Part shown: positions 1 to 64,000 of the stretch, piece after piece
Layout of the letters: every line of letters starts with the position of its first letter
How positions within the stretch are numbered: the first letter of the stretch is position 1
Assembly (NCBI GenBank): GCA_041482275.1
Contig: JBGPDL010000005.1
Span: 2,985-66,984, forward strand
Direction of reading: 5' to 3'
From: Gemmatimonadota bacterium
GTDB taxonomy: Bacteria; Gemmatimonadota; Gemmatimonadetes; Gemmatimonadales; GWC2-71-9
Length of the DNA: 64,000 bases
Program-made: the position numbers and the translations under genes
The notes under the pieces: model-generated
The model's input: only the letters and a program-made list of their open reading frames with translations
The model's database searches: none
Told to the model about the DNA's origin: nothing

Positions 1-16
1 CACCGGCCTCGACGTA

Positions 17-928
17 GTGGTTGAGCTCACCCGCGGCGGCCCCGACGCCGCCAAGCTGTCGATCGCGACGGGGCCGCTGCGCGGACGCGAGACGCTGCGC
101 GTCATTTACCCCGACGACGAGCTCCTGTATCGCGAGCTCGGTCGCGGCTCGAATGCCACACTCCACGTGCGCGACGACGGCACGTTCAACGACCATGACG
201 GCCGGGGAGGGCACTGGTCCGACGAGGGTCGGCGCGTCCGCATTTCGGGATCGGGCGGCGGGCTCGAGGCCCACGTGGACGTGCGCATCGCCATCCCACC
301 GGGCCGCCGCGTCGAGGCCTACCTGGCGGTGGGCCAGGCGTTCGTCTCCAACGTGGAGGGCGAGCTGCGCGTGGACGCCGCGTCTGCCAACGTGATCGCC
401 GACCACGTGAAGGGATCGCTGCTCGTCGACACGGGTTCGGGGGACGTGCGCCTGAGCGACGCGCAGGGCGACGCGACCCTCGATACGGGGTCGGGCGACG
501 TCACGGTGAGCGGCATCACCGGGCACGAGCTCACGCTCGACACGGGATCCGGCAACGTCACGGCCGAGCGGGTCACGGCGGATGTGCTGAAGATCGATAC
601 CGGCTCGGGCGAAGTCAGCGCGTCCGTCGTGCAGGCGAACGACGTGCGCATCGACACGGGGAGCGGCAGCGTGCGCCTCGATCTGGTCTCCGACCTCGAG
701 TCGCTCCTCGTGGACACCGGCGCCGGTGACGTGACGGTCAACCTCCCGGCAGAGTTCGGCGCCGAGGTGGACATCGAAACGAGCAGCGGGGAGATCGAAC
801 TGCGGAACGTCACGGTCCGGACGACCCGGCTCGAGGAGGACCATCTCACGGGCCAGATCGGGGACGGCAAGGGGCGGATGAAGATCGAGACGGGATCCGG
901 CGGCGTCCACCTGATCCGGAGTCGCTAA
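17..928 (+). CDS. DUF4097-family beta-helix repeat protein (putative adhesin); possibly 5'-truncated by the window edge
   Basis: 303-aa ORF with about 10 tandem ~20-aa repeats containing D(T)GSG(D/N/E/S)V, typical of DUF4097. The frame stays open back to nt 2, so the true start may lie upstream. Confidence 0.75.
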   Translation: MVELTRGGPDAAKLSIATGPLRGRETLRVIYPDDELLYRELGRGSNATLHVRDDGTFNDHDGRGGHWSDEGRRVRISGSGGGLEAHVDVRIAIPPGRRVEAYLAVGQAFVSNVEGELRVDAASANVIADHVKGSLLVDTGSGDVRLSDAQGDATLDTGSGDVTVSGITGHELTLDTGSGNVTAERVTADVLKIDTGSGEVSASVVQANDVRIDTGSGSVRLDLVSDLESLLVDTGAGDVTVNLPAEFGAEVDIETSSGEIELRNVTVRTTRLEEDHLTGQIGDGKGRMKIETGSGGVHLIRSR

Positions 929-936
929 GGCCCCCG

Positions 937-3900
937 TCAATCGGCCGGCGCCGCTGCGGGCTCCCCGCTCGCGGCCCGCGCCAACGCGGCGTGGCCGAGC
1001 CGCTGTTGCAGCGCGTCCAGATACGTGTAGATCACGGGCGTCACGTACAGCGTGATGAACTGCGAGAACGCCAGGCCGCCCACCACGGCGATGCCGAGCG
1101 GCCGGCGGGACTCGGAGCCCACGCCGACACCGAGGGCGATGGGGAGCGTGCCCATCAGCGCCGCCATGGTGGTCATCATGATCGGCCGGAAGCGGATGCG
1201 GCAGGCCTCGAGAATGGCGTCATGCGCGGACTTGCCCTCGGCGCGCTGCGCCTCGATCGCGAAATCGATCATCATGATCCCGTTCTTCTTCACCAGTCCC
1301 ACGAGCATGATCACGCCGACGAACGCGTACACGCTCAGCTCCACCCGGAAGATGAGCAGCGTCAACAACGCGCCGAACCCCGCGAACGGCAGCGCCGAGA
1401 GGATCGTGAGCGGGTGGATGAAGCTCTCGTACAGAATGCCGAGCACCATGTAGATCACGAGCACGGCGAGGATCAGCAGGGCCAGGAGGCCCGACTGGCT
1501 CGACTGGAATGCCTGCGCGGTGCCGGCGAAGCTCGTGGTGATGCTGGCAGGCAGGAGCTGCCGCGCGACGCGCCGCACTTCGGCGACGGCGGTGCCGATT
1601 GCGACGCCCTGACGCAGGTCGAACGACACGGTGACCGACGGCAGCTGCCCCGCGTGGTTCACCGTGAGCGGGCCGACGCTCGAGTTCAGCGTTGCGAGGG
1701 ACGTGAGCGGCACGAGCGGACCGTTGCCGGAGCGGATGTACAGCAGGCTCAGCGCCGACAGATCCTGCTGATATTGGGGCAGCAGCTCCATGACCACCCA
1801 GTACTGGTTGGTGGCGGTATAGATGGTCGACACCTGGCGCGCCCCGTAGGCGTCGTACAGCGCTTCCTCCACCTGCTGGGCCGTCACCCCCAGCGCGGCG
1901 GCCCGGTCCCGGTTGATCGTCACGGTGGCCTGCGGGTTCGAGATCTGGAGATCGCTCGTGACGTTGATCAGGTTCGGCAGCTTGCGGAGCTCCGTGACGA
2001 GCCGACTCGAATAGTCGTACAGCGCCGGGTCGGGGCTCTGGAGCGTGAACTGATACAGGCTCTTGGTGCGGCGGCCGCCGATCTGGATCGGCGGCGGGTT
2101 CTGGAGGAACACCTGGATGCCGGGGATACCCGATAGCTTGCGATTGAAGTAGCGGATCAACTCGTCCACGCTCATGTCGCGCTGGGAGCGGGGCTTGAGC
2201 TGCATGAAGACTCGCCCCTGGTTGATCTGGCCGCCGCCCAGGAACGACATCGTCGCGTCCACGTTGGAATCGGCTTGCAGGACAGCCATGACCTGCAGCT
2301 GGTGACGCACCAGGTCGTCGAACGAGGTGCCCTCGACGGTCTCCGTGGTGCCGAAGATCTGGGAGTTGTCCTCACTCGGCAGGAAGCCCTTGGGGACCAC
2401 CAGGAACAGCGCCACCGTGGCGAGCAGGATCGCGCCGGAGAAGGCGAGCGCCGCGGGCCGGCGCTCCATCACCCAGCCGAGGCTGTTCTCGTACCAGCGC
2501 AGCACGCGCTCGTAGACCCGCTCCGACGCCTCGTAGAACTTCCCGTGCTGCGCCGCGCGCGGGGGTTTGAGGAACCGGCTGCACAGCATCGGCGTCAAGG
2601 TGAGCGACACCACCCCGGAAACGAGAATCGCGGCGCCGATGGTCACGGCGAACTCGTGGAACAGCCGCCCGACGATCCCGCCCATGAAAAGCACCGGGAT
2701 GAACACCGCCGCGAGCGACAGCGTCATGGAGAGAATCGTGAACCCCACCTCGCGCGACCCGGCGAACGCCGCCTGCATCGGCGGCGTCCCCTTCTCCATG
2801 TGCCGCACGATGTTCTCGAGCATCACGATGGCGTCGTCGACCACGAATCCGACCGACAGTGTCAGCGCCATCATCGAAAGGTTGTCGAGGCTGTAGTCGA
2901 GCGCGTACATCACCGCGAACGTGCCCACGAGCGAGAACGGCAGCGCCAGGCTCGGGATGACGGTCGCGGACAGGTTGCGCAGGAAGAGGAAGATCACCAG
3001 CACCACGAGAGCGAGCGTCAGGAGCAGCGTGAACTGCACGTCGGCGAGCGACGCGCGAATCGACTCGGAGCGATCGGAGCGGAGCTGCAGATCCACCGAG
3101 GCGGGGAGCAGTTGCTTCAAGCCCGCCATGACCGCGCGCACGCGGCCGGCGACGGCCACCGTGTTGGTGCCCGGCTGGCGCTGGATCGCGAGGACGATAG
3201 CCCGGCTGCCGTTGTACCAGGCGGCGCTCTTGTTGTCCTGCACGTCGTCCAGCACCTGTCCCAAATCCTGGAGGCGCACGGGTGCGCCGTTGCGATAGGC
3301 CACCACGAGGGGCCGGAACGCCGCCGCGTCCTGCAACTGTCCGTTCGCCTGTACGGTGTAGGCGCGATGTGGCCCCCACAGGATGCCGGTCGGCAGGTTG
3401 ACGTTGCCGGCGCCGACGCTGGTGGCCACCTCGTCGATGCCGAGCGCGCGCGTGGCGAGGGCCTTGGGGTCGAGCTGGATGCGCACGGCGTACTTGGCGG
3501 CGCCGTACACGTTCACCTGCGCCACGCCGTCGACGGTCGACAGGCGCTGCGCGATGAACGTCTCGGCGTACTCATCCAGCTCGGGAAGCGACAGCGTCTT
3601 CGAGCTCAGAGCGTAGTAGATGATCGGCTGGTCGGCCGGGTTCACCTTCTGGTACGAGGGCGGCACGATGCCGGTGGGCAGCTGGCGCAGCGTCTTGGAG
3701 ATCGCCGCCTGGATGTCCTGTGCGGCCGCGTCGATGTTGCGGTCCAGAGTGAACAGCAGCGTGATGGTCGTGGAGCCCAGGCTCGACGACGAGGTCATCT
3801 GGTCCACCCCGGCGATCGTCGAGAACTGCTTCTCGAGCGGTGTCGCCACGGCGGACGCCATGGTCTCGGGGCTCGCGCCGGAGAGGGTGGCGCTCACGGT

Positions 3901-4035
3901 GATCGTCGGGAAGTCGACGTTCGGGAGGTTGCTCACCGCGAGCAGCCGGTAGGCCATGAGGCCGAACAGCAGAATGCCCATCATGACGAGCGTCGTCATG
4001 ACGGGCCGCTTGATGAACAGCGCCGAGATGTTCAT
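937..4035 (-). CDS. RND efflux transporter permease (AcrB/MdtB-like)
   Basis: The tracked ORF 937..4326 has an Arg/Gly-rich N-terminal extension that looks spurious. The conserved N-terminus MNISALFIKRPVMTTLVMMGILLFG starts at ATG 4035. That ATG overlaps the stop of the upstream adaptor gene (ATGA). The 1032-aa, 12-TM layout is typical of RND pumps. Confidence 0.93.
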   Translation of the reverse strand: MNISALFIKRPVMTTLVMMGILLFGLMAYRLLAVSNLPNVDFPTITVSATLSGASPETMASAVATPLEKQFSTIAGVDQMTSSSSLGSTTITLLFTLDRNIDAAAQDIQAAISKTLRQLPTGIVPPSYQKVNPADQPIIYYALSSKTLSLPELDEYAETFIAQRLSTVDGVAQVNVYGAAKYAVRIQLDPKALATRALGIDEVATSVGAGNVNLPTGILWGPHRAYTVQANGQLQDAAAFRPLVVAYRNGAPVRLQDLGQVLDDVQDNKSAAWYNGSRAIVLAIQRQPGTNTVAVAGRVRAVMAGLKQLLPASVDLQLRSDRSESIRASLADVQFTLLLTLALVVLVIFLFLRNLSATVIPSLALPFSLVGTFAVMYALDYSLDNLSMMALTLSVGFVVDDAIVMLENIVRHMEKGTPPMQAAFAGSREVGFTILSMTLSLAAVFIPVLFMGGIVGRLFHEFAVTIGAAILVSGVVSLTLTPMLCSRFLKPPRAAQHGKFYEASERVYERVLRWYENSLGWVMERRPAALAFSGAILLATVALFLVVPKGFLPSEDNSQIFGTTETVEGTSFDDLVRHQLQVMAVLQADSNVDATMSFLGGGQINQGRVFMQLKPRSQRDMSVDELIRYFNRKLSGIPGIQVFLQNPPPIQIGGRRTKSLYQFTLQSPDPALYDYSSRLVTELRKLPNLINVTSDLQISNPQATVTINRDRAAALGVTAQQVEEALYDAYGARQVSTIYTATNQYWVVMELLPQYQQDLSALSLLYIRSGNGPLVPLTSLATLNSSVGPLTVNHAGQLPSVTVSFDLRQGVAIGTAVAEVRRVARQLLPASITTSFAGTAQAFQSSQSGLLALLILAVLVIYMVLGILYESFIHPLTILSALPFAGFGALLTLLIFRVELSVYAFVGVIMLVGLVKKNGIMMIDFAIEAQRAEGKSAHDAILEACRIRFRPIMMTTMAALMGTLPIALGVGVGSESRRPLGIAVVGGLAFSQFITLYVTPVIYTYLDALQQRLGHAALARAASGEPAAAPAD

Positions 4036-5135
4036 TTGTCGCCCGCCATCTCGGCCGAGCCTTTCACCTCCACCGGCGCGCCGGAGGTGAGCCGCAGCTG
4101 GCCGTCGGTCACCACCTGGTCTCCCGGCCGCACGCCCTGCGCGACGACCGCGTACGCCCCCGCGGTCCGCTCGATTTGGACGGGCTGCGAGCGGGCGGTG
4201 CCGTCCGGGTTGAGCACGAACAGATAGGTGCCCTGCTGTCCGGTCATCACGGCCTGCGACGGCACCACCAGCGCCGCCTCGTCCACGTAGAGCCGCAGGC
4301 GCACGTTGAGGAACTCGCCGGGCCACAGCGCATTGTCGCGATTCGCGAACTCCGCCTTGAGCAGCACGGTGCCGTTCGCCGTGTCGACGCTGTTGTCAAC
4401 GAACGTCAGCACGCCCTCGCTCGCGACGGTGTCGGCCTGGGACGGGCTCACGAGCACGGGCAGCCGGTTCTTGTAGTAGCGCTGAATGGCGGCGAGGTAC
4501 TGCTGCGGGACGGTGAAGCGCGCCAGGATGGGGTGGATCTGGTTGATCACGACGAGCGGTTCCGGGGCGTTGGCCCGTACCAGATTGCCCTCGCGCACCA
4601 GCAGGCGACCGGTGCGGCCGGCGATCGGCGCGCGGATCGCCGCCCAGTCGAGGTTGAGCTGGGCGGTGGCGACGGCGGCGGAGTCGGCGCGCACCGACGC
4701 CTGGAGCCCCTCGGCCGTGGCGCGTTTGGCCTCGTAATCGGACTTGGTCACGTAATCCTGCTTCACCAGCTCCCCATAGCGTGCCGCATCGAGCACGGCA
4801 CTCTGCGCCTGCGCCTGGTCGCGCGCTAGCATCGCCCGGGCCTGGTCGAGGGCGGCCAGGAACGGCCGGGGATCGATCTGGAATAGCATCTGGCCCGCGG
4901 CCACCTCGTCTCCCTCGCGGAACGCCACCTGCGTGAGGATACCCGTGACCTGCGCCTGGACCGACGCCGTCTGCCGCGGCTCGACGCTGCCGGTCGCCAC
5001 GATCTCGTACGGCACGGCGCGCTGCTCGGCGCGGGCGATCGTGACGGGCACGCGCGTCGCGCCCCCGGCCCCCTTGCGGGCGCAGCCGAAGGCGAGGGCG
5101 ATGGCGCCGGCCGCGAGTAGGGGCGTCCGCTTCAT
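4032..5135 (-). CDS. RND efflux periplasmic adaptor (membrane fusion protein), lipoprotein
   Basis: 367 aa with lipobox LAFGC near the N-terminus. It has HlyD/AcrA-like barrel-sandwich and coiled-coil segments and is translationally coupled to the RND permease. Confidence 0.9.
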   Translation of the reverse strand: MKRTPLLAAGAIALAFGCARKGAGGATRVPVTIARAEQRAVPYEIVATGSVEPRQTASVQAQVTGILTQVAFREGDEVAAGQMLFQIDPRPFLAALDQARAMLARDQAQAQSAVLDAARYGELVKQDYVTKSDYEAKRATAEGLQASVRADSAAVATAQLNLDWAAIRAPIAGRTGRLLVREGNLVRANAPEPLVVINQIHPILARFTVPQQYLAAIQRYYKNRLPVLVSPSQADTVASEGVLTFVDNSVDTANGTVLLKAEFANRDNALWPGEFLNVRLRLYVDEAALVVPSQAVMTGQQGTYLFVLNPDGTARSQPVQIERTAGAYAVVAQGVRPGDQVVTDGQLRLTSGAPVEVKGSAEMAGDK

Positions 5136-6665
5136 TTATTTGTTGTCGGTTCCCGTGGTGTCGGTCTGCAGCCGCAGCGGGCTACCGCCGTCCAGCCCCA
5201 AGATCCCCGCATCGTGGGCGAGCCGTGCCAGCGCCGTGGACCAAGAGAAGCGCGCCTGGATCGACTCCGCGCGGGCGCCCGCCAACGCCGCCTGCGCGGT
5301 GAGCAGGTCCAGCAAGCTCCCGGCCCCGGCGCGGTAACGCCCCAACGCCACCTGCTCCGACTGGGTGGCGCTCGCGAGCAGGTCGGCGCTCGTGCGCACC
5401 TGTTGCGTAGCGGTGCGGAGCGCATAGTAGGCGTTGAACACCTCGTACACCACCTGCTGCTCGAAGCCCTGCGCACGCTGTGCGGCGGCCTCGGCCGCCG
5501 CGGCAGCCGCCTTCACGTCGTAAATTTGGGATCCTCCGGAGAAGAGCGGTATGGAAAGCGTCAGGGTGGCGCTGTAGCTGTTCCGGAACGCCGTGAACGT
5601 GTTCGTGCTGTCAACAAAAAAGGAAGTTTCGCCCGTGTTGCCACCCAGGCTGAGCGAGGGCAGCGCCCGAGAGCGCGCCACGCTTACACGCGCGCGCGCG
5701 GCGCGCGCCTGGGCCCGAACCGCCGCGAGATCGGGGCGCTCGCGCACCGCGCGCGCAATGAGCGTGTCCACACTGTCCGTGATCCCGAGCGCGAGGGCCG
5801 TGTCGGTGGGCAGCTCGATGTCGTAAGGGACGTTGGCCGGCAGCCCCATCGACAACGCCAGGGCGCCGCGCGTGGTCTGGATCTGCCCGTCGGTGGACTC
5901 GAGCGCGAGCTGGGCCTGCGACAGCGCGGTCTTCGCCTGCAGCACGTCGGCGATCGTGGCGAGCCCGACCCTGTGCCGCTGGCTCGCCGCCTCCAGGTTG
6001 GTCCGTGCTTCCTGGAGCGTGGTTTGCTGGGCCGCGAGCAGCGCCTTCGTGCCCACGTACAGAAAGTAGGCCTGCTCGACGGCGAGCACGACGCCCTGGA
6101 GCGTGGCGTTATGAGTCCAATCGGCGGCGAGCAGCGCTTCGCGCGCCTCGCCGATCGAGCCGCTGCGCCCGCCGAAGTCGAACAACAGCCACGAGAGGTT
6201 GAGCGTGGGACCGTAGAACCGCTGCTTCGCGGCCGTTCGGCCGGCCGACGCCACCGTCTTGACGGCCGTGGCGCTGCCGTCAACCGAGAGGGTGGGGTAA
6301 TATTGTCCCTTCGCCGCGCCGTAACTGGCCGCGGCAGCCCGCGCGTCCGCCCACGCGGCGCGCGTGGCCGTATTGTTCCTCAGGGCGATGTCGATGACGT
6401 CGGCCAGCTTGAGCTGCGCGATCCGCTCGGCGAGATCGGCCGGAAGCTCCGGCGGCGGCGCCGGCCGAAGCGTCTGTTGGGGGGGCGGCGTCCAGAACGC
6501 GTTCGGGGCGGGCGCCGTGCCCGCGACCCCGCGCACGCCGGGAGTCCCGCACGCGAGGAGCAGGGCCGCGGCGCCCGCGACCGTGGTTTCGCGCCGCAAT
6601 GCCGCGCGGCGCCGGCGAGGGGCGGGTGGATGGTCTGGACGGTGCGTCGGCATCCGATCGAGCAT
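5136..6665 (-). CDS. Efflux outer-membrane factor, TolC/NodT-family lipoprotein
   Basis: TolC-like duplicated repeat structure with lipobox LLLAC. I trimmed the start to ATG 6665 (MLDRMPTHR...; an alternative ATG is at 6653) because the longer ORF to 7004 would run across the divergent hslR-like gene. The stop abuts the adaptor start. Confidence 0.85.
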   Translation of the reverse strand: MLDRMPTHRPDHPPAPRRRRAALRRETTVAGAAALLLACGTPGVRGVAGTAPAPNAFWTPPPQQTLRPAPPPELPADLAERIAQLKLADVIDIALRNNTATRAAWADARAAAASYGAAKGQYYPTLSVDGSATAVKTVASAGRTAAKQRFYGPTLNLSWLLFDFGGRSGSIGEAREALLAADWTHNATLQGVVLAVEQAYFLYVGTKALLAAQQTTLQEARTNLEAASQRHRVGLATIADVLQAKTALSQAQLALESTDGQIQTTRGALALSMGLPANVPYDIELPTDTALALGITDSVDTLIARAVRERPDLAAVRAQARAARARVSVARSRALPSLSLGGNTGETSFFVDSTNTFTAFRNSYSATLTLSIPLFSGGSQIYDVKAAAAAAEAAAQRAQGFEQQVVYEVFNAYYALRTATQQVRTSADLLASATQSEQVALGRYRAGAGSLLDLLTAQAALAGARAESIQARFSWSTALARLAHDAGILGLDGGSPLRLQTDTTGTDNK

Positions 6666-6744
6666 TCGACTCTGGACGAAAGGGTGAGGGCGGCATCGGG
6701 GTTCACGGAGTATACGCACGAGCGGCCCCGGGCGTGGAGGCTCC

Positions 6745-7122
6745 TTGGTGAAAGTACGGCTCGACCGCTGGCTCTGGGCCGCGCGCTTCTTCAGGACGCG
6801 CGCGCTCGCGGCAGCGGCGATCGGCGGCGGCAAGGTGGAGGTGAACGGAGAGCGGACCAAGCGGGCGAAACCGCTCGCGATCGGCGACCGGGTGAGGATC
6901 CGGCGCGGTCCGTTCGAGCACCTGGTGGTGGTCCGGGCGGTGTCGGAGCACCGCGGCCCGCCGTCCGCCGCCGCCGCGCTGTACGAGGAGGACGCCGAGG
7001 GCAAGCGACGGCGGGAGCGGCTGGCGGAGCAATTGCGGGTGGCGCCGTCGCTCCGCTACGAAGGAAGAGGGCGGCCCACAAAAAAGGATCGGCGGGATAT
7101 CGAGAAGCTGAGGGGCGACTGA
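6745..7122 (+). CDS. hslR: S4-domain RNA-binding protein (Hsp15/HslR-like)
   Basis: 125 aa. The N-terminus VRLDRWLWAARFFRTRALAAAAI..GG.V.VNG matches the Hsp15 S4 signature. A GGAGG sits 9 nt upstream of the GTG start. Confidence 0.8.
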   Translation: MVKVRLDRWLWAARFFRTRALAAAAIGGGKVEVNGERTKRAKPLAIGDRVRIRRGPFEHLVVVRAVSEHRGPPSAAAALYEEDAEGKRRRERLAEQLRVAPSLRYEGRGRPTKKDRRDIEKLRGD

Positions 7123-7638
7123 TTACCCGCGACTGAGCGCTTTCAACAGCTGAATCTGTCCCGCGTGATACAGGTCGTGTGAGGCGATCCCATACACGTG
7201 CTGGGCGTTGGTCCACTGCGAGCGCCAGCCCTTGGCGTCGAGCCGCGCCGCGGGAAACCGGGCGATCGCCGCGCGGAGCAACCCGTGCTGCTCCTTGAGC
7301 AGCGCCACATCGCGCCGCCACGCGGCGGCGTCGCGCCGCGCCGGCAGCAGCGGCCAGTTGCTGCCGTCGCGGGGGAACACGGCCGCGGTGTCGCGAGTCA
7401 GGCGGCGGCGCACGATGTACTTCCAGTAGGCGGTGTGCAGGACCACCTCCCAGATGTTGTGGCGCCGCCGGCCCGGGCGCCACAGCGCCCGGCCGGGCGT
7501 GAGGCCGCGCAGCGCGCCCCACAGCGCGGTACCGTGCCAGGCTTTGTGATCGAACGCCTGGTCGTAGACGCGCAACAGGAGGGTGATGCGGGCGTCGCGA
7601 GGCCTGCGGGCGCCGCCCCTCGTGCCGCGCTTCGACAT
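7123..7638 (-). CDS. DinB-superfamily protein
   Basis: Four-helix DinB_2-like pattern (H..YW ... HDLYHAGQI). I chose the Met at 7638 as the start to avoid running into the upstream esterase. The start is uncertain (7647 and 7674 are alternatives). Confidence 0.65.
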   Translation of the reverse strand: MSKRGTRGGARRPRDARITLLLRVYDQAFDHKAWHGTALWGALRGLTPGRALWRPGRRRHNIWEVVLHTAYWKYIVRRRLTRDTAAVFPRDGSNWPLLPARRDAAAWRRDVALLKEQHGLLRAAIARFPAARLDAKGWRSQWTNAQHVYGIASHDLYHAGQIQLLKALSRG

Positions 7639-7643
7639 CAGGC

Positions 7644-8618
7644 TCATCGCGAGAACCGGGAGAAGAACCGCCACATCTCCACGCTGGCGTCGAGGAGCCG
7701 AGTCCCGCGACCCACGAACATTCCCTCGAGGCGGCCCTGCGCCCCGCCCGGCCAGGCGTGCCCGACGCCGGCGAGCCTCCAGTGCACGATCTCAGTGCCG
7801 TCGCGGCAGGGCCCGTACACGAGCTCGGTGGCCGTCTGCCCTGAGTCCGGGCCGTCCGCCGCTCCGCGGAGTGTGGTTGCCACCGCGGGCGTCCGGGGGC
7901 AGGCGTCGCGCGCGATCCAACGCGACAGCACGCTGTCCATGTCGGGCTGCATCACGCGCGAGCTGGTGAACGGGAACGGCGGGCCGAGCCCGCCGTGGTA
8001 CAGGGCGCGCGGGTCGTCCACGCTGTGGAAGTCCATGATCGCGACCGGCCGCGACGCCGCGAATGAGTCCACCACCATGCCGCCCGCCACCGGCGCGATC
8101 GCCGCGATCAGGTCGGACGCCTCGGCGGCCATCCGGTACGCCATCATGGCGCCGTTCGAGAGCCCGGTCGCGTACGCCCGCCGCCGGTCGAGCGGGGTGC
8201 GGCGGGCGAGATCGTCGAGCAACGCCCGCACGAAGCCCACGTCGTCCACGTGATGGTCGGTTGCATAACCGCAGCAGGTCCCGGCGTTGAAGGTGAGGAG
8301 CCGGTTGCGGCGGCGGCCGGTGCCGTTGGGATAGACGGCGAGGAAGCCCTCTCGGTCCGCCACGCGGTCCATGTGCGAGTGTTCCTCGTGGTACGCGGCG
8401 TAGCCCCCGCCCCCGTGAAAATTGACGACCGCCGGCAGCGGGCGCCCGTCCCGCGCCTGCGGCGGCACGTGAACGCGATAGCTCCGGTCCCGGTTGTCGT
8501 GGCGCAGCGTGTACTCATAGGTGCCCGGGGGGAGGGGCGGGAGCGCGGCGTCGTCCGCGGCGGGACGCGGGGCCGCCGCGCACGCGGCGAGGGTGAGCGT
8601 GAGCACGAATGAGCGCAT
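7644..8618 (-). CDS. PHB-depolymerase-family esterase (LpqC-like alpha/beta hydrolase), secreted lipoprotein
   Basis: 324 aa with signal/lipobox LTLAAC. Motifs VNFHGGGG and the GLSNGA nucleophile elbow are typical of esterase/PHB depolymerase family proteins. Confidence 0.75.
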   Translation of the reverse strand: MRSFVLTLTLAACAAAPRPAADDAALPPLPPGTYEYTLRHDNRDRSYRVHVPPQARDGRPLPAVVNFHGGGGYAAYHEEHSHMDRVADREGFLAVYPNGTGRRRNRLLTFNAGTCCGYATDHHVDDVGFVRALLDDLARRTPLDRRRAYATGLSNGAMMAYRMAAEASDLIAAIAPVAGGMVVDSFAASRPVAIMDFHSVDDPRALYHGGLGPPFPFTSSRVMQPDMDSVLSRWIARDACPRTPAVATTLRGAADGPDSGQTATELVYGPCRDGTEIVHWRLAGVGHAWPGGAQGRLEGMFVGRGTRLLDASVEMWRFFSRFSR

Positions 8619-8627
8619 GTGACGCCC

Positions 8628-9179
8628 CTATGGCAGGAATTCCTTCGGGATGGAGTGCGCAGAGTCTTCGTCGAACCAGATGGCCGAGGCGACCCACCAG
8701 CGGGTGCCGTCCCAGAAGAGCTGCAGCGCGTTGATGCCGCGCCCGTCCACCGGACCGTTCGCGGTGCGACGCTCCTCGTAGGTGCTGAAGACCTGCACGA
8801 TGTTGCCGTAGCCCCTCGTCACGCGATGGATCTCCCGCTCGAAGAACCCGTCGCGCACCATCCCCGCATCCGAGCCGTCCACGAACTCCTGGTGCGTCAT
8901 GACCCGCGCGTACGGCTTGCTCTTGGCGACGCCGGCGGATACGAACCGGACGTCGGGGATGTAGAGCGAGCGGTCGCGCGACCATTGCCGCGGCTGGCCT
9001 GCGGGGCCGGTGATGACGTCGTAGTACGCTTTCACGACGCCGTCCACCGTGGCGACGTCGGCGGCGAGCGGCGCGACCTTCGGCACCTTCACGTGCCGGC
9101 GTGCGTGAGCCTGAGCGGCGAGCGTCGCGGGCACGAGCAGCAGCGCCGCAAGGACACTCACCGGATTGAATCGCGACAT
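8628..9179 (-). CDS. Hypothetical secreted protein (NTF2/SnoaL-like fold suspected)
   Basis: Start trimmed to ATG 9179 (MSRFNPVSVLAALLLVPATLAAQA, a clear signal peptide). Third-position GC bias is consistent with coding. The fold assignment is only an impression from the sequence pattern. Confidence 0.55.
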   Translation of the reverse strand: MSRFNPVSVLAALLLVPATLAAQAHARRHVKVPKVAPLAADVATVDGVVKAYYDVITGPAGQPRQWSRDRSLYIPDVRFVSAGVAKSKPYARVMTHQEFVDGSDAGMVRDGFFEREIHRVTRGYGNIVQVFSTYEERRTANGPVDGRGINALQLFWDGTRWWVASAIWFDEDSAHSIPKEFLP

Positions 9180-9213
9180 GGAGTCTCCGGGTCGAGGTGT
9201 ACGGGTGGGTGGT

Positions 9214-10575
9214 TCATTGGAGGCCGATCGCAACGCCCACCGTGACGGCGCCGGCGCCCAGCGCAAGGAGGGCCAGCGACAACGGCGCGGCGAACCGCAG
9301 CCAGTCTTCGTAGCGCACCTGGGCGGCCGCGAGGATCGCCATGAGCGCCCCGTTCGTGGGAGTGACCAGCTCGCACAGACCGCCCCCGTACTGGTAGGCC
9401 AGCACGGTCACCTGGCGCGATAAGCCGAGCAGGTCGGCCAGCGGGACGAGGATCGGCAGCGTGAGCACCGCGTGGCCGCTGGGACTTGGCACCGGCACGT
9501 GGATGAGGGTGTGGACGACCATCATGCCGAGCGCGGCGAGAGTGAGCGGCAGCCCGGCGAGCGGCGCGAACAGCCCGTGCACGATCGTATCCACGATCCG
9601 GCCCTGCTCGAGCGTGACGAAGATCGCCCGCGCGACCCCGATGAGGAGGGCGGCGTACGCCATGGCCCGGAAACCGGCCACGAATGCCTCCGCAGTGCCG
9701 CCCACGCCGAGCCCACCGACCAGCCCTGCGATCACGCCCATCACGAAGAACAGCGCCGCCATCTCGTTGAACCCCCATCCCGAGCGCAGCACGCCGATCA
9801 CGAGCGCGGCGAAGCTCGCGAGCACCAGGAGCAGCACGGTGCCGCGCCGGCGGTCGAGCGTCGCGGATCCGGGCCCCTCATCACTTCCGCCGGCGGGCGC
9901 GGTCCGCGTGCGAATCGCGTAGCGCAGCGTGCCCCAGATCCAGATCGCCAGACCCACGACGAGACAGGCGATCCGAAACAGCGACCCCGACAGGAGCGGC
10001 AGCTGGGCGAGCTGCTGCGCGATGCCGACCTGGAAGGGATTGATGGGGCTGAACGCCGCGCCCACCGCCGCCGCGCCCAGGCTCATCGCGACCGCGACCG
10101 TCGGCCGGTAGCCGAGGCGGCGCACGAGCAGGAGCGTCACCGGCACGAGCGCGATTATCTCCTCTTTCATGTTGTCGAGCACGCCGCCCAGGGCGAACGC
10201 GAGGGATACCACCGGGATGACGAGGGCTTCGGAGCGCCCCACCCGCCGTACCAGCCAGTCCACTCCGCCGCGCAGCGCACCGGTTTCGTCCACCACGGTG
10301 AAGGCGCCCCCGATTAGGAACACGAAGAAGATCACGGGGGCCGCGTCGACCATGCCGCGGGGGATGGCTACCAGCGCCTGGAACGGACCGACGGAACGCG
10401 GGGGTACCGCGTGGTACGTACCGGCGATCACCACCCGCCGGCCGGTGGCGGGATCGTCGCGCCGGTCGTATTCGCCCGGCGGGAGTACGTGGCTCGCGGC
10501 GGCGGCGAGCAGCACGCAGCCGCACAGCAGGATGAGGGGGTGGGGGAACCGCACGGCGAGACTATGCCCCCCCAA
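9214..10575 (-). CDS. YfcC-family membrane transporter (putative C4-dicarboxylate/basic amino acid carrier superfamily)
   Basis: 453-aa polytopic membrane protein. The N-terminus FPHPLILL...LPPGEYDR and the internal F.FLIGGAF..V.ETGA match the YfcC family. Confidence 0.8.
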   Translation of the reverse strand: MGGHSLAVRFPHPLILLCGCVLLAAAASHVLPPGEYDRRDDPATGRRVVIAGTYHAVPPRSVGPFQALVAIPRGMVDAAPVIFFVFLIGGAFTVVDETGALRGGVDWLVRRVGRSEALVIPVVSLAFALGGVLDNMKEEIIALVPVTLLLVRRLGYRPTVAVAMSLGAAAVGAAFSPINPFQVGIAQQLAQLPLLSGSLFRIACLVVGLAIWIWGTLRYAIRTRTAPAGGSDEGPGSATLDRRRGTVLLLVLASFAALVIGVLRSGWGFNEMAALFFVMGVIAGLVGGLGVGGTAEAFVAGFRAMAYAALLIGVARAIFVTLEQGRIVDTIVHGLFAPLAGLPLTLAALGMMVVHTLIHVPVPSPSGHAVLTLPILVPLADLLGLSRQVTVLAYQYGGGLCELVTPTNGALMAILAAAQVRYEDWLRFAAPLSLALLALGAGAVTVGVAIGLQ

Positions 10576-10599
10576 GGAACGGTTCCGCCACCTGCGGAA

Positions 10600-11262
10600 C
10601 TAGGCGGCCCCGAGCCGCCGGATCGCGTGCGACTCGTACGCGTGCACGCCGTGCTGCGCCTCGCGCGCCGTGCGAACCATGGCGCGCGCCACCGTTGCCG
10701 CCCGGATCGGGCGGTACCGGGCGAGCGGACCCACCAACATCCAGCCGAAGAGCGGGCTGAGCACCACAGCCATCCGCTCCGCCGGCCGGCTTTGGGCCCG
10801 CGCGCCCACGAGCAACGACGGCCGGAAGATGTGCACGCCGTCGAACTGGAGGCGCCGCAGGGCCTCTTCCACCTCGCCTTTGACCCGGCTGTAGAACATG
10901 CGCGAGCGGGGGTCGGCGCCGACGGCGGTCACGACCAGGAACTGCGCCGCGCGGTGGCGCAGCGCGACGCGGGCCAGCTCCACGACATACGTGTAATCGA
11001 CTTTGCGGAACTCCGCCTCCGAGCCCGCCTGCCGGATCGTCGTGCCGAGACAGCAGAAGACGTCGTGCACCCGGGGGAAGTCGGCGACGTGGGCCAGATG
11101 GTCGAAGTCCACGACGCGCTGGATGAGCTTCTTGTTGGCGAGGGGCAGGTCGCGGCGGGCGAGGACGGTGACGCGGTCGTACTGCGGATCGTCGAGCAGC
11201 AGTCGCGTCACGTGGCCGCCGACGAGCCCGGACGCTCCGGCGACGAGGGCCGTACGGATCAC
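10600..11262 (-). CDS. NAD(P)H-binding atypical SDR (HTATIP2/YraR-like oxidoreductase)
   Basis: 220 aa with an N-terminal Rossmann motif ALVAGASGLVGGHV and a short atypical-SDR length. Confidence 0.75.
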   Translation of the reverse strand: MIRTALVAGASGLVGGHVTRLLLDDPQYDRVTVLARRDLPLANKKLIQRVVDFDHLAHVADFPRVHDVFCCLGTTIRQAGSEAEFRKVDYTYVVELARVALRHRAAQFLVVTAVGADPRSRMFYSRVKGEVEEALRRLQFDGVHIFRPSLLVGARAQSRPAERMAVVLSPLFGWMLVGPLARYRPIRAATVARAMVRTAREAQHGVHAYESHAIRRLGAA

Positions 11263-11282
11263 CCGCTAGCGCGCCGGGCCGG

Positions 11283-11720
11283 TCACGGCGTCACCCGCTT
11301 GGTGCGGAAGGTGCCGTTCATGATCGCGCTGCCGCCACCCGCCGGCCGCATCTCGAACGTGCCGTTGAGCGAATCGCCGCGGACCTTGGCCGAGGCGGTC
11401 GTCACGACGTCCTGGTTGGCGGTGGGGCTGTGATAGGGTCCGATCTCGTCCACGAGGGATGTATCGGTGACCTGACGCGCCCGGATGGGAATCGGGGGAG
11501 CGGTGATGCCCGTGAATGTGAGCGTGCTGCGGAGGGTCCCGTCCGACACCACGCTCGCCACGATGCGGAACGGCGTGCCGCTGTCCGACGCGCTGCGGTA
11601 CGAGCGGCCTTCCCAGGTCCCGGCGTACTTCTGGGCGGGTGCAACGGGGGTCGCGCTGCGCGACTTGTCTCCCGGCGCGCAGGCGGCGATGACGAGCGCC
11701 GCGCAAACCAGTGTGCGCAT
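11283..11720 (-). CDS. Hypothetical lipoprotein
   Basis: Start at ATG 11720 (MRTLVCAALVIAACAPG, lipobox) with GGAGA 6 nt upstream. The longer tracked ORF to 12161 overlaps the MtfA-like gene and was rejected. Confidence 0.6.
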   Translation of the reverse strand: MRTLVCAALVIAACAPGDKSRSATPVAPAQKYAGTWEGRSYRSASDSGTPFRIVASVVSDGTLRSTLTFTGITAPPIPIRARQVTDTSLVDEIGPYHSPTANQDVVTTASAKVRGDSLNGTFEMRPAGGGSAIMNGTFRTKRVTP

Positions 11721-11790
11721 TCTGTTCTCCGGTGAAAGATCCAGCGTGCAGTATGGGCGCGCGGACCGCTTGGCACAAGGAAGCGCTCGC

Positions 11791-12654
11791 TTACCCCTGG
11801 TCGGGGCGGCGGGCGGCGGGGTCCTGGTGGTAGTACTGGCGGAGCTCGTCATACAGGTCGGGCTCCGCAGCTTTGAGCTGCTGCGGTTTCTCAAAAAACG
11901 TCTCGGTGGCGACCGCGAAGAACTCGGCGGGGTTCGTGACACCGTACTCGTGGAGCACGGTGCTACGACCAGCTCGCACATCCTGCTGCAGGCGTTCGTA
12001 GTGCGCGGAGAGGACGCGCGCCCATGACCGCACCAGGGATGGCGAGTCGAGCACGGGCGTGCCGCCCGCGTCGCCGTCCTCCTGGTCGAGCGCATGCGCG
12101 AACTCGTGCAGGGCGACGTCGTTGCCATCCGCCGGATTTGCACCGCCGGCGCGCACGTCATCCCAGGAGAGAATCACCATTCCGTCTCGCCACGCTTCCC
12201 CGCTCGCGACTACGGGAGCCGGCGGAGGCGCGATCTGGCCTACATGCGGCGCGTACTTCGGTCGAAACGCGCTGGGATAGACGAGGATTCGTCTGACTGT
12301 GGGGTAGCAGGGGCCGTCGAGGTGCAGCAGCAGCAGGCAGGCGTGCGCCGCGATCGTGACCCGCATCTCCGCCGTGATCTCGAGGCCGCCGCATCCCTCG
12401 AACGGCTTGTCGTGCACGAACACCTGCACCAGCTGCAGCAGACGCTCGTGCTCCTCCGCCGACAACCCGCTCGCCAGCGGGACGTTCCGAGCGATGATCT
12501 CGTTCCAGCCGTCGGGGATCGGCTCGGTGCGCAGCCGGACGGTACCTCGCGTCGAGCCGATGCGCGGTAGGAGAGCTCGCGCGACCAGCACCGCCACGGT
12601 CAGGACAAGAGCCACCGCTGCGATGACCAAGAGGGCCTGCAGCGCGTCCGGCAC
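11791..12654 (-). CDS. mtfA: MtfA-like zinc metallopeptidase (M90 family) with an N-terminal TM helix
   Basis: 287 aa with the zinc motif HEFAHALD and surrounding M90/MtfA-like sequence. The GTG start is preceded by GAGGAGA. Confidence 0.75.
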   Translation of the reverse strand: MPDALQALLVIAAVALVLTVAVLVARALLPRIGSTRGTVRLRTEPIPDGWNEIIARNVPLASGLSAEEHERLLQLVQVFVHDKPFEGCGGLEITAEMRVTIAAHACLLLLHLDGPCYPTVRRILVYPSAFRPKYAPHVGQIAPPPAPVVASGEAWRDGMVILSWDDVRAGGANPADGNDVALHEFAHALDQEDGDAGGTPVLDSPSLVRSWARVLSAHYERLQQDVRAGRSTVLHEYGVTNPAEFFAVATETFFEKPQQLKAAEPDLYDELRQYYHQDPAARRPDQG

Positions 12655-12666
12655 CCGAGTCTCTCC

Positions 12667-12735
12667 TCAAGCCCGCTGCCGGTCGAGCCAGCCGGCGATC
12701 GCGGCGAACAGGCCATAAGACACCAGGACGAACAT
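12667..12735 (-). CDS. Candidate 22-codon small ORF encoding a hydrophobic micropeptide (MFVLVSYGLFAAIAGWLDRQRA)
   Basis: Not in the ORF track because it is too short. Its ATG lies 3 nt after the TAA of the upstream methyltransferase/MTHFR gene, and its TGA lies inside the SD region 12 nt before the MtfA-like start. 18 of 21 third positions are G/C. It has one predicted TM-like segment. Confidence 0.3.
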   Translation of the reverse strand: MFVLVSYGLFAAIAGWLDRQRA

Positions 12736-12738
12736 GGG

Positions 12739-14574
12739 TTACCCGAACACCTCGAGCGCCACCTCCACCTTCCCGAACGGCGCGCTCACCTGCACGCCCT
12801 GCACCGTGCCCTTCACTTGCTGGAACATCTCGCGCGCGATCTTGACCCCTTCGGCGAGCGCAGCCTCTTTGCCCTTGTCCTGCGCCTGGCGCATGCGCCC
12901 GAGCACTGACTCTGGCACCACCACGCCGGGCACTTCGTTCGCGAGAAACTCCGCGTTGCGGAGGCTGATGATCGGCCAGATCCCCGCCACGATGGGGATG
13001 CGGAACTGCTCCACCCGCTTGAGGAACTGCTCGAGCTGCGCGGGATCGAACACCGGCTGCGTCACCGCGAAGTCCGCGCCCGCATCCACCTTCCACGCGA
13101 ACCGCGACAGCTCGCGGTCCAGGTCGACTGCCGCGGGGTTCACCCCCACGCCGATCGCGAACCGGGTCGGCTGGCCGATGGGGTTGCCGCCGGGATCGAG
13201 CCCGTGGTTCAACCGGTATACCAGATTCGTGAGCCCGATGGCGTCGATGTCGAACACCGCGGTCGCGTCGGGATATGGGCCCATCTTGGGCGGGTCACCC
13301 GTGATGATCAGAATATTGCAGAGCCCCGCGGCGGCGGCGCCCAGCACGTCCGACAGCATGCCGAGCAGGTTGCGGTCGCGGCACGAATAGTGGGTGACGG
13401 TCTCGATCCCCACCTCACGCTGGATCATGAGCGACGAGAGCAGCGCCCCCATGCGGCTCTGCGCGCGCGGGCCGTCGGGCACGTTCACCGCGTCGACGCC
13501 CGCCGCCTTGAGCGCCCGGCACTGCGCGAACATCGGCGCGGGATCGACGCCGCGCGGCGGCACGATCTCCACGCTCGTGACGAGCTCGCCCCGGGCCAGC
13601 TTCGCGCCCCAGCGGGACCGCTCGGCCAACGGCACTGCCTCGACCCCCGCGGGCGGGGCCACCAGGTCCCGCGACACCACCACGGGCTGGTGGCGCGGCA
13701 CCACGCTCGCCACGTAGTCGCGGATCTTCTTGATGTGCTCGGGAGTCGTGCCGCAACACCCTCCCACGATGCGCGCGCCGGCCTCAATCATGCGGCGCGC
13801 GTAGCTCGCCATGTACTCGGGGCTCGCGAGGTAAATCTTCCGGTCGCCCACATCCTTCGGCAGGCCGGCGTTCGGCACGGCGGAGATGGGGCGGTCGGTT
13901 GCCTTGACCAGCTTCTCCACCGCTTCGAGCACCCCGGCCGGGCCCACCGAGCAATTCACCCCGACCGCGTCCGCGCCCCACGCGGCGAGTTGTTTGGCGA
14001 ACGTCTCGGGTGCCGTGCCGTAATGGGTGAGTCCGTCGTCGCCCACCGTCATCTGCGCGATCACGGGGAGGTCCGAGAGACTCTGCACCGCGCGCAGCGC
14101 TTCGTGGATCTCATCCACGTCCGAAAACGTCTCCAGGATGAACCCGTCCACGCCGCCCGCGAGCAGGCCCCGCACCTGGCGCTGGAAGTGCGCGAACGCC
14201 TCCTCCCGCGAGGTTGCGCCGAACGGTTCGATCCGGACGCCGAGCGGCCCGATCGCGCCAGCGACGCTCGCCCGTCCCGCCGCGGCCTGGCGCGCCAGCT
14301 CGGCGGCAGCCCGGTTGATCTTCTCGGTGTCGTCGGCCAGCCCGTAGCTCCCCAGCTTCACCGGATTCGCACCGAACGTGTTCGTCTCGAGGATCTCCGC
14401 GCCGGCGCGCACGTAGGCCTCGTGCACGTCCTGGACGAGCTTGGGCTGCTTCAGGCTCAGCTCGTCGTAACAGACGTTCAGCAGGAAGCCCTTCGAGTAC
14501 AGCATCGTACCCATCGCCCCGTCGAGGACGTGGACCTTGCCGTCTTCCAGCAGCTCGCGAAGCGTGATGGTCAT
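12739..14574 (-). CDS. Bifunctional homocysteine S-methyltransferase / 5,10-methylenetetrahydrofolate reductase (YitJ-like)
   Basis: The N-terminal half (LDGAMGT...ETNTF..N..., with GGCCGT near the end of the domain) matches the homocysteine-binding domain. The C-terminal half is MetF-like. Start trimmed to ATG 14574 (MTITLRELLEDGK). Confidence 0.9.
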   Translation of the reverse strand: MTITLRELLEDGKVHVLDGAMGTMLYSKGFLLNVCYDELSLKQPKLVQDVHEAYVRAGAEILETNTFGANPVKLGSYGLADDTEKINRAAAELARQAAAGRASVAGAIGPLGVRIEPFGATSREEAFAHFQRQVRGLLAGGVDGFILETFSDVDEIHEALRAVQSLSDLPVIAQMTVGDDGLTHYGTAPETFAKQLAAWGADAVGVNCSVGPAGVLEAVEKLVKATDRPISAVPNAGLPKDVGDRKIYLASPEYMASYARRMIEAGARIVGGCCGTTPEHIKKIRDYVASVVPRHQPVVVSRDLVAPPAGVEAVPLAERSRWGAKLARGELVTSVEIVPPRGVDPAPMFAQCRALKAAGVDAVNVPDGPRAQSRMGALLSSLMIQREVGIETVTHYSCRDRNLLGMLSDVLGAAAAGLCNILIITGDPPKMGPYPDATAVFDIDAIGLTNLVYRLNHGLDPGGNPIGQPTRFAIGVGVNPAAVDLDRELSRFAWKVDAGADFAVTQPVFDPAQLEQFLKRVEQFRIPIVAGIWPIISLRNAEFLANEVPGVVVPESVLGRMRQAQDKGKEAALAEGVKIAREMFQQVKGTVQGVQVSAPFGKVEVALEVFG

Positions 14575-14592
14575 CCGTTGTCCGTCACCCGG

Positions 14593-14631
14593 AAAAGCAA
14601 GACCCGTCCGGCCGAGCAGCCGCCAAACGGG
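14593..14631 (-). terminator. Terminator-like hairpin plus T-rich tract in the 5' leader of the YitJ-like gene (possible attenuator or riboswitch expression platform)
   Basis: The minus strand reads CCCGT-TTGGCGGCTGCTCGGCCGG-ACGGG followed by TCTTGCTTTTCC. It lies about 20 nt upstream of the ATG. A T-rich run is rare in this GC-rich window. Confidence 0.35.
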
Positions 14632-14633
14632 CT

Positions 14634-14686
14634 GGCGCTTTAGCGACTTGTTTAACGTGGCTGCAATAGGCCGCAAATCACCACGG
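14634..14686 (-). promoter_or_regulatory. Candidate H-type pseudoknot leader RNA (SAM-II/SAM-V-like?) upstream of the YitJ-like gene
   Basis: The minus strand reads CCGUGGUGAUUUGCGGCCUAUUGCAGCCACGUUAAACAAGUCGCUAAAGCGCC. Stem CGUGG/CCACG encloses a loop (UUUGCGGC) that can pair with the 3' tail GUCGC(U)AAA. Its position upstream of a methionine-cycle gene fits a SAM-responsive element. No covariance model was run. Confidence 0.3.
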
Positions 14687-14703
14687 AATCGGTTGTCGAT
14701 TGG

Positions 14704-14731
14704 AATCTAGGTCAACGACGCGCTGCCGCAA
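14704..14731 (-). promoter_or_regulatory. Candidate sigma-70-type promoter for the YitJ-like leader
   Basis: The minus strand has TTGCGG (14731-14726), a 16-nt spacer and TAGATT (14709-14704). This would place the transcription start just upstream of the candidate leader structure. Confidence 0.25.
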
Positions 14732-14754
14732 GCTATCTGTTCTCCCGGTCCATT

Positions 14755-14813
14755 AGTGGAGGTTGGTGAAGGTTACTCCTCCACCATCTTCCACTCTCCT
14801 CCACCACCCTCAC
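14755..14813. repeat. Hairpin element with tandem 10-nt arms (GGTGGAGGNN family), 40 bp upstream of cydA
   Basis: AGTGGAGGTTGGTGAAGGTTA faces TCCTCCACCATCTTCCACT(CTCCTCCACCACCCTCAC). 15 of 19 positions are complementary. The same decamer core occurs in the element inside glcF (41277-41361). Confidence 0.7.
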
Positions 14814-14852
14814 GACCATCCTCCCCTTTCCAAGTAGCTACTTTTCGCAACC

Positions 14853-16193
14853 ATGCCCGACCTCCTCGCCGCGCGCTCGCAGATGGGCATCTCGCTCGCC
14901 TTTCACATCGTGTTCGCGGTCATCGGGATCGCGATGCCGCTCATGATGGTCGTCGCCGAACGGCGCTGGCGGGTGACGGGGCACGCGATCTATCTGGACC
15001 TTGCGAAGCGGTGGGCCGCAGGAACCGCCATTCTCTTCTCGGTGGGCGCGGTGTCCGGGACGGTGCTGTCGTTCGAGCTGGGGCTCTTGTGGCCTGCCTT
15101 CATGCAGCTCGCGGGGCCGATCATCGGGATGCCGTTCTCGCTCGAAGGGTTCGCGTTCTTCACCGAAGCCATATTCCTCGGCATCTACCTGTATGGCTGG
15201 GACCGCATCTCGCCCCGGGCGCACCTCTGGGCCGGCGTGGCCGTGGCGGTGAGCGGGGCCGCGTCCGGCGTGTTCGTGGTGATCGCCAATGCGTGGATGA
15301 ACGCGCCCGCGGGTTTCGAGCTCGTGAACGGCCATGTGGTGAACGTCGACCCGATCGCCGCGATGGGGAACGCGGCGGCCCTCTCGCAGACCATCCACGT
15401 GACGCTCGCGGCGTACGCCGCCACTGGGTTCGCCGTCGCCGGGATCCACGCGTTCCTGCTGCTCAAAGATCCGGCGAATGCGTTTCACCGCCGCGCGCTC
15501 GAGATTGCGCTCCTCGTGGGCGCGCCCGCCGCCATCCTGCAGCCGCTGTCGGGCGATCTCTCGGCGCATCACGTCGCCGTGCATCAGCCGGTGAAGCTCG
15601 CCGCCGCGGAAGCCCTGTTCCAGACTCGGGCGGGGGCGCCCCTCACGCTGGGCGGCTGGCCCGACGTAGCGGCGCGCGCAACGCGGTTCGCGATCGAAGT
15701 CCCGTACGGGCTGTCATTGCTCGCCTTCCATGATCCTCACGCCGAGGTGAAGGGGCTCGACCTTGTCCCCCCTAGCGACTGGCCCAACATCCCGGCGGTG
15801 CATCTGTCATTCCAGCTCATGGTGGCGCTCGGCACGTACCTGGCGGTGGTCTCCCTCTGGGTGGGCTGGCTCGCGTGGCGCCGGGCGGACCTGGCGGACC
15901 ACCGCTGGCTGATGCGGGCGATCGCGCTCGCCACGCCGCTCGGTTTCGTGGCGGTGGAGGCGGGATGGATGGTGACCGAGCTGGGTCGGCAGCCATGGGT
16001 GATCTACGGCGTGCTGAAAACGGCAGACGCCGTCACGCCCATGCCGGGGCTCGTCGTGCCGTTCATCACCTTCACGTTGCTGTATTGTTTCCTCGGCGTG
16101 ATCGTCGTCTGGCTCATGTACCGACAGATCATCCGCAGTCCCGGGACTCCGGAGTGGCGGGGGTTCTACATGCCGAAGGGAGAGGCCGGATGA
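14853..16193 (+). CDS. cydA: Cytochrome bd-type quinol oxidase subunit I
   Basis: 446 aa. The N-terminus LLAARSQMGISLAFHIVFA.IGI matches the CydA signature. The short Q-loop length class and the cydB gene downstream support the call. Confidence 0.93.
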   Translation: MPDLLAARSQMGISLAFHIVFAVIGIAMPLMMVVAERRWRVTGHAIYLDLAKRWAAGTAILFSVGAVSGTVLSFELGLLWPAFMQLAGPIIGMPFSLEGFAFFTEAIFLGIYLYGWDRISPRAHLWAGVAVAVSGAASGVFVVIANAWMNAPAGFELVNGHVVNVDPIAAMGNAAALSQTIHVTLAAYAATGFAVAGIHAFLLLKDPANAFHRRALEIALLVGAPAAILQPLSGDLSAHHVAVHQPVKLAAAEALFQTRAGAPLTLGGWPDVAARATRFAIEVPYGLSLLAFHDPHAEVKGLDLVPPSDWPNIPAVHLSFQLMVALGTYLAVVSLWVGWLAWRRADLADHRWLMRAIALATPLGFVAVEAGWMVTELGRQPWVIYGVLKTADAVTPMPGLVVPFITFTLLYCFLGVIVVWLMYRQIIRSPGTPEWRGFYMPKGEAG

Positions 16194-16197
16194 CTGA

Positions 16198-16290
16198 TTG
16201 GTACGTAGTACGTGGTGCGTGGTTGCCTACGACGCGGGTTGCGCGCGCGGCCCGCGCCGCATGCCACCACGTACCACGCACCACGCAGGG
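16198..16290. repeat. Hairpin element with tandem 7-nt arms (GTACGTG/GTGCGTG family) filling the cydA-cydB junction
   Basis: Arm GTACGTAGTACGTGGTGCGTGGTTGCC (16201-16227) faces GCATGCCACCACGTACCACGCACCACGC (16259-16286). A GC-rich central mini-hairpin reads GCGGG..CCCGC. The cydA stop and cydB start are 106 nt apart instead of abutting. Confidence 0.7.
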
Positions 16291-16299
16291 GTGTGTTCC

Positions 16300-17331
16300 A
16301 TGACTCTCCCTGACGTTCTCGCCGGCACGATCTTCGTGGCACTCAACGCCTACGCGCTGCTCGCCGGCGCGGATTTTGGGGGCGGTGTGTGGGGTCTGCT
16401 CGCGAGCGGCCCACGCCGGGTGCGCCAGCGCGAGCTCGTCGCCCACGCGATCGCCCCGGTGTGGGAAGCGAACCACGTCTGGCTGATCCTCGCGCTGGTG
16501 CTGTTGTTCACCTGCTTTCCGCCTGCGTTCGCGCGCCTGGGCACGATGCTCCACATCCCGCTGTCGCTCGTGCTGATCGGGATCGTGCTGCGCGGCTCGG
16601 CGTTCACCTTTTGGCGCTACGGCAGCGCCGGGGACGAGGAGCAGCGTCGCTGGGGCACGGTGTTCGCCGTGGCGAGTCTCATCACGCCACTGTTGCTCGG
16701 GACGACGGTGGGCGCGATCGCGTCCGGCGCACTGGGAGAGGGAGGACGGGGGACCGGGGAGGGGTTCTACGGCAGTTACGTGGCGCCGTGGCTGAACCCC
16801 TTTGCCCTATCGGTGGGACTGTTCGCGCTGGTGGCGTTCTCGTTTCTCGCGGCCGTCTACTTGACGGTCGAGGCGCGGGAGCGGGAGTTGCAGGAGGATT
16901 TCCGCCGTCGCGCGCTCGGCTCCGGCGTGGCGTTGTTCGTCGCTGCCGCTCTGACCCTCTTGCTGTCGCGCGGGTATGCGCCCGCGGTACGCGATTCGCT
17001 CATCTTCGCCACCTGGGCGGTCGCGCTGCATCTCCTCACCGGCGCGGCGGCGATCACGGCCCTCGGTGCGCTGTGGTACCGCCGCTGGCGGCTCGCTCGG
17101 GCCGCGGCCGCGGCCCAAATCTCCCTGATCCTGTTGGGCTGGGCGCGCTCCCAGTACCCCTACATCCTGCCGCCCGACCTGACGATTGCGGCAGCGGCGG
17201 CGCCGGACGTGACGCTGCGGCTCACGCTCGGCGCGCTGGCGCTCGGCGCGGTGCTGCTGCTGCCGTCACTGTACTACTTGTTTCGAATCTTCAAGCACGG
17301 TCCTCCGTCACCCGTTGTCCGTGATCCGTAA
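16300..17331 (+). CDS. cydB: Cytochrome bd-type quinol oxidase subunit II
   Basis: Start set at ATG 16300 (MTLPDVLAGTIFVALNAYALLAGADFGGGVW, the canonical CydB N-terminus). The tracked TTG start at 16198 would translate the repeat element and was rejected. Confidence 0.9.
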   Translation: MTLPDVLAGTIFVALNAYALLAGADFGGGVWGLLASGPRRVRQRELVAHAIAPVWEANHVWLILALVLLFTCFPPAFARLGTMLHIPLSLVLIGIVLRGSAFTFWRYGSAGDEEQRRWGTVFAVASLITPLLLGTTVGAIASGALGEGGRGTGEGFYGSYVAPWLNPFALSVGLFALVAFSFLAAVYLTVEARERELQEDFRRRALGSGVALFVAAALTLLLSRGYAPAVRDSLIFATWAVALHLLTGAAAITALGALWYRRWRLARAAAAAQISLILLGWARSQYPYILPPDLTIAAAAAPDVTLRLTLGALALGAVLLLPSLYYLFRIFKHGPPSPVVRDP

Positions 17332-17375
17332 CGGCAGGCCACGCTTTCACAACCGATGACGGACAACGGACGACG
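17305..17375. repeat. Hairpin element with tandem 7-nt arms (ACGGACN / CGTCNTC family) at the cydB 3' end
   Basis: Arm 17305-17328 (CCGTCACCCGTTGTCCGTGATCCG) pairs with 17353-17375 (CCGATGACGGACAACGGACGACG) at about 19 of 23 positions. The left arm encodes the last 8 codons of cydB. The right arm ends 4 nt before the stop of the convergent small gene. Confidence 0.7.
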
Positions 17376-17378
17376 TCG

Positions 17379-17528
17379 TCAATCGAAGACGCGGCGCGCC
17401 ACCCACCAAGCAGCGAGGCCGCCCGCGATGAAGCCCACCAGCATCCCCCACGCACCGAACAGCTTGTCGCCGAGCGCTCCGACGAGCGTCGCCACGATGA
17501 GGTTGACGAGCGTCTTGAGTAATTTCAC
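17379..17528 (-). CDS. Small membrane protein (49 aa; GlsB/YeaQ/YmgE-like?)
   Basis: The GTG start overlaps the stop of the upstream cupin gene (GTGA). The sequence KLLKTLVNLIVATLVGALGDKLFGAWGMLVGFIAGGLAAWWVARRVFD contains two hydrophobic helices. The longer tracked ORF (to 17756) overlaps the cupin gene. Confidence 0.45.
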   Translation of the reverse strand: MKLLKTLVNLIVATLVGALGDKLFGAWGMLVGFIAGGLAAWWVARRVFD

Positions 17529-17878
17529 GTCGCGTACCGCTCTGCGCCGAGGAAGTGCAGCGACACGTACGGCTCGGCTCCTTCCACCCAGCTGTCGTGC
17601 CCCGGCGCGATGTGGAACAGGTCGCCGGGGTTGAGGGAGAAGGCCGTGCCGTCGTCCATGACCACGCGGCACCGCCCGGAGACGACGAGCCCCACGTGCT
17701 CCACCTGGCAGCTCTTGGTTCCCGCGGTCGGGCCGACGTGCGCAGACCATTTCCATCCCGGCTCGTAGCTCGCGCGTCCCACCGTCACCGCGCCGATCTG
17801 CACGAGCTCGAACCGCCCCTTCTCGAACCGCCGCGTTTCGTCGGGGCGGTCGAATCGTCTGATGGTTGCCGCCTTCAC
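17525..17878 (-). CDS. Cupin-domain protein
   Basis: 117 aa with a cupin beta-barrel pattern (G..W..H......EH.G.V.SG......DDG.......GD...I.PGH..W). The GTG start overlaps the stop of the DUF167 gene. Confidence 0.7.
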   Translation of the reverse strand: MKAATIRRFDRPDETRRFEKGRFELVQIGAVTVGRASYEPGWKWSAHVGPTAGTKSCQVEHVGLVVSGRCRVVMDDGTAFSLNPGDLFHIAPGHDSWVEGAEPYVSLHFLGAERYAT

Positions 17879-18159
17879 GTCGACTCTCCTCCTGGCTCTG
17901 TGCCGAGCAGCGCGCGCGCCAGTGCCGCCGCGGTCACGCCCGACACGGTCACGGTCTTGCGACGCCCGGTCGCGCCGCTCGCGATCGTCACGGCCCCGCG
18001 CGCCACGCCCACTCGCTCGGCCACGAGCCGGATGAGCTCGGCATTGGCCGCGCCGTCCACGGGGGGCGCCGCCACCCGGATCTTGATGGCGTCTCCGTGA
18101 CGACCCACCACTTCGGTCCGGCGGGCGCGCGGTACCACGTGCACTGCGAGCGCCGCCAT
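17875..18159 (-). CDS. DUF167 (YggU) family protein
   Basis: 94 aa. MAALAVHVVPRARRTEVVG......I.V.APPVDGAAN.ELI..VA..VGV matches the YggU signature. It follows yggT with a 1-nt overlap, which is the canonical gene pair. Confidence 0.8.
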   Translation of the reverse strand: MAALAVHVVPRARRTEVVGRHGDAIKIRVAAPPVDGAANAELIRLVAERVGVARGAVTIASGATGRRKTVTVSGVTAAALARALLGTEPGGEST

Positions 18160-18734
18160 CAGAGGCCCACGCCGATGAGCAGGATTCGCTCCAGCACCAT
18201 GAGGACCAGCCAGGCGGCGAGCGGGCTCCAGTCGATCGCGCCGAACGGGGGGACGACGCGGCGCATCGGCTCCACCACCCAGTCGGTCAGGGCGTACGCC
18301 GGGCGCAGCCAGCGCGTATAGCGGTGGTAGCCGAACCAGCTCGCGAGCACGCGTACCACGAGCGCCGCGACCACGACCTTGTAGGCCAGCTGTATCAGCA
18401 GCGCCGTCGCGTAGCGAGGGCCCGCCGAGAACGCGCCGATGACCCCGTATGCGACCTCCACCACCCAGTTCCACGCCGCCAACACGACGACCCCGGCGGC
18501 CGCGACGCCGACCACCAGCCACCATCCTGCCTGGACCGGGTTGCCGCCCGCGCGCACGAGCCGCGTCTCGACGGGACGGATCAGCGGGTCGCTCACCGCC
18601 CGCAGCACCCGGCCGGGAGCACCGAACGGCGAGATCCGTCGCGTGCGGACCAGCCAGGACGCGAGGGCCACGAGCGCGCTGCCGGCGAACGCGGCGAGCA
18701 CCACGTAGCGGGCGAGGGTATAGGCGGTGAGCAT
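18159..18734 (-). CDS. yggT: YggT-family integral membrane protein (duplicated YGGT domain)
   Basis: 191 aa with four TM segments and two YGGT-like repeats (PLIRPVE..., W.VEPMRRVVPPFG.IDWSPL). Confidence 0.8.
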   Translation of the reverse strand: MLTAYTLARYVVLAAFAGSALVALASWLVRTRRISPFGAPGRVLRAVSDPLIRPVETRLVRAGGNPVQAGWWLVVGVAAAGVVVLAAWNWVVEVAYGVIGAFSAGPRYATALLIQLAYKVVVAALVVRVLASWFGYHRYTRWLRPAYALTDWVVEPMRRVVPPFGAIDWSPLAAWLVLMVLERILLIGVGL

Positions 18735-18751
18735 GCCTTAAGTTTAGCGCG

Positions 18752-20560
18752 ATGCGGCGATTCCTTCAGCGCCTGCGGACGGTTTTCGTGCGGCCGGCGG
18801 CCGTATTCGTCTATCATGCGAGCTACGCCCGCACGGTGTCGGGCGTTCCGATCGATCCGGCGCGCGCCGACGAGATCCTGGCGTTCCTGCTCGACCGGGG
18901 GCTGATCCGCCGGCGCGACGTCTCACGGCCTACCCTCGCGTCCCTCGAAAATCTGCTCCGCGTCCACACCCCCGCCTACCTCGAGTCGCTCCCCGACCCG
19001 GCCACCCTCACCGCGATCTTCGGCTCGCCCGTGCGGCCCGACGAGGTGCAGGACATCATCGATCTGCAGCGGCTGAGCGTGGGCGGGACGATCCAGGCGA
19101 CGCGGCTCGCTCTGGGCCGCGGCGGCCGGATCGCCGTGAACCTGAAGGGCGGCTTGCATCACGCGGCGCCGGCCCGGGGAATGGGGTTCTGCCTCTTCAA
19201 CGACATCGCGGTGGCGATCCGCCGGCTCCGGGCGCGCGGATTCGCCGACCCAGTACTTGTTGTCGATCTCGACCTGCATGACGGCAACGGCACGCGGGCG
19301 GCCTTTGCCGCGGACGCGAGCGTATACACGTTCTCCATTCACAACCGCACCTGGGACGACGCGCCCGCCGTGGCGGCGACGAGCCTGGCGCTCGGCGAAG
19401 GCGTGACCGACGACCAGTATCTGGCGGCGCTGCGCGAGGCGCTGCCGCCGGTGTTGCGAGCCCATCGACCGGGCCTCGTGGTGTACGTCGCCGGCTGCGA
19501 TGCCGCAGCGGACGATCAGCTCGGCGACTGGCGCATCACGCCCGTGGGGATGCTCGAGCGCGATCGGTTCGTCGTCGAGCAGGTGCGCGGCGCGCACGGC
19601 CGCCGCCGCATCCCGCTCGTGATCGTGCCCGGCGGGGGCTACGGTCCGAATGCGTGGCGCTACTCGGCGCGGTTCTTCGGGTGGCTCGTGTCCGGGCGCG
19701 TGATCGAGCCGCCGGGCGACATGGAGCTCGCGCTGGGCCGGTTCCGCCCGGTGGCGCGCCAGTTCGCCGAGAGCGCGCTCGTGCGCAGTGAGACGCGTGC
19801 CGCGACGGCCGAGTGGAGCCTGAGCGAGGCGGACGTCGCGGCCCCGGCGCAGGGCCGCGCGGGGGACCGCATCCTGGAGCACTACTCGCGGCACAGCCTG
19901 GAGTTATTGCTCGAGCGGTTGGGTTTCTTCAAGCGGCTCCGCGACCGCGGCTTCCGGCATCCGGTGCTCGACGTCGAGTTCGGCCATGCGCTCGGGGAGA
20001 CGATCCGCGTGTACGGCGACGCTGCGCGCGCGGAACTCCTGATGGAGCTGCGGATCAACCGCAGCCAGCGGGTCGTACCGGGCATGGACGTGTTGTACGT
20101 CGAATGGCTGCTGCTGCAGAATCCCCGCGCCGCGTTCGGCGGCCGGCTCGCCCCGTTGCCGGGGCAGGAGCACCCCGGGCTCGGGATGCTGGGCGAGGTC
20201 GCGGCCTGGCTAGTCGTGATGTGCGAGACCCTCGGACTGGACGGGGTGGTGTTCGTGCCGGCGCACTATTACACCGCCGCCCTCGGCCATCACCGCCTGC
20301 GGTTCCTCGAGCCCGAGCACCAGGCACGGTTCGAAGCGCTGCAGCAGGCGGTCGCGGGGATGAGCCTCGCGGACGCGGATCGGGCGATCGCCGAGGGGCG
20401 AGTCGTGGACGGCGCGACCGGCGAGGCGGTGCGCTGGCATCCCGCCACGATGGTGGTTCCGGTGAGCCCTCGGCTCAAGGGGCTCGTGCTGGGCCCGAGC
20501 TATGAGTGGGCCGTCGGGACGGCTCGGAGCGCGATGCGAGTACGGCTCGCTACGGAGTGA
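18752..20560 (+). CDS. Histone-deacetylase-family (arginase/deacetylase fold) enzyme fused to a ~270-aa uncharacterised C-terminal domain
   Basis: The N-terminal ~320 aa carry GGLHHA, DLDLHDGNGT and GGGY, the catalytic motifs of HDAC/acetylpolyamine amidohydrolases. The C-terminal region (about 19700-20557) has no motif I can name with confidence. There is a weak GNAT-like beta-alpha pattern around LYVEWLLLQNP...GLGMLGEVAAWL. Confidence 0.8.
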   Translation: MRRFLQRLRTVFVRPAAVFVYHASYARTVSGVPIDPARADEILAFLLDRGLIRRRDVSRPTLASLENLLRVHTPAYLESLPDPATLTAIFGSPVRPDEVQDIIDLQRLSVGGTIQATRLALGRGGRIAVNLKGGLHHAAPARGMGFCLFNDIAVAIRRLRARGFADPVLVVDLDLHDGNGTRAAFAADASVYTFSIHNRTWDDAPAVAATSLALGEGVTDDQYLAALREALPPVLRAHRPGLVVYVAGCDAAADDQLGDWRITPVGMLERDRFVVEQVRGAHGRRRIPLVIVPGGGYGPNAWRYSARFFGWLVSGRVIEPPGDMELALGRFRPVARQFAESALVRSETRAATAEWSLSEADVAAPAQGRAGDRILEHYSRHSLELLLERLGFFKRLRDRGFRHPVLDVEFGHALGETIRVYGDAARAELLMELRINRSQRVVPGMDVLYVEWLLLQNPRAAFGGRLAPLPGQEHPGLGMLGEVAAWLVVMCETLGLDGVVFVPAHYYTAALGHHRLRFLEPEHQARFEALQQAVAGMSLADADRAIAEGRVVDGATGEAVRWHPATMVVPVSPRLKGLVLGPSYEWAVGTARSAMRVRLATE

Positions 20561-21467
20561 ACACGTCCACGGCGTCCGTCTGCGCGAACCCCGCCCGCGG
20601 GCCCCCGCCGATCACGTACAGCCTCCCGCCGAGCGCCGCCGCGGCGAGGCCGTGGCGCGCCGCGGGCAGCGCGGGCGCGACGGTCCAGCGGTCGGCCGCC
20701 GGGTCGTACACCTCGTGGCTGGCGAACACCGAGTTGCGGGTTTCGCCGCCCACCGCGTGGATCTTGCCGTCCAGCACCGCCGTCGCGAGGCCGCCGCGCC
20801 GGGTCGGCATGGGTGAGCGCGGGATCCAGCGATCGTGCGCGGGGTCGTACGCTTCGACCACGTCGTAGTTGCGGCCGGGGTCGAACGGCCGCCCGCCGAT
20901 CGCATAGACGAGACCGCCCACCGCCGCCGCGGCGAGATGGTCGCGCGGGGTCGGAATCGGCGCCGCCTCGCGCCAGCGGTCGGCGGCGGGGTCGTAGATC
21001 GCCGTCGCTGCGACCAGTCGCCGCCCCGCGCCCCATCCACCGACGACGATCAGTTTGCCGTTGACGACTCCCACGCCCGACGCACCCCGCGGCGCGGGGA
21101 GCGGCGCGCGCGGCTCCCAGCGGTTCGCGTGTCCATCATACAGCCACAGCGTCGGCTCCGGCACGAAGCTCTGCTCGGCGAGCCCTCCGACCGCGTACAA
21201 CGTGTCGCCCACGACGGCGAGCGGCATGTGATGGCGCGGGGCGGGGAGATCCGCGATGCGCTCCCAGCGGTTCGCCGCCGGGTCGTAGCGGAACACGGCG
21301 GCGGTGGGCCGGCTGGCGCGGTCGATCCCTCCGGCGACGTAGATCTTGCCGCGCAAGACCGCGGCGCTGAGTTCCTGGACGGGCTCGGGGAGCGGTGCGG
21401 CGGAGGACCAGGTACCGTCGCCTGCGAAGAACGGCAGAAAGACGAGGGCGGGTGGGACGAGTCGCAT
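20550..21467 (-). CDS. Kelch-repeat beta-propeller protein, secreted
   Basis: 305 aa with six repeats of the type G..Y..GG........V..YDP..N.W....P.P..R. The start overlaps the sucA stop by 1 nt. The 3' end overlaps the convergent HDAC gene by 11 nt. Confidence 0.85.
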   Translation of the reverse strand: MRLVPPALVFLPFFAGDGTWSSAAPLPEPVQELSAAVLRGKIYVAGGIDRASRPTAAVFRYDPAANRWERIADLPAPRHHMPLAVVGDTLYAVGGLAEQSFVPEPTLWLYDGHANRWEPRAPLPAPRGASGVGVVNGKLIVVGGWGAGRRLVAATAIYDPAADRWREAAPIPTPRDHLAAAAVGGLVYAIGGRPFDPGRNYDVVEAYDPAHDRWIPRSPMPTRRGGLATAVLDGKIHAVGGETRNSVFASHEVYDPAADRWTVAPALPAARHGLAAAALGGRLYVIGGGPRAGFAQTDAVDVFTP

Positions 21468-24400
21468 CAGGCGACGAACGCCGCCGCCAGCATGCGTGCC
21501 TGCTCCGCCTGGTGGGCCGCGGGGTAGCCTTCCGCCGGGCTCGAGCGCTCGGGGCGCGCGATCGCCTGCAGGGTGAGCGTCGCCGGCACGAGCTCGCGCA
21601 GCTGCGGCAGCATGAACTTCTGGGGTCCCATGTTACGCGGCTCCTCCTGCACCCACACGATCTCTCGCAGGTTGGGATAGCCGCGCACCAGGGCCGCGAG
21701 CTCCTCGCGCGGGAAGGGGTACAGCAGCTCCACACGCCCGATCGCCACGTGCGTGGCCTGAGCCCGCGCCGGCGCCAGCGTGAGGTCGTAGTACACCTTG
21801 CCGCTGCACAGGATGAGCCGCTCCACCGCCTCGCGGCGCTCGGCCGCCGTGCGATCGTCGAGCACCGGCTGGAACCGCCCGCCCGTCAGCTCTTCGAGCC
21901 GCGAGTTCGCCTGCGGCAGGCGCAGCAGGCTCTTGGGTGTGAACAGCACCAGCGGACGGAGCTCCGTGTGGCGCGCCTGGCGCCGCAGCAGGTGGAAGTA
22001 CTGCGCCGGCGTGGTGCAATTCGCGATGCGGATGTTCCCGTCGGCGCCGAGCGCCAAGAACCGCTCGATCCGTGCGCTCGAATGCTCGGGTCCCTGGCCC
22101 TCGTAGCCGTGCGGCAGGAGCAGGGTGAGACGGGACGTCTGCCCCCACTTCGCGAGCCCGGCGATGAGGAACTGATCGATGATGACCTCGGCGCCGTTCG
22201 TGAAGTCCCCGTATTGCGCCTCCCACAGCACCAGCGTCTCGGGCGCCGCCGCCGCGTAGCCGTACTCGAAGCCCAGGCAGGCGAACTCGGAGAGCGGGCT
22301 GTTGTGCAGCTCGAACGGCGCGCGCGCCCCAGGGAGGTTCTGGATCGGCGCATGACGGCGGCCGTCCGTCGCGTCGTGGAGCACCAGGTGGCGCTGGCTG
22401 AACGTGCCGCGCTCCGTGTCCTGACCTGTGAGGCGGATCGCCGTCCCTTCGGCCACGAGCGACGCGAATGCCAGGGCTTCGGCGTGTGCCCACTCGATCT
22501 GTCCCTCGGCAAGGGCCGGGCGCCGCCGCTCGAGCTGCTTCATCAGCTTGGGAATGACGCTGAAACCGTCCGGCACCATCAGGAGTTGCTCGTTCAACGT
22601 CGTGAGCAGCGGCGCGGCCACCGCCGTGTCGGGCTCGGCGACCGGCTGCTGCCCGCCGGAGATGCGCTGCGGCTCCTCGCCCGCTCCCGCTTCGCGCAGG
22701 TGAGCCTTGAGCGATTGCTGGATGTCCGCGAGCCGCTGGTACACCTGCTCGACGTCGGCGCTCGCCTGGGCCTCCGCTACCACGCCCTCGCGCGCCAGCT
22801 GGTCGGCGTAGCGCTGCCGCGCCGTGGGTGTCTGCTTGATCCGTTCGTACATCACCGGCTGCGTGTACGCCGGCTCGTCGCCTTCGTTGTGACCGTGCCG
22901 CCGGTAGCCCACCACGTCGATCACCACGTCCGCGTGGAACTTGTCGCGGTACAGCATGGCGAGCCGTGCCGCCGCGACGCACGCCTCCGGATCGTCGGCG
23001 TTGACGTGGACGATCGGCGCGTCGAAGCCCTTGGCCAAGTCGCTCGAGTAATCGGTCGAGCGCCCTTCCTTGGGGTCGGTGGTGAAGCCGAGCTGGTTGT
23101 TCGCGATCAGGTGGATGGTGCCGCCGGTGGTGTAGCCCTTCAGGCGGGCGAGGTTGAACGTCTCCGCCACCACCCCCTGGGCGGCGAACGACGCATCCCC
23201 GTGGATCAGCACGGGCAGCGCCACCGACCCGTCCTGGATCGCGTCCTTGCCGCGGCGATTGGTCTGGTTGGCCCGCGCGCGTCCCTCGACCACCGGGTTC
23301 ACGGCTTCGAGATGGCTCGGGTTCGGGGTCAGCGTGATGTTGACGGGCTTGCCCGCGGCGGTCTGGTACACGCCGTCGGCGCCGTGGTGGTACTTCACGT
23401 CGCCCGTGCCGCCCTCGGGCGTGAGTGTTTCCTCCACGTGCCGCCCGCCTTCGAACTCGGCGAAGATCGTCTCGTAGGGGAGTCCCACGATGTGGGCGAG
23501 CACGTTCAACCGGCCGCGGTGCGCCATGCCGAGCACCAGCCGCCGGGCCCCGCTCGCGCCGGCCAGCTCGATCGTCTGGTCGAGCATCGGGACGAGCACG
23601 TCGAGCCCCTCGATCGAGAAGCGCTTGTGGCCAAGGTAGGCCTTGTGCAAAAAGCGCTCGAGCGTCTCGACCGCCGTCAGGCGCGACAGCAGCTTGCGCC
23701 TTTCGTCGGGCGCAAGGGGCTTGCGATGCTCGCCCGATTCGATCACCTGACGCAGCCAGAGGCGCTCCTGGTGGCTGCCGATGTGCTCCACCTCGTACGA
23801 GATGGTGCCGCAGTACGTCTCCTGCAGCCTCGGATAGGCCTCGGCGAGCGTCCGCCCGGGGACGTAGATGCGCAGCAAGTCGGCCGGGATGCGGGCCATG
23901 ATCTCGGGGCTCAAGCCCAGCGGCGCGGGATCGAGCGCTGGATCGCCCGGCGGCTCGGAGCCAAGCGGGTCGAGCCGTGCGGCGAGGTGACCGAAATGCC
24001 GGATCGCTTTTACCAGCGCCATGGCGGCGGCCACATGCTTGAGATCTTCGACCCCGGGCTCCACCCCCGCGCCGGGGAGCGCGGAGCGGGGAGCGGTTCC
24101 TGTCGGTGCAGCAGAGGGCACCGCTCCCTGCTCCCCGCTCCCTTTGAGTCTCAGGCTCTCGAATACCGATCCGTAGAACCCGTCTGCGTCCTGGAGCAGA
24201 TCGTCGAGCCGACGGAGAAACATCCCCGACTCCGCCCCCTGTATGATGCGGTGATCGTAGGTCGACGTGATCGTCATGACCTTGGCCGGTCCACTCGAAC
24301 GGATCGCGCCGGTCGCGATGATCGAGCCTTGGCCCTTCATGAGGCGCGGCACCGAGGCGACCGTCCCGATGGTGCCGGGGTTCGTGAGCGTGATGGTCGC

Positions 24401-25090
24401 GCCTGCGAAGTCGTCCGGGAGGAGGCGGTTGGTGCGCGCCTTCTCGACCAGGCTCTCGTACGCCGCGTGGAAGGTCGCGAAGTCCATGGCCTCGGCGTGC
24501 CGGATGACGGGGACCACCAGGGCGTGGCTGCCGTCCTTCTTCTCCACGTCCACGGCGAGTCCGAGGTGCAGCGCATGCGGATCGAACCGGTGCGCCTTGC
24601 CCTCCACTTCCTGGAACGCGTGCGTCATCACCGGGAATTGGCGCGCGGCGCGCGCGATCGCGTGGCCGATCAAGTGGGTGAAAGAAACCTTCTTACCGGT
24701 CGCGGCGAGCGCGCTGTTCAGCTCGCGGCGCCGGGCGTCCAGGACATCGACCGCGATCTCGCGGAACGAGGTGGCGGTCGGGACGGACAGGGAGTCCGTC
24801 ATGTTCTGGACGAGACGGGCGGCGGGACCGGTGATGGGGGTCAGGCTCGTTGAGACCGTGAGCGGGGAGCTGGGAGCGGCACCCGCCGTGGCAGCGGAGG
24901 GAACCGGTCCCTGCTCCCCGCTCCCGAGCACTTCGGCGCGGCTCGTCGGGATCACCGGCAGCTCTGCCAGCTTCCCATTGTCGAAGAGGCTCCGCCACTC
25001 CTCGTCCACGGAGGAGGGATCCCGCAGGTACTGCTCGTACATCACCTGCACGAAGGCGGCATTGTGCGTGCCGAAGACGAACTCGCTCAC
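21467..25090 (-). CDS. sucA: 2-oxoglutarate dehydrogenase E1 component of the Kgd/OdhA type (E1o fused to an N-proximal E2-like acyltransferase domain)
   Basis: 1207 aa with a SucA N-terminus (FGTHNAAFVQVMYEQYLRDPSSVDEEWR). An acyltransferase catalytic domain ends in STYDHRIIQGAESG. A full E1o/TPP region follows (HRGRLNVL..., GDVKYH, NPSHLE). The start is GTG, with AGGTGA upstream. Confidence 0.93.
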   Translation of the reverse strand: MSEFVFGTHNAAFVQVMYEQYLRDPSSVDEEWRSLFDNGKLAELPVIPTSRAEVLGSGEQGPVPSAATAGAAPSSPLTVSTSLTPITGPAARLVQNMTDSLSVPTATSFREIAVDVLDARRRELNSALAATGKKVSFTHLIGHAIARAARQFPVMTHAFQEVEGKAHRFDPHALHLGLAVDVEKKDGSHALVVPVIRHAEAMDFATFHAAYESLVEKARTNRLLPDDFAGATITLTNPGTIGTVASVPRLMKGQGSIIATGAIRSSGPAKVMTITSTYDHRIIQGAESGMFLRRLDDLLQDADGFYGSVFESLRLKGSGEQGAVPSAAPTGTAPRSALPGAGVEPGVEDLKHVAAAMALVKAIRHFGHLAARLDPLGSEPPGDPALDPAPLGLSPEIMARIPADLLRIYVPGRTLAEAYPRLQETYCGTISYEVEHIGSHQERLWLRQVIESGEHRKPLAPDERRKLLSRLTAVETLERFLHKAYLGHKRFSIEGLDVLVPMLDQTIELAGASGARRLVLGMAHRGRLNVLAHIVGLPYETIFAEFEGGRHVEETLTPEGGTGDVKYHHGADGVYQTAAGKPVNITLTPNPSHLEAVNPVVEGRARANQTNRRGKDAIQDGSVALPVLIHGDASFAAQGVVAETFNLARLKGYTTGGTIHLIANNQLGFTTDPKEGRSTDYSSDLAKGFDAPIVHVNADDPEACVAAARLAMLYRDKFHADVVIDVVGYRRHGHNEGDEPAYTQPVMYERIKQTPTARQRYADQLAREGVVAEAQASADVEQVYQRLADIQQSLKAHLREAGAGEEPQRISGGQQPVAEPDTAVAAPLLTTLNEQLLMVPDGFSVIPKLMKQLERRRPALAEGQIEWAHAEALAFASLVAEGTAIRLTGQDTERGTFSQRHLVLHDATDGRRHAPIQNLPGARAPFELHNSPLSEFACLGFEYGYAAAAPETLVLWEAQYGDFTNGAEVIIDQFLIAGLAKWGQTSRLTLLLPHGYEGQGPEHSSARIERFLALGADGNIRIANCTTPAQYFHLLRRQARHTELRPLVLFTPKSLLRLPQANSRLEELTGGRFQPVLDDRTAAERREAVERLILCSGKVYYDLTLAPARAQATHVAIGRVELLYPFPREELAALVRGYPNLREIVWVQEEPRNMGPQKFMLPQLRELVPATLTLQAIARPERSSPAEGYPAAHQAEQARMLAAAFVA
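24074..24142. repeat. In-frame hairpin element (GGGGAGC heptad family), copy 1, inside sucA between the E2-like and E1 domains
   Basis: GGGGAGCGCGGAGCGGGGAGCGGTT faces GCACCGCTCCCTGCTCCCCGCTCCC, with 21 of 23 positions complementary. On the coding strand it is translated as KGSGEQGAVPSAAPTGTAPRSALPG. Confidence 0.75.
24859..24928. repeat. In-frame hairpin element (GGGGAGC heptad family), copy 2, inside sucA between the N-terminal segment and the E2-like domain
   Basis: GAGCGGGGAGCTGGGAGCGGCACC faces GAACCGGTCCCTGCTCCCCGCTCCCGAG. It is translated as LGSGEQGPVPSAATAGAAPSSPL. It has the same orientation and reading frame as copy 1 and is offset from it by exactly 783 nt. Confidence 0.75.
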
Positions 25091-25251
25091 GGCTTCAATT
25101 TAATCACCTGGCGAACCGCAGCGCCCTCCCTGGAGCCGAACGAACAGCAGTTGACGAGGCGCCGTCGCCGTGAGGCGGTAGCCCGTCGCCAGCCCCGAAT
25201 CGTTCACCCACCACACGGTGTTGGGGGCGTCGGACGGGAAAAAGTCGCCGG

Positions 25252-25866
25252 TCAGGCCGGCGCGAGTTGGGCGAGCTCACGATCGTGGCGCCGCGCGAGC
25301 AACAACTGCGCCATACACGCGCCCACCAGGGCCAGAAACATGTCCCATTGCGTATCCCAGACGTCGCCCTGCGTCCCCAGGAAATCCGTTGCCGCTTCAC
25401 CCCAAGCCAGCGCCGTCCACCATTCGATGAGCTCGTAGCACGCGCTGAGCGCCAGGGCGATGCTCGCGACGATGAAGAACAGCCACCCGCCGGGCCGGAG
25501 CAGCGTGCGCCGGAGTAGGATCTCACGGGCGATCATCGCAGGGACGAACCCTTGCGCGAAATGCCCCAGACGGTCGTAGTGGTTCCGGGTGAAGCCCAAG
25601 AGGCCCTCGGCCCAGAACCCGAGCGGCACCCGCGCGTACGTGTAGTGGCCGCCGACCATGAGGATCACGGCGTGCAGAAAGATGAGCCGGTAGACGAGCG
25701 GCGTGAGCGGAACCTGCCGCGCGGTCGCGACGAGCAGCGGAGCGCCGATCAGGATCGGCGCGACCTCGAGCAGCCACGTGGTGCGATCGTACGGGTGGAT
25801 CGCGCTCACCGCGAGCAGGGCGACACCGCCCACCAGCAGCAGCAACGGCTCGGATCGGCGTGGCAT
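25252..25866 (-). CDS. DUF2238 (YjdF-like) inner membrane protein
   Basis: Start trimmed to ATG 25866 (MPRRSEPLLLLVGGVALL...). It is a 204-aa polytopic protein with HYTYA.VP and NHYDR.GHF..GF motifs recalled from the YjdF family. Confidence 0.65.
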   Translation of the reverse strand: MPRRSEPLLLLVGGVALLAVSAIHPYDRTTWLLEVAPILIGAPLLVATARQVPLTPLVYRLIFLHAVILMVGGHYTYARVPLGFWAEGLLGFTRNHYDRLGHFAQGFVPAMIAREILLRRTLLRPGGWLFFIVASIALALSACYELIEWWTALAWGEAATDFLGTQGDVWDTQWDMFLALVGACMAQLLLARRHDRELAQLAPA

Positions 25867-25946
25867 CGGGACCGGCCAAGCATAACGCTCCCACGCCGGG
25901 CTCGCGACCCAGGCCGTCCGCGTCAGCGCGCCGGCCCCCCGTACCC

Positions 25947-27002
25947 CTACTTGGCCGCGCTGCGGAGCGCGTCGACGTCCGGCTTGACCGGGTCGTCGAG
26001 CGCCACGTGGTTGCGGTCGTGGCGCACCACGCGGGAAAACAGCGTCAGCTCGCGGTCGAACAGGAAGCGCCACAGCAATCGCGCCCATGAGGCGTGCGAG
26101 GCCAGCGACGCGTACACTTCCGGAGCGAGGGCGCGGATTCGGGGCAACCGGTTCCACGGCACCGAAGGGAAGTCATGATGCTCGTTATGGTACCCGACGT
26201 TGAACGCGAGCAGGTTGAGCGGGCCGTAGTAGCTGAACGTCTCCTGCTCGCCCGCCGAGGTGAGGTAGTGGCGCTGGATCCAGCGCGCGCCGAGGGGATG
26301 CAGGCCGATCGAGAAGAAGAGCGATAGCGCGAAGTAGACCAGCGCCTTCGGGCCGAGCACGACCCAGACCAGGGCGTCGAACGCCACCAGGACGGCCACG
26401 TTGGTCGCCGTCCAGCGGTCCCACAGGGGGACCTCTTTCACGCGCCAGGGCCGGATCGCCTGGAATACGGGGAACAGCAGCAGCCAGAGCGCCTTGCCGA
26501 GCGGCGAGCGTCCCACGAGTCGCGCCTCCCACCGGAAGGGGAGGTCGCCGTCGAGCTCGTACACGCCCTGGAACGCGTGGTGTTTGAGGTGGTACTTGGA
26601 GAACGACATGGCGCCCGGGAAGGCCTGCGGCAGGTTGGCGAGCAGCGCCGTCAGGATGTTCGGCACCCTTCGTTTGAAGACCAGCCGGTGCGCGGTCTCG
26701 TGGATCATCACGAAGAGCGCGTGGTCGGCGAACGCGCCCACGGTGTAGGCGACGGCCACCACGACCCACCACGGCTGGTCGGCCACGAGCCACGCGACGA
26801 CGATCTGGAGCGCGACGATGCCCGCCGTCCACCAGAACGTGGCGGGGTTGGGGCCGATCAGCTCCCGGATCTCAGGATGGCGCCGCAACAGTTCTCGCGT
26901 CCGCATCCGATGGGGTTCCGGAGCGGTGGAGAAGGTGAACTCGTCGCGCGGGGTCTTCACGAGCGTTTCAAAAAGTGGCAAGTGCCCATTGAGTGTAAGC
27001 AT
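25947..27002 (-). CDS. Fatty-acid-desaturase-family protein resembling sphingolipid delta4-desaturase (DEGS/Des1)
   Basis: It has three His boxes (HETAH, HLKHH, HNEHH). The N-terminal segment FTFSTAPEPHRMRTRELLRRHPEIRELIGPNP parallels the eukaryotic DEGS lipid-DES N-terminal motif (..W....PH..RR..IL..(H/Y)PEIK.L.G.(D/N)P). Start trimmed to ATG 27002. Confidence 0.8.
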   Translation of the reverse strand: MLTLNGHLPLFETLVKTPRDEFTFSTAPEPHRMRTRELLRRHPEIRELIGPNPATFWWTAGIVALQIVVAWLVADQPWWVVVAVAYTVGAFADHALFVMIHETAHRLVFKRRVPNILTALLANLPQAFPGAMSFSKYHLKHHAFQGVYELDGDLPFRWEARLVGRSPLGKALWLLLFPVFQAIRPWRVKEVPLWDRWTATNVAVLVAFDALVWVVLGPKALVYFALSLFFSIGLHPLGARWIQRHYLTSAGEQETFSYYGPLNLLAFNVGYHNEHHDFPSVPWNRLPRIRALAPEVYASLASHASWARLLWRFLFDRELTLFSRVVRHDRNHVALDDPVKPDVDALRSAAK

Positions 27003-27110
27003 ACTCGCGCACCACGTCAGGCGACACCCTGACGAGCACAATCACAGTGTGAAGGTCTGGTGGGGCGAACCTTAGACCTAGGTCGCGACGAGCTTGGTCT
27101 TGCCGGCCAG

Positions 27111-28325
27111 CTAGTCCTTGTACGGATCGAACTCGTTCTCGCCTGCCATCACGACGATGACCGGGGTAAGCGTGTGGAGCACGGTGACGGTGTCGCCCTG
27201 TGCCGCCAGCACGTCCGGCAGCCGGCGGTACGCATGCGGCGACTCGTCCAGCCCGCCGCCGCGCAGGATCACGCCTTTGGCCCCAATCCATTGCCGCAGC
27301 ATGTCCCAACTGATTTTGCCCGGTCGTATCAGCTCGCCGGTGCGGCGATTCACCTTGCCGCGCGCTTCGGTGCGGGACATCACGCGCCCCGCGCCGTGCA
27401 CCGTGGAATAGAGCGACGCGCGCTGCAGCGCCGAGTCGTGTCGCGCCCCTTCGATGATGACCGCGTCGTCTCCCATCGAGCCGCCCACGAAGCCCTTCTG
27501 GCCCGGAAACGCGGGCGTGGCGCCCTTTCTGATCACGATGTATTCCGTGCCGTCGTGGGTCTCGCGCCACGCGAAGTTGTGGTGATTGTGGACGAGCTCC
27601 ACCTCCGCGCCGCCCAGCAGCGACACGACCTTGCGCGCCACCCATTCCCGCCCCGCGTACGCATACCGGCCGGCGAGCGTCATCAGTTGCCAGTAGTCGT
27701 GTCCGAGCGGCTGCTCGAGGGCAAACAGCGTCTCGGCCTCGGGCACGCGCTCGCCCCACTGCCTCCCCTGCGACAGCGCCAGAAAGCCCGACGCGACCGT
27801 GTGACCGAAGCCCCGGCTGCCGAAATGCACGCCCACCCACACGTCGCCGTGCTCGTCCGCGAATATGTCCACGTAGTGGTTGCCGCCGCCCACGGTGCCG
27901 AGCTGATTGCGGGCCTTGGCGCGCAAGCCGTCTCGCTCATGCCGCCCGGGCACCGCGTTCCAGGCCGGATCCGCGAACAGCGGGTGATCGGTGGGCGCGT
28001 CGTCGGCGCGGTTGGTCCGGCCCATGCCGAACGAGATGGTGTGCTGGATCTCGTCCGCCAGGCGTTCGAGCTCGAGGCGCGTGAACTGATCGAGGCGCCG
28101 GTCGGTGCGGATCGCCGCGTTGCCGCACGCGATGTCGAACCCCACGCCCACGACGCTGACCCGGTTCACGTACGCCGCGACGCCGCCGATGGGCATCACA
28201 TAGCCCAGGTGGCCGTCCGCCATGAGCGCGACGCGCTCGGCGCGCGTCGCCACGTCCCGCAGCTGGGCGAGTGTCTTTTCCTCGTGTGTACCGAAGATCG
28301 CGGGCTGATTCACGCCGCTGCCCAC
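27111..28325 (-). CDS. rtcB: RtcB-family RNA 3'-phosphate/2',3'-cyclic phosphate ligase
   Basis: 404 aa with MADGHLGY, GFDI.CG and GGGNHY metal- and GMP-histidine-site motifs characteristic of RtcB. Confidence 0.92.
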   Translation of the reverse strand: MGSGVNQPAIFGTHEEKTLAQLRDVATRAERVALMADGHLGYVMPIGGVAAYVNRVSVVGVGFDIACGNAAIRTDRRLDQFTRLELERLADEIQHTISFGMGRTNRADDAPTDHPLFADPAWNAVPGRHERDGLRAKARNQLGTVGGGNHYVDIFADEHGDVWVGVHFGSRGFGHTVASGFLALSQGRQWGERVPEAETLFALEQPLGHDYWQLMTLAGRYAYAGREWVARKVVSLLGGAEVELVHNHHNFAWRETHDGTEYIVIRKGATPAFPGQKGFVGGSMGDDAVIIEGARHDSALQRASLYSTVHGAGRVMSRTEARGKVNRRTGELIRPGKISWDMLRQWIGAKGVILRGGGLDESPHAYRRLPDVLAAQGDTVTVLHTLTPVIVVMAGENEFDPYKD

Positions 28326-28338
28326 GGGAGGTGACCGG

Positions 28339-29637
28339 TTAGGAGACCCGCCGCGTCTTCCGCCGCATGAAGTCCATCAGAATGAACTGGCCGAGCGTCA
28401 TCGTGTTGGTGAAGTACGCCTTCCCGCGGCAGATCGCCGAGACTGTCTTCACGAACTCCACGAGGCTCCGGTCCCGGGCGAGCATGAAGGTGTTGATCAT
28501 GATCCCCGAGCGCCGGCACAGCGCGACCTCGCGGTAGGTGGCCTGAAGGATCTGGGGATCGAGGCCCATCGAGTTCACGTAGATGCGGCCGTCGGGAAGG
28601 GTGAGCGCCGATGGCTTGCCGTCGGTGATCATGATGATCTGGCGCATGTCCTTGCGCTGCGACATGAGCATCCGCCGCGACAGCTTGAGCCCTTCCGCCG
28701 TGTTGGTGTGATACGGCCCCACCTGGGCGCGCGCCAGCTGGGCGAGCGGGATCTCCTCGGCGGTGTCGTGGAACAGCACCACGCGCAGCGTGTCGCCCGG
28801 GAACTGGGTACGGATCAAGTGGGTGAGCGCCAGCGCCACCTTCTTGGCCGGCGTGAAGCGGTCTTCCCCGTACAGGATCATCGAGTGCGAGCAGTCGAGC
28901 ATCAGCACCGTGGCCGACGAGGAGCGGTATTCGGCCTGGTGGACCATCAGGTCGTCGTATTCGAGGTTGATCGGGACGCCGAGCCCTTCGCGCTGCAGCG
29001 CGTTGGTGAGGGTGGCGTTCACGTCGAGGTTGAGCGTGTCGCCGTACGCGTAGCGCTTGCTCACCGCCTCGGCCTCGACGCCGGTGGCGAGGTGCTCGGT
29101 GTCGTGCGCGCCGAAGCTCGACTTGCCGATGCTCCCCATGAGGTGTTTCAAGGTTCGGTAGCCGAGAAAGTCGATGCCCTTGTCGGTGAGGTTGAACTGC
29201 ACCTGCTGGGCCGCTTCCTTCGCCATCCCGCCCGGCCCGAACAGGGGCTGCTGGCCCGCGGGCAGCTTGGGCGCCTCGGTCACATTCAGGTACCCGTCTT
29301 CGATCAGCTTCTGGACGATCTTGTCGAGCAGCTCGCCCATCTGGCGCTCGAGGTCGGCGTCACGCGCTGCGTCGCCGGTCGATTCGCCGCGCAACAGCTT
29401 CAGCATCTCGGGTGTCAGCTGGCCCGAGTCCATCAGCGCTTGCAGGATCGCCTGCCGCAGCGCGTCCAGCGAGCGGTCGGATTCGTCTTCGCCGAACTCA
29501 CCCCAGAAGGGGTGTGAGTACGCGCCTCCGGCGAAGCCCGATTGGAGGAGGAAGTCGGCGAGCTGATCGAGCAAGGCCTGGAGGTTGACAGTGTCGGCCA
29601 GCTCGGGCAGGTAGCGGCTGTACGTCGTGTATTTCAT
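28339..29637 (-). CDS. vWA (MIDAS) domain protein, CoxE-like
   Basis: Start trimmed to ATG 29637 ([13 protein letters not shown]). The C-terminal vWA domain has the MIDAS-type motif MLDCSHSM and a later ITDG. The stop lies 13 nt upstream of rtcB. Confidence 0.85.
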
Positions 29638-29681
29638 TGGCTCCCTACCCGAAATATCGGCCCCGGGCGAGCTTTCCCGCA

Positions 29682-30905
29682 ATGGACGAAGCCGCGCGCG
29701 GGTCCCGCTTCGGGGCGCTCGCCTACCGTAACTTCCGGCTGTTCTTCCTGGGACAAGGCGTTTCCCTCATCGGTACGTGGATGCAGAACGTCGCCCAGGG
29801 GTGGCTCGTGCTCGAGCTCACCAACTCGCCGTTCTACGTCGGACTCGTGTCGGCGCTCGGCTCGCTCGGCGTGCTGCTCTTCACCATCTACGCCGGCGTC
29901 ATCGCGGACCGCACCAACAAGCACCGCCTGGTGATCGCCACCCAGTCGCTCTCCATGATCCCCGCGTTCGCCCTCGCCGCGCTGGTGTGGACCAAGACCG
30001 TCGCCGTGTGGCAGGTCGCCGGCTTGGCGGCGTTCCTGGGCGTGGTGAACGCGTTCGATATCCCCGCGCGCCAGGCGTTCATGGTCGAGCTCGTGAGGAA
30101 GCAGGACCTGATGAACGCGATCGCGCTCAATTCCTCCGCCTTCAACGCGGCCCGTGTGATCGGCCCCGCGGTGGCCGGCGCGCTCATCGGCGCGCTCGGC
30201 GTAGGGGCGTGCTTCTTCTTGAACGGCGTAAGCTACGTGGCGGTGATCGCCGGGTTGCTGGCGATGCGGCTCCCGCCGTACACCTCCGCGCCGCGTACCA
30301 CGTCGCTCTGGGCCGGCTTGCGGGAGGTGGTCGCGTTCATCGGCGCCGACCGCCGCGTGTCGACGGTGGTGGTGCTCACGGGGCTGCTCAGCATCTTCGG
30401 ATTTCCCTACCTCGTGATGATGCCGGTGTTCGCGCGCGACGTGTTGCATCGCGGCGTCACCGGGTACGGCGTCATGATGACGTCCGTCGGCGTCGGCGCC
30501 CTGATCGGCGCCCTCGCCGTGGCGCTGCTCGACCGCCGCATCCCGAAGGGTCCGACGCTGGTCGCCGCCGGCGCATCGTTCGGCACGCTCCTGGTTGCGT
30601 TCGCTCTGTCCCGGAGCTACGTACTCTCGCTGGCCCTGCTGGCCCTCACGGGCGGCACGATGATCGTGAACAACGCGCTCGCCAACACCACGATTCAGAC
30701 CATCGTCCCCGACGCGCTGCGCGGCCGCGTGATGGGCTTCTACGCGTTCGTGTTCGTGGGGCTGGCGCCGATCGGCGCGTTCGCGGTGGGGACGCTGGCG
30801 GAGCACATCGGCACGCCCGCCGCCGTGGCCGCCGGCGGCGCTGTGTGCATCCTCGCCGTGGCGCTCGCGGCGTGGCGAGTGCCGGAGCTGTCGCGCACGG
30901 CCTAG
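29682..30905 (+). CDS. MFS transporter (EntS/MFS_3-like)
   Basis: Start set at ATG 29682 (MDEAARGSRFGALAYRNFRLFFLGQGVSLIGTWMQ, a typical N-terminus for this subfamily). It has 12 predicted TM segments. Confidence 0.85.
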   Translation: MDEAARGSRFGALAYRNFRLFFLGQGVSLIGTWMQNVAQGWLVLELTNSPFYVGLVSALGSLGVLLFTIYAGVIADRTNKHRLVIATQSLSMIPAFALAALVWTKTVAVWQVAGLAAFLGVVNAFDIPARQAFMVELVRKQDLMNAIALNSSAFNAARVIGPAVAGALIGALGVGACFFLNGVSYVAVIAGLLAMRLPPYTSAPRTTSLWAGLREVVAFIGADRRVSTVVVLTGLLSIFGFPYLVMMPVFARDVLHRGVTGYGVMMTSVGVGALIGALAVALLDRRIPKGPTLVAAGASFGTLLVAFALSRSYVLSLALLALTGGTMIVNNALANTTIQTIVPDALRGRVMGFYAFVFVGLAPIGAFAVGTLAEHIGTPAAVAAGGAVCILAVALAAWRVPELSRTA

Positions 30906-32096
30906 CTACAGCAGGCGCCGCAGCTGCAGCGTCACCCGCACGGTGTCGGCGTCGCGCATCAGGACCAGGTGGCGCAGCGCTCCCTCGGCGCGCAACGTCT
31001 GCCGCACGTCGCTCAGACCCGCCTCGGCCGCCCGCTGGCCGTCGATCAGCAGCAGTTCGTCGCCCACCTGGATCCCGGCGTCCGCACCCGGGCTCCGCGG
31101 CACGACGTAATCGACCATCAGTTGCTTGAGTCCGGGTCCTCGGGCGATCAGCCGCAACCCGCTGCGATCGTAGTCGCAGGGCGTGCTGGCGTCGGCCGGG
31201 GGCTCGATGATGACGCGGCGGTGCGCGTAATCGACGATCAACCGCGTGTTCTCGAACACGGCGTTGCCGATCACGCCGTCGATGTCGGTGCGCCCCAAGA
31301 ACCCCTTGTTCTCACCGCCCAGGCCGGTGGTGGGCGACCGAATGCTCAAGCCCCCGAGCCGCAGCTCCTGCAGGCGCACAATCGACCCATGCAGCTCGCC
31401 GACGAGCCCGGTGCCGATCGGCGCCTCGATGGCGGGCGACACCTGCCCCAACCCGTGCTGTTCCACAAACGGGGTCGTGAGAATCAGGCACAGGCCGGAC
31501 GCCCCCGTGTCGAGCAGCAGCCGGGCCGGAATGGGCCGGCGGCCGCGAGCCTTGATGCGGGCGCGGAGCAACGGCCGGTCTGCGTCCGGCGTGAACGGCA
31601 CGGTGGTACCGGGCCCCACGTAGCGGTAGCGGGCGGGATCGAACAACCGGACGCGGTGCGCCCGGTAATCGATCTCCACCGTGAAGTGCTGGAGCACGTC
31701 GTGACCCACCAGACCGCGCTGCACGCGCCCGCTCGCTTCACTCAGACCCTGGAGCGGGTACAGGGCGGCCGGAAAGTCCAACAGCTCGACATTGCCGAGC
31801 TGCAGGCGGCGGAGCACGGCCGTCGAGGCGCTCTCGGCGATGCCGGCGGAGGCGCCCGGTGCCGCGGAAACGGCGCCGATGCTCCGGGCCCAATCGCGAT
31901 CGAACCCCGTGCGCGACAGACCGGTGTCGAACATCAGCAAGGCCGAATCGTCGTTCACTACGGCGGGCACGTAGATCGCGCCCCCGTACGCGTCGAACGG
32001 CAGCGACGCGACGGGCAGGACGCGCTGGGGCGCCAATCCGGGCCCGCACGCCGCCAGCCATGCGACCACGCCGAAAGCGCGCCGCGCGCCCCTCAC
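30906..32096 (-). CDS. Retropepsin-like aspartyl protease (two DTG lobes) with a C-terminal PDZ domain, lipoprotein
   Basis: The GTG start at 32096 overlaps the stop of the upstream kinase-like gene (GTGA). It has the signal/lipobox VVAWLAACG, two catalytic motifs (MFDTGLS and LLDTGAS), and a C-terminal PDZ (PGADAGIQVGDELLLIDG). Confidence 0.75.
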   Translation of the reverse strand: MRGARRAFGVVAWLAACGPGLAPQRVLPVASLPFDAYGGAIYVPAVVNDDSALLMFDTGLSRTGFDRDWARSIGAVSAAPGASAGIAESASTAVLRRLQLGNVELLDFPAALYPLQGLSEASGRVQRGLVGHDVLQHFTVEIDYRAHRVRLFDPARYRYVGPGTTVPFTPDADRPLLRARIKARGRRPIPARLLLDTGASGLCLILTTPFVEQHGLGQVSPAIEAPIGTGLVGELHGSIVRLQELRLGGLSIRSPTTGLGGENKGFLGRTDIDGVIGNAVFENTRLIVDYAHRRVIIEPPADASTPCDYDRSGLRLIARGPGLKQLMVDYVVPRSPGADAGIQVGDELLLIDGQRAAEAGLSDVRQTLRAEGALRHLVLMRDADTVRVTLQLRRLL

Positions 32097-32728
32097 CGCC
32101 ACCCCCGCCGCTGCGCCTCGGCGACGATCAACCGGGCCGCGCCGTCGACTCCGAGCTTCTCCGTGTTGACCACGAGATCGTAGTTCACCAGGTCCTGGCG
32201 ATGCCGCCGGTAGTAGGTCTTCACGTACTGGTCGCGCTGCCGGTCCGTTTCGTCGATCACCCTGTCTGCCTCCTCCGGGTTCACGCCCAGCCGCTCGACG
32301 GCGAGCCGCATCCGCCACGGCTTGGGGGCGACCACGTAGACGTGCAGCGCGTCCGGGCGCTGCGCCAACACGGCCTGGGCCCCTCGACCCACCAGCACGA
32401 TGCGGCCGTGGGCGGCGGCTTCGGCGATCACCCGCTCGGTCAGCTGCACGAGCGCCGCTTCGTCCTGGGCCACGCGCGGGGCGCCGGCGGACGCGATGAA
32501 CATCTCCGGCGAGGCGGCCGCGAGAGTGCGCGCGAGGCGCTCCAGCAGGCCGGGGGCCCGCTCTTCGCGCTGCGCCACCTCGTCGGCGGACAGACCGGCG
32601 CGGCGCGCCACCTGATCGACGAATTCGTTGTCGATCACGTCCCACTCGAGCTGGGTGGCCACCCGGCGGGCCACGTCGGACCCGCCGGACGCGTACTGTC
32701 GGGTGATCGTGATGACCGGCGGCGCCAT
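32093..32728 (-). CDS. Cytidylate-kinase-like family P-loop protein
   Basis: 211 aa. The N-terminus ITITRQYASGGSDVARRVA..L.W.V.D matches my recollection of the cytidylate kinase-like family (PF13189). It is tightly packed between the SPFH and protease genes. Confidence 0.7.
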   Translation of the reverse strand: MAPPVITITRQYASGGSDVARRVATQLEWDVIDNEFVDQVARRAGLSADEVAQREERAPGLLERLARTLAAASPEMFIASAGAPRVAQDEAALVQLTERVIAEAAAHGRIVLVGRGAQAVLAQRPDALHVYVVAPKPWRMRLAVERLGVNPEEADRVIDETDRQRDQYVKTYYRRHRQDLVNYDLVVNTEKLGVDGAARLIVAEAQRRGWR

Positions 32729-32729
32729 C

Positions 32730-33647
32730 TCAGGGCTTCAGGTTCTTGCGCAGCTCGCCGATGTTGAGCAGCGGCAACCCGCCCTCGGTGGGGACGAAGA
32801 TGATCAGGTTGTTCGAGGTCTTCAGGTCGTGCAGCACCTCGATCCACTGCTTGGTGAGCGCCTCGGGGGAAAGCGTCTGGTTCAGGAGTCGCTGCTGCTC
32901 GGTTTGGAGGCGGGCGACTTCCACGCGGTGGCGCTCGGTTTCGATCTGCTGTTCCTGCGCGATCTTGTTGTTGATTGCCTGCACCACCTGGGGCGGAGGC
33001 TGCAGGTCGCGGAGGAAGAACGCGGTGACCGTGGCGATCCGGAAGTTCCCGCCGCCGGCGCGGGGCCGCGTCACGAGAGCGGAGTCCACCAACCCTTCCA
33101 TGGTGTTCGCGATCTGCGTACGCTTGGAGATGTCGTTGATGGAATACTGCACCATGCCGTCGCGCACGCCCTTGCGGATGGCGTTCAGCACCGCGCCGCG
33201 AATCTGGTCCTCCTTGCCGATCTCGGTGAAGATCTTCGGTGCCTGCATCGGGTCGATCTGCCAGCGGATCGACACTTCGACATGCATGCCCATCTGCTCG
33301 CTCGAGAGCGCCTCGATCACTTCGGTCTGCTCGCCACGCGTGGGCCACTGTTCCTCGCGCGTCGAGTAGCGCTCGATGGACGACCAGGGCACCACCAGCC
33401 GGATCCCCGCGAGCAGCGGAGCCGGATCCACATAGCCGAAGGCGTGCCGCACCCCGACCTCGCCCGGGCCGATCACCACCATGCCCGACCCGATCGCGAG
33501 CAGCACGGCCACCCCGGCGGCCGCGAGGCCGACGAAGCGGAGCAGGTTGGCAATCGGGCCGGGGCGCTGTGAGCGGACGGTGGCGGCGGCTAGGAGAATG
33601 GAGAACGCGACGACGAACAGGACGGTGCCGGCGACGAGCTTACCCAT
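32730..33647 (-). CDS. SPFH/Band-7 (prohibitin/stomatin-like) membrane protein
   Basis: 305 aa with N-terminal TM helices followed by an SPFH domain (V.PGE.GV...FG.........G......P....I.....R). A C-terminal coiled-coil region is rich in Q and E. Confidence 0.85.
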   Translation of the reverse strand: MGKLVAGTVLFVVAFSILLAAATVRSQRPGPIANLLRFVGLAAAGVAVLLAIGSGMVVIGPGEVGVRHAFGYVDPAPLLAGIRLVVPWSSIERYSTREEQWPTRGEQTEVIEALSSEQMGMHVEVSIRWQIDPMQAPKIFTEIGKEDQIRGAVLNAIRKGVRDGMVQYSINDISKRTQIANTMEGLVDSALVTRPRAGGGNFRIATVTAFFLRDLQPPPQVVQAINNKIAQEQQIETERHRVEVARLQTEQQRLLNQTLSPEALTKQWIEVLHDLKTSNNLIIFVPTEGGLPLLNIGELRKNLKP

Positions 33648-33661
33648 GGAAGCCCCGGGGA

Positions 33662-33744
33662 GGTGACGGAGAGAAGATACAGCGTCATCCGTCGTCCGTT
33701 ATCTGTCGTCCGTACGTCACCGGAGCCAACCGACGCGGATGACG
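33662..33744. repeat. Heptad-repeat element (CGTCNTC / ACGGACN family) in the AAA-SPFH intergenic region, with two crossing inverted-repeat pairings
   Basis: There are five tandem heptads: CGTCATC CGTCGTC CGTTATC TGTCGTC CGTACGT (33683-33717). GGTGACG (33662-33668) pairs with CGTCACC (33715-33721). CGTCATCCG (33683-33691) pairs with CGGATGACG (33736-33744). Confidence 0.65.
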
Positions 33745-33746
33745 AA

Positions 33747-35222
33747 TTACTGAAACAGATTCGGCGCGCCCCCGCCCGTCTTTCCAAAGCCCGGTCCCTT
33801 CGGCTCGGCGCGGGCGCGCACGTAGCCGAGCTCGTCGTTGCGGGAAATGCGCTTCTCCGCCACGAGGCCCTCGAGTACCAGCTCGCAGGCGGCCACCACG
33901 GTGCCCGGGTCCTTCTTCGCGGCGAGGCCCACCCGGTCCACGAGGTCGAGCAGACCCGGCACCACGCTGAAGCCCTTGAGGCAGGTCTCCGAGCGCTCGT
34001 CCATGGACATCTTGAGGGCTCCACCCTCGTCGAACCAGTGGACGATGTCGTCCACGTTGGCGCCGCCCACGCGGGACTCGAAGGTCTTGCCCGCGGCGCG
34101 CCGGATCAGGTCCTTGGCGATCGATTCGGGACCCTGCAGCTCGCCTTCGTACTCGAGCTCGAGCTTGCCCGTGATCGCGGGCAGGGCGGCGTAGATGTCC
34201 GAGATGCGGGGCACCGCCGTCTTTTCCTTGGTGGCGATGGAGCGTCGCTCGGCGTTCGACACCACGTTCTCGAGCACGCTGATCGGCAGCCGTTGTGACA
34301 CGCCCGAGCGCCGGTCGACCCGCTTGTCCTCCCGCGCCTCGAAGGCCACGCGCTCGATCAATTCCGCAATGAAGTCGGGCAGCCTGACCGGTCGCCCCGT
34401 GCGCTCGAGCCAGGCTTCCTGGCGGGTGATCGCCGCGCCGAGATCGACGGTGTGGGGATAATGGGTCCCGATCTCCGAGCCGATGCGGTCTTTCAGCGGC
34501 GTGATGATCTTGCCGCGGGCCGTGTAGTCCTCGGGGTTGGCGGTGAACACGAGCCCCACGTCGAGGTTCAGCCGGACGGGATAGCCTTTGATCTGGACGT
34601 CCCCCTCCTGCATGATGTTGAACAACCCCACCTGGATCTTGCCGGCGAGGTCGGGCAGCTCGTTGATGGCGAAGATGCCGCGATTGGCGCGCGGCAGGAG
34701 GCCGAAATGCATCGTGAGCTCGTCGGACAGCAGATGACCGCCGCGCGCCGCCTTGATGGGGTCCACGTCGCCGATGATGTCGGCGATGGTGACGTCCGGC
34801 GTGGCGAGCTTCTCCACGAAGCGCGAGTCGCGCGGCAGCCAGGCGATCGGTGCCGCGTCGCCCCGCTCGCCCACGAGCTCGCGGCCGAACTTGGAGATCG
34901 GCGCGAACGGATTGTCGTTCACCTCGCTGCCAGCGAGAAACGGGACTTCTTCGTCGAGCAGCGTGACGAGCTGCCGCAGAATGCGGCTCTTCGCCTGCCC
35001 CCGCAGGCCGAGCAGGATGAAGTTGTGGCGCGACAGGACGGCGTTCACGAGCTGCGGGATGACGGTGTCCTCGTAGCCCACGATGCCCGGGAACAGCGGC
35101 GAGCCATTTTCGAGCAGGCAGACGAGATTCTCCCGCAGCTCGTCCTTGACGGTGCGGTGCATCCGAGCGGGACTCGCCCACTCGGTCTGTTTCAACTCGC
35201 CCAGTGTGGTCGGCTTGGTCAT
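33747..35222 (-). CDS. AAA+ ATPase of the Mg-chelatase ChlI/BchI-like type (often annotated as sigma-54-interaction-domain ATPase)
   Basis: 491 aa with Walker A-like GLRGQAKS and Walker B-like [11 protein letters not shown]. The overall ChlI-like layout has a long C-terminal helical region. Confidence 0.8.
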
Positions 35223-35232
35223 ATGGCGATAG

Positions 35233-38178
35233 TTAACCCGACCCCTCCGGCGGTGTAAAGAGTCGCAGCGCCGCGCTGCCCCACGCGGGCAGCTCGATCG
35301 TCACGCGCCCGTCCGGCGCGACGGGGATCGCCGCGCCGTTCATCTCCACGAAGTTCACGCGCCGCGCCGCGCGGAAACCGTAGGCCGCGGGCCAGACGCT
35401 CACCAGGCGGGTCACACCCGCGACGTCGAGAAGCTTTACGACGGCGCCCGTGCGGTCGTCCGCCGGCTTGACGCCCACCACCGCGACGCCAGGATCCGCG
35501 ATGAATAACCCCGAGTCCTTGCGGGCGAGCGCGCCGGAGCCCGCGCTCGCGTACGCGTCGCTCACGTAGAGCGGGTCGCACGCCGCCCAGCCCCGCCGCA
35601 CCGGCTCGGCGCGGTCTCCGCCCGGCCCGAGCGACGAGATGCGGAAGCGGAACGCGAGCTCGCCGCCCTGGCGGGCCGCGAAGTTGGTGGGCCAGTAGTT
35701 GTGCAACACGTACGCGAACAGCGTGCCGTCGGGCGCGAGCGTGCGCCGCCACTGGCCCCGGAAGATGTCGTTCAGCGTGAAGAGCGGCGTGTCGGGTGCG
35801 CTCCAGAGGATCCCATCCGTCGCGTCGTGCAGCCACACCCAGTGGGCGTGGCAGTACCAATCCCGGCAGCTGCCGGGCTGTTGGTCGCGCTCCACGGTCA
35901 TCCGCCCGAGGGGCACCTCCACATCCACCGTCGGCTTCGCGAGCGCGAACGGAAACGCGACGTACAGGGCTTCCTTGTCGAGCGTGGCGGGCTTGGCGAC
36001 GCGGTTCTCGATGTCCATCCAGGGGAGCTCGTCGTACAGGGTCACGACGGTCGTGACGCTCGTGCAGCCCTGCAGGCGGCGCTCGATGACGAGACGGGTC
36101 CCGATGCCCGGGAGGCGCTCGCGGCGCGCCGACGCGAGCTCGGCCTGGCTCACCGCAAGATCGGGAACAGTGCGCAGCTCGTCGCGGGCGCGGCCGGTCC
36201 AGAGGGCGCTATGCGCTCCCCCTTGCACGTACGCGAGCTGATTCAGCCCGGACCAGCCGGCGGGTCGGACGCGCTCCCTGCCGTCTCCCGTCGTGAGCGA
36301 GCGGATGGCGCCGCTCGCCGGGTCGAGCACCACGTGAAATCCCCCGGCCTGGGCCTCGAGTGCCGTGCCGTCGTCCCGAGGCGGATTCGGCGGCCGCTCG
36401 GTTTCCGCGACCGCCAGGTAACCGAGCGCCGGTACGTCCCGCGCCACCACGAGCGCCGAGCCGTCGGGCAGGTCCACCGCGGGCCAGTCGCGCCCGTCGA
36501 GCGCCAGCCGGCGACCGGCCCCGCCCGGCACCTGCAGCACGTCGCTCCGCACCCAGGTCGAGGCGTTGAACACGACCCGGCCACCGCCGGCCCCCGTGCT
36601 GAGGCCGATCCGGAGCAGCGCGGCCGCGATCTGGGTATCGGCGACGGCGGCGGCGCCGTCCAGCAGGCGCCGCTTGTACTCCCACTGCGCCGCCGCCTGC
36701 GGGCCGTCGGGGTCCGAGACGCTGGCTGCCGATCCCCAAGTGTGCTCTCCGAACAGCAGCAGGGCGCGCCACATGCGGCGGCGCTCCTCGGCCCGCCGTG
36801 CGATCCGCTGCGCCGCGCCTGCGGGGCGCGGCTCGGTGCGCTCGTCCCACAATGCGAGCAGCTCCGCCGCCCGGGCGGCGAGCTGAGTGGCCCGGAAGCG
36901 CGCCAGCTCGGCAGCGGTCGAGGCGGCACCATCCTCGCGGTAGCACCCCGTGTCGCCGCGTCGCACGGGGAGCTTGGCGCCCCAGCGCCGCTCCACCTCG
37001 CGGAAGAAGTCCTCAGGCCGCGCCGCCACCAGCCGGGGATACGCGTAGCGCCGGTTGAACTCGTTCACATTCGCGACCACGGCTTCGTCCACCAGGCCGT
37101 TATCGCCCGCCGCGCCCCACAACAGCGCCACATCGTACGGGTAGCCGGGAGAAAGGAGGACGGGGTGCGCGAGCAGCCACTCGGAGAGCCGCTGCGCCAT
37201 CTCCGCCGGGCCGATGTCGAAGCCGAAGCGCGGCCCGTCGGTGTACTGGTCGGACCGCCAGTGCAACACGCGGCTCCCGTCGGGTCCCTCCCACCAGTAG
37301 AGCTGGGGGTACGCGGTCCACTCGCCCGCGAGCTGGGCGCGTGCCGCGTCGGCGGGCGACAGCAGCGGTGCGGCGCGCTCCGGATTGACGCCGCTCGCCA
37401 AATAGCGCACGCCGCTCGCTGCGAGCAGGGAGGGGAACGTGAGCGTCTGCCCGGGCACGTCGGCGCTGAGGGCGGCGAGGTAGCCGAGTCCCTGCTCACG
37501 CGCGAACAGGCCGGCGGGCCACACGGCGCGCGCCAGCGTCTCGTGATCGAGGATTCCCGTCAAGAGGTGCGCGAACAGGGGGGAGAAGCCGATCCGGCCG
37601 GCACGCATCGCCTGCGCCAACGCTTGGCCGGCCGCCGGGGCGCGGGTTTCGACGTAGGAGATCACCTGCAGCGCGCAGTCCGCCGTCCAGTGGAACTCCG
37701 GGTGGGCGGGCAATCGGGCCAGCGCGGCGTCCAGGTTGGCGCGGTGGATCTCGAGCGTCCGCTCCTGTAGATCGGTGCGCCCCACGTCAGTGTGACTCGA
37801 CGCGATCCAGTACAGGGTCCAACGTCGCGGCGGGGCGAGCCGCACGCGCTGGCGCGCGACGCGCTGCTTCCCGACCTCGACCTCGATTTGGAACTCGGTC
37901 GCCCGGGACAGCGGTACCCAGACTTCGCCGGCGAGTCCCGCGTCGCCGGGGAGCAGTCCAGCCGTGCCGACGAGCGTGCCGCGGTAGTCGGTGACGCGGG
38001 CGCGGGCAGCGGGCGCGTCGAGGCCGGTGACGGCGACGCGCACCAGGTTGTTACGGCCGTCGGGCTGCTGGTACAGCGCGGTCGGGCGCGCTGCGATGAG
38101 AACCGGGGGCGTGGCGCGGTGCCGTCGCACGAGCGGCAGCGTGCCGAGCCACGCGACGAAGCTGCGGCGGTCGGTCAT
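35233..38178 (-). CDS. Large secreted glycoside-hydrolase-like protein (GH38 alpha-mannosidase-like N-terminal domain suspected), Tat signal
   Basis: 981 aa with a twin-arginine N-terminus [12 protein letters not shown]. The SSHTDVG metal-site-like motif and downstream pattern are reminiscent of GH38-type domains. The family assignment is tentative. Confidence 0.5.
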
Positions 38179-38290
38179 GTCGGGCTAATACACCCCCCAG
38201 CGCGGCGCGGCCTTGACTCCCGTGAGCATGCCGCTAGGTTTTCCCCCGCCGACACCCCCCCATAGCTACTATTCCCTAAGAGGAGCTCGC

Positions 38291-38488
38291 ATGAAGCGTA
38301 TCGCATTGGCCCTCGCCGTCGTGGCGCTGGGCGCCTGTAAGAAGGCGGAGCAGCAGCCCGCGCAGAGTCAGATGATGAGCGACACGTCGCACATGATGAT
38401 GAGCGACACCTCGCACATGCAGATGATGGTCGACACCTCGATGCACGTGATGAAGGCCGACACGTCGAAGCCCAAGAAAAAGCCGTAA
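38291..38488 (+). CDS. Small lipoprotein with Met/His-rich tandem repeats (putative metal-binding)
   Basis: The ATG is preceded by AAGAGGAG. The signal/lipobox is MKRIALALAVVALGAC. The mature part reads QMMSDTSHMMMSDTSHMQMMVDTSMHVMKADTSKPKKKP and is encoded by about four degenerate 21-24-nt DNA repeats. Confidence 0.65.
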   Translation: MKRIALALAVVALGACKKAEQQPAQSQMMSDTSHMMMSDTSHMQMMVDTSMHVMKADTSKPKKKP

Positions 38489-38523
38489 GCGACGGTTTGA
38501 CTCCGTAGTGACGATGCCCGGGA

Positions 38524-39510
38524 CTAGCGCCCGGGCGTTTCGTTCTCCAGGAACCAGGCGGCCGTGCGGGCGATGGCCTGCGGCGCGGGCGTGGGCGGGC
38601 TCCAGCCGAGCTCACGGCGGGCGCGCTCGTCCACGTACGGATTGTCGCCGCTCAGGAACGCCGCGGCGGCGCGTGCCAGCCGAGGCGCCGTGAACAGGCT
38701 GATCGCGAGTCCCGCGAGGGGCCGTGGGATCGGCACCGGCCGGTATCGCCGGCCGAGCGCCGCCGCGAACGCGTCGAAGAACTCGCGCTGCGTCAACGCC
38801 GGCGCACCGTCGCCGGCGACGTTGTACGCGCGGAAACCGTGCAACGGCGCGTCGAGCGCTGCGAGCGCTGCGGCGGCGACGTTCCCGGCGTACACGCACG
38901 ACAGCCTGTTCCTCCCATTGCCGATCTGCGGCGGAAAGGCGAACCGCACCGCGCGGAGGACGCGGGGCGTGAACAGCCGATCTCGCTCACCGTAGATGAC
39001 CGTCGGACGCAGCGCTGCCGCGTGGAGCTCCCCACGCTCCGCCGCCTCGCGCACGACCTGCTCCGCCATCCGCTTGCTGCGGCCGTAGTAATCGAGCTGG
39101 CTGATCGGTTGGAACGCGTATGCTTCATCGCGGCGCTCCGGCCCCTGCGGATAGGCGGCTGAGCCGCTGTACACCGCCACCGAGGAGATGTGGACGAGCC
39201 GCGCGTCGGCCGCGCGGGCCGCCCCGATCGCGAGTCGGGTCCCGTCGACGTTCACCGCGACGTACTGCTCCCAGGTGGCGCGCCGTTGGACGATGGCGGC
39301 GGCGTGCACGATCGCGCGGACGCCGCGCGCCGCCGCGGGCCACGCCACCGGATCGGTGACGTCACCGACCACGACCTCGGCGCCCAGGCGCACGACCGCC
39401 GCGCGGCTTCCGGGCCGCACCAGCGCGCGCACCGGCTCGCCCCGGGCTGCGAGCGCCTCGACGACGTGGCTGCCGACGAGGCCGCTCGCGCCGGTGACGA
39501 GCACGGTCAT
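38524..39510 (-). CDS. NAD-dependent epimerase/dehydratase-family SDR
   Basis: Start trimmed to ATG 39510 (MTVLVTGASGLVGSHVV). It carries the catalytic YGRSK (YxxxK). The start overlaps the ygfZ stop by 4 nt. Confidence 0.85.
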   Translation of the reverse strand: MTVLVTGASGLVGSHVVEALAARGEPVRALVRPGSRAAVVRLGAEVVVGDVTDPVAWPAAARGVRAIVHAAAIVQRRATWEQYVAVNVDGTRLAIGAARAADARLVHISSVAVYSGSAAYPQGPERRDEAYAFQPISQLDYYGRSKRMAEQVVREAAERGELHAAALRPTVIYGERDRLFTPRVLRAVRFAFPPQIGNGRNRLSCVYAGNVAAAALAALDAPLHGFRAYNVAGDGAPALTQREFFDAFAAALGRRYRPVPIPRPLAGLAISLFTAPRLARAAAAFLSGDNPYVDERARRELGWSPPTPAPQAIARTAAWFLENETPGR

Positions 39511-40556
39511 GCGGGGGCGGCGGTGGCGAGCGCGAAGGGGAGGTCCACCACGCGCGCGTCGTGGCCCGCCGCGCGGACCATCGCGCCGGGCGCCACTTCC
39601 CGCCGGATCACCGCGAGTCCGATCCAGCGTCCGGCGCCCGGCAGCCCGGCATCGGGCACGAAGGCGAGGCTCGTCACGCGGCCCACGTCGCGATCCATAT
39701 GCGTGACCACGCTCCAGCCGCTGGCCGGAGCGACGGGCGGCTCGGGGTCGAACAGCAGGCCACGCAGCTGGCGGTTGGCGTGCCCGCGGAAATGCAGCCG
39801 TGCAACCGTTTCCTGGCCGGTGTAGCAGCCCTTGGTGTAGGAAACGCCGTCGATGGCGTCGAAGCGGACTTCCTGGGGGATGGTCTTGTCGTCGATCTCC
39901 GCGCCCAAGCGCGGCCAACCCGCGAGGATCCGCCCCAGCTCGAGCGCCGCCGCACTCGCCGCGACCGCGCCCGCCGCCTCGAGTCGCGTCGCGAGCAGCG
40001 CGGCGGCCGCGGCGGGGGCCGTCACCTGGATGACGAAGGGCGCCCCGGCCGTGGCGCGCGCGACCTCCACGCCGTCCGCCCCACACAGCACCCGCCCCGG
40101 CGCGGCGGGCACGGTGAGCCCGGCGGCGCCGGCCACCGCCAGCGCGCGCGGCCCGGCCACGCGGCGGGTCACGACGTCGGCCGAGCGGTCGATGACGCGG
40201 GCAAGGCGCGGAGGGATCGAGCGGCCGAAAATCCCGAGCGCGCGATCGCGGCCGTCGGCAGGCACCGTGAAAGTCATGGTCTGGCCGAGCCGCGCCGCCC
40301 AACCGTCCACGACGATCATGCCCTTCGGCGTCAGCAGCGCGCCGTACACGAACCCGCCGTCGCCGGGCAGCTCCACGTCGTTCGTGAGCAGACCCTGGAC
40401 GCAGGTGACGGCCCCGGGGCCCGTCAGCTCCACCACCGCCGTCTCGGCGCGACATACGACAGCGCCGGTGTCCAGCGCCGTGAGCGACGCGGCGGTCACC
40501 TCGCGGGGCTCGACCCGCGCGATCTGCGCCGCCGTCTCCACCGCCCTCTCGGTCAT
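39507..40556 (-). CDS. ygfZ: Folate-binding YgfZ/GcvT-like protein (Fe-S cluster enzyme maintenance)
   Basis: 349 aa with a GcvT-like fold pattern and the signature KGCYTGQE. Confidence 0.8.
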   Translation of the reverse strand: MTERAVETAAQIARVEPREVTAASLTALDTGAVVCRAETAVVELTGPGAVTCVQGLLTNDVELPGDGGFVYGALLTPKGMIVVDGWAARLGQTMTFTVPADGRDRALGIFGRSIPPRLARVIDRSADVVTRRVAGPRALAVAGAAGLTVPAAPGRVLCGADGVEVARATAGAPFVIQVTAPAAAAALLATRLEAAGAVAASAAALELGRILAGWPRLGAEIDDKTIPQEVRFDAIDGVSYTKGCYTGQETVARLHFRGHANRQLRGLLFDPEPPVAPASGWSVVTHMDRDVGRVTSLAFVPDAGLPGAGRWIGLAVIRREVAPGAMVRAAGHDARVVDLPFALATAAPA

Positions 40557-40559
40557 CCT

Positions 40560-41825
40560 TCAAGCATAATAGCCCGCCGCCCGGTACGATTCGTCGAGCA
40601 GCTCGACCGGATGCCGCACGGCGGCCGTAAGGCCCGCCGCTCCAAGCCCGGCGCCGAGCTGCATGAGGCACCCGGGATTGCCAGTGGCCACCACCTGAGG
40701 CCGGGCCTCGGCGAGCGAGGCGAGTTTCGGCGCCAGTACGGCGCGCGACATCGCCGGCTCGACCAGCGTGAACAGCCCCGCGCTGCCGCAACACTGTGCC
40801 GCGTCGGCCGTGGCGGTCACCCGCAGGACGGGAATCGCGGCCAACAGGCGCAGCGGCGGCTCGGCGATCCGCTGGGCGTGCAGCAGGTGGCACGGCGGAT
40901 CGTAGGCGACGGTGGCGTCGACCGGCGCGCCGGGCCGCGGGCCCCGGTCTGCGAGCAGCTCGCTCACGTCCCGCACCCGGGCGGCGAAGCTCGTCCCGGA
41001 ACCGTCGACCAGGTGGCCGTACTCCTTGAGCGTCGCTCCGCACCCCGCGCTGTTGACGACGATGAGCTCTGCGGCGTCGCTGCCGAAGGCGGCGACGTTG
41101 GTTCGAGCGAGTCGCCGCGCCTCGTCCCGCAGGCCGGCGTGCGCGTGCAACGCGCCGCAGCACACCTGCGCCGGGACCTCGCGCACGGCGTAGCCGTTCA
41201 CTTCGAGGGTGCGGATGGTGGCGTCGTGCACGTGAGAGAAGAGGCCGTCCATGATGCAGCCGCGGAACAACAGGACGGTGGAGGATGGTGGAGGATGGTG
41301 GAGGATGTCGCGGGGCGCACCTCTACCACCCTCCACTGCCCTCCACCGCCCTCCACCGCCCTTCGGCGCCGTTGCCGCGAGCATCCCCATCGCGAACCGG
41401 AACCGCCCCCACCCCGCGAGGCGGCGCGGGATTCCTGTCGCGCGCAACGCCCGCGCCAACGCGTACAGGATGCGCGATCCGCCCGCGCCCGTGAGGGCCG
41501 CGAGCGCCGCGCGCACGAGGGGCGGCACACCCCCCGCTCGGCGCTCCGCCATGAAGGCCCGGGCGGCCTCCAGCCCGCGGCCGTAGCCCACGCCCGACGG
41601 GCAGACGGGCTCGCACCCGCGGCACCCGAGACAGCGGTCGAGGTGCAGAGCGACGCCGGGGTCGTCCGGCGCCAACTCGCCGGTCTCGACCGCGCGCATC
41701 AGCTCGATGCGGCCGCGCGGGCTGTCGGCCTCGTCGCCGGTGGCGAGAAAGGTGGGGCACGCCTGGAGGCAGAAGCCACAATGCACGCAACTGTCCAGCG
41801 CTTCGAAGCCCCCGCGATCCGTCAT
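40560..41825 (-). CDS. glcF: Glycolate oxidase iron-sulfur subunit
   Basis: Start at ATG 41825 (MTDRGGFEALDSCVHCGFCLQACP). It has two 4Fe-4S motifs (CxxCxxCxxxCP) and two CCG domains. It contains a roughly 28-aa repeat-derived insert. Confidence 0.9.
   Translation of the reverse strand: MTDRGGFEALDSCVHCGFCLQACPTFLATGDEADSPRGRIELMRAVETGELAPDDPGVALHLDRCLGCRGCEPVCPSGVGYGRGLEAARAFMAERRAGGVPPLVRAALAALTGAGGSRILYALARALRATGIPRRLAGWGRFRFAMGMLAATAPKGGGGRWRAVEGGRGAPRDILHHPPPSSTVLLFRGCIMDGLFSHVHDATIRTLEVNGYAVREVPAQVCCGALHAHAGLRDEARRLARTNVAAFGSDAAELIVVNSAGCGATLKEYGHLVDGSGTSFAARVRDVSELLADRGPRPGAPVDATVAYDPPCHLLHAQRIAEPPLRLLAAIPVLRVTATADAAQCCGSAGLFTLVEPAMSRAVLAPKLASLAEARPQVVATGNPGCLMQLGAGLGAAGLTAAVRHPVELLDESYRAAGYYA
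41277..41361. repeat. In-frame hairpin element with tandem 10-nt arms (GGTGGAGGNN family) inside glcF
   Basis: (GGTGGAGGAT)x3 faces CACCTCTACCACCCTCCACTGCCCTCCACCGCCCTCCACCGCCC. On the coding strand it is translated as KGGGGRWRAVEGGRGAPRDILHHPPPSST. Confidence 0.75.
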
Positions 41826-43033
41826 TCCGCTCCTTCGACTGCCACCACGAACGCCTCGCCGGGATCGAACGTGCGTCGCAGCCCGGCCACGAGCGGACCC
41901 ACGCCTTCGCGGTAGGCGCCGAAGTGACCGACGGCGGCGCGGATCGGCCAGGGGGCGCGCTCCAGCGTGAGGGGCACCTCGAGCCCGGCCAACGTGCGCC
42001 GCAGCCGTCGCAGCCGATCGGCCGTGGTCGCGCCGCCCCACCTGATCGCACCGATCCCCGGACTCGCCGAGATCCACTCGTCACCAACCTGGTGCTGCAG
42101 CAGGTCCAGCAGCTCGTCGCTCGAGTCCGCGAGCCCGCCGATGCGGAACGCCACCGGCCGGGCGGCAAAGCTCTCGGCGGCGCGCATCCACACGGCGTGG
42201 GCTTCGTCCGCCCGGAGCGCGCTGAAGCGTCCCCCGGTGGCGGCGCGCAGCCCGGTCTCCTCGGCCGAGACGAGGGCCGCCGACCCGGCGAACCGGACCG
42301 CCAGCAGCCAGCGCTCACGGCGCGCCAGCGCGGGCGACAGCAGCTCGTGCGCCGCCGGCTGGATGCCGGCCGCGGCGATGTCCTCGGCCACCTGCGTCAG
42401 GTCCTCGCGCGATCCCTCGAGCACGAGCGTCGTGTCGGCGCGCGGCAGGGCGCGGAGCCGCAGATGCACCAGCACGATCACGCCGAACGCGCCGAACCCG
42501 CCCGCTTCGAGTTTGGTGAGGTCGTAGCCAGCGACGTTCTTCATTACCCGGCCGCCGCTCTGCACCAGCCGGCCGTCGCCGGTCACGAACGTGACGCCCA
42601 GGAGATGGTCGCGCACCGGACCGAATCCCTGCCGCAGGGGGCCCGCCGTCGCGGTCGCCACGATCGAGCCGAGCGTGCGGCCGGCGAGCCCCGGCGGATC
42701 GAGGGCGAGCCAGGTGCCACGGTCCGCGAGCTGTTGACGCAGCAGGTCGCAACCGATGCCCGCTTCCGCGGTTGCGGAGAGGTCCTGCGGCTCGATGGCG
42801 GGGACCTTGTCCAGCCGGCGCGTGGTGAGGGCCAGGTCGGCGGGAGCATCGGCCGCGAGCCAGGTGCCGGCCCCCTCGATCCGGATGCGCCATCCTTCTT
42901 CGCGCGCCGTTCCGAGCAGCAGAGCGACCGCATCCGGCGACGCTGGCGCCACCCGGGGCACGCCGTCCGGCGTGGCGGCCCGATCCACGGCCTCGTCGCC
43001 GAGCAGGGCACGGACGCGCTCGACGAGACTCAT
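41822..43033 (-). CDS. glcE: Glycolate oxidase FAD-binding subunit
   Basis: Start at ATG 43033 (MSLVERVRALLG). It has an FAD_binding_4-like domain and 4-nt overlaps with both glcD and glcF. Confidence 0.85.
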   Translation of the reverse strand: MSLVERVRALLGDEAVDRAATPDGVPRVAPASPDAVALLLGTAREEGWRIRIEGAGTWLAADAPADLALTTRRLDKVPAIEPQDLSATAEAGIGCDLLRQQLADRGTWLALDPPGLAGRTLGSIVATATAGPLRQGFGPVRDHLLGVTFVTGDGRLVQSGGRVMKNVAGYDLTKLEAGGFGAFGVIVLVHLRLRALPRADTTLVLEGSREDLTQVAEDIAAAGIQPAAHELLSPALARRERWLLAVRFAGSAALVSAEETGLRAATGGRFSALRADEAHAVWMRAAESFAARPVAFRIGGLADSSDELLDLLQHQVGDEWISASPGIGAIRWGGATTADRLRRLRRTLAGLEVPLTLERAPWPIRAAVGHFGAYREGVGPLVAGLRRTFDPGEAFVVAVEGAE

Positions 43034-44445
43034 GCGACCCCCGCCCATTCCCGGCACGCGTGAATCGGTACCACTTTCCCCGGGTTCACCCGCTCGTCCG
43101 GGTCGAACACACGGCGCACCGCCCGCATCGCGGCCAGCGAGTCGCCGTCGAACATCAGCGGCATGTACCGCAGCTTGTCGAGCCCGACACCGTGCTCGCC
43201 GGTGATCGTGCCGCCGGCCGCGATGCACACGGCCATCATCTCCCCGCTGGCCGCGTCGACGCGCGCCTTCAGGCCGGGCACCCGGCCGTCGAACGAGATG
43301 TTGGGATGCAGATTGCCGTCTCCCGCGTGGAACACGTTGCTGACGGTGAGCCCGTAGCTCGCAGCGATCCTGCCGATGGCCTCGAGCACGTCGGGCAGGG
43401 CGGAGCGGGGAACCACGGCGTCCTGCACGACCAGATCGCGCGACAGGCGGCCCATGGCGCCGAACGCCTTCTTCCGGCCCAGCCACAGCCGTTCGCGCTG
43501 CTTCGCGTCCGCTGCCGCGAGCACCGTCCGGGCCCCGTGGGCGCGCAAGATGCTCTCGATGGTTTCGGCATCCGCCGCCACCGCTTCCTCCCGTCCTCCG
43601 TCCAGCTCGACGAGCAGCACGGCCGCCGCGTCGCGCGGGTATCCCGCCGCGTATACCGAATCTTCCACCGCGCGGATGCACGACTGATCCATCATCTCGA
43701 GCGCCGCGGGCACGATGCCGCTGGCGATCACGGCCGACACGGCCTCCCCGGCTGTCCGGAGCGCGCCGAAGTCAGCGAGCAGCGTGCGAATCGCCGGCGG
43801 TACGGCCAGGAGCCGCACGGCGATGCGGGTGGCGATCCCGAAATTACCTTCCGAGCCCACGAACAGGCCCGCCAGGTCGGGCCCCCACGGCTCGCCGCCG
43901 GGGCTCCCCAGCTCGACGGCCCGTCCGTCCGCGAGCACGACTTCCAGCGCGAGCACGTGATTCGCCGTCACGCCGTACTTGAGGCAATGGGGGCCGCCCG
44001 CATTTTCCGCCACGTTGCCGCCGATCGTGCAGGCGGTCTGACTCGACGGATCGGGGGTGTACTGCAGGCCGTGAACGGCCGCGGCGGCCGAGAGCCGTGC
44101 GTTCACCACACCGGGCTCCACCACGGCAAGGCGATTCTTCGGGTCGATCGTGAGAATACGGTTGAGTCGCGTGAGCACCAGGAGGACCGCCTCGCCGCCC
44201 GCCAGCGCCCCGCCCGACAGTCCGGTGCCCGCGCCCCGCGGCACCACGGGCACGCCCAGCGCGGCGAGCAACCGCACGACGGCGACCACCTCGTCGCGGC
44301 TGCCGGGGAGCACCACGACACCGGGCACGTGACGATGGGTCGGCAACCCGTCCCGCGCGTAGGTGACGCGCTCGGGCAGCGCGGTACGCACGTGACGCGC
44401 GCCGACGATCTCGGCGAGCGCGTCGACCAAGGATCCGCCCGTCAC
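43030..44445 (-). CDS. glcD: Glycolate oxidase subunit GlcD (FAD-linked oxidase)
   Basis: 471 aa with the FAD-binding PCMH domain (VVPRGAGTGLSGGA) and a GlcD-like C-terminal domain. Confidence 0.9.
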   Translation of the reverse strand: MTGGSLVDALAEIVGARHVRTALPERVTYARDGLPTHRHVPGVVVLPGSRDEVVAVVRLLAALGVPVVPRGAGTGLSGGALAGGEAVLLVLTRLNRILTIDPKNRLAVVEPGVVNARLSAAAAVHGLQYTPDPSSQTACTIGGNVAENAGGPHCLKYGVTANHVLALEVVLADGRAVELGSPGGEPWGPDLAGLFVGSEGNFGIATRIAVRLLAVPPAIRTLLADFGALRTAGEAVSAVIASGIVPAALEMMDQSCIRAVEDSVYAAGYPRDAAAVLLVELDGGREEAVAADAETIESILRAHGARTVLAAADAKQRERLWLGRKKAFGAMGRLSRDLVVQDAVVPRSALPDVLEAIGRIAASYGLTVSNVFHAGDGNLHPNISFDGRVPGLKARVDAASGEMMAVCIAAGGTITGEHGVGLDKLRYMPLMFDGDSLAAMRAVRRVFDPDERVNPGKVVPIHACREWAGVA

Positions 44446-45128
44446 GTGGCCTGCTCAATCTCAGGGTGGCGGCCGCCGCGCCCGTTGCCCCCCGCCCGCC
44501 GGCGCACGACGGCGCGGCGCTCGGCATCGGCGGCCAGCGGGCCCAAGAGCGCCGCGAGCTGGCGCAGCCGCGCGCTCGTGCTCCGGCCGGTGTGCAGCGC
44601 TCGCTTCACATCGGGATCGAGCTCCAGCGCCGCCGCCACCTGGAACGACAGGAGCGTGGGGTCGCCGGGCAGCGAGATGTCCTCGTCTTCGCGCTCGGTC
44701 AAGACGCCGAGCGCCTGTGCGAGGCGCCCGAAGCCGTCGCGCACATCGGCGGCGAGCGTGCCTGCTTCCGCGGCGTCGACCGGGTCGTCGTCGAATTCCT
44801 CCACTTCGGCCACGCGGTACGGCTGCGGACCCGCGATCCAGCGGCACACGACGAAGCGGCGCTCTCCCACCGTGACGATGTTGGCGCATCCGTCGGGGAG
44901 CGGCTCACTCGAGCGGATCAGCGCCACGCAACCGACATCTCCCGGACTAGGGCCGGGATCCGCGCCCGGCGCTCGGTCCGCGGCGACGTACGCGATCCCG
45001 AGCCGCCGGTCCGCCGCGAGACAGTCCTGGAGTAGCTGGCGGTAGCGGGGCTCGAAGATGTGCAACGGCTGGGGGGCGCCCGGAAACAGGACGATCGGCA
45101 ACGGAAAAATTGGGAGCTCGCGCGGCAT
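44442..45128 (-). CDS. LON substrate-binding (LON-N) domain protein
   Basis: Start trimmed to ATG 45128 (MPRELPIFPLPIVLFPG...LHIFEPRYR, the LON N-terminal domain signature). There is no ATPase or protease domain. The stop overlaps the glcD start. Confidence 0.8.
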   Translation of the reverse strand: MPRELPIFPLPIVLFPGAPQPLHIFEPRYRQLLQDCLAADRRLGIAYVAADRAPGADPGPSPGDVGCVALIRSSEPLPDGCANIVTVGERRFVVCRWIAGPQPYRVAEVEEFDDDPVDAAEAGTLAADVRDGFGRLAQALGVLTEREDEDISLPGDPTLLSFQVAAALELDPDVKRALHTGRSTSARLRQLAALLGPLAADAERRAVVRRRAGGNGRGGRHPEIEQAT

Positions 45129-45157
45129 AGGTAAATAGTATACGGGAAAGGCCACGG

Positions 45158-45257
45158 CTAGACGCGCCGACGCACAGGGGAGGACAGCGAAGAGGGGCCA
45201 GGACAACGCTTGTCCTGACCCCTCACACCGTTCACCGCTGCGCGTCGGCGCGTCTAG
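45158..45257. repeat. 100-nt nested palindrome between the sigma-factor gene and the LON-N/glc operon (probable terminator or structured RNA)
   Basis: The outer perfect 16-nt inverted repeat is CTAGACGCGCCGACGC (45158-45173) / GCGTCGGCGCGTCTAG (45242-45257), and it extends imperfectly. The inner hairpin is GAGGGGCCAGGACAA-CGC-TTGTCCTGACCCCTC (about 45192-45224). Confidence 0.6.
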
Positions 45258-45270
45258 TTGTGGCAGGTCT

Positions 45271-46164
45271 TCAGGCGGCTCTCCAGAAGCCCTTCAGTGC
45301 CCTGCCATCCGGTGATTCACGGAGCTTCTCGAACGCCCGTTCCCTGATTTGCCTGATTCTCTCCCGCGTGACTCCCATCAGCGCCCCGATCTTCTCGAGC
45401 GTCATCGCCTCACTGCCTTCTTCGAGGCCGTAGTAGAGGTAGAGAATCTTCCGCTCGCGGGGTGTGAGATACTTCTGGAAGATGCGGTCGATGAATTCGC
45501 GCATCAGCTTGCCGTCGGTCTTTTCCTCGATCTCCCCGCCTTCTTGGCCCGCAAAGCGCTCACCCAGCGTGGCCGCGTCCTTGTCGCTGCGGTCGACCGG
45601 GGCGTCGAGCGACAGCTCCGCCGCCGTCATGCGGCGCGCGGTGCGTACGTTCTCGACGGTGTCTTCGAGCGCCATCGCGATCTCGTCGTCGGTGGGCTCC
45701 CGACCGAGCTCCTGGGACAAGTAGGTCTCGGTGCGGCTCATGCGGATCAACTGGGAGTTCTGGTTCAGCGGGATGCGGACGCTGCGGGTCTGCTCGGCCA
45801 GAGCCTTCAGGACCGCTTGGCGTACCCACCACACGGCATACGAGATGAACTTCACGCCCTGGTCCGGGTCGAACTTCTTTACCGCCTTGAGCAGCCCTTC
45901 GTTGCCGATGGCGACCAGCTCGGAGAGATCGAGCCCGTGCCCTTGATATTTCTTGACGTAGGAGATGACGAATCGGAGGTTGGCTGTGACGAGCCGCTCG
46001 GCGGCTTTTTCATCGCCCCGCTGGACGCGCCGGGCCAGCCGGCGCTCTTCCGCGGGATCCTTTATCAGTGGCAGCTTCTGAATGTCTTGGAGGTACTGGT
46101 CGAATGCGCCGGAAGGATTAGTTCGAAAAAACGCCTTCGCCTTGCCTGCGTTCGACCGCGCCAT
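45271..46164 (-). CDS. Sigma-70-family RNA polymerase sigma factor, RpoD-like short form (regions 1.2-4, no region 1.1)
   Basis: Start trimmed to ATG 46164 (MARSNAGKAK...). Region 2 reads ANLRFVISYVKKYQGHGL...IGNEGLLKAVKKFDP..G.KFISYAVWWVRQA. Region 4 has the HTH LEKIGALMGVTRERIRQI. Confidence 0.9.
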   Translation of the reverse strand: MARSNAGKAKAFFRTNPSGAFDQYLQDIQKLPLIKDPAEERRLARRVQRGDEKAAERLVTANLRFVISYVKKYQGHGLDLSELVAIGNEGLLKAVKKFDPDQGVKFISYAVWWVRQAVLKALAEQTRSVRIPLNQNSQLIRMSRTETYLSQELGREPTDDEIAMALEDTVENVRTARRMTAAELSLDAPVDRSDKDAATLGERFAGQEGGEIEEKTDGKLMREFIDRIFQKYLTPRERKILYLYYGLEEGSEAMTLEKIGALMGVTRERIRQIRERAFEKLRESPDGRALKGFWRAA

Positions 46165-46225
46165 AGCTAGGGCTCCGACGGTAGACGACTGACAGGGTTG
46201 TAGGGGAAAACGCTGACCGGCGCCC

Positions 46226-46254
46226 AATATAGGAATCGCCCTGCAAGGGTGCAA
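46226..46254 (-). promoter_or_regulatory. Sigma-70-type promoter for the sigma-factor gene
   Basis: The minus strand has TTGCAC (46254-46249), a 17-nt spacer and TATATT (46231-46226). It lies about 60 nt upstream of the ATG, inside a conspicuously AT-rich ~290-bp intergenic region. Confidence 0.45.
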
Positions 46255-46457
46255 ATCTGCGAATTTTTCCACATCACAAATTGCCAATCTGCCGCACACG
46301 TGCGCAGTTTGTCCACTATCCACATCGTGTGTGGAGAAAGTGATGTTGATTCGAGGTTGATGACGGCCCCATCTTCATGTGGAGACGTGCACACTTGTGT
46401 GGGAAGTTGTTGATCGATATGTGATTATGTCAGGAACTGATGGACAGCCGAGCACCT

Positions 46458-47570
46458 CTACCTGCTCGTCCCGCTGCTCAACACCTCGCGCACCACCCCC
46501 TCGGGCGCCGCCACGGTCCAACTGCTGCCGTCGGCGTGCATGCGCCCGATCGCCTCGGGTAGCGCGAACCGGACGGTGCCCTCGCGCGCCTTCTTGTCGA
46601 GTTGCATCGCGGCGATCAGCGCGTCGACCGTCGCTGTGTCGGGGAGCTCGAGCGGCAGATTGTACCGCTCGAGCAGCCCCGCCACTCGGTCCGCCGTGCC
46701 CCGCTCGGCGATCCCCAGCACCTCGGCCAGGCGCGCTTCGTAGGCCATGCCAATCGCCACCGCCTCGCCATGCAGCGCGGCGAATCGGGCCGTGGCCTCG
46801 ATCGCGTGGCCCACGGTGTGACCGAAGTTGAGCACGGCGCGGCGGCCCTCCTCCCGCTCGTCCGCTGCGACGACGCCCGCCTTGATCTCGACCGAGCGCC
46901 GCACCAGGCGCTCCAGCGCGTCCGGCTGCCGGGCCCTGATGGCATCGGGTTCGCGCTCCAGCACCGCGAAGTACGCGGCATCGCCGATCACGCCGTGCTT
47001 CACGGCTTCGGCCATCCCGGAGGCGAGCTGTTGCGGCGGGAGGGAGCCGAGCACGTCGAGGTCCGCCACGACGAGGCGCGGCTGGTGGAACGCGCCCAGC
47101 AGGTTCTTGCCCGCGGGCACGTCGACGCCGGTCTTGCCGCCGATGGAAGAGTCGATCATCGCGAGCAGCGTTGTCGGCAGCTGCACGTAGGGAATGCCGC
47201 GCAGGTACGTGGCGGCCACGAAGCCCGCCACGTCCCCCACCACGCCGCCGCCCAGCGCAATCACGGCGGCGTCGCGGCCGAACTGCCGGGCCAGGAAGCG
47301 ATCCGAGAGCGCCGCCCAGGTCTCCCGTGTCTTGTTCCATTCCCCGGCGGGGAATTCGAACAGCTCCGCGGGCAACGCGCCGGCGCGCAGCCGGGCCATC
47401 ACGCGCTCGCCGTACCGCGCTGCGACGTGCGAATCGGTGATGACGGCGTAGCGGCTCGCGGGGCACGCGGCGAGGACCAGGGAAGCGAGCTCGGCGAACA
47501 GCCCGCGGCCGATCATGATGTCGTAGGACGCGTCGCGCTGCCCCGTGAGCGGGACTCGGACCGTTACCAC
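46458..47570 (-). CDS. aroB: 3-dehydroquinate synthase
   Basis: Start set at GTG 47570 (VVTVRVPL..., which aligns with the N-terminus of known AroB proteins). It has GGGVVGD.AGF.AA.Y.RG and LPTTLLAM.DSS.GGKTG motifs. Confidence 0.9.
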   Translation of the reverse strand: MVTVRVPLTGQRDASYDIMIGRGLFAELASLVLAACPASRYAVITDSHVAARYGERVMARLRAGALPAELFEFPAGEWNKTRETWAALSDRFLARQFGRDAAVIALGGGVVGDVAGFVAATYLRGIPYVQLPTTLLAMIDSSIGGKTGVDVPAGKNLLGAFHQPRLVVADLDVLGSLPPQQLASGMAEAVKHGVIGDAAYFAVLEREPDAIRARQPDALERLVRRSVEIKAGVVAADEREEGRRAVLNFGHTVGHAIEATARFAALHGEAVAIGMAYEARLAEVLGIAERGTADRVAGLLERYNLPLELPDTATVDALIAAMQLDKKAREGTVRFALPEAIGRMHADGSSWTVAAPEGVVREVLSSGTSR

Positions 47571-48109
47571 GCGACATCGGGGCGGCCGGCGGCCGCGTTG
47601 GCGCTGCGGGCCAGCACGAACAACAGATCGGACAGGCGGTTCAGATACGGCAGCACGGCGGGGGGGAGGGACGCTTCGCGCGACAGGGTGACGACGCTGC
47701 GCTCCGCCCGGCGGCATACCGTGCGCGCCACGTGGAGCGCGGCGGCCTTGAGGGTGCCGCCAGGAATGATGAACCCTTCGAGTGGCTGGAGGGAGACCTC
47801 GGCGGAATCGATCGCCGCTTCGAGCGCGGCGACGCGCCCGGCGCCCAGCGCCGCCTTGGCGAGCGCCTGCGCGACTTTCCCCGGCTCGGGGCTCGCGAGT
47901 TGACCGCCGATCGCGAACAGGTCGCGCTGGACCTCCAGCAGCAGTGCATCGGCGAGCCCCGCCGGTTCGAACGCGCGCGCGAAGCCGATCGCGGCGTTGA
48001 GCTCGTCCACGGCCCCATAGGCTTCGACCCGGAGGTGATTCTTGAGCACGCGCCCCCCGCCGAACAGGCCGGTCTCGCCCCCGTCACCGGTCTTGGTGTA
48101 GATCTTCAA
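47564..48109 (-). CDS. ATP:cob(I)alamin adenosyltransferase, PduO/MMAB type
   Basis: 181 aa. The N-terminus KIYTKTGDGGETGL matches the PduO-type signature. The TTG start is preceded by GGGGAGAGAG. Confidence 0.88.
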   Translation of the reverse strand: MKIYTKTGDGGETGLFGGGRVLKNHLRVEAYGAVDELNAAIGFARAFEPAGLADALLLEVQRDLFAIGGQLASPEPGKVAQALAKAALGAGRVAALEAAIDSAEVSLQPLEGFIIPGGTLKAAALHVARTVCRRAERSVVTLSREASLPPAVLPYLNRLSDLLFVLARSANAAAGRPDVAW

Positions 48110-48165
48110 CCGCGCTCTCTCCCCATCTCCGGGACGGGTCCCAAGATATCACGATTATCGGCGCC

Positions 48166-49677
48166 TCACGGCCGCCCGATCTGCACCACCACCGAATCGA
48201 TCTGCGCCAGCATCTGCCCGTACGGCACGGCGTGCCCGTTCGCCTGCACGCTGAAGGTGATCGTCCGCCCGTTGGCGCGCTCGATGTAGCCCGACAGGCT
48301 GTTCACGCGGTCGATGCTCCCCGTTTTCGCGATCACCCGGCCCTCGAGCGACGTGCCGCCGAAGCGCCGGAGCAGGGAACCGGATTGGCCCGCGTGGGGC
48401 AGTCCCGCGACGAATGGACCTCCCTTGGGATGGCGGTGCATGTAGGCGAGGAGCTGCGCGAAGGCGTGCGGCGTCACGAGGTTCCCCGCCGCCAGCCCCG
48501 AACCGTCCTCGAGCGCGACCGCGGTCGAGTCGATTTTCACAGAGTCGATCAGAAAGCGTCGCTCCACGTCGAGCCCCGCCTTCCAGGACCCTTCCCCCTT
48601 CAGCTCCCGTCCGAGGATCTTGAGCAGCATCTCGGCGAACCAATTCTGGCTCGAATTGAGAATCGGGAAGATGATGTCCGGCAGCGGCCGGCCGCTGAAC
48701 TCGGCGAGCGCCCCGCTGCAGCAGCGAACCGTGCGGTAGGCGAGCGAGTCGATGGTGCCGGCCGCACCCCCCTCCACGGCGATCCCCTTGCGCGCGAGCG
48801 ACGCCGCCAGTGCCCGGGCGGCGTAGAGGTTCGGATCGGGCAGGGCCACGTACTCGACCCACGGCTTCTTGCCCAGCGCCACCGTCCCCTCGGCCCGGAT
48901 GTTCCATCCTCCGCCGGCGCGGAAGAAGTTGTCGCCGATGGTCGAGCTCGAATCGGGCGGGCCGGTGCGCGCGCGGTTCTCGAACGTGATGAGACCGAGA
49001 TCGGGCGCCCAGGTGATGGAGGGAGGCGCGTCGACGGCGGGACCCGGCGCGATCTGGAAGTCCACGCTGTTGTCGTGGAAGCCCAAGCCCGACACCGGGG
49101 CCGCATACCACCAGGTCAGGTCCCAGGCGTTCCAACCGTAGTGGATCAGCGTGGGCTCGAAGTACGAGCCGTCTCCCACCAGCTTGCCGGTGATGCGCCG
49201 GATGCCGTGCGCCCGCACCGAGTCGGCGAGCGCGTCGATCGCGGTGAAGGTCGAGTCGCAAGCACCCGGGGCGAGGGTGTCAACGCCGTAGCAGCGCGCC
49301 GACCAGGTGGGATCGCCCCGGCCGTAAAGGATCAGGTCGCCCTGGAGCACGCCGCCCTCCACCCGGCCGTTGACGTACAGCGTGGTCTTGACCCGGTAGT
49401 CGGGCGGGAGCAGCACGGCCGCGGCTGCCGTGACGACCAGCTTGGTGTTGCTGGCGGGCACCGAGAAACGGTCGGCGTTGCGCTGGTACAGGACCCGGCC
49501 ACGGTCGTCCACGACGTAGATGCCCCATGTGGCGCGATCGAACGGCGGCGTGTCGATCAGCTGGGCCAGCCGGTGCTCGAGCGATCCTTGGAGCGGCGCC
49601 GTGCGCGGCCGCCCCCCCGGCGTCTGGGCCGCAACCGTGGAGCTAATCGTCAACGATGCGAGGATCAGCTTTCGCAT
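48166..49677 (-). CDS. dacB: D-alanyl-D-alanine carboxypeptidase/endopeptidase (PBP4, peptidase S13)
   Basis: 503 aa with a signal peptide, the SxxK motif (PASNTK) and the PBP4 three-domain pattern. The start overlaps the end of the upstream permease by 35 nt. Confidence 0.88.
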   Translation of the reverse strand: MRKLILASLTISSTVAAQTPGGRPRTAPLQGSLEHRLAQLIDTPPFDRATWGIYVVDDRGRVLYQRNADRFSVPASNTKLVVTAAAAVLLPPDYRVKTTLYVNGRVEGGVLQGDLILYGRGDPTWSARCYGVDTLAPGACDSTFTAIDALADSVRAHGIRRITGKLVGDGSYFEPTLIHYGWNAWDLTWWYAAPVSGLGFHDNSVDFQIAPGPAVDAPPSITWAPDLGLITFENRARTGPPDSSSTIGDNFFRAGGGWNIRAEGTVALGKKPWVEYVALPDPNLYAARALAASLARKGIAVEGGAAGTIDSLAYRTVRCCSGALAEFSGRPLPDIIFPILNSSQNWFAEMLLKILGRELKGEGSWKAGLDVERRFLIDSVKIDSTAVALEDGSGLAAGNLVTPHAFAQLLAYMHRHPKGGPFVAGLPHAGQSGSLLRRFGGTSLEGRVIAKTGSIDRVNSLSGYIERANGRTITFSVQANGHAVPYGQMLAQIDSVVVQIGRP

Positions 49678-50560
49678 AGACCAAGTCCGTCAGGAGGTTC
49701 ACCAGCAGGAATACCAGGGACATGAAGAGTATGCTCCCTTGGATCGCCGGGAGATCGCGCTTTTCGATCGCGGAGAGCACATAGCGGCCCAGCCCCGGCC
49801 ACCCGAAGATTGTTTCCGTGAGGATGCTGCCCGTGAGGTAGCTGCCCGTGTCGAGCCCCAGGACGGTGATCACGGGGATGAGCGCGTTACGGAGCCCGTG
49901 GCGCAGGATCACCGCTGCATCGCTCAAGCCCTTCGCGCGCGCGGTGCGGATGAAGTCGCTCCCCAGGACCTCCAGCATGGCGGCGCGCGTCATGCGCGCG
50001 AGGAAGGCGATCGAGCGCATGCCCAGCGTCACGGCCGGCAGCACGAGGTACACGAGACCTCCCGAGCCCGACGGTGGGAGCCACCGCAGGGTCACGGCGA
50101 ACACGAGAATCAAGAGCAAGCCCACCCAGTACACCGGGAACGACACGCCCGCGTACGAGACGAGCATCGCGAGCCGGTCGACGGCCCCCCCCGGCCGCGC
50201 CGCCGACAGGACGCCCAGCGCGATGCCGGTCACCGCGGCGAGCGCCATCGCGGCGAGGGCGAGCTCGACCGTCTTGGGGAAACGCTCTCGCAGATCCCAG
50301 ACGATGGGCCGTTGGGTGATGTAGGAGCGGCCGAGATCCCCCCGTACCACGCCCCAGACGTAGTGCCCGAACCGGGTGGGGAGCGGGTCGTCGAGGTGCA
50401 AGTCGGCCCGGAGGCGCGCGATGGTCGCGGGATCGGCGCGCTCGCCCACCATCGCCGCCACGGGATCACCGGGTGCGACGTCCAATAGGAAGAACGTGAC
50501 GACCAGGACGCCGGCGAGCGTCGGGACCGTCATGAGCAGGCGGCGCCCTACGACGCGCAT
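49643..50560 (-). CDS. ABC transporter permease (DppB/OppB type)
   Basis: Start trimmed to ATG 50560 (MRVVGRRLLMTVPTLAGVLVVTFFLL). The EAA-loop region reads FIRTARAKGLS...HGLRNALIPV. Confidence 0.88.
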   Translation of the reverse strand: MRVVGRRLLMTVPTLAGVLVVTFFLLDVAPGDPVAAMVGERADPATIARLRADLHLDDPLPTRFGHYVWGVVRGDLGRSYITQRPIVWDLRERFPKTVELALAAMALAAVTGIALGVLSAARPGGAVDRLAMLVSYAGVSFPVYWVGLLLILVFAVTLRWLPPSGSGGLVYLVLPAVTLGMRSIAFLARMTRAAMLEVLGSDFIRTARAKGLSDAAVILRHGLRNALIPVITVLGLDTGSYLTGSILTETIFGWPGLGRYVLSAIEKRDLPAIQGSILFMSLVFLLVNLLTDLVYAKADPRIVDD

Positions 50561-52116
50561 CACCGCGGCGCGATCCTGGCGCTGGTCCAGCGCTGGCCGT
50601 TGAAGATCACCGGCACGTCCCAACCCGTGACCTCGGGCCGCCGCGCCCACAGGTCGGTGGGAAACCAGAGATACAGCCACGGCGCGGCACCGTACACCCG
50701 CTCGTCGATGCGACGATATAACGCGGTGCGCGCGGCGTCGTCCGTGGTGCGCCGAGCCCGCAGGATCAGGGCATCCGTCACGCTGTCCGAGTAGAACGCG
50801 TAGTTGCCTCCGGGACCGAAGCTCCCCGTATAGAACAGCGGGTACAGGAAGTTGTCGGCGTCGGGGTAATCGGCCCACCAGTCGAGGATGACCATGTCGG
50901 TCTCCCCCTGGCGCGCCGCCGCGCGCTGGCTCGACGCGTCGCGCTCGACCAGCTCCACGCGTATCCCCACTTCCGCCAGCTGGGTCTGCACCGCCTGCGC
51001 CACGCGCGACAGCTCGATGTTCGCCGCGGTGCGCCACAGCCGCACCGTGATGCCGCCCGCGTAGCCGGCGGCGGCGAGCAGCGCGCGCGCCGCGGCGGGA
51101 TCGTACCGGTACGCGGTCCTCGCCGTGTCGTTGCCGCCGAGCCCCGGGGGGATCGCCCCCCGCGCCGGAACGCCGCGTCCGCCGTACACCGTCGCCAGGA
51201 TCGCCGGCACGTCCACCGCCCGGTTGATCGCCTGCCGCACGCGGACATCCCGCAGCGGGCCGCGCCGGTTGTTCAACGCCACGTACACGACGCGCAGCGC
51301 CGGCTTCTCCACCAGCCAGTTCCGCCGATCCTCGCGCCACCGCGCGGTCTCCCCGAACGGTACCTCCACCACGCTGAGCCGCCCCGCCTCGAATTCGGCG
51401 GCACGCGTGAGCGGCTCGGGGATGATCCGTACCGCCAGCGTTTCGGCGACGGGGGCGCCGCCCCAGTACGCCGGGTTGCGGGCGAACAGGAGGTAGTCGT
51501 CGTGCTGCCACGCCACGAAGCGCCACGGCCCCGTCCCGACCGGATGCGCTCCGGGGTCGGCTGGGGGTGACGCCGGCAGGACGCTGGCGACCGGCATCGC
51601 GAGGAACTTGGGGAAGATGGCGAGCGGCTCGGTGAGGGTGAACGCCACCGCGGTGTCGCCCAGGAGCTCGATACCGGGCACATCGTCGCGCCGTCCCGCC
51701 GCGTAGTCCTGCGCGCCCGCGATCGGGTACAGCGGCCAGGGACGTCCGCCGCGGGTCGCGGGCGAGAGGACCCGCACTAGGCTGGCGCGCACCGCCGCCG
51801 CCGTCAGCGGCGTGCCGTCGTGGAACTTGACGCCCGCTCGGAGGTGAAAGACGTATCGCCGGCCGCCGCGCCCCACCGTCCAGCGATCGGCGAGCCCCGG
51901 GTGCAGTCGGCCGTCCGGATCGAACTGGGTGAGTCCGTCGAACGCCAACGTGGCCATCTCACCGGTGGGGACGTCGGTCGACAGGGCGGGATCGAGGGAC
52001 CGCGGGTCGTAGGATTCGTAATACGTGAGGGTCGCACCCGGCGGCCGGGCGCGTTCCTCTCCACAGGCCGTCGTCGCGGCGAGGGTGGCAAGAGCCAGAT
52101 CGGGGAACGCGCGCAT
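50560..52116 (-). CDS. ABC transporter substrate-binding protein, family 5 (peptide/nickel)
   Basis: 518 aa with lipoprotein signal ATTAC. SBP_bac_5-like sequence runs throughout. The stop overlaps the permease start by 1 nt. Confidence 0.88.
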   Translation of the reverse strand: MRAFPDLALATLAATTACGEERARPPGATLTYYESYDPRSLDPALSTDVPTGEMATLAFDGLTQFDPDGRLHPGLADRWTVGRGGRRYVFHLRAGVKFHDGTPLTAAAVRASLVRVLSPATRGGRPWPLYPIAGAQDYAAGRRDDVPGIELLGDTAVAFTLTEPLAIFPKFLAMPVASVLPASPPADPGAHPVGTGPWRFVAWQHDDYLLFARNPAYWGGAPVAETLAVRIIPEPLTRAAEFEAGRLSVVEVPFGETARWREDRRNWLVEKPALRVVYVALNNRRGPLRDVRVRQAINRAVDVPAILATVYGGRGVPARGAIPPGLGGNDTARTAYRYDPAAARALLAAAGYAGGITVRLWRTAANIELSRVAQAVQTQLAEVGIRVELVERDASSQRAAARQGETDMVILDWWADYPDADNFLYPLFYTGSFGPGGNYAFYSDSVTDALILRARRTTDDAARTALYRRIDERVYGAAPWLYLWFPTDLWARRPEVTGWDVPVIFNGQRWTSARIAPR

Positions 52117-54307
52117 GGGGCCAGGTGTCGAAAAGGTTGACAGTGCGGTGGGAGCGAGCCAACATAGGGAAGCGGTCCAACCGCGTCAATTGCGCGCGCC
52201 TCTGCTGTGCCTGCTCGTCGCCGCGTTCGCGGCGGCTCCCCTCGCCGCGCAGCAAGAGCCGCAGCGGGTGGTCCGCGGGCTTTCCTTCGAGGGCAATCAC
52301 GCGATCGACGACTACACGTTGAGCACGGCGATCTCCACCACGAAGTCGGGGGCGTTCGCGACGCACTGGTGGCTGCGCTGGATGGGGCTGGGTGAGAAGC
52401 GCTATTTCAACGAGCTCGAGTTCCGCCGGGACGTGGTGCGGTTGATCCTGCTGTACCGCCAGAGCGGGTACATGAACGCGGTGATCGACACGTTGGTGCG
52501 CCGCGAGAGCGGTGACGCCTACGTCACGTTCCGGATCTACGAGGGCGACCCGGTGCGCCTCGTGAAGCTTCAGATTCTGGGCCTCGACTCGATCCTCGAC
52601 GTGGCGCCGCTGAAGCGGGGCCTGCCGCTGCGGGAGGGCGACCCGTTCAACCGGACGCTGTTTCAAGCATCGGCCGACACGATCGTGAGCCGGCTCCGGA
52701 ACCGGGGCTACCCGTTCGCGGACATCCTCCGGAGCTATGACGTGGACGGGGCGGCGTTCCGCGCCGACGCGACGCTCGAGGCGCTCCCGGGCCGGCGGAT
52801 GCGGGTCGGCGAGGTGGTGATCACGGGCGCGGGGCAGGCCGACAGCGCCACAGTGCGGACCGTGCTCTCGGTGAAAGCCGGGGAGTGGTTTAGCCAGGAC
52901 CTGCTGTACCAGACCCAGCGCGACCTGTACGCGCTCGGCATGTTCGGCTCGGTGAACGTGGTGCTGGCGGACACGGCGCCGCCCCCGGCGGGGGACTCGA
53001 CCGTGCGGCTGGGGGTTCGGGTAGCGGAGGCGCCGCGCCACCGGATCCGGATGGGGGCGGGGTACGGATCGCTTGATTGCTTTCGGGTGCAGAGCGGCTG
53101 GACGGCGTACGATTTCCTCGGTGGGGCCCGCTCGCTCGACGTCACCGGCCAGCTCTCGAAACTCGGAGTGGGCCGTCCCACCGATGCCGGATTCAAGAAC
53201 AACGTGTGCGGCTTCCTGCACGACGATGCGACGTCGGACACCCTCAACTACAACGCCACCGTGACGTTGCGCCAGCCGGTGTTTCTGTCGGCGCGGCACA
53301 CGGCGAGGGTCGCGATCTTCGCTGAGCGGCGCTCGGAGTTCAAGACCTACACGCGCCAGGCGGTGGGGGCGAACGTCGCGGTGACGCTCAACGCCCGGCG
53401 CAACGTCCCCGTGACGGTGGGCTACGGCTACTCGGTGGGACGCACGACGGCCAGCGCGGCGGTGTACTGCAGTGTGTTTCGGGTGTGCGACAGCCTGGAT
53501 CAAGTGTCGTTGGCGAGCAAGCGACCGTTTGGGGCGGTCACGGTTTCCGCGCTCCGCAACAGCACCAACTCCGTGCTCGATCCGTCCGGGGGGGGTCTCG
53601 TCACCGGCTCGCTCATGTACTCGTCGCGGCTCATCGGCTCGGACACGCTGTACGAGTTCATCCGGGGGCAGCTCGAGGTCGCGCGGTATTATCCGATCGG
53701 CCGCCGTGGAGCGTTCGCCTGGCGGGTCCTCGGCGGCACGATCCTCCCGACGAGGCAGATCCAGGTCGACACGCAGCGGGTCCGCTTTGTCCCTCCCGAT
53801 CAGCGGTTCTACGGCGGCGGTCCCAATTCGGTGCGCGGCTACGCCCGCAACGAGCTGGGTCCGCGCGTGTACGTCACCGACAGCATCGAGGTGCAGGGAA
53901 CCACCACGACCTACAGAAACCTCCGAGCTTCACCGACGGGCGGCAACTCGATCTTCGTCGCGAATGCGGAGCTGCGGTTCGCGACGCCGCTCTTCCCCGA
54001 CCGCATGCGCCTGGCGGTCTTCACGGACGCGGGGCAGGTGTGGGAATACGGGAAAGGGATCAACGGGCTGCGCGTCACGCCGGGGGTCGGGCTACGGTTT
54101 GTGACCCCGCTCGGACCGGTGCGCCTCGACGCCGCGTACAACGGCTACCCGCAGGCGTCCGGCCCGCTCTACCTCCTGAATAACACTACCAAGAGCCTCA
54201 CTGCCGTGACTGATGGGGGTGGGAACCAGGTGATACTCCATCTGCCATTGCCGCCTGGGTTCTGGCGGCGGGTGGTGGTGCAGTTCGCCGTGGGCCAGGC
54301 CTTCTGA
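52115..54307 (+). CDS. tamA: Omp85-family outer membrane protein (TamA/BamA-like: POTRA domains plus 16-strand barrel)
   Basis: POTRA-like repeats are followed by the surface-antigen barrel, which ends in ...QFAVGQAF. It lies directly upstream of tamB and overlaps it (TGATG). The start is uncertain: ATG 52115, or TTG 52190, which gives a cleaner signal peptide (MRAPLLCLLVAAFAAAPLAAQ). Confidence 0.85.
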   Translation: MGPGVEKVDSAVGASQHREAVQPRQLRAPLLCLLVAAFAAAPLAAQQEPQRVVRGLSFEGNHAIDDYTLSTAISTTKSGAFATHWWLRWMGLGEKRYFNELEFRRDVVRLILLYRQSGYMNAVIDTLVRRESGDAYVTFRIYEGDPVRLVKLQILGLDSILDVAPLKRGLPLREGDPFNRTLFQASADTIVSRLRNRGYPFADILRSYDVDGAAFRADATLEALPGRRMRVGEVVITGAGQADSATVRTVLSVKAGEWFSQDLLYQTQRDLYALGMFGSVNVVLADTAPPPAGDSTVRLGVRVAEAPRHRIRMGAGYGSLDCFRVQSGWTAYDFLGGARSLDVTGQLSKLGVGRPTDAGFKNNVCGFLHDDATSDTLNYNATVTLRQPVFLSARHTARVAIFAERRSEFKTYTRQAVGANVAVTLNARRNVPVTVGYGYSVGRTTASAAVYCSVFRVCDSLDQVSLASKRPFGAVTVSALRNSTNSVLDPSGGGLVTGSLMYSSRLIGSDTLYEFIRGQLEVARYYPIGRRGAFAWRVLGGTILPTRQIQVDTQRVRFVPPDQRFYGGGPNSVRGYARNELGPRVYVTDSIEVQGTTTTYRNLRASPTGGNSIFVANAELRFATPLFPDRMRLAVFTDAGQVWEYGKGINGLRVTPGVGLRFVTPLGPVRLDAAYNGYPQASGPLYLLNNTTKSLTAVTDGGGNQVILHLPLPPGFWRRVVVQFAVGQAF

Positions 54308-57300
54308 TGGTCCGGCGCTCGCTCGGGGCCGCGCTGTGGACGGTGGCGGGCCTGCTCGCCTGCTTCCTCGGGGCGCTCTCGTCCTTGGTCGGCACGGGGG
54401 CCGGGCGCACCCTGCTCGCGCGCGTGTCCGAAGCGGCCGTGCGCCAGCTGTTCACCGGGACGATCGAGATCGCAAACGTGCGCGGGTCGCTCCTGACCGG
54501 CGTCACGCTGGACCAGGTCCGCCTGTTCGACGCGGACTCGACGCTCGTCGCGTGGCTGCCACGGGCGGACTTGAGCTACAACCCGTTCGATCTCGCCGCC
54601 GGCCGCATCGTGCTGCTCGCGTTCGAGCTTGACCGGCCCGTGATCAACATCGTGCAGCACCCGAGCGGCCGGCTGAACATCGAGGAGCTGTTGCGGCTGC
54701 GCGGCCCGGACACCGGGCCGCACGGACCCGCCACGCTCATCCTGTTCCGGAACGTCCGGGTGACCGACGGCAGCGTGACGCTGCGGCTGCAGGCGCGGCG
54801 GCCGGAGCCGGGCGACACGAGCCGCGAGATTGCGAGCGGCGGGCCGAACGGCCGGCTGCGGATCCGCCGGTTCGAGCATGTCGACACGCGGCTCGCGGTT
54901 CTGCAGTTGTCCACGCCGCGCGAGCGCGGCGTCCGCATCGACGTGTCCCAGCTGGCGGTGGAAATCTCGGACCCGCCGGTCCGCCTGGTGGACGTGGTGG
55001 GGCAGCTGCGGGTGATCCACGACTCGCTGGAGCTGGGTCTCGCGCGGGTGCGGCTGCCGGGCTCAGCGCTGCGCGAGGCGCGCGGGCTGCTCAGCTGGCC
55101 GCACGACACGCTGCTGTACGATCTCCGGCTGCACGCCGACTCGGCGACATTGCGCGACTTCCGCTTCATCGACCGGCGCTTTGCGGGACGTCCCGGCGGG
55201 GGCGTCGTGTCGGGCGACGTGCGAGTGCGCTCGCACGGCGGGCGGGTGCTCGAGGTGGGACTCGACCCTTTGCGTCTGGCGGACGCGGGCGGGACGCTCG
55301 CCGGTCGCCTCACCGCCTTCAGCGTGGCGGACTCCGGGCTCGTCGCTCTGCAGGACGCCGATTTGGAGGCCCGCAACTTCGACCTCGAGTTCGCGCGACC
55401 CTTTGTCGACACGCTCCCGTTCGCCGGACGGCTGACCGGACACACGGTGGCGAGCGGACCGCTCGGCCTCTTGGCCCTTGAGACCGACTGGTCGTTCCGC
55501 GACTCGCTCGTACCGGGGTGGCCGGAGAGCCGCGTACGGGGCAAGGGGGCGGTGAACCTCACCGCCGCCGACGGTCTGCGGTTCGAGAGCTTCGCCGTCG
55601 AGGCAGCGAGCCTCGACCTGGGCACGGTCGCGCTGCTCGCGCCCGCCGTGCAGCTGCACGGGACGCTGGACGCCGCGGGTACGCTCACCGGGCCGCTCCA
55701 CGACGCGCAGTTCGTCGGGCGTCTGACGCACCGGGACGGCGACCGGCCGCCGAGCACGCTCGTCGGGAGCGTGCGCTTGGACACACGCACCGACACGCTG
55801 GGCGTGTATGCCGACGTGACCATGGACTCGCTCTCGTTCGACGGGCTCAGGGGCAGCTTCCCGTCGCTGCCGCTGCACGGCGCGGCGACGGGTCCCGTGA
55901 AGCTCAGCGGCGCGCTCACCGCGCTCGAGATGCACGCCGAGTTGCGCGCGGCGGGTGGCGACGTGCGCGGGGACGGGACGCTCGTGCTGGACCGGCCGCG
56001 GTTCGGCGCTCGCGACCTGAAGATCGTGGCTCGGGACCTGGACCTCGCAGCGTGGCTCGCGGCGGCGCCGCCCTCGCGCCTCAACCTGACGCTCCAGGGG
56101 AGCGTGCTGCGCGACAGCGCCGCCCCGCCCACCGGGGCGGCGACCGTGGCGCTCGGCGCGTCCGAGTTCGCCGGTGCCGGAATCGACTCGGGAGCCGCCA
56201 GCGTGCGGTTCGCGGACCGGCGGCTCTACGTGGATTCCCTGCGTATCGCCCAACCGGGCCTCATCACCACCGGGTCCGGATCGCTTGGGTGGACCCACGG
56301 GACGCGCGGCCAGCTGGCGCTCGACTTCGACGCCGACAGCTTGAATGCGCTCGACTCGCTCGTGAGCTGGCTCGCGGGTGGCGGGTCCCCCGCCGCGGAC
56401 TCCGGCGGGCCGGCGGCGCACGCCCTGGCGGGTTCGGCGCACCTGCTGCTCACACTCGAGGGCTCGCTCGACTCCCTCGGTGGGGATGCGCGTGCCAGCG
56501 TCGAGCGGCTCGCGTGGCGCGGGTGGCTGATCCCGGCCGGCCGCGGCCGGCTGGCCTGGCAACCCGGCCCACACCCGACCTTCGCGTTCGACGCGACGCT
56601 CGACTCGCTCGCCTACGGCGTGCTCGGGTTCTCCGTCGCGGCCGTCGCGGCGCGGGGAAAGCCCGACTCGCTCACCTGGTTCGCGCGCACGCGCATCGGG
56701 GAGGGGGGCGCGTTTCTCGGCGGCGGACGGTTCGCGCAGACATCCTCCGTCGGCGGCGGCGTCGTACGCACCATCGGAGTGGACTCGCTCGCCGTCCACC
56801 TGCCGGGCGACGCCTGGGTGCTCGAGCGGCCGGCCGAGCTCACCGTGACCGACTCAGCCGCCACGGTCACCCGGTTCGCGCTGCACAGCGCGTACGGGCA
56901 GGGCAACCTCGCGCTCGAGGGGGACCTGCCAACGCGCGGCCGGGCTGACGCGCACCTCCAGCTCGAAGCGTTCCCGCTCGCCGCGCTGTACGCCTTGCTG
57001 GAGCAGGATACCGCGGGGGTAGGCGGTACCATCACGGCCACCGCGGGGCTGTCGGGCACGCGCGCGAGCCCGATCTCGAGCGGGTCGTTCTCCCTCTCCA
57101 ACGGCTCCCTCGGAGAGTTCCACACGCCGTTCGTCGACGGGACGTTCGAGTATCGGGACCGCCGGCTGGGCGCGGCGCTGCATCTGTGGCGCTCGGGCCA
57201 GCAGATCCTCGATGTGCAGGCGTACCTACCGCTCGACCTGGCTCTCACGCCCATGGCGCGCCGCCAGCTTCCCGACACCCTGTCGGTGCGGGCCACGGCC

Positions 57301-58722
57301 GACAGCGTGGATCTCTCGGTGCTCGAGGCGCTCACGCCCGCCCTGCAGCGCGTGACCGGCGTGTTCTCCGCGGATGTCGGGATCGCGGGCACGTGGGACG
57401 CACCGCGGCTGCGCGGTGCGTTGCAGGTCACCCACGCGGCGGCGACGATCCCCACCCTGAACGTGCGTTACGAGGACGTGAACGGCCGGCTGGCGCTCTC
57501 GGGCGACACAATCGCCGTTCAGGCGTTGTCCGCCCGGAGCGAGGGTGGCCTGGCCGACTTCACGGGCGTGGTGCGGCTCGAGCAGCTCACGCACCCGGTG
57601 CTCGACCTGCGGATCGTCGCCGATCAGTTCCGGGCGCTCGACCTGAAGAACAACGTCACGATCACCGCCAGCGGGCGTCTGGTGCTACGCGGGCCCGTCA
57701 TCGGCGCCACGCTCACCGGCCAGGCAAAGGTCACGTCGGGCGTGCTGTACTTCGCGGATCTCGTGCAGAAGCGCATCGTGAACCTGGACGAGCTCGCGGA
57801 CACGTCGCTCGCGTCGCTCATCGCCCAGCAGCGGCTCGGCCCCGAGTTCGAGAACGTGTTCCTCGACAGTCTGCGGATCGATGGCCTCGAGCTGGAAATG
57901 GGAAGCGACGTGTGGCTCCGGTCGAACGAGACGAACATCCAGCTCGCCGGCTCGGTGCGGGTCAGCAAGCAGCGCAACCTCTACCTCGTGAGCGGCACCC
58001 TGCAGGCGGTGCGGGGCACGTACCGGCTCAAGGTGGGGTCGGTGCTGTCGCGCGAGTTCGTCGTTACCGACGGGACGGTGCGCTACTTCGGCACTCCGGA
58101 CCAGGACGCCGCGCTCGACATCGTGGCGAAGCACGTGGTCCACCCCATCCCGACGCTGAGCCAGCGCAACCCCGAGGACATCACGGTGGTGGCGCACATC
58201 ACGGGAACGCTGCTCGTGCCCAAGGTCACGCTCGAAGCGGAGAAGCGCGAGCTGTCGCAAACCGAGCTCATCTCCTACCTGCTGTTCGGCAAGAGCAACC
58301 TGGATTTGGGAGGGGATCAGGGCCCCATCGCCGATCAGCGGGCCGTGTTGCAGAGCGCCCTTGCGGTCCTGTCGGGAGAGATCGAGCAGACGATCGTGTC
58401 GGGGGGCGTGCCGGTGGACTACGTAGAGATCCGCCCGGGCGGGGGCGGGCAGGGCGACCCGCTGCTCGGCTGGCAGTTCGCCGTGGGACGGCAGCTCGGG
58501 CCCAAGACGTTCCTCGTGGTGAACGCGGGATTTTGCGAGGGCCGGCAGGTCGGTGTGGGGAACACGCTGGGCCTCTCGCTCCAGTTCCGTATCAGCCCGG
58601 AGTGGCGCACGGAGGCGAGTTTCGAACCGGTACAGACCTGCGGCGACCCCACCAGCGAGACGCAGGGCAACACGGTTCCGCGCCAGATCGGTCTGGACCT
58701 GTTCTGGGAGAAGCGCTACTAG
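54307..58722 (+). CDS. tamB: Translocation and assembly module protein TamB (AsmA-like, C-terminal DUF490)
   Basis: 1471 aa with an N-terminal signal-anchor helix. It has long beta-rich repetitive architecture and a DUF490-like C-terminus, and it is paired with the Omp85 gene. Confidence 0.88.
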   Translation: MVRRSLGAALWTVAGLLACFLGALSSLVGTGAGRTLLARVSEAAVRQLFTGTIEIANVRGSLLTGVTLDQVRLFDADSTLVAWLPRADLSYNPFDLAAGRIVLLAFELDRPVINIVQHPSGRLNIEELLRLRGPDTGPHGPATLILFRNVRVTDGSVTLRLQARRPEPGDTSREIASGGPNGRLRIRRFEHVDTRLAVLQLSTPRERGVRIDVSQLAVEISDPPVRLVDVVGQLRVIHDSLELGLARVRLPGSALREARGLLSWPHDTLLYDLRLHADSATLRDFRFIDRRFAGRPGGGVVSGDVRVRSHGGRVLEVGLDPLRLADAGGTLAGRLTAFSVADSGLVALQDADLEARNFDLEFARPFVDTLPFAGRLTGHTVASGPLGLLALETDWSFRDSLVPGWPESRVRGKGAVNLTAADGLRFESFAVEAASLDLGTVALLAPAVQLHGTLDAAGTLTGPLHDAQFVGRLTHRDGDRPPSTLVGSVRLDTRTDTLGVYADVTMDSLSFDGLRGSFPSLPLHGAATGPVKLSGALTALEMHAELRAAGGDVRGDGTLVLDRPRFGARDLKIVARDLDLAAWLAAAPPSRLNLTLQGSVLRDSAAPPTGAATVALGASEFAGAGIDSGAASVRFADRRLYVDSLRIAQPGLITTGSGSLGWTHGTRGQLALDFDADSLNALDSLVSWLAGGGSPAADSGGPAAHALAGSAHLLLTLEGSLDSLGGDARASVERLAWRGWLIPAGRGRLAWQPGPHPTFAFDATLDSLAYGVLGFSVAAVAARGKPDSLTWFARTRIGEGGAFLGGGRFAQTSSVGGGVVRTIGVDSLAVHLPGDAWVLERPAELTVTDSAATVTRFALHSAYGQGNLALEGDLPTRGRADAHLQLEAFPLAALYALLEQDTAGVGGTITATAGLSGTRASPISSGSFSLSNGSLGEFHTPFVDGTFEYRDRRLGAALHLWRSGQQILDVQAYLPLDLALTPMARRQLPDTLSVRATADSVDLSVLEALTPALQRVTGVFSADVGIAGTWDAPRLRGALQVTHAAATIPTLNVRYEDVNGRLALSGDTIAVQALSARSEGGLADFTGVVRLEQLTHPVLDLRIVADQFRALDLKNNVTITASGRLVLRGPVIGATLTGQAKVTSGVLYFADLVQKRIVNLDELADTSLASLIAQQRLGPEFENVFLDSLRIDGLELEMGSDVWLRSNETNIQLAGSVRVSKQRNLYLVSGTLQAVRGTYRLKVGSVLSREFVVTDGTVRYFGTPDQDAALDIVAKHVVHPIPTLSQRNPEDITVVAHITGTLLVPKVTLEAEKRELSQTELISYLLFGKSNLDLGGDQGPIADQRAVLQSALAVLSGEIEQTIVSGGVPVDYVEIRPGGGGQGDPLLGWQFAVGRQLGPKTFLVVNAGFCEGRQVGVGNTLGLSLQFRISPEWRTEASFEPVQTCGDPTSETQGNTVPRQIGLDLFWEKRY

Positions 58723-58724
58723 CC

Positions 58725-59654
58725 GTGACGCGTGCCCTGCTCATCGCCAACCCGGCGGCGGCCCGCACCGATGCGCGGGCGGTGACGGCGATCCGCGACA
58801 CGCTGCGGGGCGGGGGCTGGGCGGTGGAGGTGCGCGCGACGGCCCGGGCCGGCGACGCCCGTCGCTTCGCCCGGGAGGCGAGCACCCAGGGCTTCGACGC
58901 GCTGGTGTGCTACGGGGGAGACGGCACGGCCATGGAAATCGCGGCCGGCGCGGTGGGGAGCGGCATCCCGCTCGGCCTGGTGCCCGGCGGGACCGGCAAC
59001 CTGCTGGCGGGGAACCTCCGGCTGCCGCGCCGCCCCGCGGCGGCGGCGCGCGTGATCCTCGCCGGCCGCGCGGCATCCATCGACCTCGGCGCCGTGGAGC
59101 GGCCGGACGGCACGCACTATTTCGCGGTCTGCAGCGGCACGGGGTTCGACGCCCGGCTGATGGCGCGCACCGGGACTGCGGAGAAACGGCGCAGGAAGAT
59201 GGCGGCGTACGTGATGCGGGCGTTCGCTGCCCTGCCCGGCGTCACGAGCCCGCTCCATCGCGTGACCGTCGACGGTGTCGCGCGCGAGCTGCCTGCGGCC
59301 ATGGTGCTGGTCGCGAACTGCGGCGAGCTCCTACCTCCGTTCCTGCGGCTGCGCGACAACGTCGCGCCGGACGACGGCTGGCTGGACGTGCTCGTGCTGC
59401 GGGCCGAGGGAGTGGTCCAGAGCCTCGCGGCATTCTTCGAGCTGCTGCGCCGGCCCGCGAACGGCGCCCGGCGATTGTGGTTCGGGCGGGGGCGCACGGT
59501 GCGCGTCGAGGTGCTGGAAGGCCCGCCCCAGCCGATGCAACTCGACGGCGAGCTGTGGGGCGACGCACCGTTCGAGGCGCGGCTGCTGCCGCGCGCGCTC
59601 GCGGTGATCGTCGATCCGGACACCGCGCCGCTGGGAGCGAAACCCCGTGGCTGA
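58725..59654 (+). CDS. Diacylglycerol-kinase-catalytic-domain lipid kinase (YegS/BmrU/LCB5 family)
   Basis: The GTG start lies 3 nt after the tamB stop, within tracked ORF 57186..59654. Motifs LIANP.A, GGDGT and GLVPGGTGN are typical of the DAGK_cat family. Confidence 0.8.
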   Translation: MTRALLIANPAAARTDARAVTAIRDTLRGGGWAVEVRATARAGDARRFAREASTQGFDALVCYGGDGTAMEIAAGAVGSGIPLGLVPGGTGNLLAGNLRLPRRPAAAARVILAGRAASIDLGAVERPDGTHYFAVCSGTGFDARLMARTGTAEKRRRKMAAYVMRAFAALPGVTSPLHRVTVDGVARELPAAMVLVANCGELLPPFLRLRDNVAPDDGWLDVLVLRAEGVVQSLAAFFELLRRPANGARRLWFGRGRTVRVEVLEGPPQPMQLDGELWGDAPFEARLLPRALAVIVDPDTAPLGAKPRG

Positions 59655-60990
59655 CAGCCTCCTCCTCATCGACGACGACGCCGACGTGCTGCGCGCGCTC
59701 GGCGACTATTTCGACAAGATCGGCTATGAGGTAGGGCGGGCCGGGACGGGCGAGGCGGGCCTCGAGGCGTTCGAGCGCGTCCGGCCGGACGTCGTGATTC
59801 TCGACCTCCACCTTCCCGACCTCGACGGGCTCGAGGTGCTCGAGCGCCTCCGCTCGCGCGGTGGAGCCGTCATCCTGCTCACCGGCCAGGGCGACATCGA
59901 TACGGCGGTCCGCGCCATGCAACTCGGCGCGGAGCACTTCCTCACGAAGCCGGTGGATCTCAACCACCTGGCCGCGGCCACGGCGCGCGTGTGCGAGAAG
60001 GTCCGGCTGGTGCGCCAAAACGCGCTGCTGCGCGCGCGCGAGCACGAAGGCGAGGGGCTCGAATCGCTCGGCGTCTCACCCGCCATCCGGGAGCTCGGCC
60101 GCCAGATCGAGCTGCTCGCCGCGAGCGAGCGGTCCACCGTGCTACTCACGGGGGAGAGCGGCACCGGAAAGGGGTGGGTCGCTCGGGTGATTCACCACCT
60201 GTCGCCGCGCGCGAAAGGTCCGTTCATCGAGGTGAACTGCGCTGGCCTGTCCGCCACATTCCTCGACTCGGAGCTGTTCGGGCACGAGAAGGGTGCTTTC
60301 ACCGACGCCAAGGAGCGCAAGCAGGGGTTGTTCGAGCTCGCGGACCATGGCACGGTGTTCCTCGACGAGATCGGTGACCTGGCACCCGAGCTCCAGCCCA
60401 AGATCCTCAAGGTGCTCGAGACCAAGACGTTCCGCCGGCTGGGCGGCACGCGCGAGCTGACCGTGGACGTGCGTCTCGTCGCCGCCACGAATCGGGACCT
60501 CATGGCCGAAGTGGAGGCGGGGCGCTTCCGCCGGGACCTGTACTATCGCCTCAGCGTGATGCCGCTCCGCCTGCCGGCGGTGCGGGAGCGCTCGCGCGAC
60601 GACCGGCTGGCGTTACTCACCCGCATCCTCTCGGACCTGGCGCCCCAGATGCCGGGCTGCCCCAGTGCCTGCAGCGCCGAGGTGCTGGATCGGCTCCTGT
60701 CGGCGGCCTGGCCGGGCAACGTGCGCGAGATGCGCAACGTGGTCGAGCGGGCCATGATCCTCGCGCGCGGCGTGAGTCAGCTCGGCGTCGAGCACTTGCC
60801 GGCCGACCTGCGCAAGGGTGGGAGTGGGGAGCGCCGCCACCAGCCGCAGGCGCTCGCCGAAGTGGAGCGGGTGCACATCGAGAAGACGCTCAGGTTTCAC
60901 GGCGGCAACCGCACGCGCGCCGCCCAGGAGCTCGGTATTTCGCGCGCCACGCTGATCAATAAGATTAGGGTCTACGGGCTCGACCTCTGA
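59647..60990 (+). CDS. Sigma-54-dependent response regulator (NtrC family: REC + AAA+ + Fis-type HTH)
   Basis: It has a REC domain (DDD..., DLHLPDLDG) and an AAA+ domain with GESGTGK, GAFTDA and FLDEIGDL. The C-terminal HTH reads AAQELGISRATLINKI. The start overlaps the end of the lipid kinase gene by 8 nt. Confidence 0.9.
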   Translation: MADSLLLIDDDADVLRALGDYFDKIGYEVGRAGTGEAGLEAFERVRPDVVILDLHLPDLDGLEVLERLRSRGGAVILLTGQGDIDTAVRAMQLGAEHFLTKPVDLNHLAAATARVCEKVRLVRQNALLRAREHEGEGLESLGVSPAIRELGRQIELLAASERSTVLLTGESGTGKGWVARVIHHLSPRAKGPFIEVNCAGLSATFLDSELFGHEKGAFTDAKERKQGLFELADHGTVFLDEIGDLAPELQPKILKVLETKTFRRLGGTRELTVDVRLVAATNRDLMAEVEAGRFRRDLYYRLSVMPLRLPAVRERSRDDRLALLTRILSDLAPQMPGCPSACSAEVLDRLLSAAWPGNVREMRNVVERAMILARGVSQLGVEHLPADLRKGGSGERRHQPQALAEVERVHIEKTLRFHGGNRTRAAQELGISRATLINKIRVYGLDL

Positions 60991-60997
60991 GGCGACT

Positions 60998-61186
60998 ATG
61001 ACGGACAAACTGAAGCTGATGGAGCACGACGGCATGGTGTGCCGCTACTGCGGCAACGAGGAACGTGCGTCGGAGGGGTATCCGTGCGCGGACTGCGGCA
61101 CCTTCATCTGCCTGATTTGCTCGTTCCGGGGCATCACGCGCTGCAAGGCGTGCGAGGAGAAGGCGAAAGCGTCGCAGCAGGCTTAG
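60998..61186 (+). CDS. Small Cys-rich double zinc-ribbon protein (62 aa)
   Basis: It has four CxxC pairs (CRYC, CADC, CLIC, CKAC). It lies 7 nt downstream of the NtrC-like gene. Its 3' end overlaps the convergent response regulator gene by 4 nt. Confidence 0.55.
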   Translation: MTDKLKLMEHDGMVCRYCGNEERASEGYPCADCGTFICLICSFRGITRCKACEEKAKASQQA

Positions 61187-61806
61187 CCCGCCGCGTCCCG
61201 CCGCTTCCGGACCTCCCGCGCCACGTCCTCGGGCGTCGTGCCGAGCTCTTTCGCCAGTTTGGCCACCGCATCGCTCGCCCCCGGCCAGTCGCCCGCGGCC
61301 GCGAGCGCGGTCAGAGCGACGTCCTCGACCACCGTGGTGCGCTCTTCCAGATCGCGCGTGCGCACCGCCACCTCGCGCGCGAGCCACTGCTCGAGCTCGC
61401 GACGGTCGATCTCGAGCTGCCGCTGCCGTAACGCTCCCTGGAGCGACATCTCCAGCTCGTCCAGGTCCACCGGCTTGATGAGGTAGTCGTAGGCCCCGAG
61501 CTTGAGACACTCGATGGCGGTGCGGGGCTCGTCGATGGCCGTCAGCATGATGATCGCCAAGTCCGAGTCGACCGCGAGGGCCTTGGGCACGAGCTCCACG
61601 CCGCTCATGTTCGGCATGCGGATGTCGGACAGCATCGCCTGCGGCTGATCCGCCGACTGTCGGTCGAGCGCCTCGGCGCCGCTCGCGGCCTGCAGCACCT
61701 TGTATCCGAGCCGAGTGAGAAACCGGTCGAGCGCCTGGCGAATGCCTTCTTCGTCGTCCACCACCAAGATGGTCGTCGCGGGGACCTGCGGATCGGCGTT
61801 GGGCAT
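61183..61806 (-). CDS. Response regulator (REC domain) with a C-terminal coiled-coil/unknown output region
   Basis: Start trimmed to ATG 61806 (MPNADPQVPATTILVVDDEEGIRQ). It has the phospho-acceptor context LSDIRMPNMSG and the conserved YDYLIKP. Confidence 0.85.
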   Translation of the reverse strand: MPNADPQVPATTILVVDDEEGIRQALDRFLTRLGYKVLQAASGAEALDRQSADQPQAMLSDIRMPNMSGVELVPKALAVDSDLAIIMLTAIDEPRTAIECLKLGAYDYLIKPVDLDELEMSLQGALRQRQLEIDRRELEQWLAREVAVRTRDLEERTTVVEDVALTALAAAGDWPGASDAVAKLAKELGTTPEDVAREVRKRRDAAG

Positions 61807-61863
61807 GGCGCTAACGTATGTGCCCTCCACAACCCGAGCAAGCCGAGGTATCTTCGCGCTTCC

Positions 61864-62838
61864 ATGGCGTCCTCCGTTCCCTCGAGCATCACCCTCGTCC
61901 GCGGCCTCAGCGTGGGACACTGGACCGACCTGCCGCGGGCGACGGGGTGCACGGTGGTGCTCGCGCCGGAGGGCGGGATCCGCGCGGCCTGTGCGGTCCG
62001 CGGTCGCGCCACCGGTACCCGCGAGCTCGATGCGCTGAACCCGCGCCACCTGGTCGACCGGGTGGACGCCATCCTCCTCACCGGTGGCTCGGCCTACGGG
62101 CTCGGCGCTGCGGACGGGGTGATGCGGTGGCTGAAGGAGCGGGGGCGGGGCTGGCCGGTGGGACCGGCAGGCGTCGTGCCGATCGTGCCCACCGCGGCGA
62201 TCTTCGACTTCGACCTGGCCCCCGGCGGCAAGGCGGATCGCTGGCCCACGGCGGACGACGCCTACCGCGCCTGCGCCGCCGCCTCGACCCACGTTGCCGA
62301 GGGGAGCGTCGGCGCGGGGACGGGCGCCACGGTCGGCAAGGCGCTGGGGCCGCGCGCCGCGATGAAGGGTGGCGTGGGTACCTGGGCGGTGACGGGCGGC
62401 GATATCGTGGTGGGCGCGCTGGTGGTGCTGAACGCGGTGGGGAACATCCTCGACGGCGCGGGGGGCGTGCTCGCCGGCGCGCGCGGCCCCGACGGCACGT
62501 ACGTGGACGCGCTGGCGCACTTCGGTCGGGGCGGCGTGCCGTTTGCGGGGCGCAACACGACCCTTGCCGTGGTGGCGACCAACGCGGCGCTCGACCGCAC
62601 GGCCCTCGAGAGCTTGGCGCACGCGGCGGGCGACGCGCTGGCGCGGCGTATCGTGCCCTACGGCACGACGTTTGACGGGGATGTGGTGTTCGCGCTGTCG
62701 ACCGTTGCCACTGCGCCGGCCACGCCGCTGCAGGCCGAGGCGCTCGCGGCGCTCGCGGTGCCCGTGGCGGCAGAGCGCGCGGTGCGGCTCGCGCGCGGGC
62801 TCGGTCATGTGCCGGGCCTCGCGGACGGTGGAGGGTGA
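61864..62838 (+). CDS. P1/DmpA-family peptidase (S58, L-aminopeptidase/D-esterase-like)
   Basis: 324 aa with motifs GLSVGHWTD...TGCTVVL, LLTGGSAYGL and NTTLAVVATNA, typical of DmpA/ornithine acetyltransferase-fold peptidases. Confidence 0.82.
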   Translation: MASSVPSSITLVRGLSVGHWTDLPRATGCTVVLAPEGGIRAACAVRGRATGTRELDALNPRHLVDRVDAILLTGGSAYGLGAADGVMRWLKERGRGWPVGPAGVVPIVPTAAIFDFDLAPGGKADRWPTADDAYRACAAASTHVAEGSVGAGTGATVGKALGPRAAMKGGVGTWAVTGGDIVVGALVVLNAVGNILDGAGGVLAGARGPDGTYVDALAHFGRGGVPFAGRNTTLAVVATNAALDRTALESLAHAAGDALARRIVPYGTTFDGDVVFALSTVATAPATPLQAEALAALAVPVAAERAVRLARGLGHVPGLADGGG

Positions 62839-63848
62839 GCGACCGCCTCGCGCGCGACGTGTCGGACGTCGCGCGCAAGCTGGTGCCGGACTCGCGCCTC
62901 GGGGTGTTCGACGTCGCGGTCGAGCCACAACGCCTCGCCGGATGCACCACCAACCGCGACGCCCTGGCCGCGCTGCGCCAGCTCGCTGCCGCCGTCGGTC
63001 GCGCGGCGGACGTGCGGCTCCTCCCCGACACCTCGGTGCACGACGAGCCGCGCGCGGTCGTGACGGCGGCCATCGCACCGCTGTTGCGCGAGCCGCGGAT
63101 CACCGCCGACCGCGTGAGCGAGGCGCTCCACGGCGAGTCGCTCGCGCTGCTCGAGCGGCGCGACGGGGTATGGCTGCGCGTACGCGCGGGCGACGGGTAC
63201 CACGCGTGGACCCACGCCGGTTACGTCGCCACCGGATCGGACGATTGGGCGGATGACTGGAGCGCCCGCGCGACCGCGTGGTCGCTCGGCGCCGAGCTGA
63301 AGTTCGCGGACCGGCGGTTCCGGCTGGCGGTGGGGGCGCGCGTCGTGCTGGGGCGCCATGGGGACGTCGAGACGGCGGACGGGCGCACGTGGAGCGTGAC
63401 GGCCGGGACCGTTCGGCCCGAAGCCGAGCTGCGGGCGGAGGCGCGCCTGCTCGCGGCGCCGGAGTGGGCACTGCGCTGGTTCTCGGGCGCGCCGTTTGTC
63501 TGGGGCGGCCGCACGGAATGGGGCCTCGACTGTTCCGGCCTGGTCCAGGCGACGTACGCGGCGCGCGGGGTCGCGCTGCCGCGCGACAGTGATCTTCAGT
63601 CCCTGGCGGGGCGCGAGGTGGCGATCGATCCGGCCGGCGCGGGCTACGAGGCGGGTGACGTGCTGTGCTTCGCCGACGGGCGGCGCATCTCGCATGTGGC
63701 GCTGTGGGCGGGCGCGGGGCGGATCGTGCACTCGGCGCTCTCCCGGGGCGGCGTGGCGTCGGACGACCTGCTGGCGGAAACGCCGGCGGCGCGGCGGCTG
63801 CGCGACTTTCTGGTGGTGGTGCGCCGCCCCGACACACCGAGGCGCTGA
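62835..63848 (+). CDS. NlpC/P60 (C40) cysteine peptidase with N-terminal SH3-like region (YkfC-like gamma-D-glutamyl endopeptidase?)
   Basis: The C-terminal catalytic core reads PFVWGGRTEWGLDCSGLVQ...HVALW. The GTG start overlaps the DmpA-like stop by 4 nt. Confidence 0.82.
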   Translation: MSDRLARDVSDVARKLVPDSRLGVFDVAVEPQRLAGCTTNRDALAALRQLAAAVGRAADVRLLPDTSVHDEPRAVVTAAIAPLLREPRITADRVSEALHGESLALLERRDGVWLRVRAGDGYHAWTHAGYVATGSDDWADDWSARATAWSLGAELKFADRRFRLAVGARVVLGRHGDVETADGRTWSVTAGTVRPEAELRAEARLLAAPEWALRWFSGAPFVWGGRTEWGLDCSGLVQATYAARGVALPRDSDLQSLAGREVAIDPAGAGYEAGDVLCFADGRRISHVALWAGAGRIVHSALSRGGVASDDLLAETPAARRLRDFLVVVRRPDTPRR

Positions 63849-63865
63849 CCGCCTATTTTGTCATC

Positions 63866-64000
63866 ATGAAGCTCGTCCTGTTCGACATCGACGGTACGCT
63901 GCTCTGGACCGACGGCGCCGGCCGCCGGGCGATCCACCGTGCGCTGCTCGATGAGGCGGGGACGGCCGGGCCGATCGACGGCTACCGCTTCGACGGTAAG
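63866..64000 (+). CDS. HAD-superfamily hydrolase, 5' fragment truncated by the window end
   Basis: MKLVLFDIDGTLL carries HAD motif I (DxDGT). The ORF is still open at nt 64000. Confidence 0.7.
   Translation, partial: MKLVLFDIDGTLLWTDGAGRRAIHRALLDEAGTAGPIDGYRFDGK

Follow-up and report, generated by a model that had tools for sequence, protein, structure and literature searches.

In enterobacteria, REP-type RNA hairpins act at operon junctions and between convergent genes, the MIRU of mycobacteria are 40-100-bp direct tandem repeats and not hairpins, and the correction of quasi-palindromes by replication template switching is established in E. coli genetics. The REP element itself measures 20-40 nt and is an imperfect palindrome: its stem has 5-13 bp, and one end bears a GTAG (or CGTC) tag that stays unpaired (PMC3733652). 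The RPE of Rickettsia ("protein-coding palindromes") lie in frame in housekeeping genes that are unrelated to one another, whose products thereby gain a family-specific peptide; they measure ~100-150 bp, are conserved in sequence, lack tandem short units and in some cases carry a CGTC tag (PMC10969869; PMC3733652). Heptamer repeats are known as well: in Xanthomonas, 70-75 cases per genome of GGGAATC heptamers form two convergent arrays on opposite strands, and the GGGGAYT and STRR heptamer repeats are known from cyanobacteria (Rehm et al., 2015, PMC4692102). Heptanucleotide-rich long simple-sequence repeats have also been described (Mrazek, 2007, as cited in PMC4679880 and PMC4692102).

The window analysed here, a 64,000-nt stretch of DNA from a soil bacterium (Gemmatimonadota, Gemmatimonadales), contains no fewer than eight hairpins with arms built of tandem 7- or 10-mers, which belong to at least four unit families. 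Some are intergenic, some occupy gene ends, and others form part of flexible protein linkers, where they are translated in frame; three of the eight lie wholly in frame inside coding sequence and a fourth has one coding arm. A strict detector, which requires both arms to be tandem arrays of equal period and reverse-complementary to each other, recovered 3-4 elements in the window and none in 200 shuffles (100 dinucleotide-preserving and 100 4th-order Markov), and with looser settings it returned four in the window vs 0.025 per shuffled sequence. Arrays of period 7 (five observed vs 0.45 expected) and period 10 (two vs 0.04) are likewise in excess. These shuffles rule out chance or base composition as the source of the hairpins, which an earlier, preliminary description of this DNA had reported from inspection; its caveat that such arrays might be no commoner than in shuffled sequence does not apply within the window. 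The comparative set comprised 160 related loci, with copy and motif searches over 2.1 Mb of relatives' DNA. The density of strict elements is 4.3 per 100 kb in close relatives vs 0.9 in distant ones (other phyla and other Gemmatimonadota), and the region around glcF in relatives holds 62 elements in 833 kb. An Rfam 15 search of the window gave a SAM-II riboswitch as its sole match and no element matched a curated RNA family, while a literature search on Gemmatimonadetes repeats found nothing relevant. We propose, with a probability of roughly 55%, that the elements at cydAB belong to a lineage-wide Gemmatimonadales population of small non-autonomous palindromic elements of the REP/REPIN or RPE kind, here termed tandem-arm hairpins, whose build suggests a distinct architecture among the small palindromic repeats already known in REP/RPE.

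Three of these hairpins accompany cydA and cydB, at the positions and with the units initially reported:

14567-14590, minus strand: direct (un-inverted) ACGGAYG heptamers in the stretch that separates the SAM-II riboswitch from the metH-like start codon
14755-14824, plus strand: E1, hairpin with decamer arms between the divergent metH and cydA, 29 nt before the cydA ATG
14853-16193, plus strand: cydA (cytochrome bd subunit I), an ORF of 446 aa, 59-90% identical to CydA of 80 relatives
16194-16299, plus strand: E2, hairpin that exactly fills the 106-nt cydA-cydB spacer, from the cydA stop (16191-16193) to the cydB ATG (16300)
16300-17331, plus strand: cydB (subunit II), 343 aa
17306-17375, unstranded: E3, ACGGACN / CCGTNNN-family hairpin where the stops of cydB and a minus-strand ORF converge

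They had been taken for a special decoration of cydAB, a view that does not hold, since elements occur about once per 8 kb across the window and many are translated inside genes. In E1, a GGTGGAGGTT-type arm comes first and a CCTCCACCNN arm second (decamer family CCTCCACCNN / GGTGGAGGNN); the right arm has a period of 10 and 4.6 copies (TRF), the left arm two units only, and the predicted RNA fold of this asymmetric hairpin is -26 kcal/mol (z -3.7). The site is variable among relatives: decamer hairpins in identical orientation are found in the syntenic L002, L005, L006, L008 and L009, the C-rich arm alone in L010 and L011, and a heptamer hairpin in place of the decamers in L013. Slippage, one of the mechanisms suggested at the outset, is directly visible here, as L009 equals L006 plus two decamers in one arm only. 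Upstream, the ACGGAYG-type arrangement before the metH-like start recurs with 2-4 units in L005, L006, L009 and L013. The metH-like ATG forms part of the last ACGGAYG unit.

The arms of E2 (16201-16223 and 16266-16287) hold three heptamers each (GTACGTG / GTGCGTG) and enclose a loop of 42 nt that contains an inner GC hairpin. This loop is longer than the 10-30 nt first given. That the gap between cydA and cydB is unusual was borne out: a long spacer is limited to five genomes (106 nt each in the window, L001, L008 and L017, and 103 nt in L021), and the remaining relatives show a GTGA overlap (most of them) or gaps of 1-16 nt. The five are among ~28 close relatives and scattered over the cydA tree. 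Most relatives have the overlapping GTGA; the spacer represents an unusual, derived arrangement. Among the five spacer genomes, compensatory changes are found at 9 of the 35 pairs of the hairpin, with a covariation score reached by none of 500 shuffles. The spacer is stop-free in the cydB frame in 5/5 genomes, which at 70% GC has roughly even odds, and is treated as putatively non-coding. Its reading as an N-terminal extension of CydB was rejected, as the start codon is conserved at the aligned position. A duplicated TGAC flanks the spacer; function would demand this duplication as well.

At the other end of cydB, the left arm of E3 encodes the last eight codons of CydB (PSPVVRDP) and then TAA, exactly as had been noted, and its right arm stops 3 nt short of the stop of the convergent ORF. 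The arms are 24 nt long, 83% complementary and built of degenerate ACGGACN units. CydB conservation among relatives ends at ...YYLFRIFK and the tails beyond it vary; at this site relatives carry heptamer hairpins of the ACGGACG, GTCAGAC (L014) or RTCAGCC type (L013, L020, L021, L032, L080 and L023), or none. A terminator scan for an intrinsic terminator at E3 was negative, with no T run after the hairpin on either strand. Candidate effects on cydAB expression include the following: translational coupling could be lost; an intercistronic or 3' RNA hairpin could, by analogy with REP, act as a stabiliser; and SD-like or anti-SD-like arms could play a part in the 5' region.

Other hairpins are translated. 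E4, E5 and E6 are not extragenic, a point that the preliminary description had missed: all three are in frame inside ORFs, two in Kgd and one in GlcF. With two further elements of the class, they are:

21467-25099, minus strand: Kgd/OdhA-type fusion gene that joins a 2-oxoglutarate dehydrogenase E1 to an E2 acyltransferase domain, host of E4 and E5
24857-24926, minus strand: E5, GGGGAGC heptamer hairpin, in-frame Kgd linker 1 (…LGSGEQGPVPSAATAGAAPSSPL…), z -5.2
24073-24143, minus strand: E4, GGGGAGC heptamer hairpin, in-frame Kgd linker 2 (…KGSGEQGAVPSAAPTGTAPRSALPG…)
41272-41362, minus strand: E6, decamer hairpin, in-frame GlcF linker between the Fer4 and CCG domains (translation and Pfam)
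33683-33760, unstranded: E7, ACGGACG family, in a ~100-nt spacer between two co-directional minus-strand genes
45151-45264, unstranded: degenerate element of the class, whose inverted arms of 35 nt enclose a terminator-like inner hairpin

E4 and E5 have a common family and a common loop and are located between the Kgd domains (Pfam 2-oxogl_dehyd_N 11-41, 2-oxoacid_dh 87-305, E1_dh 499-795, Transket_pyr and OxoGdeHyase_C). The Kgd linkers of relatives form a hairpin in 22/24 cases (z about -1.7 to -9.7; 20/24 at z <= -2), with GGGGAGC, GGGAGAA, CGGGAKG, GGGGCTC or GGGGGAC as units, and in kgd linker 1 of L016 slippage is confined to one arm. E6 has the decamer units GGTGGAGGAT / GGTGGAGGNN and a predicted fold of -75 kcal/mol (z -7); its interpretation as a 5'-UTR hairpin before an ATG at 41252 was rejected, since translation and Pfam place it within GlcF. 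A tandem-arm hairpin fills the GlcF linker in 75/75 distinct relatives, with periods of 10, 7, 8 and 11. The GlcD tail is filled in 42 relatives vs empty in 15, the ATGA overlap being retained in all, and the CydA tails of relatives are translated and include direct, un-inverted arrays. The Kgd linkers, the GlcF linker and the tails of GlcD, CydB and CydA are thus all read through in frame. Outside coding sequence, E7 has orthologous copies in L088 and L105, and the site orthologous to 45151-45264 shows clean 8-mer arms (AGACGGGT / AGACGCCG) with a shared inner hairpin in L101, L105 and L107; at 45151-45264 Rfam gave generic long-hairpin miRNA models only, far below threshold.

Retention of the hairpin in 75/75 GlcF and 22/24 Kgd linkers while the peptide changes completely, together with the compensatory changes in the spacer, would agree with a selected structural element, in which the hairpin itself would be functional, either as DNA or as RNA (for instance as a stabiliser of transcript 3' ends or intercistronic regions, a terminator, a pause site at domain boundaries or a binding site), and tandem arms would be only the easiest evolutionary path to a long stem. 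The sites, at operon junctions and between convergent genes, match those of the acting enterobacterial hairpins, and the inner terminator-like hairpin within 45151-45264 would fit as well. We consider this quite unlikely, because the elements are patchy at non-coding sites, where regulation is expected (the spacer in 5 of ~28 genomes, the cydB-end hairpin missing in several relatives, GlcD-GlcE empty in 15/57), E3 is without a U tract, and selection on linker length explains linker retention equally well. Selection on the sense-mRNA fold was also looked for as an excess of G·U mismatches, and none was found: in the sense-strand stems of coding hairpins A·C mismatches prevail over the tolerated G·U (81 vs 26 overall; 38 vs 11 with one representative per cluster, p = 1.4e-4), the opposite of what such selection predicts. 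Sense and antisense folding energies were uninformative because G-rich flanks bias the comparison. The purine-rich arm comes first in 75/75 GlcF linkers, which are one site and not independent, and in ~17 vs 5 independent sites by a hand tally. Neither the purine-first rule nor the A·C excess over G·U is accounted for by the REP- or RPE-like population reading, and near-universal retention in the GlcF and Kgd linkers could alternatively mean that the hairpin itself is selected.

Turnover in place is rapid. At five or six orthologous sites a tandem-arm hairpin is retained although its units have changed in sequence and even in length (7, 8, 10), so the initial view that one architecture without shared sequence reflects a common generating process is upheld by same-site hairpins with changed units. 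The sites are also polymorphic for presence: recent, clean in-frame deletions of 63 and 72 nt distinguish genomes with flanks 98-99% identical, and filled/empty pairs of the GlcD tail have their junctions at 3-4-nt direct repeats, not at target-site duplications. Whole elements are shared across sites, which emerged only when the elements of all relatives were clustered: the GlcD tail of L088 and the GlcF linker of L085 are identical at 73/78 positions, loop included, the GlcF linker of L154 matches Kgd linker 2 of the window at ~85% over 71 nt, and Kgd linkers 1 and 2 are a further whole-element copy at non-orthologous sites. The translated products follow suit: the peptide VRNAEFGMRN…SAFxTPHSAL is common to the GlcD tail and the GlcF linker, and GSGEQGAVPSAAP to the two Kgd linkers. 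Each unit family is a discrete entity with its own loop that recurs at unrelated sites, which points to copying between sites along with parallel origin in situ. The families were first called sequence-unrelated; their units do differ, but they are not merely look-alikes, as each recurs with its loop at unrelated sites. The cross-site copies lie in the same gene cluster or <=17 kb apart, so hairpins already in place could give the appearance of mobility through ectopic gene conversion.

A purely local mutational by-product is the alternative to such copying. Here, slippage would make heptamer or decamer microsatellites (long SSRs), fold-back inverted duplication would follow in situ, intrastrand template switching would keep the palindrome, and nothing would move between sites, similar units at different sites reflecting a limited vocabulary (stop-free in all frames, linker-compatible, hairpin-forming). 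Consistent with this are the one-arm change between L006 and L009, the un-inverted arrays in CydA tails and the metH leader, and the GlcD-tail CGGAATG array, which begins directly after the native CGGGAATGG (…CREW) that could have seeded it. Other bacteria also show a heptamer excess, which has been ascribed to slippage of the polymerase (PMC4692102; PMC4679880), and near-identical full-length copies of the window's own elements were found nowhere else in the 2.1 Mb of relatives. The loops, however, are unconstrained by any unit vocabulary and are also common to non-orthologous sites, and the at least six different families at the single GlcD-tail site among relatives resemble replacement, not drift, which leaves a strictly local origin unlikely.

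In the favoured reading of a lineage-wide element population, a family would consist of its own 7-, 8- or 10-nt unit plus its own loop, and whole elements would be copied to new sites by a candidate process such as microhomology-guided replicative template switching or an unseen single-strand-DNA transposase. As the comparisons show, the resident element then turns over fast, slippage adding or removing units, with the arms kept complementary by arm-to-arm (quasi-palindrome) correction, selection, or both, and the entire hairpin deletable between 3-4-nt direct repeats. They also show that selection retains only harmless copies: those in untranslated regions, at intercistronic junctions and gene ends, or in disordered linkers and tails. 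Copies in linkers and tails must be stop-free and in frame, and are translated. Where the genes of a compact operon overlap at their stop and start codons, an element would survive either as a translated tail, as in CydB and in the GlcD and CydA of relatives, or by duplicating the junction, as in the cydA-cydB spacer. There is no clear target-site duplication, no conserved element terminus and no mobilising enzyme found among the window ORFs or in the relatives' 2.1 Mb. A more radical and rather unlikely proposal is a self-propagating DNA independent of any transposase: slippage on native sequence would seed it, template switching during replication would both turn it into a palindrome and carry it to microhomologous sites, and arm-to-arm correction would maintain the palindrome. 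If true, disordered linkers and C-terminal tails would, as a side effect, be routinely written into housekeeping proteins and overlapping genes separated across Gemmatimonadota, and the purine-first polarity and sense-strand A·C bias would be footprints of the hairpin-forming strand.

If confirmed genome-wide, the elements would add a soil-abundant, little-studied phylum, Gemmatimonadota, and a distinct architecture to the bacterial palindromic repeats. One hairpin slot in a conserved enzyme with dozens of unit sequences offers a clear natural experiment that separates the needs of a DNA process from those of the protein. The elements also show how selfish or mutational DNA can give rise to disordered linkers and tails, and how it converts an operon junction with a GTGA or ATGA overlap into one with a spacer. 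In practice, hairpins in frame will cause trouble for gene calling, assembly and PCR or long-read sequencing of these genomes, and unit-count variation could serve as a strain marker.

Among known systems, REP/REPIN share with the present elements the abundant extragenic hairpins, several families per genome, occasional intragenic copies, a preference for the gaps between co-directional and convergent genes, long hairpins formed by inverted dimers and a plausible role as RNA 3' stabiliser (PMC2817692; PMC3733652). A bona fide REP/REPIN moved by a RAYT (IS200/IS605-type Y1 transposase) whose gene lies elsewhere in the genome, as the preliminary description had suggested, would account for multiple hairpin families in one genome, for the REP-like distribution between unidirectional or convergent genes and inside genes (PMC3733652), for the CGTC at the start of E3 and E7 arms and for strand-asymmetric mismatches, as might be expected with one DNA strand as substrate. 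It is nonetheless highly improbable: the arms are internally repetitive, with stems of 20-40 bp of tandem units vs 5-13 bp in REPs (PMC3733652), an unpaired GTAG or CGTC tag is absent, and the CGTC of E3 and E7 lies within the paired repeat unit. The ACGGACG family was accordingly rejected as a CGTC-tagged REP because its structure does not fit. No Y1 transposase occurs among the ~45 window ORFs, and a regular-expression screen for the HUH…Y..NP motif in the relatives' 2.1 Mb, crude and with only ~0.5-1.4 hits expected, gave one false match only, a histidine kinase. As for MITEs, the arms are inverted repeats and the spacer has its TGAC duplication, which function also requires, and an autonomous IS with matching termini was not seen, with no transposase in the window and none near the elements in the loci. 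Intrastrand-triplex repeats (PMC4666352) were rejected as a different motif class.

Quasi-palindrome correction explains arm complementarity without selection, and palindrome deletion between short direct repeats explains the clean hairpin losses at 3-4-nt repeats; the former is a mutational mechanism, not an element family, and is not known to generate or spread whole elements. MIRU resemble the present elements as short repeats at operon junctions where the overlap or coupling of the flanking ORFs is preserved. The heptanucleotide long simple-sequence repeats are matched by tandem 7-nt arrays far over expectation, often in convergent pairs. With the Xanthomonas heptamers the elements have in common a lineage-wide heptamer excess, an inverted tandem-arm architecture, G-rich units, and length and sequence that vary at the same intergenic sites among close relatives; Xanthomonas, however, has one dominant unit that strongly avoids coding sequence, neither of which applies here, where many unit families and lengths (7, 8, 10, 11), family-specific loops, whole elements at different sites and many in-frame translated copies are found. 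The in-frame copies resemble the RPE, likewise small palindromes of several families, inserted in frame into unrelated genes with a family-specific peptide and with no dedicated transposase known. Homology to the Rickettsia families is not expected because host phylum, GC content and size differ, and unlike RPE the tandem-arm hairpins measure 65-110 nt, have arms of tandem units whose sequence and length change at a fixed site, and concentrate in inter-domain linkers and C-terminal tails.

The window has a G+C content of approximately 70%, and its CydA shares up to 90% identity with that of soil Gemmatimonadales MAGs. The preliminary description had placed three palindromic elements at cydAB; all three were found at those positions, and they belong to a wider class of tandem-arm hairpins, in which inverted arms of 7-, 8- or 10-nt tandem units surround a loop:

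14755-14824: E1, decamer hairpin with asymmetric arms (2 versus ~4.6 units), located between the divergently oriented cydA and metH-like genes
16194-16299: E2, the whole 106-nt gap from the cydA stop (16191-16193) to the cydB ATG (16300)
17306-17375: E3, 24-nt arms of degenerate ACGGACN units
24073-24143: E4, GGGGAGC units
24857-24926: E5, GGGGAGC units
33683-33760: E7, ACGGACG units
41272-41362: E6, unit GGTGGAGGAT
45151-45264: degenerate member of the class

Each E2 arm comprises three heptamers, with a GC hairpin nested between the arms. The left arm of E3 supplies the final eight codons of CydB together with the stop, the right arm terminates 3 nt short of the stop of a convergent ORF, and the element has no U tract. 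Predicted folding energies of the window elements range from -26 to -75 kcal/mol (fold-energy z-scores of -2 to -7), and a search of Rfam gave no match for the hairpin elements. A comparison of array frequency with shuffled sequence, proposed in the preliminary description, places the window above chance: a strict detector that demands two mutually reverse-complementary arms, each a tandem array of equal period, reports three to four elements in the window and none in 200 shuffles (0.025 per shuffle at looser settings). Period-7 arrays number five against 0.45 expected, and period-10 arrays two against 0.04.

Other repeats accompany these elements. A short palindrome inside a Kelch-repeat gene (CGCGGGGAGCGGCGCGCGCGGCTCCCAGCG, 21093-21122), with 19-nt arms of 89% complementarity and a GGGGAGC motif, may be a decayed hairpin element. 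The tandem repeat at 38369-38468 (period 24-27 nt, ~3 copies of GATGATGAGCGACACCTCGCACAT) is not related to the class. At 45151-45264 and in loci from relatives (L101 449-561, L105 6469-6583, L107 6503-6635), 8-mer tandem arms wrap a conserved inner hairpin, GGCCAGG…CCTGGCC, which has TTT next to its 3' end in the relatives; the arms seem to have been built up around an older terminator-like hairpin.

Several elements are translated. According to Pfam and translation, E4 and E5 are in frame within a 1,210-aa Kgd/OdhA-type protein, exactly between its N-terminal segment, acyltransferase domain and E1 domain, and E6 is in frame in GlcF, with the Fer4 domain on one side and the CCG domain on the other. 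The window therefore has three elements that are translated as linkers and one, E3, that is translated as a tail. The same placement inside GlcF led to rejection of E6 as a 5'-UTR element. The Kgd/OdhA-type gene (21467-25099, minus strand) joins 2-oxoglutarate dehydrogenase E1 and an E2 acyltransferase domain in one protein, an architecture best known from Actinobacteria; here it is present in Gemmatimonadales, with conservation in at least 12 relatives.

The comparison with relatives covered 80 cydA and 80 glcF loci (~2.0 Mb in total). Among the Kgd linkers of 13 genomes, 22/24 fold (z about -1.7 to -9.7; 20/24 at z <= -2), using at least five unit types and encoding quite different peptides. 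The GlcF linker carries a tandem-arm hairpin in every one of 75 distinct relatives (protein identity 66-83%), mostly at z -3 to -10, with a unit period of 10, 7, 8 or 11 and unrelated peptides. A further site is the GlcD C-terminal tail, where 42 of 57 genomes have a hairpin-encoded in-frame insertion right before the stop (17-74 aa, mostly 25-37 aa), contributed by at least six families, and where the ATGA or GTGA overlap is retained in every filled genome. The remaining 15 are empty, including the window itself (…CREWAGVA*, ATGA overlap with glcE). In L121 and L131, the GlcD tail reaches 74 aa, and the hairpin element contains three nested copies of a 42-nt direct repeat (GSGDQGGLGGPGGF).

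At cydAB, the preliminary description had considered the cydA-cydB gap unusual, and spacing in relatives bears this out: close relatives mostly show a GTGA overlap, the commonest state, or a gap of 1-16 nt, and only five genomes carry a spacer (106 nt in the window, L001, L008 and L017; 103 nt in L021). These genomes are scattered over the cydA tree, and L002, the sister of the window, has no spacer. The five spacers can be aligned, yet their heptamers vary (GTGCGTG, GTGAGTG, GTGCGCG), with compensatory changes in 9/35 pairs; this covariation score was reached by 0/500 shuffles, and slid controls lay far below it. Duplicated TGAC on both sides marks the former stop/start overlap, which the spacer genomes have lost. 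At the cydB end, the position directly behind the conserved …YYLFRVFK is occupied in relatives by hairpins of ACGGACG, GTCAGAC or RTCAGCC heptamers, or lacks a hairpin, and the cydA 5' region of same-synteny relatives contains decamer hairpins in unchanged orientation. Here, L009 differs from its sister L006 by two additional decamers in the left arm alone, the right arms being identical, which is direct evidence of slippage. Since hairpins at all three sites are missing in many relatives, no cydAB hairpin is essential; the elements may still alter CydA/CydB stoichiometry, transcript stability or termination.

Spacer-free relatives often have G-rich direct heptamer arrays just before the cydA stop (L003, L004, L007, L010, L012-L015, L020, L026 and L080). 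These CydA-tail arrays (e.g. GGGGAGC x3-4, GGGGAAG x3, GCGGGAA x4) adjoin the overlapping cydB start on its upstream side and include the SD-like GGGAGG. Near E1 (14825-14852), the 25 nt preceding the cydA ATG, CAAGTAGCTACTTTTCGCAACC, match the end of another upstream gene (…KLK* then TAGCTATTTT) in L003, L007 and L080, relatives without the metH neighbour, from which E1 appears to lie at a rearrangement junction.

The metH-like gene (12739-14574), a fusion of homocysteine S-methyltransferase and MTHFR, is preceded by a SAM-II (SAM_alpha, RF00521) riboswitch on the minus strand (14620-14694; 53 bits versus a gathering score of 36), whose aptamer sequence is visibly conserved in same-synteny relatives. 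It is followed by a terminator-like hairpin (14602-14617), and ACGGAYG direct heptamers (14567-14590, minus strand) separate the riboswitch from the start codon, whose ATG forms the end of the last unit. Such heptamers also precede this gene in L005, L006, L009 and L013, with 2-4 units across genomes. They resemble the TAACTGA direct repeats of Beggiatoaceae, likewise placed right before start codons and stopping 1 nt ahead of them (PMC4679880).

Between genome pairs with 98-99% identical flanks, hairpins were cleanly deleted (63 nt in L105 versus L106, 72 nt in L093 versus L107); both deletions are in frame, bounded by 3-4-nt direct repeats, and leave 1-1.5 units of the left arm. Clustering of 146 elements at >=80% identity over >=55 nt, so that a match spans the loop, yielded several families at non-orthologous sites. 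Members of the CGGAATG family are located in the GlcF linker of 16 genomes and in the GlcD tail of 11, those of the GGGGAGC family in both Kgd linkers and the L154 GlcF linker, and those of the GGGAGAA family in Kgd linker 1 or 2 according to the genome. The loops of cross-site members align pairwise (e.g. 73/78 identical), and the families are therefore discrete elements copied between sites, not merely convergent look-alikes. The earlier notion of shared architecture without shared sequence thus holds in that units and periods vary at the same sites, but families, loops included, also seem to have been copied across sites. Full-length copies of the window's own elements were not found elsewhere in the sampled DNA (2.1 Mb).

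All observations are most simply accounted for by a population of REP/RPE-like palindromic elements. Slippage in situ, co-variation of the arms and loss of hairpins by deletion are directly visible, and cross-site copies suggest that whole elements are copied from site to site. Directly after the native CGGGAATGG, the GlcD-tail CGGAATG array begins, which fits microhomology-guided template switching as well as seeding by slippage. REP/RAYT-type transposition, raised in the preliminary description, is disfavored: the elements fall outside the REP definition, and no RAYT or other transposase was detected among the window ORFs or by a crude motif screen of the relatives' DNA, in which ~1 hit was expected at best. 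Retention follows tolerance. Linkers, in which loss of the hairpin would shorten a necessary spacer, nearly always retain it, and occurrence at non-coding sites is patchy. Where the genes of an operon overlap, elements persist as translated tails or by junction duplication.

The sense-strand stem mismatches (1x1 and 2x2) of the in-frame copies argue against a function as mRNA structures: A·C outnumbers G·U by 81 to 26, by 38 to 11 with one representative per cluster (p = 1.4e-4) and by 19 to 4 by cluster, the reverse of what selection on the mRNA fold predicts. Strand-biased mutation, selection weakening the mRNA hairpin, and a hairpin on the other DNA strand are among the possible causes. The purine-rich arm comes first in 75/75 GlcF linkers, a single orthologous site and not independent, and in strongly skewed elements elsewhere (~17 versus 5 independent sites, hand tally), a property that reads the same on either strand; the ACGGAYG and TCAGCC families are exceptions. 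Two AT-richer inverted heptamer-arm arrays (AAGCTCC / TTGGAGC) in L051, a Verrucomicrobiae locus (12332-12430, 13319-13429), place the pyrimidine-rich arm first, and the architecture is therefore not restricted to Gemmatimonadota.

A literature search found no description of such elements in Gemmatimonadota. Xanthomonas has the nearest published architecture, in its convergent arrays of GGGAATC heptamers (PMC4692102), and nearest in behavior are the in-frame Rickettsia palindromic elements (PMC10969869) and REPs (PMC3733652).

Follow-up and report, generated by a model that had tools for sequence, protein, structure and literature searches.

Convergent pairs of short G-rich heptamers have been described in Xanthomonas (unit GGGAATC) and Nostoc (unit GGGGAYT, that is, GGGGA(C/T)T), where each genome carries 70 to 75 inverted pairs of variable unit number near stop codons, and where the repeats are reportedly under-represented within coding sequences (Rehm et al., 2015, PMC4692102). 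Palindromic DNAs of another kind, the Rickettsia palindromic elements (RPEs), measure about 100-150 bp and are confined to the obligate intracellular alphaproteobacterial Rickettsia (Ogata et al., 2000, summarised in PMC10969869).

Here we describe hairpin elements found in a 64-kb stretch of Gemmatimonadota DNA (hereafter the window) and in related genomes. Their closest known structural counterparts are the convergent heptamer repeats of Xanthomonas and Nostoc, with which we group the cyanobacterial STRR heptamer repeats, whereas their closest behavioral counterparts are RPEs. As in Xanthomonas and Nostoc, the 7-nt unit starts with a G3-4 tract, the units form short tandem arrays whose copy number varies between close relatives, the arrays are scattered and mainly non-coding, often just past stop codons, and a large share form convergent, G-rich-first pairs able to fold into a stem-loop. 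However, the elements described here differ from this known kind in their unit sequences and phylum, in the many unit types per genome in place of one dominant unit, in the conserved non-repetitive inner module carried by many of the present copies, in the in-frame location of about a quarter of one family's copies inside housekeeping enzymes, and in the switching of fixed sites between unit types.

The initial annotation had likened the elements to RPEs, an analogy that describes their behavior well but not their structure. Like RPEs, they form a palindromic family with many in-frame copies at permissive protein sites of unrelated metabolic genes (Kgd, LigD, PdxA, a kinase, EamA, a metallophosphoesterase, Sua5 and a polyprenyl synthase). 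The published size and host range of RPEs (PMC10969869) set them apart from elements of 66-70 bp in a Gemmatimonadales host. RPEs also lack heptamer arms and probably share no sequence with the present hairpins, and an RPE family encodes a conserved peptide, whereas the peptide of the present hairpins varies with unit type and frame. REP/REPIN sequences (Di Nocera et al., 2013, PMC3733652) are likewise short, GC-rich, dispersed hairpins, mainly downstream of genes and occasionally intragenic, but they are imperfect palindromes of 20-40 bp with an unpaired GTAG or CGTC tag at one end, and they flank the gene of a cognate RAYT (Y1) transposase. In the present family, the arms are built of tandem heptamers and not of one unique imperfect palindrome; in 116 copies, the ends are GGGAGC/GCTCCC units, and no conserved tetranucleotide, including the GTAG/CGTC tag, was found in the ends or flanks. 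MITEs such as Correia, ERIC and Nezha (PMC10969869) are also small, non-coding in themselves, dispersed and bounded by inverted repeats, and are sometimes fused in frame with host ORFs. Unlike MITEs, each element is a single hairpin whose length varies by 7-nt steps, and no defined termini, target-site duplications, flanking direct repeats or base preferences were detected in the 116 copies. Given that no terminal signature, target-site duplication or mobilizing enzyme came to light, it is from its distribution that the family may be called mobile.

Two hairpin copies flank the E2-like domain of Kgd

The host gene occupies 21467..25090 on the minus strand and, according to the ORF list and its translation, encodes a Kgd/OdhA-type 2-oxoglutarate dehydrogenase of 1207 aa. 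In the protein, an N-terminal helix motif is followed by the E2-like acyltransferase domain and then by the E1o domains. Pfam searches returned PF16078, PF00198, PF00676, PF02779 and PF16870, with 2-oxogl_dehyd_N at aa 8-38 and E1_dh at aa 496-792. The E2-like domain (2-oxoacid_dh, PF00198, E = 9e-47) corresponds to 24185..24841 on the minus strand (aa 84-302), and its position upstream of PF00676, PF02779 and PF16870 assigns the protein to the Kgd/OdhA type. The nearest solved structures are those of C. glutamicum OdhA (8p5t) and M. smegmatis Kgd (2xt6), and pairwise alignment with the C. glutamicum protein reveals 19 additional residues in linker 2.

The linker-1 hairpin (24857..24928, minus strand) lies in the stretch that joins the N-terminal motif to the E2-like domain, and the linker-2 hairpin (24074..24142, minus strand) in the stretch that joins the E2-like domain to E1o. 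A repeat finder reports one direct-repeat family with two 66-nt copies (24077-24142 and 24860-24925), which are 83% identical, share a longest identical stretch of 18 nt and start exactly 783 nt apart. In the linker-1 copy, three GGGAGCN heptamers per arm enclose a 28-nt inner module (GGTTCCCTCCG CTGCCA CGGCGGGTGCC), and the whole reads as the peptide GSGEQGPVPSAATAGAAPSSPL (= GSGEQGPVPSAATAGAAPSSPLT, aa 56-78). The linker-2 copy has the same architecture and reads as GSGEQGAVPSAAPTGTAPRSAL (= GSGEQGAVPSAAPTGTAPRSALP, aa 317-339), in the same frame of the minus-strand gene. Repeat finding, folding and translation thus agree with the proposal in the initial annotation of two in-frame palindromes of about 70 bp offset by 783 nt, here with the gene placed on the minus strand, and the Pfam boundaries bear out their location in the linkers on either side of the E2-like domain.

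The arms of the linker-2 copy (24075-24100/24117-24142) span 26 nt with 88% complementarity, and those of the linker-1 copy (24857-24888/24895-24926) span 32 nt with 81% complementarity, the two window copies having 3 and 6 arm mismatches. The arms have a period of 7 (self-identity 0.79-0.89 at this period) and three G3 tracts each, one below the number for a canonical quadruplex; quadruplex formation with a preference for four units is a feature of the Xanthomonas and Nostoc class (PMC4692102). Upon folding as DNA, either strand of each copy forms one long hairpin (-28 to -33 kcal/mol; z-scores of -3.6 to -5.9), and equal folding was seen in 0 of 200 shuffles. A covariance model assigns 71.8 bits to the linker-1 copy and 83.1 bits to the linker-2 copy; no third copy of the GGGAGCN family was found within the window by searches that included this model. 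A scanner for heptamer-armed hairpins reports four in the window, compared with 0.05 expected from Markov-1 shuffles. The pattern is far beyond chance, and the two kgd segments are genuine copies of a dispersed hairpin-repeat family.

Recombination between the two direct repeats had been predicted to delete the E2-like domain. Such an in-frame event is arithmetically possible, with 261 codons lost and a single element retained, but the copies share an identical stretch of only 18 nt at most, and the deletion variant was not found. Loss of the domain was not seen in 80 genome loci to the extent that these were inspected: wherever a contig included both ends of the N-terminal region, the match continued through the domain. 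Nor was a protein lacking the E2-like domain present among the 120 closest proteins, or a high-identity hit of this type among the best 150 cluster representatives, in which the best SucA-type hit (P0245) is 53% identical and carries an unrelated N-terminal linker.

Unit types switch at fixed sites among relatives

Ordinary linkers are present in Kgd of distant Gemmatimonadales, Chloroflexota and Thermoleophilia and in the solved C. glutamicum OdhA, and distant orthologs have plain Ala/Pro linkers; the segments are thus lineage-specific. Among kgd orthologs that are 70-87% identical, each linker carries at least six cassette types, and the LigD linker is variable in the same manner. The units in the kgd and LigD linkers of close Gemmatimonadales include GGGGAGC, GGGGAGA, GGGATGC, GGGAAGC, GGGGCTC and GGGGACG. 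The unit sequence shifts in concert across all units of both arms, and a given site carries different unit types in different close relatives. Unit types are equal at both kgd linkers in 12 of 25 genomes, compared with 4.8 expected, and the linker-1 copy of locus L299 differs from the linker-2 copy of locus L312 at only 2 of 66 positions.

While linker peptides vary between close orthologs, the hairpin is conserved. Paired cells make up 86.8% of an alignment of 16 kgd hairpins, and the covariation score of 0.197 (0.069 in shuffles) was matched by 0 of 500 shuffles. Columns 5, 12 and 19 switch jointly with columns 62, 55 and 48 between C:G, A:U and U:A.

Because nearly every member of the clade has some hairpin in both kgd linkers, the structure itself could be selected. 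Under this explanation, which we consider improbable, mRNA or DNA structures at domain borders would cause ribosome or polymerase pausing that aids folding of the E2-like and E1 domains or aids expression, and the sequence would be free to drift provided that the hairpin persists. The retention of hairpins in both linkers despite sequence change, the compensatory changes that keep the arms paired, and the LigD hairpin at a domain border are all consistent with such selection. However, in one sub-clade linker 1 is plain and linker 2 carries only a single-arm heptamer array, and more distant Kgd genes have no hairpin at all. Likewise, sense-strand A:C mismatches (44) outnumber G:T mismatches (20), which is the opposite of the G-U wobble tolerance expected of mRNA, and the 3 and 6 arm mismatches of the window copies also speak against structural selection. 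Most of the family is intergenic (see below), and the copies in PdxA, Sua5 and polyprenyl synthase each break into a single domain instead of marking a border.

An assembly or sequencing artefact at the repeat was another outcome that the initial annotation had allowed for, and we give it almost no weight. Many homologous contigs are short, and in one curated scaffold, L011, the 5′ end of kgd recurs as a 649-nt duplicate whose 100% identity is suspicious. Nevertheless, the frame is intact through both window copies, and dozens of independent assemblies, produced by different projects, have equivalent hairpins at both positions.

The hairpin family is dispersed and mainly intergenic

To survey metagenomes, we used the pattern GGGAGCNGGGAGC-N15-45-GCTCCCNGCTCC, which both window copies match. 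The scan identified at least 120 contigs, and 122 hairpins are among the matches listed, although these counts are phylogenetically non-independent because orthologous sites recur in the sample. Copies beyond kgd make up 118 of the 122 listed hairpins. Few of the contigs share DNA homology with named Gemmatimonadales loci and most are without a taxon; the nearest named relatives of LigD are from Gemmatimonadales.

No ORF spans 85 of the 122 type-A copies. The majority of those listed are intergenic and near stop codons (within about 20 nt), and many are located 0-20 nt past the stop or overlap it. By our own classification, in which at least four calls look spurious, about 30 of the 122 (about a quarter) lie in high-GC3 frames that remain open across the element, and three different frames are used. 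Pfam searches with eight host proteins returned seven clear families: LigD, PdxA, Ser/Thr kinase, EamA, metallophosphoesterase, Sua5 and polyprenyl synthase. The LigD copy is positioned between the ligase C-terminal domain and Prim-Pol, and the kinase copy between a membrane helix and PEGA. Every genic copy inspected keeps the ORF open and occupies a linker, a loop that follows a membrane helix, or a C-terminal tail. The element is neither specific to kgd nor targeted to the borders of the E2-like domain, and the linkers are simply permissive sites.

These observations also bear on whether a flexible Gly/Pro-rich linker was duplicated within the gene and kept for its peptide, with the palindromy a by-product of GC-rich coding. 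The peptides do resemble natural E2 linkers, both copies use a single frame, and their positions match the Ala/Pro linkers of OdhA. We nonetheless regard this origin as highly improbable: it is contradicted by the presence of the same DNA in intergenic regions and in other frames, where it yields unrelated peptides (GAGSREQ.., REPGAGS..), and by arm-to-arm covariation above that of all 500 shuffles, and the peptide at a given linker changes between close orthologs while the hairpin stays. The compensatory changes, along with occurrences between genes and in all three frames, support the original suggestion that these are elements at the DNA level and not only low-complexity peptides.

The family belongs to a wider class of heptamer hairpins, some with decamers, that is abundant in one soil clade of Gemmatimonadales. 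Ninety-nine of 113 repeat-armed hairpins have a period of 7, with unit consensus sequences that include GGGGAGC, GGGGAGA, GGGATGC, GGGAAGC, GGGGCTC and GGGGGAC, among others; the unit GGGATTC occurs a single time, in locus L022. In the clade, non-coding hairpins of this class reach 41 per Mb, whereas loci of Chloroflexota and Actinomycetota yielded 0 in 136 kb and shuffles give about 0.8 per Mb. Arm polarity is nearly absolute, with the G-rich arm first in 86 hairpins and the C-rich arm first in 1.

Possible origins of the hairpins

The kgd segments are probably paralogous copies of a dispersed hairpin family of about 66-70 bp that has spread by copying and is tolerated as a passenger. An arm comprises two to six G-rich heptamers in tandem (GGGAGCN in the present case), and the G-rich arm is the 5′ one. 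Spread may occur by a copy-and-paste or gene-conversion process acting on hairpin or repeat DNA, and the uniformity of the arms could result from replication slippage combined with template switching between them. Insertions that damage a protein are presumably all purged by selection. Stop codons are absent from the elements in all frames, and their peptides (Gly/Ser/Glu followed by Pro/Ala/Ser) resemble natural linkers, so they would be able to persist in the two Kgd linkers as harmless passengers. The likeness of the two kgd copies might reflect duplication or gene conversion between the linkers.

Copying is favored by the inner module. The 28-nt consensus GGTACCCTCCG-nTGCAn-CGGAGGGTACC is present in many copies; about 29 of the 122 were flagged for an inner stem and roughly 15 have the full module, at unrelated loci, among them the two kgd linkers, PdxA and intergenic positions (in LigD, the module is a degenerate 29-nt version). 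Independent local origin would not produce a shared non-repetitive module of this kind. Identities of up to 97% across all 66 nt between copies from different loci, and the same discrete types and order of variant units at the two kgd linkers and in LigD, also argue against the elements having arisen separately at each site.

We therefore consider it unlikely that the hairpins formed locally without copying, a route by which slippage would expand an inverted repeat or heptamer, intrastrand template switching or break repair would mirror it, and mutational bias would repeat the unit types. Several features nonetheless agree with local formation. Unit number per arm ranges from 1 to 6 (three is commonest in the metagenome sample) and differs at orthologous sites, arm unit numbers are unequal in 65 of the 122 copies, and single-arm arrays occur at the same hot spots as hairpins. 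Target duplications and a conserved flank are absent, the G-arm-first polarity is strict, and slippage of heptamers has been put forward for repeats in bacteria (PMC4692102). Moreover, about three quarters of the type-A copies have unique loops, which repeated local formation fits as well as copying does.

It is conceivable, though again unlikely, that the hairpins are not classical transposons but stem from an undescribed process in which the two 3′ ends at a break or gap each receive an added or copied array of G-rich heptamers before they are joined. Candidate forms include telomerase-like synthesis, reiterative synthesis of the primase-polymerase/LigD type and hairpin-templated gene conversion. 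A mechanism of this sort could explain the near-absolute polarity and the lack of target duplications, the unequal arms, the unique loops of most copies, and the replacement of unit types at the fixed Kgd, LigD and cydA-cydB sites. If true, it would represent a new way to generate and renew protein linkers in a free-living phylum.

Other repeat-armed hairpins in the window

The window contains three further repeat-armed hairpins, which are located in the cydA-cydB spacer, at the cydB stop and in a glcF-like gene. A hairpin of GTACGTG/GTGCGTG heptamers (16194..16288, no strand assigned) occupies the 107-nt cydA-cydB spacer. In most relatives the cydA stop abuts or overlaps the cydB start; locus L006 carries an orthologous hairpin, and loci L011, L014 and L034 have single-arm G-rich heptamer arrays at this junction. 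The hairpin with CCGTNNN units at the cydB stop (17305..17376, no strand assigned) uses its left arm to encode the final cydB residues and the stop codon (TAA at 17329-17331), and an ortholog is present in locus L009.

The third hairpin has a period of 10 (41271..41363, minus strand; arms of AGGATGGTGG x3; fold z = -5.6) and lies in frame in the ORF for a glcF-like Fe-S oxidoreductase (40560..42077, minus strand). The encoded peptide, GGGGRWRAVEGGRGAPRDILHHPPPSS (aa 240-268), separates the Fer4 domain from the first CCG domain, and members of this decamer family are intergenic in loci L005, L006 and L015.

Paired in-frame hairpins in the linkers of kgd

The kgd gene (21467..25090, minus strand) comprises 1207 codons, as determined from the ORF list and its translation. 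Pfam analysis classifies its product as a Kgd/OdhA-type 2-oxoglutarate dehydrogenase, with an N-terminal motif (amino acids 8-38), an E2-like acyltransferase domain (84-302) and, from amino acid 496 onward, E1, transketolase-like and C-terminal domains; among solved structures it is best matched by C. glutamicum OdhA and M. smegmatis Kgd. A repeat finder identifies within this gene a single family of two 66-nucleotide direct repeats, located at 24077-24142 and 24860-24925, that are 83% identical and spaced by exactly 783 nucleotides. Each copy is an imperfect palindrome (26-nucleotide arms 88% complementary, 32-nucleotide arms 81% complementary) whose arms are built of tandem GGGAGCN heptamers. 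For each copy, either strand is predicted to form a single long hairpin (z-scores between -3.6 and -5.9), and none of 200 shuffled sequences was equally stable.

The two copies share a common frame, with the predicted translation GSGEQG(P/A)VPSAA...AP.S.L (for example, GSGEQGAVPSAAPTGTAPR), and they correspond to amino acids 56-78 and 317-339, which places one copy in each of the linkers that flank the E2-like domain. The initial annotation had described paired in-frame palindromes with heptamer arms, offset by 783 nucleotides and flanking the E2-like domain. Repeat finding, folding, translation and Pfam analysis confirm this description in every particular, and we add to it the location of kgd on the minus strand. 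Motif searches, blastn and a covariance model revealed no third copy of this hairpin sequence in the 64-kb window. The copies are not intrinsic terminators, as evident by their location inside an intact ORF and the absence of a T tract, and an integron attC site or CRISPR array was rejected because the copies form no array, lack a cassette context and reside inside genes.

Exchangeable cassettes in the linkers of related Kgd proteins

The closest kgd proteins are fragments from soil Gemmatimonadales that share 70-87% identity with the window protein. Their linkers are not conserved in sequence, but instead carry members of a limited set of cassettes, which include the peptides GSGEQGAVPSAAPTGTAPRSPLP, GRGEKGEVPSAAPPRTSPLSPLP, GGGMRDAGSVPATAPTHPASRIPYP, GSGKRETEG..FPVSRVPSP, GLGARGSGIG..PSPEPLAPSP and GRGTGDEGRV..PSPVPRPSSP. 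We examined the corresponding DNA in three orthologs first, and then in 80 genome loci of relatives (designated by L-numbers). Each cassette is a strong hairpin with heptamer arms, and the repeated unit differs by cassette (GGGGAGC, GGGGAGA, GGGATGC, GGGAAGC/GGGAAAC, GGGGCTC or GGGGACG). Every unit type is found in linker 1, which precedes the E2-like domain, in some genomes and in linker 2, which follows it, in others. The same unit type occupies both linkers in 12 of 25 genomes versus 4.8 expected, a value of 12 being reached in none of 2000 shuffles, and a linker-1 copy on one contig differs at only 2 of 66 positions from a linker-2 copy on another. This concordance and the near-identical pair point to exchange between the two linkers, presumably by duplication or conversion.

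In one sub-clade (L020, L024, L026, L029, L031, L043 and L049), linker 2 carries, instead of a hairpin, a single-arm, in-frame (GTCAGCN)x4 array, translated as ..SAQPSAVS.., and linker 1 is a plain Ala/Pro segment. Ordinary linkers are also present in the Kgd proteins of more distant Gemmatimonadales, Chloroflexota and Thermoleophilia, and in the solved OdhA. Because this sub-clade and the distant Kgd lineages do not have the hairpins, the kgd inserts are lineage-specific. The initial annotation would have been refuted by distant orthologs that carry homologous peptides at both positions but no palindromic DNA, and this check does not refute it.

Two loci have unusual kgd regions. L011 carries a 649-nucleotide, 100%-identical duplicate of the kgd 5′ end (8818-9466 and 9991-10639), including the linker-1 hairpin, that sits 1173 nucleotides upstream of kgd in a ‘curated’ MAG scaffold. 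Either misassembly or a very recent duplication would account for it. In L002 (~11470-11530), a stop codon stands at the Tyr position of the conserved KAYLGQKRF motif, so that kgd is called as two separate genes. This stop codon is not located at a hairpin, and reflects either a sequencing error or a pseudogene.

It had also been suggested that recombination between the two copies could cleanly delete the E2-like domain. Such an event would take out 261 codons without shifting the frame, and a single element would stay behind. The longest identical run between the kgd copies is only 18 nucleotides. No E2-less relative was seen among the 80 genome loci, in which matches with both ends of the N-terminal region on the contig extended through the E2-like domain, or among the 120 closest proteins. 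Likewise, there were no E2-less Kgd derivatives at high identity among the best 150 of 1.84 billion cluster representatives, although clustering at 50% identity makes this a weak test. SucA-type representatives in this set share 40-53% identity (best, 53%) and have unrelated linkers. Given the weakness of the test, the deletion proposal is unsupported rather than refuted.

The kgd hairpin is maintained at the DNA level

Sixteen 66-nucleotide hairpins of the GGGGAGC/GGGGAGA group, drawn from both linkers, were aligned without gaps to assess covariation. The specified hairpin is paired in 86.8% of cells, with two-sided changes at eight of its pairs. The covariation score for these hairpins, which are not phylogenetically independent, is 0.197 versus 0.069 in shuffles (0 of 500 reach 0.197), and falls to 0.014-0.044 in a control wherein the partner is slid by one to three columns. 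The variable pairs join columns 5, 12 and 19 with columns 62, 55 and 48, which represent the same position in each of three heptamers in both arms, and these pairs switch together among C:G, A:U and U:A. Mismatches between the arms are usual at the seventh position of the unit.

Selection on a sense-strand RNA should be evident as an excess of G:U wobble pairs. Such selection finds no support here, in that A:C mismatches on the sense strand outnumber G:T mismatches (44 versus 20, again among hairpins that are not phylogenetically independent), an asymmetry in the opposite direction.

A dispersed family of type-A hairpins

Public metagenome contigs were searched for the family to which both kgd copies belong, which we call type A, by using the pattern GGGAGCNGGGAGC-N15-45-GCTCCCNGCTCC that matches both copies in the window. 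At least 120 contigs carry the pattern. Among the matches listed there are 122 hairpins, of which four are in kgd and 118 are elsewhere. No coding frame spans 85 of these 122, and many are positioned 0-20 nucleotides past a stop codon or contain the stop codon. Approximately 30 of the 122 are in high-GC3 frames that remain open across the element, using three different frames (GSGEQGA.., GAGSREQ.. and REPGAGS..), although at least four of these calls look spurious. A loose three-heptamer pattern gave at least 120 matches in viral contigs, but these were unrelated tandem arrays and were uninformative.

Pfam analysis of eight host proteins yielded seven clear families: LigD, in which the hairpin separates the ligase C-terminal domain from Prim-Pol; PdxA; a Ser/Thr kinase, with the hairpin between the membrane helix and PEGA; EamA transporters; metallophosphoesterase; Sua5; and polyprenyl synthase. 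A few of the type-A contigs share DNA homology with named Gemmatimonadales loci, and most are without assignment. The LigD host has its closest named relatives in Gemmatimonadales, wherein the ligase-polymerase linker of LigD orthologs carries the same assortment of cassettes (unit classes A, B, C, D and F) as kgd. LigD orthologs below ~62% identity have plain linkers.

An inner stem was flagged in approximately 29 of the 122 copies. About 15 of these, at unrelated loci, share with the kgd copies the full 28-nucleotide inner module GGTACCCTCCG-nTGCAn-CGGAGGGTACC, which is the non-repetitive center between the heptamer arms, and the remaining type-A copies have unique loops. The inner modules common to unrelated loci suggest that the family may have spread by copying or conversion. 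Local generation by slippage and arm-to-arm template switching probably contributes as well, and would account for the unique loops, the variation in unit number and the presence of single-arm arrays at hot spots that hairpins also occupy. However, this process alone cannot explain identical non-repetitive modules at different loci.

The best-supported interpretation is that the kgd segments belong to a dispersed family of hairpin repeats, as resident copies tolerated at the only permissive places in the protein. As read from their sequences, the elements lack stop codons in all frames, encode Gly/Ser/Glu and then Pro/Ala/Ser peptides that are like natural E2 linkers, and vary in length by steps of seven nucleotides. 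Within genes, selection would keep only those versions that preserve the frame. It is less likely that the hairpins act in the expression or folding of Kgd, as the majority of the family is intergenic, some copies interrupt single domains, lineages without hairpins exist, and the mismatch asymmetry described for the sense strand runs in the wrong direction. The feature is real, and is more general than a peculiarity of one gene.

A wider class of repeat-armed hairpins

Scanning the window for hairpins with internally periodic arms uncovered three in addition to the kgd copies, each with its own unit. A heptamer-armed hairpin at 16194-16288 fills the 107-nucleotide cydA-cydB spacer, and another at 17305-17376 overlaps the cydB stop codon such that one arm encodes the last CydB residues. 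The third, at 41271-41363, has decamer arms (AGGATGGTGG x3 and its complement) and resides in frame in an ORF for a glcF-like Fe-S oxidoreductase (40560..42077, minus strand), between the Fer4 and CCG domains. Hairpins of this decamer family are also found between genes in L005, L006 and L015. Four heptamer-armed hairpins are observed in the window, versus 0.05 in Markov-1 shuffles. The cydA stop and cydB start adjoin or overlap in most relatives. An orthologous cydA-cydB hairpin is present in L006, and single-arm G-rich heptamer arrays occupy this junction, at the cydA 3′ end, in L011, L014 and L034.

Related loci totaling 1.17 Mb contain 113 repeat-armed hairpins, 99 with a period of 7 and eight with a period of 10. 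The density of non-coding hairpins is 41 per Mb in the clade and 25 per Mb in distant Gemmatimonadales, and none was found in 136 kb of Chloroflexota and Actinomycetota loci. Polarity is nearly absolute, with the G-rich arm located 5′ in 86 hairpins and the C-rich arm in only one (window plus L001-L083, coding and non-coding). The 20-kb locus L012 has two intergenic copies of a GGGGAGT variant that have arms and an inner stem in common, and the covariance model detects further GGGGAGT-type hairpins in this locus.

Heptamer hairpins with AT-rich units (AATGATC/TTGATCA) are present in L032, L033, L038, L040, L051, L059 and L079. Where the locus extends far enough, they are found ~5 kb downstream of the kgd start (e.g. 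L033, 15523-15567), apparently at one syntenic intergenic spot. Because such hairpins recur in several genomes, the class extends beyond G-rich units.

Relationship to known repeats

Heptamer repeats described previously in Xanthomonas (GGGAATC) and Nostoc (GGGGAYT) are dispersed, mostly non-coding and near stop codons; their unit number varies between close relatives, they have no known function, and each Xanthomonas genome has 70-75 convergent inverted pairs that could form stem-loops (Rehm et al., PMC4692102). These are structurally the same kind of object as the Gemmatimonadales hairpins. The latter differ by having many unit types that switch at fixed sites, an inner module conserved among some family members, and frequent translated copies in frame. 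The initial annotation had offered Rickettsia palindromic elements as an analogy, which holds for behavior but not for sequence or size. Also, we found no GTAG/CGTC end tag, target-site duplication or conserved flank around type-A copies; on the end tag they differ from REP/RAYT elements, and on the target-site duplication from MITEs. Literature searches on the arm sequences and on Gemmatimonadota repeats returned nothing relevant, and the arm sequences were not found in a bacterial context in the papers searched.

In-frame colonization of housekeeping genes by palindromic repeats has been documented mainly in Rickettsia, an intracellular genus under relaxed selection (PMC10969869). Here, a structurally different repeat class colonizes genes in frame in abundant free-living soil bacteria. 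The enzymes affected are central ones, among them 2-oxoglutarate dehydrogenase, the NHEJ ligase LigD and PdxA. The cassette-like sites, which stay in place among close relatives as their unit type changes, constitute a natural experiment on protein positions that tolerate insertions, a source of rapid linker variation, and a tractable means of studying the origin of bacterial heptamer repeats and their unexplained excess. The hairpins also place spurious low-complexity segments into Gemmatimonadota protein alignments and gene models, and may well contribute to broken assemblies.

Other structured elements in the window

No Rfam family matches any of the hairpins. A SAM_alpha (SAM-II) riboswitch aptamer is present at 14620-14694 on the minus strand, with 53.3 bits versus a gathering score of 36. 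It lies on the strand opposite to the cydA region, a short way upstream of it. Finally, a long non-periodic inverted repeat lies between ORFs at 45149-45266, with 19 of 21 arm positions matching over a span of ~110 nucleotides, and could represent a terminator or another kind of repeat.

Follow-up and report, generated by a model that had tools for sequence, protein, structure and literature searches.

Genes for an RtcB-family RNA ligase, a vWA protein, a ChlI-like AAA+ ATPase, an SPFH/Band-7 protein, a kinase-like protein and a retropepsin-PDZ protease lie clustered in the genome (95% complete) of a Gemmatimonadales soil bacterium, which raises the question of whether they act together. A first-pass annotation had read them as a possible RtcB-centred RNA-repair or conflict module. 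The cluster was analyzed within a 64-kb window, meaning the whole stretch of DNA under study, and gene identities were taken from Pfam and NCBIfam profile scans of the window's proteins. The locus consists of several unrelated parts and is not one system. We consider it likely that its conserved core is a two-gene AAA+/vWA unit, with rtcB as a passenger and the other genes wedged between the two.

Gene content of the locus

The profile scans confirmed each of the previously listed genes at its coordinates (Table 1).

Table 1. Features of the AAA+/vWA/rtcB locus, with positions counted from the first nucleotide of the window
Feature	Position	Strand	Evidence
RtcB-family RNA ligase, 404 aa	27111..28325	-	PF01139, 7.7e-65
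vWA-rtcB spacer, 13 nt	28326..28338	-	sequence; without terminator-like site
vWA/MIDAS protein, Rv0959 type, 432 aa	28339..29637	-	VWA_2 5e-8; PF27098 'Rv0959_3rd'
MFS_3 transporter	29637..30905	+	PF05977 9e-66; TIGR00900 1e-58
Lipoprotein, double retropepsin-like + C-terminal PDZ	30906..~32096	-	Asp_protease_2, PDZ_6
Cytidylate_kin2 protein	32093..32728	-	PF13189, 7e-43
SPFH/Band-7 protein, membrane-anchored	32730..33647	-	PF01145, 2.4e-20
AAA+ ATPase, ChlI/BchI clade, Rv0958 type, 491 aa	33747..35222	-	weak ChlI/BchD/cobaltochelatase matches
Stand-alone Lon N-terminal (substrate-binding) domain protein	44562..45116	-	PF02190, 1.6e-26

The sequence places the stop codon of the vWA gene at 28339-28341 and the GTG start of rtcB at 28325, in agreement with the 13-nt gap given earlier. 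The true start of the vWA gene is the ATG that yields a protein of 432 aa, matching all relatives. For the retropepsin-PDZ protein, the open reading frame comprises 579 aa, of which the first ~180 residues are GC-rich read-through, and a lipobox (WLAAC) follows the real start. The SPFH protein carries a hydrophobic segment at its N-terminus.

Linkage and inheritance of the AAA+ and vWA genes

Around 180 related loci were surveyed, from Gemmatimonadota, Acidobacteriota, two Verrucomicrobiia-labelled MAGs and metagenome contigs; the loci sampled beyond Gemmatimonadota and Acidobacteriota come from metagenome contigs that carry no taxonomy. The AAA+ gene was found in 136 of the ~182 loci fetched, and the vWA gene lay on the same strand in all 136, separated from it by less than 1 kb in 88. 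In Acidobacteriota, Longimicrobiales, some Gemmatimonadales and a divergent metagenomic subfamily (33-47% identical), the genes sit side by side in the same orientation, and within this subfamily both orders, AAA-vWA and vWA-AAA, were seen.

The two genes are also inherited together. Of 121 Gemmatimonadota genomes, 81 carry both genes, 3 carry the AAA+ gene alone, none carries the vWA gene alone and 37 lack both (Fisher p = 6e-28); two of the three AAA+-only genomes have the AAA+ gene at a contig end. Co-inheritance persists where the genes lie 16-76 kb from each other or on separate contigs. The AAA+ gene is single-copy in the source genome. Identity between vWA proteins amounts to 95-96% within the genus, 60-66% within the class and 54-58% to Acidobacteriota, and this drop with taxonomic distance fits a vertical, housekeeping-like inheritance. 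Overall, it is strongly supported that the AAA+ and vWA genes are an ancestral adjacent, co-oriented pair that was later split by insertions. The earlier suggestion of an ancestral pair into which four genes had been inserted is thus borne out by adjacency elsewhere, by co-inheritance and by stepwise insertions in nested clades.

Genes between and around the pair

Across the surveyed loci, the insertions between the AAA+ and vWA genes are nested by clade: the MFS and cytidylate-kinase-like genes are widespread, the SPFH gene occurs in some genera and the retropepsin-PDZ gene in the window's genus. The MFS gene stands on the opposite strand between the pair in most Gemmatimonadales loci and is absent at Acidobacteriota loci. 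As the oldest insertion, it occurs in families f1 and f2. The SPFH gene lies between the AAA+ and kinase-like genes only in some f1 loci, and it is tightly coupled to the lipoprotein protease gene. The retropepsin-PDZ gene itself was found only at same-genus loci (L002/L023, L022 and L120), and other genera leave no space for it between the MFS and kinase-like genes.

The kinase-like gene has long been a neighbor of the ATPase gene. Its ortholog follows the AAA+ gene directly on the 3' side in families f1, f2 and f3, in either orientation and with gaps down to 28 nt, and the adjacency is kept in six genomes in which the vWA gene has moved 18-76 kb off or lies on another contig. This arrangement would be expected if the AAA+ ATPase and the cytidylate-kinase-like protein, together with the SPFH protein in the family, formed a functional module of their own, with the vWA protein as one partner among others. 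We regard this as unlikely, since the orientation of the kinase-like gene relative to the AAA+ gene flips among genera, the gene is missing at all Acidobacteriota and metagenome-subfamily loci and in many pair-bearing Gemmatimonadota, it is present in four genomes that have no AAA+/vWA pair, and the SPFH gene is confined to some genera. The adjacency over three families is treated here as synteny, though it could reflect a functional tie. The P-loop of the Cytidylate_kin2 protein is degenerate (YASGGSD), with the Walker A lysine missing.

A different kind of neighbor is the stand-alone Lon N-domain protein, which is a probable third ancestral neighbor of the pair. In the window, its gene lies upstream of the AAA+ gene at a distance of 9.3 kb; in 25 Gemmatimonadales genomes it is likewise upstream, 1.5-21 kb away and on the same strand, and a homolog is found immediately upstream of the AAA+ gene in most Terriglobia loci. 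Besides this protein, no conserved client gene was found beside the pair in the surveyed loci.

Genomic contexts of rtcB

Alignment of the window's RtcB to P. horikoshii RtcB showed intact metal-ligand and guanylylation motifs (DIACG, GGGNHY, HFGSRGFGH, HNHHN and HGAGR). As judged from this alignment, the active site is intact, including the catalytic Cys/His motifs and the HGAGR guanylylation motif. Within the source genome, this RtcB is a divergent second paralog, and an archease-RtcB operon is located on another contig, C18. The remark that archease is lacking therefore applies to the locus and not to the genome, where archease is encoded beside the other RtcB.

Among the ~180 related loci, only those of the window's genome (G000) and of G035, from the same genus, have rtcB 3' of the vWA gene; in G035 the gap is 25 nt. 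In a third genome of the genus (G041), the slot 3' of the vWA gene contains genes for a metallo-beta-lactamase-fold protein, a peroxiredoxin, an APH-type kinase and a glycosidase, and no rtcB. The RtcB ortholog of G041, like that of another genus, adjoins a gene for a class II aminoacyl-tRNA synthetase; BamB-like, RecG and FtsY genes lie close by. The same RtcB is unlinked to the pair in ~20 other Gemmatimonadota genomes, is found in three genomes without the AAA+/vWA pair and remains as decayed fragments in three others; no SPFH gene was observed near the RtcB orthologs at other sites. Since the linkage occurs only in the source genome and one close relative, rtcB is a passenger, a chance neighbor of the AAA+/vWA cluster. 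A link to rtcB restricted in this way is also the outcome that the first-pass annotation had named in advance as evidence against its own proposal of a module.

A lineage-specific relation between the two genes was considered as well. No terminator-like site was found in the spacer between vWA and rtcB (28326-28338), so rtcB is probably co-expressed with the vWA gene, and the two are probably co-transcribed in the source genome, as far as can be read from the sequence. Moreover, the RtcB proteins of G000 and G035 are only 88% identical, which implies that the arrangement has persisted for some time. These observations, along with the short gaps in both genomes, would fit a young recruitment in which rtcB was captured into the vWA transcription unit and became co-regulated with it, for example in a shared stress response, without the products forming a complex. 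Nevertheless, the arrangement is missing in G041 and the slot 3' of the vWA gene is variable, so that such a recruitment seems quite improbable.

Comparison with RNA-repair systems

Work by Burroughs and Aravind from 2016 is said to describe RtcB operons of the forms rtcBA-rtcR, rsr-Y RNA-rtcB and Band-7 with b7a-tRNA and RtcB. As in such operons, the locus encodes a catalytically intact RtcB, and Band-7 and vWA-domain proteins are encoded within 7 kb, so its domain inventory superficially matches the described 'syntax'. Under an RNA-repair or conflict module, RtcB would be the ligase, the kinase-like protein would modify RNA ends, and the SPFH and vWA proteins would serve as scaffolds. The gap of 13 nt between vWA and rtcB agrees with this arrangement, and RtcB is encoded beside Band-7 proteins and a tRNA-like RNA in some bacteria, according to a preprint (bioRxiv 10.1101/312249, citing Burroughs and Aravind 2016).

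Such a module is nonetheless very unlikely here, given the linkage of rtcB in just two same-genus genomes and the unrelated contexts of its orthologs elsewhere. Unlike the known operons, the locus is without RtcA, RtcR, TROVE, Y RNA and a tRNA-like gene, its Band-7 gene is not adjacent to rtcB, its neighborhood is not conserved, and the archease-linked RtcB of the source genome sits elsewhere. Profile searches of the 95%-complete source genome revealed neither TROVE nor RtcA; the annotation had already noted that RtcA is lacking at the locus. ARAGORN detected no tRNA in the 64-kb window, and Rfam scans gave nothing at gathering score near the locus and nothing at E<=1 in 26800-35400, although both kinds of scan would miss a new RNA class; the results agree with the earlier inspection by eye, in which no tRNA-like or Y RNA gene had been seen. 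No canonical end-modifying enzyme (RtcA, a Pnkp/Clp1-type kinase-phosphatase or Hen1) was found beside rtcB. The only kinase-fold protein, the PF13189 protein without the P-loop lysine, is encoded 3.8 kb from rtcB and past an opposite-strand gene. The SPFH gene lies 4.4 kb away, also past that gene, and its product is membrane-anchored and tied to the lipoprotein protease rather than to rtcB. A search against the PADLOC models of anti-phage defense systems returned no match for RtcB, vWA, AAA+, SPFH or the kinase-like protein, and the pair is vertical and slow-evolving, unlike conflict systems. No link was found between the pair's client and RNA ends.

Relation of the pair to known AAA+/vWA families

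NorQ/NorD, CbbQ/CbbO, CoxD/CoxE and RavA/ViaA consist of a MoxR-type AAA+ ATPase with a vWA/MIDAS adaptor. The present pair resembles these systems, and BchI/BchD, in being a two-gene unit that joins a putative AAA+ ring ATPase to a vWA protein whose MIDAS is intact, and in its gene adjacency and strict co-occurrence. It differs from them in having no neighboring client enzyme (NO reductase, Rubisco, CO dehydrogenase or a chelatase H subunit), in its Walker A (GxxGxAKS) and Walker B (hhhhNE) motifs, in the vWA partner's own N-terminal region (PF27098) and in its ancestral link to the Lon N-domain protein.

In sequence, the ATPase is closest to ChlI/BchI, which are its closest solved relatives (4e-7 with the single sequence and 2.7e-8 with a profile), and the profile aligns to ChlI over Walker A, Walker B, sensor 1 and the Arg finger. 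Across 29 sequences of the family, Walker A and Walker B keep their variant forms (GLRGQAKS and AINE) without exception; in every one, Asn replaces the Walker B Asp, so the enzyme may differ from ChlI in its ATPase properties. For the AAA+ core, AF2 yielded a poor model, and a fold search with it gave no match.

According to precomputed Pfam annotation, the vWA protein is composed of PF27098 and VWA_2 domains. The MIDAS residues D248-x-S250-x-S252 are invariant in every vWA alignment; in the family alignment, T311 and D339 do not vary either. In the AF2 model, the vWA half is confident and, among PDB folds, best matches the vWA domain of NorD from NorQD complexes, so that the modeled domain would be closest to NorD. 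Segment 168-204, in the PF27098 region, is highly conserved but unmodelled.

That the pair is a genuine metal chelatase (the I and D subunits of a Mg- or Co-chelatase) is scarcely credible, for although databases name the ATPase 'magnesium chelatase (subunit I)' and its closest solved relatives are ChlI/BchI, it scores 24-29 bits against NCBIfam cut-offs of 467-779, the AAA-like N-terminal half of BchD/ChlD is absent from the vWA protein in both the Pfam scan and the AF2 model, and the 95%-complete source genome has no PF02514 match that would represent a BchH/ChlH/CobN-type large subunit, whereas control genomes matched as expected.

One of the closest known systems is found in Mycobacterium, where Rv0958/Rv0959 comprise a 'possible magnesium chelatase' and a vWA protein. 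Like this pair (MSMEG_5512 and its neighbor), the present one combines a vWA protein of PF27098 and VWA_2 with an ATPase of the same ChlI-like type, adjacent to the vWA gene in most lineages, and we infer that the ATPase is orthologous to Rv0958. Relatives found at ~670-690 aa, about the size of Rv0959, differ in carrying a long extra N-terminal region; our guess is that they are actinobacterial. The experimental data found in the literature on this family come down to one report, in which MSMEG_5512 co-purified with cross-linked RNA polymerase and association with DNA was not seen (PMC7092591).

Proposed model

Taken together, the core of the locus is most likely the ChlI/BchI-clade AAA+ ATPase and its vWA/MIDAS adaptor, of the Rv0958/Rv0959 type. 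In Gemmatimonadales, the pair was split successively by the opposite-strand MFS exporter, the cytidylate-kinase-like gene, the SPFH gene and then the retropepsin-PDZ lipoprotein gene. The patchy second RtcB paralog moves between contexts; in the G000 and G035 lineage it landed 3' of the vWA gene, whose transcript probably also covers it. If the pair works like BchI/BchD, NorQ/NorD, CbbQ/CbbO and CoxD/CoxE, the ATPase would form a hexameric ring that, driven by ATP, moves or remodels a target that the vWA partner holds at its MIDAS metal site, and the stand-alone Lon N-domain protein may deliver or recognize the client. Most likely, then, the pair would be an AAA+/MIDAS remodeling machine comparable to NorQ/NorD or BchI/BchD, and what this locus holds is an orphan conserved pair of the uncharacterized Rv0958/Rv0959-type family.

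Gene content of the locus

Profile scans confirmed every gene that the first-pass annotation had named in this high-GC Gemmatimonadales genome, each at the coordinates assigned to it. For the retropepsin, the long N terminus of the 579-aa ORF proved to be GC-rich read-through, and the true product begins at a lipoprotein signal. The distance of 13 nt between the vWA stop and the rtcB start was likewise as first read; the gap holds no terminator-like site, and rtcB is probably co-transcribed with the vWA gene in this genome. The SPFH, kinase-like and lipoprotein-protease genes, separated by a 1-nt gap and a 4-nt overlap, look like an envelope-associated unit.

Genes of the locus and the Lon N-domain homolog (positions in the window)
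Gene product	Position	Strand	Remarks
RtcB	27111-28325	-	PF01139, 7.7e-65
vWA protein	28339-29637	-	VWA_2; correct start gives 432 aa
MFS_3 exporter	29637-30905	+	PF05977, 9e-66
Double retropepsin + PDZ	30906 to ~32096	-	Asp_protease_2, PDZ_6
Cytidylate_kin2 (kinase-like)	32093-32728	-	7e-43
Band-7/SPFH	32730-33647	-	2.4e-20
AAA+ ATPase	33747-35222	-	Weak ChlI/BchD-type matches
Lon N-domain homolog	44562-45116	-	9.3 kb upstream of the AAA+ gene, same strand

At positions 29635-29640, the starts of the divergent vWA and MFS ORFs are only a few bases apart, as they also are in G035, a second genome of the genus. The vWA promoter would thus lie inside the MFS gene, or the vWA gene would be read from upstream, antisense through the MFS gene. 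ARAGORN found no tRNA in the window, and the Rfam scan gave zero matches at the gathering score near the locus and zero at E<=1 within 26800-35400. Elsewhere in the window, positions 14620-14694 (minus strand) matched the SAM_alpha riboswitch with 53 bits against a cut-off of 36; the family carries the Alphaproteobacteria in its name, yet the match lies in a Gemmatimonadales host.

The AAA+ and vWA genes are the conserved unit

Gene neighborhoods were compared across four sets of fetched loci, onto which the window's proteins were placed by tblastn: 20 loci from diverse Gemmatimonadota genomes, 80 from named genomes found with a 7-sequence vWA alignment, two from Blastocatellia, and 80 from metagenomes, which belong to a divergent vWA subfamily. 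A profile search with a diverse vWA alignment returned Blastocatellia only. The AAA+ gene fell inside 136 of the approximately 182 loci, on the same strand as the vWA gene in all 136 and within 1 kb of it in 88. The order AAA+ followed by vWA, with gaps of 1 nt to a few hundred nt, was seen in Terriglobia, Blastocatellia, two MAGs labelled Verrucomicrobiia, and some Gemmatimonadota, and both gene orders occurred in the divergent metagenomic subfamily. Among 121 Gemmatimonadota genomes, 81 carried both genes, 37 neither, three the ATPase alone (two of them at contig ends) and none the vWA gene alone (Fisher p = 6e-28). This co-inheritance holds even where the two genes are 16 to 76 kb apart or on different contigs; in G067, a complete genome of the sample, 7.6 kb separates them. 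Moreover, the identity of both proteins drops smoothly with taxonomic distance, the pattern of a vertically inherited housekeeping function rather than a conflict system. The real conserved unit of the locus is therefore the AAA+/vWA gene pair.

The pair has an instructive history of being split, and the genes in between are distributed by nested clades. The MFS gene, on the opposite strand, and the kinase-like gene lie between the pair in two or three families, the SPFH gene in a subset of genera, and the retropepsin-PDZ gene in the window's genus only, while in Longimicrobiales a MutY-like gene is inserted between the AAA+ and vWA genes. Given the adjacency elsewhere, the co-inheritance and the nested insertions, the suggestion of an ancestral pair split by the insertion of four genes was correct. 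In one Blastocatellia genome, an encapsulated-ferritin-like gene lies between the two genes (locus L128, 9547-9963); it is a further independent insertion at this junction.

The kinase-like protein could be functionally tied to the ATPase, and we keep this as a rival reading. In three families, its gene is the immediate 3' neighbor of the AAA+ gene, whichever way it points and even where the vWA gene has moved away. Against such a tie, Acidobacteriota lack the gene, as do many pair-bearing Gemmatimonadota genomes, and four genomes have kept it after losing the pair. We treat its position beside the AAA+ gene as old synteny.

In most Terriglobia loci, the gene just upstream of the AAA+ gene encodes a stand-alone Lon N-terminal (substrate-binding) domain protein (for instance, L102 7775-8386 and L103 7624-8283). 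In 25 Gemmatimonadales genomes, it was found 1.5 to 21 kb (median, 6.7 kb) upstream of the AAA+ gene on the same strand. This distribution suggests an ancestral three-gene arrangement, Lon-N/AAA+/vWA, with Lon-N as a possible third component of the pair and a concrete handle for experiments. In two genomes of one genus (G053, contig C4; G083, contig C2), the AAA+ and vWA genes are both lost and the kinase-like and Lon-N genes are kept, separated by approximately 6 kb; the pattern resembles an in-place deletion of the pair.

Linkage to rtcB is a genus-level juxtaposition

The first-pass annotation had read the cluster as a possible RtcB-centered RNA-repair or conflict module, a reading that the neighborhoods do not bear out. 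Across all four locus sets, the window's genome shares the placement of rtcB after the vWA gene with a single other genome, the same-genus G035, whose locus was fetched twice. In G041, the third genome of the genus, the slot downstream of the vWA gene holds genes for a metallo-beta-lactamase-fold protein, a peroxiredoxin, an APH-type kinase and a glycosidase. About 20 other genomes in the 121-genome sample encode orthologs of the window's RtcB (55 to 88% identical), in every case either on a different contig from the vWA gene or hundreds of kilobases away from it. Three genomes have this type of RtcB without the AAA+/vWA pair, and three more hold decayed fragments only. The orthologs were found in 20 of the 81 genomes with the pair and 3 of the 37 without it (p = 0.045), an enrichment to which we give no weight because the genomes are phylogenetically non-independent. 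In substance, then, the conserved-neighborhood analysis links these genes to rtcB only here, the outcome that the first-pass annotation had itself named as refuting its reading: the presence of RtcB beside the cluster is a chance, genus-level juxtaposition, and rtcB was shown to be a mobile passenger gene at this site. Since the juxtaposition is lineage specific, the locus has no importance as an RNA-repair candidate. In addition, the kinase-like protein, a typical PF13189 member, has a P-loop without the lysine, which makes it a poor candidate for an RNA 5' kinase. An Rsr/Y-RNA system was tested and rejected, as was a defense system, for which no PADLOC model matched.

In G041 and in another genus (loci L112 9126-10433, L114, L119 and L121), the gene immediately upstream of the RtcB ortholog encodes a class II (Asp/Asn/Lys-type) aminoacyl-tRNA synthetase, and a BamB-like gene, RecG and FtsY are close by; apart from these synthetase-side genes, no RtcB neighbor was common across the phylum. 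The window's own genome encodes a second RtcB on contig C18 (L125 6532-8371), directly after an archease gene and flanked by universal-stress-protein genes and a P-type ATPase. It scores 571 bits against the family profile versus 215 for the window's RtcB, which is thus the second, divergent paralog. Remnants of the ortholog with frameshifts or in-frame stops were seen in three genomes (G119 C82 40574-41427, G045 C2 815291-815491 and G064 C1 1104739-1105959); such decayed copies would fit an accessory gene that is often lost.

Identity of the AAA+/vWA pair

The vWA protein carries PF27098 ("Rv0959_3rd," taken from precomputed Pfam annotation) and VWA_2. The former places it in the family named after Mycobacterium tuberculosis Rv0959, whose neighbor, Rv0958, bears the name "possible magnesium chelatase." Its MIDAS residues are invariant. 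In the AlphaFold model (mean pLDDT, 64), the vWA half is confident and the N-terminal half unreliable, so that the top PDB fold matches, the NorD vWA domain in NorQ-NorD complexes, speak for the vWA half only. Residues 168 to 204 have a pLDDT below 50, yet are among the most conserved parts of the protein (invariant G176, H178, T180, T185, G186, E188, Y196 and G199); this segment may dock onto the ATPase or the MIDAS site.

The ATPase aligns with ChlI/BchI across Walker A, Walker B, sensor 1 and the arginine finger. Every family member in our alignment has the Walker A sequence GLRGQAKS, with Ala for the second Gly, and the Walker B sequence AINE (hhhhNE), with Asn for Asp. Between these motifs, the acidobacterial ATPases have a Cys-rich stretch, GCEIHDNPYxPICxxC, which is lost in those of Gemmatimonadota ([14 protein letters not shown]). 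For the ATPase, the AF2 model stayed below a pLDDT of 50 over the conserved core (residues 137 to 250) and was discarded; Foldseek with this low-confidence model gave nothing at E<=0.001.

A true chelatase, as the alignment with ChlI/BchI might imply, was rejected: NCBIfam scores are far under the cut-offs, the vWA protein is without the AAA-like half of BchD, and CobN/BchH is absent from the 95%-complete genome. The names "magnesium chelatase" and "Ca-activated chloride channel homolog" are mislabels. The pair is instead a member of the known class of AAA+/vWA pairs, in a family that is catalogued and uncharacterized; a literature search returned no functional study of the Rv0958/Rv0959 type. 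In Mycobacterium smegmatis, the ATPase (MSMEG_5512) was recovered together with cross-linked RNA polymerase, and it did not associate with DNA (PMC7092591).

Possible function and implications

With NorQ/NorD, CbbQ/CbbO, CoxD/CoxE and BchI/BchD as models, a hexameric ATPase would engage the vWA adaptor, whose MIDAS site would grip an acidic residue of a client, and ATP would drive remodeling of that client, which the Lon N-domain protein may recognize. We regard it as a long shot that the pair and Lon-N form a widespread, vertically inherited protein- or RNP-remodeling machine, a split, protease-less Lon-like system, with its client in the gene-expression apparatus. Such a client is proposed because of two weak hints, the association of the mycobacterial ATPase with RNA polymerase and the capture of an RNA ligase into the vWA transcript in this genus. 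If this were true, rtcB would not lie there by accident, and its adjacency would be an early indication of a genuine functional link.

Overall, the analysis marks out the AAA+ and vWA genes as a two-gene unit whose conservation extends from Gemmatimonadota to Acidobacteriota. Its history shows that functional partners can remain strictly co-inherited many kilobases apart, which calls for caution, in both directions, when function is predicted from gene neighborhoods.
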